Of a stretch of DNA of 11,144 bases, positions 1 to 11,144 are shown piece after piece. The stretch spans positions 1 to 11,144 of the forward strand of contig JAEOUE010000265.1 in the NCBI GenBank assembly GCA_016839515.1. Direction: 5' to 3'. The position numbers were made by a program, and so were the translations under genes. Positions within the stretch are counted from its first letter, which is position 1. Every line of letters begins with the position of its first letter. This stretch comes from Candidatus Hodarchaeum mangrovi. GTDB taxonomy: Archaea > Asgardarchaeota > Heimdallarchaeia > Hodarchaeales > Hodarchaeaceae. The notes beneath the pieces are model-generated. The model searched no databases. It had not been told where the DNA came from and was given only the letters and a program-made list of their open reading frames with translations.

Positions 1-2
1 AT

Positions 3-476
3 TTTCGGAAAACTAAAGCCATCATTATTCTCATAGTAGCAATTCTAGGTTATTTCTTCTCTCTTATTTTATGGCTTATCTTTCCTCAAACGATTGATAT
101 TTTTCAATTTGAATTTCCATCTATTTTACGCCTTTTTGGAGCAATTATGGCGGTTTTTACAACTATTCTAACGGTATGGGTCCATCATACTTTAGGAACT
201 CAATATTCTGCAAGGTGGCGAATACGAAAGGATCACCAGCTGATAACTACTGGTCCTTATAGTCTAGTTCGTCATCCAATGTATACTACACTTAATCTAT
301 TTTCTGTTTCAGTTTCAATCATCACAGCAAACACTTTAATTATTTTTTTCGCCTTGTGGGTAGCCATTCCATTTTTTTGGATAACTCGGACTGAAGAAAA
401 GTTTCTGATTGAGCTGTTTGGAGAGGAGTACCTTGAGTACATGAAGAATACAGGTAGATTTTTCCCACGATTTTAA
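3..476 (+). CDS. Isoprenylcysteine carboxyl methyltransferase (ICMT/Ste14/PEMT-like) family membrane methyltransferase, 5'-partial
   Basis: The frame is open from position 3 (FRKTKAIIILIVAILGYFF...), so the ORF-track start at 147 is an internal Met. Family motifs HQLITTGPYSLVRHPMY and EEKFLIELFGEEYLEYMKNTGRFFP are present, with several hydrophobic segments. Confidence 0.9.
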   Translation, partial: FRKTKAIIILIVAILGYFFSLILWLIFPQTIDIFQFEFPSILRLFGAIMAVFTTILTVWVHHTLGTQYSARWRIRKDHQLITTGPYSLVRHPMYTTLNLFSVSVSIITANTLIIFFALWVAIPFFWITRTEEKFLIELFGEEYLEYMKNTGRFFPRF

Positions 477-558
477 TTGAATTATATAGCAATCTTTCAT
501 CATTTCTAATTCTGAAAAGGTAACAGGGTACCGAATATTGACTTTTTCGAAATCCAGT

Positions 559-1104
559 CTATTGTATTTTTTTCCCCATTTCAAACCGTATTTCAACCTC
601 ATGACTCTGTTCTTTTGTGTAGGCCTCTAGGTCAAATCCGATCAACTCAAATCCAAATTTCAGATAAAAATCAATCGCTTTTGTATTAGTGTTTTGGCAT
701 TCCACTACAAGGGCTCGTGAATTATAGGTACGAGCTTTTTTCTCTACAAAAGAGAGTAAGTAAGTTCCAAGTCCTCTTCGCTGATATTCGGGCTGAACCA
801 TAATATCCCAAATACGCGTACGTCTCGAATGGGGTAAATATTCGAATATTACTATAGCCATTTCTAATTGGTTATCATTCTCTAAAATATAGTACTCAGC
901 ATTGGTTTTGTACGCCTCAAAATATACTCCTTTCCATTTTTTATAAAATGTTTCTTTAAATGGAGTTTTTTCCCAGTCAAATATCCATCCCATATTATTG
1001 GGCTTTTTAAACATGTTTAGCTTGTAATAATAATCTGAGGAGTATTCCATTACTTCTTTTTTATTATTTGGGAAATCTTCTTTAAATATTTGTTTGAGTT
1101 TCAT
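559..1104 (-). CDS. GNAT family N-acetyltransferase, streptothricin acetyltransferase (Sat)-like
   Basis: Acetyl-CoA motif A IMVQPEYQRRGLGTYLL. The C-terminal VECQNTNTKAIDFYLKFGFELIGFD resembles the Sat-type ETQxxNxxAxxFY..GF...G.D pattern. The ATG at 1104 (MKLKQ) follows a purine-rich GTGAAGGGA; 1137 is the alternative start. Confidence 0.85.
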   Translation of the reverse strand: MKLKQIFKEDFPNNKKEVMEYSSDYYYKLNMFKKPNNMGWIFDWEKTPFKETFYKKWKGVYFEAYKTNAEYYILENDNQLEMAIVIFEYLPHSRRTRIWDIMVQPEYQRRGLGTYLLSFVEKKARTYNSRALVVECQNTNTKAIDFYLKFGFELIGFDLEAYTKEQSHEVEIRFEMGKKIQ

Positions 1105-1267
1105 GCTGTTCCCTTCACAATTTACAACAGTATACATTCTATCTACATATTTTTAGCACATTTCTCATCCTTGAATTAGAAGTTCCTCTTTTTACAATTT
1201 GCAACCCTTAAAAAAGTGAATTTCCTTTCTTCAAACTTACTTTATTAGAATTAATCTCGCATCTTTC

Positions 1268-2017
1268 TTAGTCTTTTTCAGCCTCAAGAATGAGCAGTTT
1301 GTCTCCCTCGACAAATGGTGTGCACTGATAATTCCCCCACTTATTCGTTATAGTAAATCCTATCTGAGAAAGTAGATCTATAATCTCTTCAAAGGTTGTT
1401 ATAGCTGCTTGAGAGTGTTGAATATCTTCAGTTATTTTTATATCATTTTGATATACTTGATATAATAATGTTACTTGGAGGATATTATTTTTCATGCCTT
1501 CAGTCTTTATTAGTCGCTTTATCGTTTTACCCTCCTTCTCTTTTACTCCTGCAGAAACCCAAGACTTTTCTTTCATTAAGCCCAGAAATACATCAAAAAT
1601 TATTCTTCCTTTCGTCTTTAAATGATGATAGATATTGTTCATAGCTTGATAACGTTCCTTGGGTGTCAAGAAATGATCAAAACATCCTGAGAGAATCGCT
1701 GCAGGATAACATTGAGGTAGGTGGAATTCCTTCGCTTCAGCTTCAATAATTATAATTTTATCTTTAAGGTGGGGTAAATCTTCTAATTTCTCTTTAAACA
1801 TATCTCTCATTGCTTTTGAGGGTTCTATACAAACTACATTCACACCAGTTTGAGCGATCGGTATTGCTATCCTTCCAGTTCCTGCTCCGATATCTAATAT
1901 GGAATTGTACTGCTTTGCGAAATCAACAAAAAACTCTATATTTTGTTTATCATCAAACAGGTCGTAATATTTTGCTGCTTTTTCATATCCCTTATCTATT
2001 GGCATTTTATTTACCAT
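1268..2017 (-). CDS. Class I SAM-dependent methyltransferase (small-molecule type)
   Basis: N-terminal AKYYDL, motif I ILDIGAGTGRIAIPIA, acidic end of beta-2 (CIEPSKAM), and HLKTKGRIIFD. The start may instead be the ATG at 2005. Confidence 0.92.
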   Translation of the reverse strand: MVNKMPIDKGYEKAAKYYDLFDDKQNIEFFVDFAKQYNSILDIGAGTGRIAIPIAQTGVNVVCIEPSKAMRDMFKEKLEDLPHLKDKIIIIEAEAKEFHLPQCYPAAILSGCFDHFLTPKERYQAMNNIYHHLKTKGRIIFDVFLGLMKEKSWVSAGVKEKEGKTIKRLIKTEGMKNNILQVTLLYQVYQNDIKITEDIQHSQAAITTFEEIIDLLSQIGFTITNKWGNYQCTPFVEGDKLLILEAEKD

Positions 2018-2026
2018 TTTGGTTTA

Positions 2027-2034
2027 TTATAAAA
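2027..2034 (-). promoter_or_regulatory. Putative archaeal TATA box for the methyltransferase gene
   Basis: TTTTATAA on the minus strand, centred about 25 nt upstream of the ATG at 2005, which fits a leaderless transcript. The AT-rich background makes a chance match possible. Confidence 0.3.
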
Positions 2035-2166
2035 CATATGTTCTTGTCTTTTACTTCCAGTTTAGTACTTTCAAATTCTTATAAGTTGAATCAACACTTC
2101 TAATGATGGAATACATTCTTGTGAGTAAGTAATAATCTGTATATTATGTAAATTACTTTCTTGGAG

Positions 2167-2772
2167 TTATTGGAGTGGTATTGTAGAACAGGAAGAGAAA
2201 TACCAAGGATGTGATGGATAGCAATATCCTATTGCTTTATTTAGCCATGTTCGCTCTTCAATTGCTAAAAGATCTATTGTTTGAATAAAGTCATGAAAAT
2301 CATAAATGGTAGGGGCTTTCGCTTTGTATAACAGGACAATTTCTGGAGAAAGATAAGGAATACTTTGATATCCAATTCTACCAATTTTATAAAGATGTCT
2401 CTTGACCTGTTGATTCCGTCTGAAATACCAATAACAATGGTCTGATTCATTTAATAGTATTTCAAAATTAATCTTATATTTTTCTTTACTAGGAGATGTT
2501 GTATGAAGTTCATGGATGGGTAGAGATAGCCATTCATTTCTTAACCATTTTTCCTGCTTATATTGCCCTGGAATGACTTTATACAAGGTCCAATCATTAA
2601 GATATTCGTATAATTCCTTCTGATCTTGCCTAAAGATCGCAATTTCAATATCTTTATGCACTCGAGTTTTTTTTCCCAAATATAGGTCAATGGCCCAACC
2701 TCCAGCAATATACCAGGGTTTAGTGAAATTATTTAACATTTTCTTTAATTTCAAAACAATTTTGAACTCCAA
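2167..2772 (-). CDS. Nucleotidyltransferase of the aminoglycoside-2''-adenylyltransferase / lincosamide nucleotidyltransferase-like family
   Basis: PWYIAGGWAIDLYLGKKTRVHKDIEIAIFR (GG...HxDxE Pol-beta-type metal-binding motif) and C-terminal IPYLSPEIVLLYKAK...DF...HPW. TTG start with an in-frame TAG two codons upstream. Confidence 0.85.
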   Translation of the reverse strand: MEFKIVLKLKKMLNNFTKPWYIAGGWAIDLYLGKKTRVHKDIEIAIFRQDQKELYEYLNDWTLYKVIPGQYKQEKWLRNEWLSLPIHELHTTSPSKEKYKINFEILLNESDHCYWYFRRNQQVKRHLYKIGRIGYQSIPYLSPEIVLLYKAKAPTIYDFHDFIQTIDLLAIEERTWLNKAIGYCYPSHPWYFSSCSTIPLQ

Positions 2773-2985
2773 TGCCTATCATCCTTAAATATTTGAACGG
2801 TATTTTTTGCTCTTCTTAGCCAATTTTTTGATCATTAGACAAATCCTCACTCATCACCTTGTAAGATTATTGTGATTTAAGGATACCTTCTTGGCTCATC
2901 AATTATTGCTTAGATATTCGAATCTGAGGGAGAATTTTATTGAATATCATTGAAAATATTGAATTCTATTTTGCATATATTCATG

Positions 2986-3018
2986 GTAAAATTTATAAAT
3001 ACTATTATATTATAATAG
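2986..3018 (+). promoter_or_regulatory. Putative BRE/TATA promoter with an adjacent 17-bp palindromic operator
   Basis: Purine-rich GGTAAAA, then TTTATAAA (2992-2999), then the inverted repeat CTATTATA-T-TATAATAG (3002-3018), all in the divergent intergenic region. Confidence 0.4.
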
Positions 3019-3120
3019 CATATTGTTATAAACTAAGGGTTAATTCCTGATGAAACCGTTGAGGTTATTATTTTTTCATTACTTAAAATTGAGAAGGACT
3101 TAGTACAACACTAAAAATTC

Positions 3121-3126
3121 AAGGAG
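3121..3126 (+). promoter_or_regulatory. Shine-Dalgarno-like site
   Basis: AAGGAG ending 11 nt before the ATG at 3138. Confidence 0.45.
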
Positions 3127-3137
3127 AATGAATAATT

Positions 3138-4043
3138 ATGGATATTAAAAAACAGGCATCAATTATTTGTTTATTGATAGGTTTACTATTTGCTTCCTTC
3201 ATAAGTCAAAGCTCTGCTCTACTTGTGTGGGATGAGGACTTTGAGAATCCCCCTTTTGATTGGTTTCTCCACAACTATAACTATACTGGAACATGGATAA
3301 ACACTCCAAATAATTTTCCCCCAATTATTGCTAATGGAGCTTTACATATGTCAACACCCAGTGAAATGTTAGCCTCTGCCATTCACAATAGCACAATCGC
3401 GTATGGAAGCTGGAGTTTTGATTTTCACATATCTTTTGATCAGATTCAAGAGAGTGTGAGTAGGATAATGTTCATTGGGAACAATTATGGTGGAGGAGAC
3501 CTTAATTTGACAGGGAAAGCGTACTCTTGGGCTAATAACCAGCCATCATCCTATGTCATTTATATCACATCTGGAACTGATATGTGGGGTTTAACCTTTA
3601 ATACAATAACATTAAAGATCTGGAAACCAGGATATCCAACACATATTTGGGAAACCCTTGCTGATTATATGTTCTCTTCACCTATTATTGGTTCCCATAA
3701 TATGACCATCACCCGCAATTCTACTCAAGGAGAATTCCATGTCTATCTTGATTCAGAACATCTATTTCAAGTCAGTAATAATGAAATCAATACTTCAGAG
3801 ATTTTTGAGTTTGCTTCCTATATCGGAGATATTTCTTTTGATAATCTTACTGTGAATGACGAGACGACCACAAATACCACAACTACTACAACCCCCACAA
3901 CGACCACGATAACGACGATTCATACGTCATCAACCACAACATCCACAGCAATCCCTACATCAAATCCTACTAAGATTGAATTCGGTATAGTAATACTTGG
4001 TTTTATTATAAGTCTGCTCTTCATTCGGAAACGGAAACGCTGA
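3138..4043 (+). CDS. Secreted, C-terminally membrane-anchored cell-surface glycoprotein (beta-rich, possibly concanavalin A/LamG-like domain, Thr-rich linker)
   Basis: Sec signal peptide (MDIKKQASIICLLIGLLFASFISQSSA/), aromatic beta-strand-rich domain (VWDEDF, AYGSWSFDF, HNMTITRN...FHVYLD, ISFDNLTV), 8 N-X-S/T sequons, Thr-rich linker, hydrophobic helix and RKRKR tail. The fold assignment is inference. Confidence 0.85.
   Translation: MDIKKQASIICLLIGLLFASFISQSSALLVWDEDFENPPFDWFLHNYNYTGTWINTPNNFPPIIANGALHMSTPSEMLASAIHNSTIAYGSWSFDFHISFDQIQESVSRIMFIGNNYGGGDLNLTGKAYSWANNQPSSYVIYITSGTDMWGLTFNTITLKIWKPGYPTHIWETLADYMFSSPIIGSHNMTITRNSTQGEFHVYLDSEHLFQVSNNEINTSEIFEFASYIGDISFDNLTVNDETTTNTTTTTTPTTTTITTIHTSSTTTSTAIPTSNPTKIEFGIVILGFIISLLFIRKRKR
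3864..3962 (+). repeat. Low-complexity Thr-rich linker (ACN codon run)
   Basis: Encodes TTTNTTTTTTPTTTTITTIHTSSTTTSTAIPTS using mixed ACN codons, so the repeat is maintained at the protein level. Confidence 0.85.
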
Positions 4044-4478
4044 ATTCTCTCTCTAAAGACTGGATAATGACTCAGGACTTCTAGTGTTTAGATCTGTTCT
4101 AATTCAATTCATTCATCTCAATATTTCCATAGCTACTCCTTCTTTATATCGGATGGGTCAGATGTTGTATTTTTACTTAGCGAGACCATAATCATAACAG
4201 TATCATTTTAGAAATTCAATATTAATATTTGATGAAATAACTAGGTTGTAAAATTTGTTTAAAGAATGCAAGAAATTCGAGTAATAAATACAGGAAATTC
4301 ATTCTTTTTGTTTCAGAGGTCTAGAAGTAGTTCTTTCATTTCATAAATCAGGTTAGAATTGAGAAAATCTTCTACCAAATTTGTACAAATCTTTCAAAAT
4401 TCAATTATTATCCAAAAGCTTTACATATGGTAATTTTTTTTGATACCAAATCTCCGATTTAGGAATGGAACTTCAACC

Positions 4479-6494
4479 ATGGATTTACTAGAGATTAAGA
4501 AGCTTATTGATCAAGGAAAATACCCTCAGGCATTAAAGTCAATAGAGGAATTGCAAGGAGAGGAGAGATTGGATGGAACAATTCTCAAAAGTCAAATATT
4601 CCAACGTAAAGGGGATTTAAAAGGAGCTCTAACAGAGGCAAAAAGAGTTCTTGAGGAATGTCGTGATTCTGGGAGTAATCTTCAAATCTTTAAAGCGCTA
4701 ATAAGCTTGGGATCTGCTCATTATTCCCTTCGAAATATTCCCGAAGTATCTGAAGTCCTTAAGGAAGCAGAAAATCTCTTTTTGCAAGTTGAATTTGAGA
4801 ATAATGATATTCGTCAAGAATGTCAGGGAATCCTAGCATTTTTACAGGCAGGTATAAGCGAGATTAAAGGAAACATCAACGAATCATTAGACTTGTTTGA
4901 GAAGAGCTTAATCATAAGACAAGCCCTCCCTTATCAGCATGATATAGTAGAAACATTAACTAAAATAGGTTTTATTCATTTAGATGTAACTGGAAAAAAA
5001 GAATTGGCTCTTGATCTTTTTAATCGAAGTTTAGCAATCAGTGAGAAACTAGGAAATCCGATTGCGAATGCTCACTCGCTTAACCGTTTGGGTTGTTATT
5101 ATCATTATATTGAAAATTATGATGAAGCCCTTTCTTACTTTGAGCGGAGTCTTGCGTTATATCAAGGAGTAGACAATAAAGAATGGATTGGAGGATTATA
5201 TAATAATATATCTCTTGTATATCGGGCTAAAGAAAACTATGATTTGACATTGAATTACTTAGAGAGAGCTTTAGCGATTTCTGAAGAACTTGAGGATAAA
5301 CGAGCCTTAATAATCAATCATAACAATATTGGATGGCTTTGTGCTTATAAAGGAGATTTGACTTCTGCTGAACATCACTTTTTACAAAGTTTACAGTTTG
5401 CAGAAGAGCTTGGAGATGTTCTTACTCAAGCTTTTGTATCTATGTTCATTGGTGATATTTACTCTATTTGGAAAGGGGAGCTTGTTCCTGGTTTGGATTA
5501 TTATCAACGAAGCTTATCAATATTTCAAGACTCCGAAAGTGATCCAGGAATTGGATGGATCCTACTTAGGATAGGATGGACACATATCTTACGTGGTGAA
5601 CCTGAGTCTGCATTAAAAAACATTGAAGAAAGTGAGCGTATCTTCACCAAACTTGATCTAAAGGGTGGAATTGCCAATTGTTTTGTTCAATTTGGTCGAA
5701 TCTATAAAATCTTAGGAAAATATGACCAAGCAATTAAATACTTGGAAAATAGTTTAAAAATAGTTAAAGAAACGATTATAGGAGCAAATTTGGGTATGTG
5801 GGTCTCTTATATTCTTCTTCAACTTATATTAGTAACTCAGGATCTCGATTCTTTGGATTTAGCTAAAGATTATCTCAAACAAATGCAAGAGCTTAAACAA
5901 ACAAGTAAGAATAATCTTGTGAAATTAAGAGTTCAGTTTTCAGAAGCTATAGTTTTAAAAATGAGTAAAAGAATGGCAGAGAAATTTCAAGCGCAACAGA
6001 ATTTTCAAGCTATTATTAAAGAGGAAATCCTTAGCCATGATATCACAATCTTGTCAATGTTAAATCTGTGTGAACTACTGATTCTAGAAATGAAATACTC
6101 TGAAACTGCAGATGAGCTGCTTGATAAAGTGACTCAGCTTTCAACACAGATTCATACTATTGCTGACAACCAACAATCTTCCTCACTGACAATATTGGCG
6201 CTGTTACTTCAAACAAAACTAGCTTTGGTACAAGGGGACGTTGAAGAGGCTAGCCATCTTCTAAGTAATGCGAAAAAAATTGCTAGTGAGAAGAATCTTA
6301 TCAATCTACTGGTTCAAATCAAAGTAGAACAGGAAACAGTACAAACTGAGCTCGATAAATGGAATCAATTAATACAACGAAAAGCTTCAATACAAGAGCG
6401 TGTTGAACATGCCCAAATAGCCAGCTGGTTAGTTGAAGCGAAGAAAATTCAGGAAACTTGGGTAAACCCAACCTCAGAGATTGCTAATCAGTGA
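4479..6494 (+). CDS. Tetratricopeptide repeat protein (long ~40-aa TPR units, MalT/TPR_12-like) with a helical C-terminal region
   Basis: Repeated units such as AHSLNRLGCYY..ENYDEALSYFERSLAL, GGLYNNISLVYRAKENYDLTLNYLERALAISEELED and NHNNIGWLCAYKGDLTSAEHHFLQSLQFAEELGD. The ATG at 4479 (MDLLEIKKLIDQGKY) is preferred over the TTG at 4440. Confidence 0.93.
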   Translation: MDLLEIKKLIDQGKYPQALKSIEELQGEERLDGTILKSQIFQRKGDLKGALTEAKRVLEECRDSGSNLQIFKALISLGSAHYSLRNIPEVSEVLKEAENLFLQVEFENNDIRQECQGILAFLQAGISEIKGNINESLDLFEKSLIIRQALPYQHDIVETLTKIGFIHLDVTGKKELALDLFNRSLAISEKLGNPIANAHSLNRLGCYYHYIENYDEALSYFERSLALYQGVDNKEWIGGLYNNISLVYRAKENYDLTLNYLERALAISEELEDKRALIINHNNIGWLCAYKGDLTSAEHHFLQSLQFAEELGDVLTQAFVSMFIGDIYSIWKGELVPGLDYYQRSLSIFQDSESDPGIGWILLRIGWTHILRGEPESALKNIEESERIFTKLDLKGGIANCFVQFGRIYKILGKYDQAIKYLENSLKIVKETIIGANLGMWVSYILLQLILVTQDLDSLDLAKDYLKQMQELKQTSKNNLVKLRVQFSEAIVLKMSKRMAEKFQAQQNFQAIIKEEILSHDITILSMLNLCELLILEMKYSETADELLDKVTQLSTQIHTIADNQQSSSLTILALLLQTKLALVQGDVEEASHLLSNAKKIASEKNLINLLVQIKVEQETVQTELDKWNQLIQRKASIQERVEHAQIASWLVEAKKIQETWVNPTSEIANQ

Positions 6495-6562
6495 GATATA
6501 GTCAACAATTATCATCTAATGAACCCGAATGGGGATTTATTCTAAGGATTGAGTTTCTGATC

Positions 6563-6589
6563 TGTAGTCTTGGATGCCACTACATTTTT
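6563..6589 (+). terminator. Possible terminator of the TPR gene
   Basis: TGTAGT-(10 nt)-ACTACA stem followed directly by TTTTT, about 70 nt after the stop codon. The stem is weak. Confidence 0.25.
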
Positions 6590-6864
6590 CCTGTACATTG
6601 AACATTTTCCGAGATAGATATTCAAGAACCAAATAAAATATTTATGTCACCATCAAGATTCCTAGGAATTCAAGTATTAATAATAAAGATTTAATAAGAT
6701 TAATAGAAGTATCTAGGCCAAATATAGTTAGGAACAGTATTAGAAAGATAATTACTAATTTAAGAATAGCATAATTATTATTTTCTACAATTAATGAGAA
6801 TTAATTATTAAATGATCCAAATACTGCTGTATATATAAGTATCAATTCCGTTCCCATAAGAAAA

Positions 6865-6885
6865 TGTCCTAGAATTGTCCTAGAA
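6865..6885. repeat. Short direct repeat TGTCCTAGAA x2 (11-bp period)
   Basis: TGTCCTAGAA at 6865-6874 and 6876-6885, separated by one T. Confidence 0.6.
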
Positions 6886-6907
6886 GGATAATTTTCAGCT
6901 GTCTTTT

Positions 6908-8083
6908 TTACTCCATAACAGTCCAACTTTGATAGCCACAGAATGGACAAGCGGGATCCATATTTCCTTTCATAAGTATCAAAGATTCAAATTCTGATGT
7001 TTGAATCCCCCTGAGACATCGCGAACAGAATATGGAGTTATCTAGTTCTAGTGGGCTACCGCTTAGCATAGAATATGTACTAATGACTCTTCTAACCACT
7101 TTAGTTCTCGCTTTCCTTAATATAGTTGTGGCTCGTTCTTGATTGGAGAAGATTAAACCAAGACCTAGAAAGAACACCATGATTAATAAAAGGTCTAAAG
7201 AGAAATATCCCTCTAGTCTAGAGCTCGAACTTCCTATATAGAAGAAAATAGCAATTATACCTATCCAATGGAGATTATTCCACGTTCCTTTCATAATTTT
7301 ATTAAGATTATTTCCAATAAAGACTAAGCTAGCCTCAATAAACCTTTGAATAGCCCTACTAGCTATTTTAACAAAATGGAAGATACGTATTGGTAGATGA
7401 CGCAACCCAGTAATTAAGCTCTCAAATAATCCTTGAAGAGTATTCTTGATTAATTGTAATAATGCCCCAATTGCTGCTCTATATTGGTAATTACGAATAT
7501 AGAGGATACTCATGGTTGCTAAATTAACTATTTTATCATCCCAATCCGTTCTGTGAAGTGAGACACCCAAAATTATTAACAATAAGCCAAGAGGAATCAT
7601 TATGATATAATCTTCAAAGCTTGAGGGTAATCTAAAGATATGAGATAATATTTGAGTGAAAATGGGAAAAGCAAAGAATACTCCAGGGAGGAAAAAGAAG
7701 ATAATACCCATATCAGTTATCAGGACACCTAGAGCTCCCCATTCGGAGAACTCTCGCCATCGTAGTACATCGATCACAAATGCTAATATTAAAAAATAAA
7801 ATGGGAAAATAATGATTTGAATCAGGCGCTGTGTCTGTTCCTCTGATGTCTTCCCACCGTACCCAAAAATTACACCAAGAGCTAAGGAGAAAAAGAAGAT
7901 AACAATTCCTATTTGAGTAGCCCGGGAAAATGCCTTGGCATGATAAAATTCTGAAATTTCCTTCCTGACTTGAGTGATAAGAGCTTCTTGTTTCTTTGTT
8001 TTACTTGTCACTATTTCTGTGTGAGCCTTATAATCTTCTTCAGCTTGTTTTTTATCAAATCCTAACCATTCTTTGTCATTCAT
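6908..8083 (-). CDS. Hypothetical polytopic membrane protein (~6 TM, long amphipathic helix) with a C-terminal C4 zinc finger
   Basis: Charged N-terminus, about 4 TM segments, a long amphipathic stretch, a 2-TM hairpin, a basic helix, then CSRC-x22-CPFC. The start is placed at ATG 8083 (MNDKEW) because AAGGTGAG lies 4 nt upstream and the ATG overlaps the upstream gene's end (ATGAATGA). Confidence 0.85.
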   Translation of the reverse strand: MNDKEWLGFDKKQAEEDYKAHTEIVTSKTKKQEALITQVRKEISEFYHAKAFSRATQIGIVIFFFSLALGVIFGYGGKTSEEQTQRLIQIIIFPFYFLILAFVIDVLRWREFSEWGALGVLITDMGIIFFFLPGVFFAFPIFTQILSHIFRLPSSFEDYIIMIPLGLLLIILGVSLHRTDWDDKIVNLATMSILYIRNYQYRAAIGALLQLIKNTLQGLFESLITGLRHLPIRIFHFVKIASRAIQRFIEASLVFIGNNLNKIMKGTWNNLHWIGIIAIFFYIGSSSSRLEGYFSLDLLLIMVFFLGLGLIFSNQERATTILRKARTKVVRRVISTYSMLSGSPLELDNSIFCSRCLRGIQTSEFESLILMKGNMDPACPFCGYQSWTVME

Positions 8084-11000
8084 AAGTCTCACCTTTGTTT
8101 TTTTCTGCATAATTAGTTTCTGATGGGATTGTTTTTGTCATACGTGATCGTAAACTAGTTAGCTTTAATGGTTCTCGGTGTTTTGGATTGTATAGCATTA
8201 GCATTAATATCCCAAATGAACCAATTAGAATAATTCCAAGAATAATTAGTATTAATGGCTCTGCATCTTTCAAGAATCCTAGTAGGGATTCAACATTTTG
8301 GGGTGAATTCGCCTCTGGTTGAAACCACATTGCAATAGAACTCAGAACATCTCCTACAATATCAATGTTAAGTAAAAACCTAGACCAGTCCCCTAAAAAG
8401 GCGGAAGTGAGTAAAATAAATCCATATCCTATTGCCAAAAATGAAATTATTGCTATCAAAATTAGAAAAACCGAATTTAGTGACTGTTTTAGGTATTTAA
8501 TCAATTGATTTATTGTTTTTTCAACCAATTCTAATAAATTTTGAAGGAGTTTATTGAGAGCTACTATTATTTGTTTTATTAGGTCAATAATTTGAGTAAA
8601 CCAAGCAATTATTAAAACAAGTAGTCCTCCAATCCGAATAGTAATCTCAAGGGGAGCTGGAAGTTGTATACTTAAACTAAAATTGACAACTTCTGGTCCT
8701 AAGAGTAAAGCAAAACATCCAGTAAATGTAAGGAATCCGCGGAGAATCCCCCAACGGTGATCAATGAGATATTGGATAAATGAGTTTATTGCATTTGAAA
8801 TTGTTTTAATAATTTCTGCTATACTATTGATTATTTCTCTAATTATATTACCTATTAACGCATTAATTTGATGATTCCAAGTTATATACAATAGAATAAT
8901 CCCTATAAACCTAAAAACCACATCAAACGTATTTCCAAGTTCAATGCGACTCAATAATCGAATCAAAAATGTCCCAGTGAAGAATAAGAACACTCCAATG
9001 AATGTTAATCCTCCTCGGGCAATATTTCTTTGGTGATCTAGTATATATTGTATTAGATGTTTAAAATAAGCTGTCAGTGATTTTATTATTTGATTGAAAA
9101 GCTCGAGAGTTCTAAGATAGGTAATTTTCAATCTATGTCCAAATGCAATCAAAAAGTCGTGTATTTGGGTATACCAGGCAATTACCAATGGAATTACTCC
9201 CAAAATACGCAAAAATTCTAAAAATGGATAATAATTTCCAGAAAACAGCTCTAGATAAACTAATGGGGCATATAAAAAAATAATAATACTTGAGAATGTA
9301 AGGAGTCCACGAATGATATCCCACCAGTGATCTACGAGATATAGAATAAATATATACAATTTATTAACTGTTAATGAGATTATATGAGAAATTAATTTAG
9401 CAGCTTCTTTTATAAACTCAATGATGATATTTTTAAGGAGGTAAAGGATTTTTATTAATTCTTTGTGCCACAAATTTATATTTACTAGTAATGCTATAAC
9501 TAAAAAAGTACCAGAGATCATCCTTGAAGAATCTAAGGGATTAGGATTTATTAGAGAATATTTTAAGTATGATATAAAGCTTATGACCCCAAGAATGGTT
9601 GCTAATATTGTTCCAACTAGTTTCATATGCTTATGATGATACCATGCAAATATTGCTAAGAAAAAACCGCTTAGTGATATTATTACAGGAAATGAAATAT
9701 TAAGCGGTTCTTTTATGGTTAGAATGCCCACCAAGAACAAAATTAGACCTATAGTAGAAATTGTATACCTTATAATTTCCTGATAATTATATTCAATAAA
9801 ATTAAAAACCTGTTTAAGTATCTTAACTAGTTTATTGATAAAAAGGATTAATGAGATATAAATAGATTCTAGTGCAGATTTAATTATTATTCCTATGGCC
9901 GAGAAAATACCTATAAGTGCATTTTTGAGTTCTAATTTCCATAGATATAAGTTGACACTGAAGCCAACAACCAGATAAACTACAGAAAACTCAAAAGAAG
10001 GATTACTAAAAGCAATTGTAAAAGGAGAGAGACCAATTAATCCTAAGATAATGAGTATTGAACTGAGTACTGTACCATATCTTTTTACATTTGAGTGGTT
10101 GTACCAAGCTACTATTGCAATAGTGTATCCAGTTAGAAACAGAAATGTATTCAAATTATCTATTATCTGATACCAATAGATTGAGTCTATTACAATCATC
10201 AAGACGCCAATAGCAAAAATAATGTATCGAAAAATCAAGAATTTATGAATATTGAGAAGTAAGAGAACATTTTGGATTTTAAAAACTATAGATTTAACAA
10301 TTGACTCAACTAATCTGTGTATACCTCTAATGATACTCACAATAGCTAAATAAATTTCCTTTCTCCAGATTAAAACAAGATAACAAAATACTGAAAGTAG
10401 TAATATAGGAGGAAGCCAGCTTTCTATAGATTCAAATTCAAAAGGATATTGAATTATCAAAATAATGCTCCACAACAATAATAGAATACTTTCTGTTGAA
10501 GTTATACCTTTAAAATAGCGATGTCCAATCCAAACTGCTGAACCAGAGATATATCCTACTAAAAAGAGTATAATCGCTAGGAAGATAGAATTTGTTAATA
10601 AATTAAGCGAAATTGCAATAAAGATTGGAATAAGACTGAATACAAATATTATTATACGGACTATTAACGCAAAATGTATTTTAAACCAATAAATAAGTGG
10701 TTCATCAATACGTGTTAGCTCTATTAAAAATCCGAATATGCAAAGAACTAGTCCACATCCAAAAAGATAATCAGAGATCATATAAATTGGATGAATATTC
10801 AATTCAGGTAAAAGATCAAGGATTCCAGGTATAATTGCGATAAATAAACCGAATAGTCCAATTAATCCCCCAAATGATGAATTTCGGTTTCTTTCCATCT
10901 TATTTATAAAACGAAGATGAAAAAATGTAATAACTAAATTCATGCTAAATAGAGTAACCAGAAAATAGTGTAGAATTGTTCTTACGATTGTGAAGTCGAT

Positions 11001-11105
11001 ATTTCCGATTTTCCATGTTAAAATGGTTTGAAAAATTAGCAGTGTGACTGCTATCATTGCTGCACCTTTGGTAGATGCTTTAAGAGTAGATTCCCACGAC
11101 CTCAT
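8076..11105 (-). CDS. Large hypothetical polytopic membrane protein (~24 TM by eye) with six internal hairpin/amphipathic-helix repeats
   Basis: Uninterrupted 1011-codon, very hydrophobic ORF with recurring H/N-x5-R and G-x7-W motifs. Of three tandem ATGs (11111, 11108, 11105), the third has the best spacing (7 nt) from AGGAG at 11113-11117. Confidence 0.88.
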   Translation of the reverse strand: MRSWESTLKASTKGAAMIAVTLLIFQTILTWKIGNIDFTIVRTILHYFLVTLFSMNLVITFFHLRFINKMERNRNSSFGGLIGLFGLFIAIIPGILDLLPELNIHPIYMISDYLFGCGLVLCIFGFLIELTRIDEPLIYWFKIHFALIVRIIIFVFSLIPIFIAISLNLLTNSIFLAIILFLVGYISGSAVWIGHRYFKGITSTESILLLLWSIILIIQYPFEFESIESWLPPILLLSVFCYLVLIWRKEIYLAIVSIIRGIHRLVESIVKSIVFKIQNVLLLLNIHKFLIFRYIIFAIGVLMIVIDSIYWYQIIDNLNTFLFLTGYTIAIVAWYNHSNVKRYGTVLSSILIILGLIGLSPFTIAFSNPSFEFSVVYLVVGFSVNLYLWKLELKNALIGIFSAIGIIIKSALESIYISLILFINKLVKILKQVFNFIEYNYQEIIRYTISTIGLILFLVGILTIKEPLNISFPVIISLSGFFLAIFAWYHHKHMKLVGTILATILGVISFISYLKYSLINPNPLDSSRMISGTFLVIALLVNINLWHKELIKILYLLKNIIIEFIKEAAKLISHIISLTVNKLYIFILYLVDHWWDIIRGLLTFSSIIIFLYAPLVYLELFSGNYYPFLEFLRILGVIPLVIAWYTQIHDFLIAFGHRLKITYLRTLELFNQIIKSLTAYFKHLIQYILDHQRNIARGGLTFIGVFLFFTGTFLIRLLSRIELGNTFDVVFRFIGIILLYITWNHQINALIGNIIREIINSIAEIIKTISNAINSFIQYLIDHRWGILRGFLTFTGCFALLLGPEVVNFSLSIQLPAPLEITIRIGGLLVLIIAWFTQIIDLIKQIIVALNKLLQNLLELVEKTINQLIKYLKQSLNSVFLILIAIISFLAIGYGFILLTSAFLGDWSRFLLNIDIVGDVLSSIAMWFQPEANSPQNVESLLGFLKDAEPLILIILGIILIGSFGILMLMLYNPKHREPLKLTSLRSRMTKTIPSETNYAEKNKGETYE
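8088..8095 (-). promoter_or_regulatory. Archaeal-type Shine-Dalgarno site (GGTGA) inside the 3' end of the upstream gene
   Basis: The minus strand reads AAGGTGAG-ACTT-ATGAATGA. Confidence 0.7.
8472..9341 (-). repeat. Three intragenic short repeats (type B, ~92-98 aa, 2 TM plus amphipathic helix)
   Basis: YLVDHWWDIIRGLLTF / YILDHQRNIARGGLTF / YLIDHRWGILRGFLTF and RILGVIPLVIAWYTQI / RFIGIILLYITWNHQI / RIGGLLVLIIAWFTQI. Similarity is still visible in the DNA (8724-8771 vs 9294-9341, 570 nt apart). Confidence 0.88.
9342..10688 (-). repeat. Three intragenic long repeats (type A, 143-153 aa, ~4 TM plus amphipathic helix)
   Basis: AVWIGHRYFK / VAWYNHSNVK / FAWYHHKHMK and YLVLIWRKEI / VNLYLWKLEL / VNINLWHKEL (ORF residues ~142-590). 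Confidence 0.8.
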
Positions 11106-11144
11106 CATCATTCTCCTATGTGAAACATTTATCTAGAAAATATC

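Follow-up and report, generated by a model that had tools for sequence, protein, structure and literature searches.

Organization and conservation of the gene pair

The window (an 11,144-nt stretch of contig JAEOUE010000265.1 from the Asgard archaeon Candidatus Hodarchaeum mangrovi) contains two minus-strand ORFs that overlap by 8 nt (ATGAATGA). The large gene (8076..11111) encodes 1011 amino acids according to its ORF and translation; the database gene call starts at 11105 and yields 1009 aa, and the database protein P0004 is 100 per cent identical to the large protein across 1009 aa. For the small gene, the ORF can be read as 6908..8110 (400 aa) or as 6908..8083 (391 aa). We use the latter, which matches the database protein P0003 (97 per cent identical, 391 aa, same start MNDKEW). 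The ATG at 8110 would extend the overlap to 35 nt and is not preceded by a purine-rich element. The gene junction (8076..8093, minus strand) reads ...AAAGGTGAGACTTATGAATGA and comprises a GGTGA element (8093-8089), the small-gene ATG (8083-8081), and the large-gene TGA (8078-8076). The 8-nt overlap with an internal GGTGA, described earlier in a sequence-only reading of this DNA, is thus borne out directly by the junction sequence.

The genome collection returned 109 pattern matches, three of which encode a relative. In these three related loci (L001, L002, and L003, from Heimdall-, Hermod-, and Promethearchaeota genomes), a large gene is invariably followed by a small-type gene with a 4-nt overlap, and purine-rich elements lie 5' of the small-gene start in all four loci, the window included. 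Translational coupling of the two genes is therefore plausible, given the 8-nt overlap and GGTGA in the window and the 4-nt overlaps and purine-rich elements at all three relatives. Each of the four loci has exactly one large-family and one small-family member. A gene-pair search, which the sequence-only reading had proposed, found the homologues adjacent in four of four loci, with synteny approached from the large-protein side alone and at three loci beyond the window. Seen from the small family, this genomic context covers three of 38 clusters (P0003, P0009, and P0011), and the RING-like clusters are among the remaining 35. No conservation of flanking genes was found across the examined loci, and the pair itself is therefore the conserved unit.

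Architecture of the large protein

By hydropathy, the large protein appears to be an all-helical polytopic membrane protein with approximately 24–27 hydrophobic segments, which take the form of 17–21-aa transmembrane (TM) helices joined by a loop. Its AF2 model (pLDDT 50, pTM 0.26) is unusable for fold comparison. The N-terminal module (10665..10964, minus strand; residues ~50–149) consists, in order, of TM2, a loop with R67, TM3 (G81, G88), TM4 (G120, G127), and T133-x2-D136-E-P, and these features are invariant in all six members of the large family.

Five to six units in tandem make up the central part of the protein, and in each of them a long amphipathic helix is combined with a TM hairpin. 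The units were delimited with a repeat HMM, and all coordinates refer to the minus strand. Unit 1 (10083..10361; residues 251–343; domain E 2.7e-11) has an amphipathic helix at residues 249–283 (muH 0.77) and a TM hairpin. Unit 2 (9615..9890; residues 408–499; E 3.1e-22) is also supported by an internal BLASTP match of residues 293–395 to 446–552 (E 7e-12), and unit 3 (9147..9443; residues 557–655; E 5.6e-24) by one of residues 567–679 to 757–874 (E 4e-14). Unit 4 (8850..9149; residues 655–754; E 6.3e-28) and unit 5 (8574..8861; residues 751–846; E 2.5e-28) follow, together with a weak sixth unit (8307-8591; residues 841–935; E 8.9e-5). Conservation and hydropathy delimit a C-terminal two-TM module (8184..8486, minus strand; residues ~876–976), in which S903, G907, G945, I956, and G959 are invariant in six of six members and after which a K/R-rich tail follows.

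Helical-moment analysis places an amphipathic helix before each hairpin. In the large protein, 15.7 per cent of 18-aa windows have a muH of at least 0.45, compared with 2.6 ± 1.3 per cent after shuffling; because this value lies above all 200 shuffles (maximum 8.6 per cent), the TM hairpins and amphipathic helices earlier described for this protein hold up. Large-family relatives range from 986 to 1405 aa and differ in repeat number.

The small protein and variation in its family

The small protein (6908..8083, minus strand; AF2 pLDDT 77, pTM 0.53) is predicted from the model and hydropathy to comprise a cytosolic N-terminal helix, a 4-TM module, amphipathic helices, a TM hairpin, and a C-terminal zinc ribbon. 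The 4-TM region includes the module homologous to that of the large protein (7499..7807, minus strand; residues ~93–195; delimited by hhalign and conservation), with TM2, an LRWR110 loop, TM3 (G119, G126), TM4 (G166, G173), and T179-x2-D182 in this order; these residues are conserved in 27–30 of 30 sequences. The amphipathic helices (residues 180–269) and the TM hairpin (residues 271–318) occupy 7130..7546 on the minus strand, as judged from AF2, muH, and conservation. The best amphipathic window is 226–260 (muH 0.73), AF2 helices have pLDDT 86–95 across residues 170–250, and W268, N270, H272, and G275 are nearly invariant. Amphipathic helices had also been claimed for this protein, and here the signal is present but weaker: a muH of at least 0.45 is found in 11.2 per cent of windows versus 3.8 ± 2.7 per cent after shuffling, which does not exceed every one of the 200 shuffles (maximum 13.6 per cent).

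At the C-terminus lies a putative C4 zinc ribbon of the CPxCG type (6911..7051, minus strand; C353-x2-C356 ... C379-P-F-C382-G), predicted to be cytosolic, whose second knuckle reads CPFCG. Among 31 aligned sequences C356 is invariant, and C353, C379, P380, C382, and W387 are conserved in at least 90 per cent; both CxxC knuckles are kept across the small family, as a C4 zinc ribbon demands. The AF2 model has short strands at residues 350–352 and 359–361 (pLDDT 71–84 over residues 341–390), and no Pfam zinc-ribbon model matched the small protein at E ≤ 0.01. The ribbon pattern is present in 30 of 39 small-family sequences. With tandem repeats in one protein and conserved C4 cysteines in the other, the earlier description of a long repeat protein paired with a short zinc-finger protein is upheld.

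The small family varies in its additions, which are predicted to be cytosolic. C-terminal extensions of more than 100 aa occur in 21 of 39 sequences, two or more FPDY-type repeats in 13, and a RING-like pattern (C2-C2-H2-C2) in 5. The extensions form long, predicted cytosolic arms with repeats of ~42 aa, for which no match was found in Pfam or the PDB. The window's small protein is without such a long arm. Just below threshold, RING-finger Pfam models matched four of 23 scanned relatives (P0030, P0033, P0037, and P0035): zf-RING_2 scored 22–25 bits in three of them and 15 bits in P0035 (cut-off 27.3), and Prok-RING_1 scored up to 23 bits (cut-off 29.1).

Polytopic RING E3 ligases (Hrd1 and Doa10/MARCH6) are eukaryotic polytopic membrane proteins with a cytosolic zinc finger, a layout that the small protein may share and to which the RING-like relatives add a further likeness. 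One could accordingly picture the pair as a machine embedded in the membrane, akin to a ubiquitin ligase, that modifies proteins or controls their quality. The zinc finger of its small subunit would then recruit a substrate or an E2-like protein, in the manner of Hrd1 and Doa10. The sub-threshold RING matches and the five sequences with a C2-C2-H2-C2 pattern would fit, as would the ubiquitin systems reported from Asgard archaea in the part of that literature consulted. However, all RING-like matches fall under the Pfam cut-offs, neither the window nor the three related loci contain ubiquitin, E1, or E2 genes, and the window protein, with four conserved cysteines only and no RING match, would have a C4 ribbon and not a cross-brace with eight ligands; neither sequence nor fold searches found a similarity to these ligases. 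We regard this machine as very unlikely, and RING E3 ligase identity of the window protein itself was rejected.

Alternatively, the small protein could use its ribbon or arm to anchor a cytoskeletal or nucleic-acid partner to the membrane, with the large protein merely stabilizing or positioning the small one. As described in the accessible part of a preprint, haloarchaeal CdpC binds FtsZ1 at the membrane by means of its CPxCG ribbons (bioRxiv 10.64898/2026.07.16.738847), and long cytosolic arms are present in the 21 relatives noted above. CdpC resembles the small protein, as pictured here, in that an archaeal CPxCG-type ribbon is used at the membrane to bind proteins and an amphipathic helix takes part, but according to the same text it is peripheral, has no TM helices, and carries two ribbons on a disordered linker (bioRxiv 10.64898/2026.07.16.738847); the likeness is one drawn from these descriptions. 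Since the arm repeats are without a match in Pfam or the PDB and the window's copy has no arm, we consider a pure anchoring role unlikely.

A shared N-terminal module

Profile–profile comparison (hhalign) of the N-terminal modules of the two families gave a score of 45.8 (P 1.4e-5, probability 80 per cent). A reversed alignment scored 17.2, and none of 200 column shuffles reached the real score (maximum 25.8), which lies ~10 SD above these composition- and position-preserving shuffles. When the small module was compared with the whole large-family alignment, the N-terminal module was the top match (47.7), followed by a match of 26.6. Twelve columns are conserved in both families, and eight of them are identical (R, L, G, G, G, G, T, and D). 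The large-family profile was built from six sequences only, and across comparisons the hhalign probability was 58–80 per cent (P 1.4e-5 to 1e-4), where the usual comfort level is 95 per cent.

The sequence-only reading had quoted motifs from both proteins and proposed a common N-terminal signature. Both motifs are present (G81–G96 and G120–D136 in the large protein; G119–G134 and G166–D182 in the small one), with exact end coordinates and with start coordinates displaced by one codon into the strings as quoted. The same register is the one in which the family profiles align, and the profile–profile alignment that the reading had suggested exceeded all 200 shuffles; the 'PG' part of its common motif, by contrast, is not conserved among large-protein relatives.

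BLASTP between the two proteins yielded nothing significant (best E 0.25, in a different region), and neither N-module HMM matched the other family at E ≤ 1. Such results would be expected if the genes were co-transcribed neighbours whose products are neither paralogues nor partners, the motif having converged through glycine-rich TM-hairpin composition; the biased composition of TM segments and the small size of the large-family profile point the same way. This explanation is nevertheless rather improbable, because the hhalign score stands far above shuffles that preserve composition and position, the match picks out the co-linear N-terminal module and none of the other hairpins, eight family-invariant residues coincide, and gene order and overlap are kept at four of four loci from three Asgard lineages. 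The proposed distant paralogy is thus supported for the ~100-residue N-terminal TM module only, at the level of profile–profile comparison and not of BLASTP or HMM-to-sequence searches. The second half of the small protein has no demonstrable relation to the repeat unit of the large one (hhalign probability 7 per cent).

Comparison with described families

Neither protein matched any family in Pfam, NCBIfam, PADLOC (anti-phage defence), or PHROGs (viral), and neither matched a PDB sequence. Pfam likewise gave no match in any of the six large-family members, the large-family profile had no PDB match, and no fold match was found for the AF2 model of the small protein. Within the libraries and searches covered here, both families are undescribed. 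The sequence-only reading had recognized no transporter, enzyme, or ATPase signature, which agrees with the zero Pfam and NCBIfam matches, and the confident match to a characterized family that would have spoken against it was not found in Pfam, NCBIfam, PADLOC, PHROGs, or the PDB. Membership in a transporter, channel, or ATPase family (no Pfam or NCBIfam family, no PDB match) and identity as an anti-phage defence or viral protein (no PADLOC or PHROGs family) were rejected.

Reticulon, REEP, and Yop1-type proteins shape membranes through hydrophobic wedge segments of 30–35 residues. The proteins described here are similar to them in combining TM hairpins with predicted amphipathic helices on the cytosolic leaflet and in having no enzymatic motif. 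They differ in having ordinary 17–21-residue TM helices with a loop, five to six tandem units within 1011 aa, and a zinc-finger partner subunit. Reticulon/REEP identity was rejected on the segment lengths and on the missing Pfam match in both proteins and all six large-family members.

Piezo consists of repeated four-helix TM units with in-plane helices that form a curved blade. By analogy, the large protein might be a channel, transporter, or mechanosensor of repeated TM units, with the small protein as its regulatory subunit. It has many TM helices in tandem units, a predicted cytosolic amphipathic helix before each, and conserved G-x6-G helix-packing faces, although there is no sequence match to Piezo and the likeness rests on an architecture derived from sequence, the model of the large protein having pLDDT 50. 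No transporter or channel family was matched in Pfam or NCBIfam, and no network of conserved charged or polar residues was identified within the membrane. The repeat number varies among the relatives, which is easier to reconcile with a scaffold than with a fixed pore. We consider a channel-like function quite unlikely.

A candidate membrane scaffold and its adaptor

Because the genes are adjacent in every examined genome and belong to no described family, the large and small proteins probably form one unstudied membrane complex. Our preferred interpretation, to which we assign a probability of roughly 40 per cent, is that this coupled two-gene operon, conserved among Asgard archaea, encodes a membrane scaffold and a cytosol-facing adaptor that act in one complex. 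The observations of the sequence-only reading are confirmed, and its interpretation as a whole is partly supported.

Under the scaffold–adaptor interpretation, and with membrane topology predicted from the positive-inside rule, both proteins would begin with the shared 4-TM module, which would have a cytosolic arginine loop between its hairpins, a G-x6-G face on each of TM3 and TM4, and a T-x2-D cap at the cytosolic end of TM4. The large subunit would be a modular scaffold in which each unit contributes a cytosolic amphipathic helix of 35–50 residues that a TM hairpin staples to the membrane; closed by the conserved two-TM module, it may form a membrane-embedded structural platform along the cytoplasmic leaflet. 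The small subunit, which would have a single amphipathic region and a single hairpin besides its cytosolic C4 zinc ribbon, would dock via its paralogous TM module and act as a variable adaptor that recruits soluble partners; the long arms with repeats, additional zinc ribbons, or RING-like fingers that its counterparts in other Asgard lineages have may serve the same purpose.

The paired small multidrug resistance proteins EbrAB and YdgEF are operon-encoded, paralogous membrane heteromers. They share with our pair adjacent or overlapping genes for homologous TM modules that are presumed to associate, but here the partners are unequal (1011 versus 391 aa), are homologous over ~100 residues, and match no transport family. 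For the adaptor role, CdpC, as far as its preprint was accessible, offers a precedent of a CPxCG zinc ribbon that serves as a protein adaptor at an archaeal membrane (bioRxiv 10.64898/2026.07.16.738847).

Implications for Asgard membrane biology

How the unusual membranes of Asgard archaea are built and organized is an open question, and the portion of the literature consulted centres on ESCRT, Arf GTPases, and similar systems. The gene pair is kept in members of three named Asgard groups, and no relative was detected in curated families or solved structures. This conservation, the lack of a detectable relative, and helix–hairpin repeats with an exchangeable subunit make the pair a concrete candidate, inexpensive to test, for a membrane platform specific to this lineage. 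Should its function turn out to be ordinary, two new protein families are still defined, along with the boundaries of their domains and a shared module by which they can be recognized (an R-loop, a pair of G-x6-G helices, and a T-x2-D cap).

Among known prokaryotes, Asgard archaea are the closest relatives of eukaryotes. A bolder proposal, which we hold to be a long shot, is that the pair is an Asgard-specific membrane-organizing machine. Its large subunit, through tandem in-plane amphipathic helices held by TM hairpins, would give the membrane shape or pattern, for instance at protrusions or on internal membranes. Its small subunit would be a plug-in adaptor that, by its ribbon, long repeat arm, or RING-like finger, couples this platform to the cytoskeleton or to ubiquitin-type machinery. 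If true, the machine would be a prokaryotic counterpart, in function, of the ER-shaping and membrane-bound E3 complexes of eukaryotes, and would have arisen in the lineage closest to them.

The gene pair and its junction

An ORF scan of the window identified two long ORFs on the minus strand (6908-11111). The upstream member encodes the large protein (P0002; 8076..11111, 1011 aa, stop codon TGA at 8078-8076), and the downstream member encodes the small protein (P0001), which runs to 6908 from an ATG at either 8083 (391 aa) or 8110 (400 aa). The sequence across the junction is AAAGGTGAGACTTATGAATGA, with GGTGA located 5 nt ahead of ATG 8083, and the 8-nt overlap of the two genes reported in the sequence-only reading is present as ATGAATGA. 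We regard ATG 8083 as the better start, because inspection of the sequence upstream of ATG 8110 revealed no purine-rich element. Additionally, a Hermodarchaeota MAG protein that is 97 per cent identical to the small protein (P0003) has the same start as the ATG 8083 form and the same length of 391 aa. The window is AT-rich (GC content of 28-36 per cent). In the spacer that follows the pair (6495-6907), we saw neither a convincing gene nor a terminator. A 49-aa ORF with a TTG start (6801-6950, minus strand), overlapping the small gene at its 3' end but in a different frame, is probably spurious.

Relatives and gene order

A full-library HMMER search recovered 38 small-family clusters at E <= 1e-3, 35 of them at E <= 1e-10, ranging from 62 to 1412 aa in length and including no large-type protein. 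Relatives of the large protein (P0005, P0006, and P0044) were among the matches listed in a word-indexed search of 8000 candidates, and when 185,579 species genomes were scanned with a pattern, 109 pattern matches came back, three of which, in L001, L002, and L003, encode a relative. Gene order was compared across four loci, all approached from the large-protein side: the window and loci from Heimdallarchaeota (L001, CP070665.1), Hermodarchaeota (L002, JBHLKY010000001.1), and Promethearchaeota (L003, JBHLPQ010000015.1).

The sequence-only reading had treated the two genes as one system, and they are indeed adjacent and in the same order in all four loci, each of which has exactly one large-family and one small-family member. 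In L001, L002, and L003, the large gene precedes the small-family gene, whose start lies 4 nt before the large stop and is preceded by a purine-rich element 5-8 nt upstream. The window proteins share 35-38 per cent identity with their small counterparts (P0009 in L001 and P0011 in L003 among them) and 25-29 per cent with their large counterparts. The window flanks encode TPR, surface, and GNAT proteins together with a nucleotidyltransferase and a methyltransferase; L001 has a winged-helix regulator; L002 and L003 have, downstream, an SDR and a MacB-like ABC system; and L002 has a C-type-lectin protein upstream. Because these flanks differ among the four loci, the pair itself is the conserved unit.

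Neighboring genes

The gene convergent to the pair in the window (4440-6494, plus strand) encodes a TPR-repeat protein of 684 aa (TPR_12, E 1.7e-48) and is not conserved beside the pair in the other loci. It accounts for the sole PADLOC match in the window, which is to a generic TPR model (4e-13). The 301-aa protein encoded at 3138-4043 (plus strand) has a hydrophobic signal or anchor at its N-terminus, a linker rich in Thr (TTTNTTTTTTPTTTT...), and, at its C-terminus, a TM helix with RKRKR behind it. By these features it looks like a surface-anchored protein and is probably glycosylated; it has no genuine Pfam family, its sole match being spurious and due to low complexity. The 201-aa protein encoded at 2167-2772 (minus strand) has a nucleotidyltransferase fold (PF10706 Aminoglyc_resit, 40 bits against a cut-off of 21); it was rejected as a called resistance gene, with NCBIfam Lnu and ANT(2'') models scoring about 24 bits against cut-offs of 300-350. 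The remaining window genes encode a class I SAM methyltransferase (1268-2017, minus strand), a GNAT acetyltransferase (559-1137, minus strand), and an isoprenylcysteine-carboxyl-methyltransferase-like membrane protein (3-476, plus strand; NF040696 2e-31, below the cut-off) that is truncated by the window start.

In L002, the gene at 6622-7938 (plus strand) lies directly 5' of the large gene and overlaps the start of the latter by 4 nt. Its 438-aa product has a TM helix at the C-terminus and a C-type lectin domain (Lectin_C, E 3e-21), which is typical of eukaryotes and is found here in an Asgard genome. Downstream of the pair in L002 and L003, a short-chain dehydrogenase is followed by a MacB-like FtsX permease on the opposite strand, with an ABC ATPase also present in L003; neither the window nor L001 carries this set.

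Comparison with known families

Neither protein matched Pfam, NCBIfam, PADLOC, or PHROGs, and no Pfam family was consistent across the six large-family members. With zero PADLOC and PHROGs matches for both proteins, anti-phage defence and phage readings were rejected. When PDB sequences were searched, the large-family profile had no matches and the best match of the small-family profile (E 0.0065) was to an unrelated chain, in the extension columns. The ESM Atlas gave no usable match for the large protein, and the best score for the small protein was 0.76, to unnamed Thermoplasmatota clusters and below lead level. The AlphaFold2 (AF2) model of the small protein had no fold match in either PDB or BFVD (best E 0.11, TM <= 0.2 in both). 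That no transporter, enzyme, or ATPase motif was recognized in either protein from sequence alone agrees with the lack of Pfam and NCBIfam matches. Because the papers listed in the literature search describe neither family, although Asgard orthologue catalogues may carry them as uncharacterised groups, we assign the gene pair to no known kind of system.

Relationship between the N-terminal modules

The sequence-only reading also held the two proteins to be distant paralogs. BLASTP of the small against the large protein yielded nothing significant (the best match, E 0.25, was between amphipathic helices outside the motif on which that claim was built), and N-module HMMs, built from the ~100-residue N-terminal TM region of either family, found no match at E <= 1 among the sequences of the other. 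When the profile of the small-family core (30 sequences) was compared with that of the large-family N-terminus (only six sequences), small-protein residues 93-232 aligned to large-protein residues 50-174 with a score of 45.8 (P-value = 1.4e-5; probability of 80 per cent). The reversed control scored 17.2, 100 free column shuffles reached at most 23.8, and 100 shuffles confined to blocks of 20 columns, so that the TM layout was preserved, reached at most 25.8. Compared with the full large-family alignment, the small core had its top match in the N-module (score 47.7, P-value = 6.4e-5, probability of 64 per cent), followed by other hairpins of the large family (scores <= 26.6, probabilities <= 1.4 per cent).

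The alignment has 118 columns. The small family conserves 24 of them and the large family 32; 12 are conserved in both, and eight of these 12 carry the same residue (small/large: R110/R67, L118/L80, G119/G81, G126/G88, G166/G120, G173/G127, T179/T133, D182/D136). An arginine loop, a pair of helices that each bear a G-x6-G face, and a T-x2-D cap make up the module, which is probably homologous between the two proteins and occupies the same position in both. The proposed paralogy is therefore supported for the N-module, at the profile-profile level and in the register first proposed, but BLASTP and HMM-to-sequence searches are blind to it; the 'PG' of the proposed motif is specific to the large protein of the window and is not family-wide in large proteins. 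That the genes are unrelated neighbors whose shared motif arose by convergence is a reading to which we assign little weight.

Architecture of the two proteins

Hydropathy indicates about 24-27 hydrophobic segments in the large protein. Every long K/R-rich connector comes after an even number of TM helices, and therefore, by the positive-inside rule, the connectors and both termini should be cytosolic. An untiled self-BLAST found no repeats; tiling was required to reveal them, with BLASTP matches between residues 293-395 and 446-552 (E 7e-12), 567-679 and 757-874 (E 4e-14), and 687-782 and 779-874 (E 4e-14). A family-iterated HMM delineated five strong units (251-343, 408-499, 557-655, 655-754, and 751-846; E 3e-11 to 3e-28) and a weak sixth (841-935). 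In each unit, a helix of 35-50 residues with a high hydrophobic moment leads into a TM hairpin; these amphipathic helices are at 249-283, 419-451, 549-585, 664-709, 743-785, and 832-885. A muH of at least 0.45 is found in 15.7 per cent of the 18-aa windows of the protein, versus 2.6 +/- 1.3 per cent (maximum 8.6 per cent) in 200 shuffles. The AF2 model built from six sequences is unusable (pLDDT 50, pTM 0.26). With its repeated TM units, the large protein could instead be a channel or mechanosensor, which we consider as improbable as convergence between neighbors.

The AF2 model of the small protein (31 input sequences, pLDDT 77, pTM 0.53) and hydropathy place a cytosolic helix at the N-terminus, ahead of four TM helices and then three amphipathic helices (180-269, pLDDT 86-95); a TM hairpin and one more helix follow, and a putative zinc ribbon (C353-x2-C356 ... 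C379-P-F-C382-G) is at the C-terminus. Among 31 aligned small-family sequences, C356 is invariant, and conservation is at least 90 per cent for C353, C379, P380, C382, and W387. In architecture, the second half of the protein looks like a single large-protein repeat unit; the repeat-unit profile did not match the small family significantly (probabilities of 7 and 3.5 per cent).

Variable cytosolic parts of the small family

The CxxC...CPxC ribbon is present in 30 of the 39 small-family sequences. C-terminal extensions longer than 100 aa occur in 21/39 and N-terminal ones in 4/39, and the ~42-aa 'FPDY...LGA...SEL' repeat is present two or more times in 13/39. Long cytosolic arms of such tandem repeats, with another zinc ribbon at the end, are encoded in L001 (12680-14644), L003 (5250-6227), and L002 (12977-13957), where the arm is a separate ORF downstream of the small gene; no ORF matching it lies in the 6495-6907 spacer of the window. 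The repeats (consensus FPDYxSYxRAQxLGAxxYSELxxIDxxxAPDxETAxKIxxG) matched neither Pfam nor PDB, with zero matches of the L002 arm protein to PDB sequences. That the small protein, with its ribbon and arms, serves as a cytoskeleton or nucleic-acid anchor is unlikely, if slightly less so than the two readings already weighed.

A RING-like C2-C2-H2-C2 pattern occurs in 5/39 sequences. P0030, P0033, P0035, P0037, and P0043 combine a double zinc ribbon with this finger in place of the C4 ribbon, and Pfam RING models score them below cut-off. In three RING-like relatives, zf-RING_2 reaches 22-25 bits, just under its cut-off of 27.3. A ubiquitin-ligase-like machine, which such fingers would call to mind, is the reading that we find least probable.

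A candidate two-subunit membrane complex

The best-supported reading, based on gene coupling, synteny, the shared module, and architecture, is that the pair encodes a two-subunit membrane complex. Complex prediction with custom alignments (large 1-260 with small 45-391) gave scores of 0.09 and 0.04 against a mark of 0.32, and counts neither way. In the proposed complex, the large subunit would be a repeat scaffold whose amphipathic helices, stapled by hairpins, line the cytoplasmic leaflet. The small subunit would dock via its homologous 4-TM module, with the G-x6-G faces as plausible packing surfaces. CdpC, which is reported to use a CPxCG zinc ribbon as a protein adaptor at an archaeal membrane (bioRxiv 10.64898/2026.07.16.738847), is a precedent for the proposed adaptor role of the putative ribbon. 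The small subunit would present an exchangeable cytosolic adaptor: a zinc ribbon in Candidatus Hodarchaeum mangrovi, and arms or RING-like fingers elsewhere in the family.

Follow-up and report, generated by a model that had tools for sequence, protein, structure and literature searches.

The largest open reading frame of the window, by which we mean the whole 11,144-nucleotide stretch of DNA that was analyzed, encodes a membrane protein of a new family that is absent from the libraries and papers searched. The gene (positions 8076 to 11111, minus strand) specifies 1,011 amino acids with about 24 predicted transmembrane (TM) helices, arranged as an N-terminal cap, six modules, and a C-terminal cap. 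Its six modules are genuine internal repeats of two kinds. We tentatively propose that the protein is a non-enzymatic structural scaffold of the membrane, or a membrane-shaping protein. A sequence-only reading of this DNA had described six tandem modules between positions 8472 and 10688, corresponding to amino acids (aa) 142 to 880, each a TM hairpin followed by an amphipathic helix, and had drawn an analogy to reticulon and REEP proteins. That layout is indeed present, repeated, and conserved across the family. Two module classes, conserved caps, a zinc ribbon partner gene, and surface protein neighbors had gone unmentioned and are described here.

Architecture of the protein and its internal repeats

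The N-terminal cap (aa 1 to 140; positions 10692 to 11111, minus strand, as are all segments of the protein given below) contains four TM helices and a basic cytoplasmic loop. It includes a family-conserved motif that ends in TRIDEP, immediately ahead of module 1, and residues N70, R74, E131, and D136 are invariant in the family alignment. Three long modules of 143 to 153 residues follow, each holding four TM helices, in two hairpins, and an amphipathic helix. The first, M1 (aa 141 to 283; 10263 to 10691), has a hairpin running from R152 to W194, a second hairpin, and a helix at about residues 249 to 288. The corresponding helices of M2 (aa 284 to 436; 9804 to 10262) and M3 (aa 437 to 589; 9345 to 9803) lie at about residues 392 to 441 and 546 to 594, respectively. 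The three short modules, of 92 to 98 residues, each consist of one hairpin and one amphipathic helix. They are M4 (aa 590 to 687; 9051 to 9344; hairpin R601 to W646), M5 (aa 688 to 779; 8775 to 9050; hairpin R699 to W745), and M6 (aa 780 to 871; 8499 to 8774; hairpin R791 to W837). The 39-residue amphipathic helix of M5 (residues 746 to 784) is a separate helix in the structure model, and that of M6 continues in the model into the first TM helix of the C-terminal cap. In this cap (aa 872 to 1011; 8079 to 8498), two TM helices enclose a loop some 45 residues long, and the second of them is followed by a basic tail on the cytoplasmic side; the loop is acidic and conserved and is the only sizeable conserved element of the protein that faces outside. 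The repeat region thus delimited holds nine hairpins, six of them bearing a helix. A short-module profile matches both hairpins of every long module, with the fuller match to the second hairpin and its helix, and the basic unit is therefore the hairpin.

The modules had originally been recognized by two motifs, H/N-x5-R at residues 146/152, 289/295, 442/448, 595/601, 693/699, and 785/791 and G-x7-W at residues 186/194, 328/336, 482/490, 638/646, 737/745, and 829/837, and every one of these positions is exact. H/N-x5-R also occurs at residues 70, 338, and 524, and G-x7-W also occurs at residue 383. Over 1,000 shuffles, the nine H/N-x5-R matches compare with a mean of 2.2 and a maximum of 7, and the seven G-x7-W matches with a mean of 1.1 and a maximum of 5. 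The two motifs 30 to 40 residues apart occur seven times in the protein, against a mean of 0.02 and a maximum of 1 in the same number of shuffles; the seventh combined instance, at 338, is the second hairpin of M2.

Pairwise Smith-Waterman comparisons (200 shuffles) gave z values of 7.4, 3.7, and 16.0 among M1 to M3 and of 10.2, 19.3, and 17.4 among M4 to M6, and in all six of these within-class pairs the observed score was reached by none of the 200 shuffles. The nine long-versus-short pairs were weaker (z, 0.3 to 6.0), with no shuffle reaching the observed score in only two of the nine. BLASTP without composition correction aligned M2 with M3 at an E value of 6e-20 and M5 with M6 at 1e-16. 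The description of six hairpin-helix modules is thus borne out as to their being repeats but not as to their uniformity, three having two hairpins and three having one. The amphipathic stretch said to follow each module is found in all six, with peaks of the 18-residue hydrophobic moment of 0.59 to 0.77. At the DNA level, repeats within the gene are weak, the longest being 57 nucleotides (nt) at 77%, and the module duplications in this gene must therefore be old; a recent module expansion was considered and dropped on the same ground.

A family with a variable number of modules

A phmmer search of 1.84 billion representatives returned 38 proteins at an E value of ≤0.001, the query included, with lengths of 134 to 1,554 aa. 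In the alignments of these relatives, the N- and C-terminal caps are conserved and the middle is variable. In a set of 23 short modules drawn from six genomes, R12 and G50 never vary, and conservation is 90% or higher at I10, T16, G19, L54, Y55, W58, and N63; by virtue of this conservation, the motifs of the sequence-only reading constitute the module signature of the family. The conserved residues lie in the first arm and near the ends of the hairpin, and module alignments across the family show no conserved acidic or basic intramembrane residue. Both caps, flanking modules with the R...G-x7-W signature, were found in 20 distinct complete members, which measure 408 to 1,465 aa and in which 2 to 11 hairpins were detected. 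The number of hairpins follows protein length in these 20 proteins (r = 0.89), as counted by a profile that runs low, finding eight of the nine hairpins in the window's protein. A survey of repeat number in homologs had been suggested as a check on the scaffold proposal, and the number does vary. The shortest of these members, of 408 aa, can be read as complete with two modules. No stand-alone module was found among 2,650 candidates of 45 to 172 aa with the 23-module profile, and within its own genome the module profile matched only the open reading frame described here.

Uncharacterized orthologs occur in MAGs of Hodarchaeales and Heimdallarchaeia, for example ACFFB2_04610 (Promethearchaeota archaeon) and loci in CP070665.1 and CP070695.1. 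They share with the window's protein the N-terminal cap, the module signature, the C-terminal cap, and the downstream zinc ribbon partner, but they are only 22 to 38% identical to it and differ in how many long and short modules they have and in how these are ordered. Among the 21 other genomes of this GTDB genus, combined searches found relatives in 13; the genomes surveyed include several incomplete ones. None was found in a phylum-wide sample of 280 other genomes or in 19 other genomes of the class, and the module profile likewise matched none of 61 class genomes outside the genus. The occurrence in only 13 of the 21 genus genomes marks the protein as dispensable within the genus, and the confinement of the family to one genus-level lineage argues against its being the ancestor of eukaryotic reticulons. 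Public records that hold relatives carry the names Candidatus Heimdallarchaeota, Hodarchaeota, Hermodarchaeota, and Promethearchaeota, and those with relatives of the partner carry the name Candidatus Hodarchaeales. The sequence-only reading had called its proposal notable if the host were an Asgard archaeon, and by these names the host is one.

Membrane topology

Basic residues mark the cytoplasmic side of membrane proteins, a regularity known as the positive-inside rule. In 180 short and 40 long modules, lysine and arginine concentrate at the module starts, past the closing tryptophan, and periodically in the linkers, and aspartate and glutamate concentrate in the hairpin loops. Taken together with the rule, this distribution places the linkers in the cytoplasm and points the hairpin tips outward. 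Across 131 linkers, the hydrophobic moment was 0.56 ± 0.11, versus 0.37 for shuffled sequences, and every one of the 131 lay above its own shuffle mean. The linkers contain 4.4 lysine and arginine versus 1.8 aspartate and glutamate residues per 36 aa, and they are 55% hydrophobic with 0.2% proline. The topology and hydrophobic moment predictions that had been proposed for this protein thus point to cytoplasmic linkers, with the strong moments already given for the six in the window. A crude heuristic puts the median length of the hairpin arms at 18 aa, with loops of 6 aa. An arm of this length is enough to cross a bilayer, and a wedge effect does not follow from it.

Gene neighborhood

A gene encoding 400 aa (positions 6908 to 8110, minus strand) overlaps the end of the repeat protein gene by 35 nt. 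Its product carries TM helices and a TM hairpin, an amphipathic region some 85 residues long, and an invariant CxxC...CxxC zinc ribbon. The orthologs of this product additionally contain long tandem repeats that are soluble, as well as further zinc ribbons. An ortholog of this partner abuts or overlaps the stop codon of the repeat protein gene in all five complete loci. The full-length partner is encoded in 12 of 21 genomes of the genus; all 12 also encode the repeat protein, and in 11 of them the two genes are adjacent on the same strand. In three further genomes the partner is reduced to remnants that contain stops, and one genome has only a fragment of the repeat protein. The partner is not recognized by the family libraries Pfam, NCBIfam, PADLOC, and PHROGs, and its profile gave a single chance row against PDB sequences (E = 0.32). 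We considered that the partner might be a relative of the repeat protein and rejected this: module HMMs gave no match to the partner at an E value of ≤1, and the best BLASTP E value was 0.29. A complex prediction with aa 1 to 283 and aa 780 to 1011 of the repeat protein and the partner gave an unspecific score, the same as that of a control in which chain 1 was replaced, and has no weight on either side of the question of binding.

Upstream of the repeat protein gene, the window extends for only 33 nt. A second contig of the same assembly, C172, overlaps this end of the window over about 655 nt and differs from it at 42 of 621 coding nucleotides compared (about 93% identity); of the codon changes, 18 are synonymous and 16 nonsynonymous. 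On C172, two NosD-like beta-helix genes lie directly upstream of the repeat protein gene. In the loci of three relatives, an upstream gene overlaps the start of the repeat protein gene, and the encoded proteins begin with a signal or an anchor at the N terminus, include extracellular domains (NosD-like beta-helix, F5/8 type C, and C-type lectin), and end in a TM anchor that is conserved. Two other relatives' loci have no surface protein gene directly upstream.

Such neighbors suggest surface anchoring as much as membrane shaping. They argue for a possible platform in the cell envelope, in which the repeat protein would dock or organize the neighboring beta-helix and lectin surface proteins through the loop of its C-terminal cap, the zinc ribbon partner would connect it to the cytoplasm, and curvature would be irrelevant. 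The overlap of genes for TM-anchored surface proteins with the start of the repeat protein gene in three relatives, the two beta-helix genes in the organism's own genome, and the fact that the C-terminal loop is the sole conserved stretch facing outside all fit such a platform. However, two loci lack a surface protein gene directly upstream, the partner being the only invariant neighbor, and the need for 2 to 11 hairpin-helix modules with basic cytoplasmic helices is left unexplained. We consider this platform possible but on balance rather unlikely.

Structure models and database searches

AlphaFold2 modeled the full-length protein as all helical, with a pLDDT of 68.4 and a pTM of 0.33 and with the linkers as the least confident parts, and it modeled aa 688 to 1011 with a pLDDT of 86.8 and a pTM of 0.44. 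At these pTM values, no confident compact packing of the modules is predicted. In the model of aa 688 to 1011, helices break at W745, H785, and W837, which indicates that the motif residues mark the junctions between TM segments and linkers. The sequence-only reading had described the linkers as long amphipathic stretches, which their hydrophobic moments uphold. Of the six, three are drawn in the full-length model as continuations of a TM helix (residues 371 to 441, 552 to 621, and 838 to 906), with a linker pLDDT of 41 to 50, and residues 838 to 906 again form a continuous helix in the shorter model. As modeled, the linkers could extend away from the membrane instead of lying in it.

Projecting linkers might pack, together with the amphipathic region of about 85 residues in the partner, into a helical bundle beneath the membrane, to which cytoplasmic factors would be brought by the partner's zinc ribbons and soluble repeats. 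The long straight helices that AlphaFold2 extends from the TM helices are in keeping with an adaptor of this type, as are the hydrophobic content of the linkers, their 3- to 4-residue spacing, which also suits helix-helix packing, and the long soluble repeats and extra zinc ribbons of the partner orthologs. However, the linkers are net positive and poor in acidic residues, which sets them apart from typical soluble coiled coils, and the packing between helices is not confident in either model. A cytoplasmic adaptor seems improbable.

A Pfam scan of the repeat protein found no family at an E value of ≤0.1, reticulon and REEP families included. NCBIfam gave only a chance-level row of 13.6 bits, PADLOC and PHROGs gave nothing, the PDB sequence search gave no match, and the ESM Atlas gave no usable match. 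A fold search, which had also been proposed, returned no transporter or channel fold for either model. Foldseek gave no row at an E value of ≤0.001 with either model (best E values, 0.27 and 1.7), and the best VIA Z scores (full model, 10.8; aa 688 to 1011, 7.9) are below the helical-noise level of that tool, the best rows being generic helical hairpins or designed repeats.

Piezo proteins have in-plane amphipathic helices and curve the membrane. The Piezo blade consists of nine 4-TM helical units per subunit (PMC9532583), and the long modules, as 4-TM units with flanking amphipathic helices set in tandem in one very long chain, loosely resemble it. Piezo1, Piezo2, and PEZO-1 also appear among the nonsignificant Foldseek rows (E, 0.3 to 1; TM-score, about 0.07), with E values of 0.3 to 0.55 and TM-scores of 0.07 to 0.09 for Piezo1 and Piezo2. 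However, the repeat protein shows no sign of the pore, cap, anchor, and beam of Piezo, and half of its modules are 2-TM units. A transporter, channel, or Piezo-like mechanosensor built of repeated 4-TM units is very unlikely, given that there is no Pfam, NCBIfam, or PDB sequence match, no fold match by Foldseek or VIA, no conserved charged or polar intramembrane residue, no visible pore-like module, C terminus included, and a unit number that varies from 2 to 11.

A putative membrane scaffold

A structural scaffold is the function that we tentatively favor. The variable module number fits a scaffold better, in our judgment, than it fits an enzyme or transporter. The conservation of the hairpin ends in the absence of any conserved charged intramembrane residue argues in the same direction, as do the basic amphipathic linkers and the lack of confident compact packing. 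In the scaffold that we envisage, the conserved 4-TM N-terminal cap and 2-TM C-terminal cap enclose a variable chain of TM hairpins, with arms of about 18 residues bounded by an interfacial arginine and the closing tryptophan. Basic, strongly amphipathic helices of about 36 to 50 residues join the hairpins, all on the predicted cytoplasmic side. The hairpins would act as membrane inclusions, and the helices, which may lie on or in the cytoplasmic leaflet, would space them along the chain. Together with the zinc ribbon partner, which may bind it physically, the repeat protein would form a scaffold of tunable length that stiffens, orders, or perhaps bends patches of the cell membrane. Such a scaffold may also tie the membrane-anchored surface proteins to the cytoplasm.

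The layout can be compared with that of the reticulon-homology domain (RHD) of FAM134B, which has the order hairpin, amphipathic helix, hairpin, amphipathic helix, with helices of 5 to 6 turns (PMC6542808). The repeat protein repeats this hairpin-helix order, and its hairpins have the median of 18 aa per arm given above. As in reticulons, REEP proteins, Yop1, and FAM134B, both hairpin ends would lie in the cytoplasm and a cytoplasmic amphipathic helix follows the hairpin. Charge bias places both ends inside; there are nine hairpins here versus two in the RHD, and judged from sequence they may span the membrane or only wedge into it. The cytosolic amphipathic helix of the reticulon type is found. 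However, the repeat protein has no sequence match to reticulon proteins, the family has up to 11 units per chain rather than two hairpins, the 4-TM and 2-TM caps and a dedicated zinc ribbon partner are added, and the location would be an archaeal cell membrane. We infer that the protein has an iterated reticulon-like topology, a likeness of layout without detectable homology, and it is from this analogy that membrane bending is suggested. More specifically, the protein might actively shape or stabilize curved membrane in Hodarchaeales as a lineage-specific skeleton of tunable length, a chain of reticulon-like wedges with a cap at either end that works with its partner, at sites such as the bases of protrusions, vesicles, or invaginations. 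We regard so specific a role as unlikely.

Possible membrane shaping in Hodarchaeales

Cultured Hodarchaeales are described as having branching protrusions and vesicles (bioRxiv 10.1101/2025.02.26.640444), and intracellular vesicles are reported for a Heimdallarchaeia enrichment (bioRxiv 10.1101/2025.11.06.686947). A survey of factors that shape the endoplasmic reticulum (ER) traced reticulons and REEPs back to the last eukaryotic common ancestor; it describes no archaeal counterpart, having covered eukaryotic proteomes only (PMC9804665). In the full-text literature searched, we found no description of an Asgard protein with hairpins and amphipathic helices or of an Asgard membrane-shaping hairpin protein. 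The repeat protein is thus a concrete candidate for an archaeal protein that shapes or organizes membrane through a hairpin-plus-amphipathic-helix layout. Eukaryotes are already known to use the working principle to which it points; the protein family itself is undescribed in the sources searched, and it offers a clean case of a new modular membrane protein family. If the proposal is true, archaea would have convergently invented a principle that eukaryotes use for shaping the ER. Convergence is favored over ancestry by the narrow distribution of the family, and for the same reason the bearing on eukaryogenesis is limited.

DNA nearly identical to that of the window is present in sediment and soil metagenomes from seven studies, and the 23 sequencing runs listed with such DNA include no RNA data set. 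Contigs from four runs, in four studies, carry near-identical pieces without joints and break off inside the repeat region.

Partner orthologues and gene neighborhood

Orthologues of the partner, the zinc-ribbon membrane protein encoded directly downstream of the repeat-built target, were found at four loci of relatives that also carry the target (L012, 13495 to 16716; L013, 13456 to 17694; L014, 3990 to 6227; L015, 13858 to 16599). These proteins are 745 to 1412 aa long and have soluble tandem repeats of ∼35 to 40 residues each C-terminal to the conserved core, with a second, C-terminal zinc ribbon in three of the four. Other partner orthologues have an N-terminal zinc ribbon in place of the C-terminal one. 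Apart from the zinc ribbons, the partner orthologues had no Pfam match.

A winged-helix HTH_34 gene and an unannotated gene of ∼230 aa recur as a pair a few kilobases upstream of the target, both in the relatives (L012 to L017) and on C172, a contig of the window's own assembly (locus L019, 3569 to 3937). Genes that recur downstream in relatives encode a short-chain dehydrogenase and an ABC pair of the MacB/FtsX type. In the window, the partner gene converges with a gene for a 684-aa TPR-repeat protein (4440 to 6494, + strand; TPR_12, E value of 1.7e-48), which relatives do not conserve beside the target-partner pair.

Age of the module duplications

In P0009, a 1,230-aa relative of the target, three successive long modules are nearly identical, which indicates that tandem duplication occurred recently in that lineage. 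Internal DNA repeats in the window target gene reach at most 77% identity over 57 nucleotides, and its own modules are thus old.

Overlap with contig C172

The end of the window (10456 to 11144) overlaps by ∼655 nucleotides with the end of C172 (L019, 13526 to 14180). The two differ at 42 of the 621 coding nucleotides compared (∼93% identity), and the encoded proteins are 92% identical over target residues 1 to 207. The overlap represents either a strain variant or a second copy; the assembly has a contamination rating of 6%.

Other genes in the window

A 301-aa open reading frame (3138 to 4043, + strand) looks like an archaeal surface protein: its start resembles a signal peptide, and it has a Thr-rich linker and a C-terminal transmembrane helix with a basic tail. 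It has no reliable Pfam family, its single match falling far below the cutoff. Positions 3 to 2772 contain small-enzyme genes unrelated to the target finding, namely, an ICMT/PEMT-like methyltransferase fragment, a GNAT acetyltransferase, a SAM methyltransferase, and a nucleotidyltransferase whose N terminus resembles aminoglycoside-2''-adenylyltransferase.
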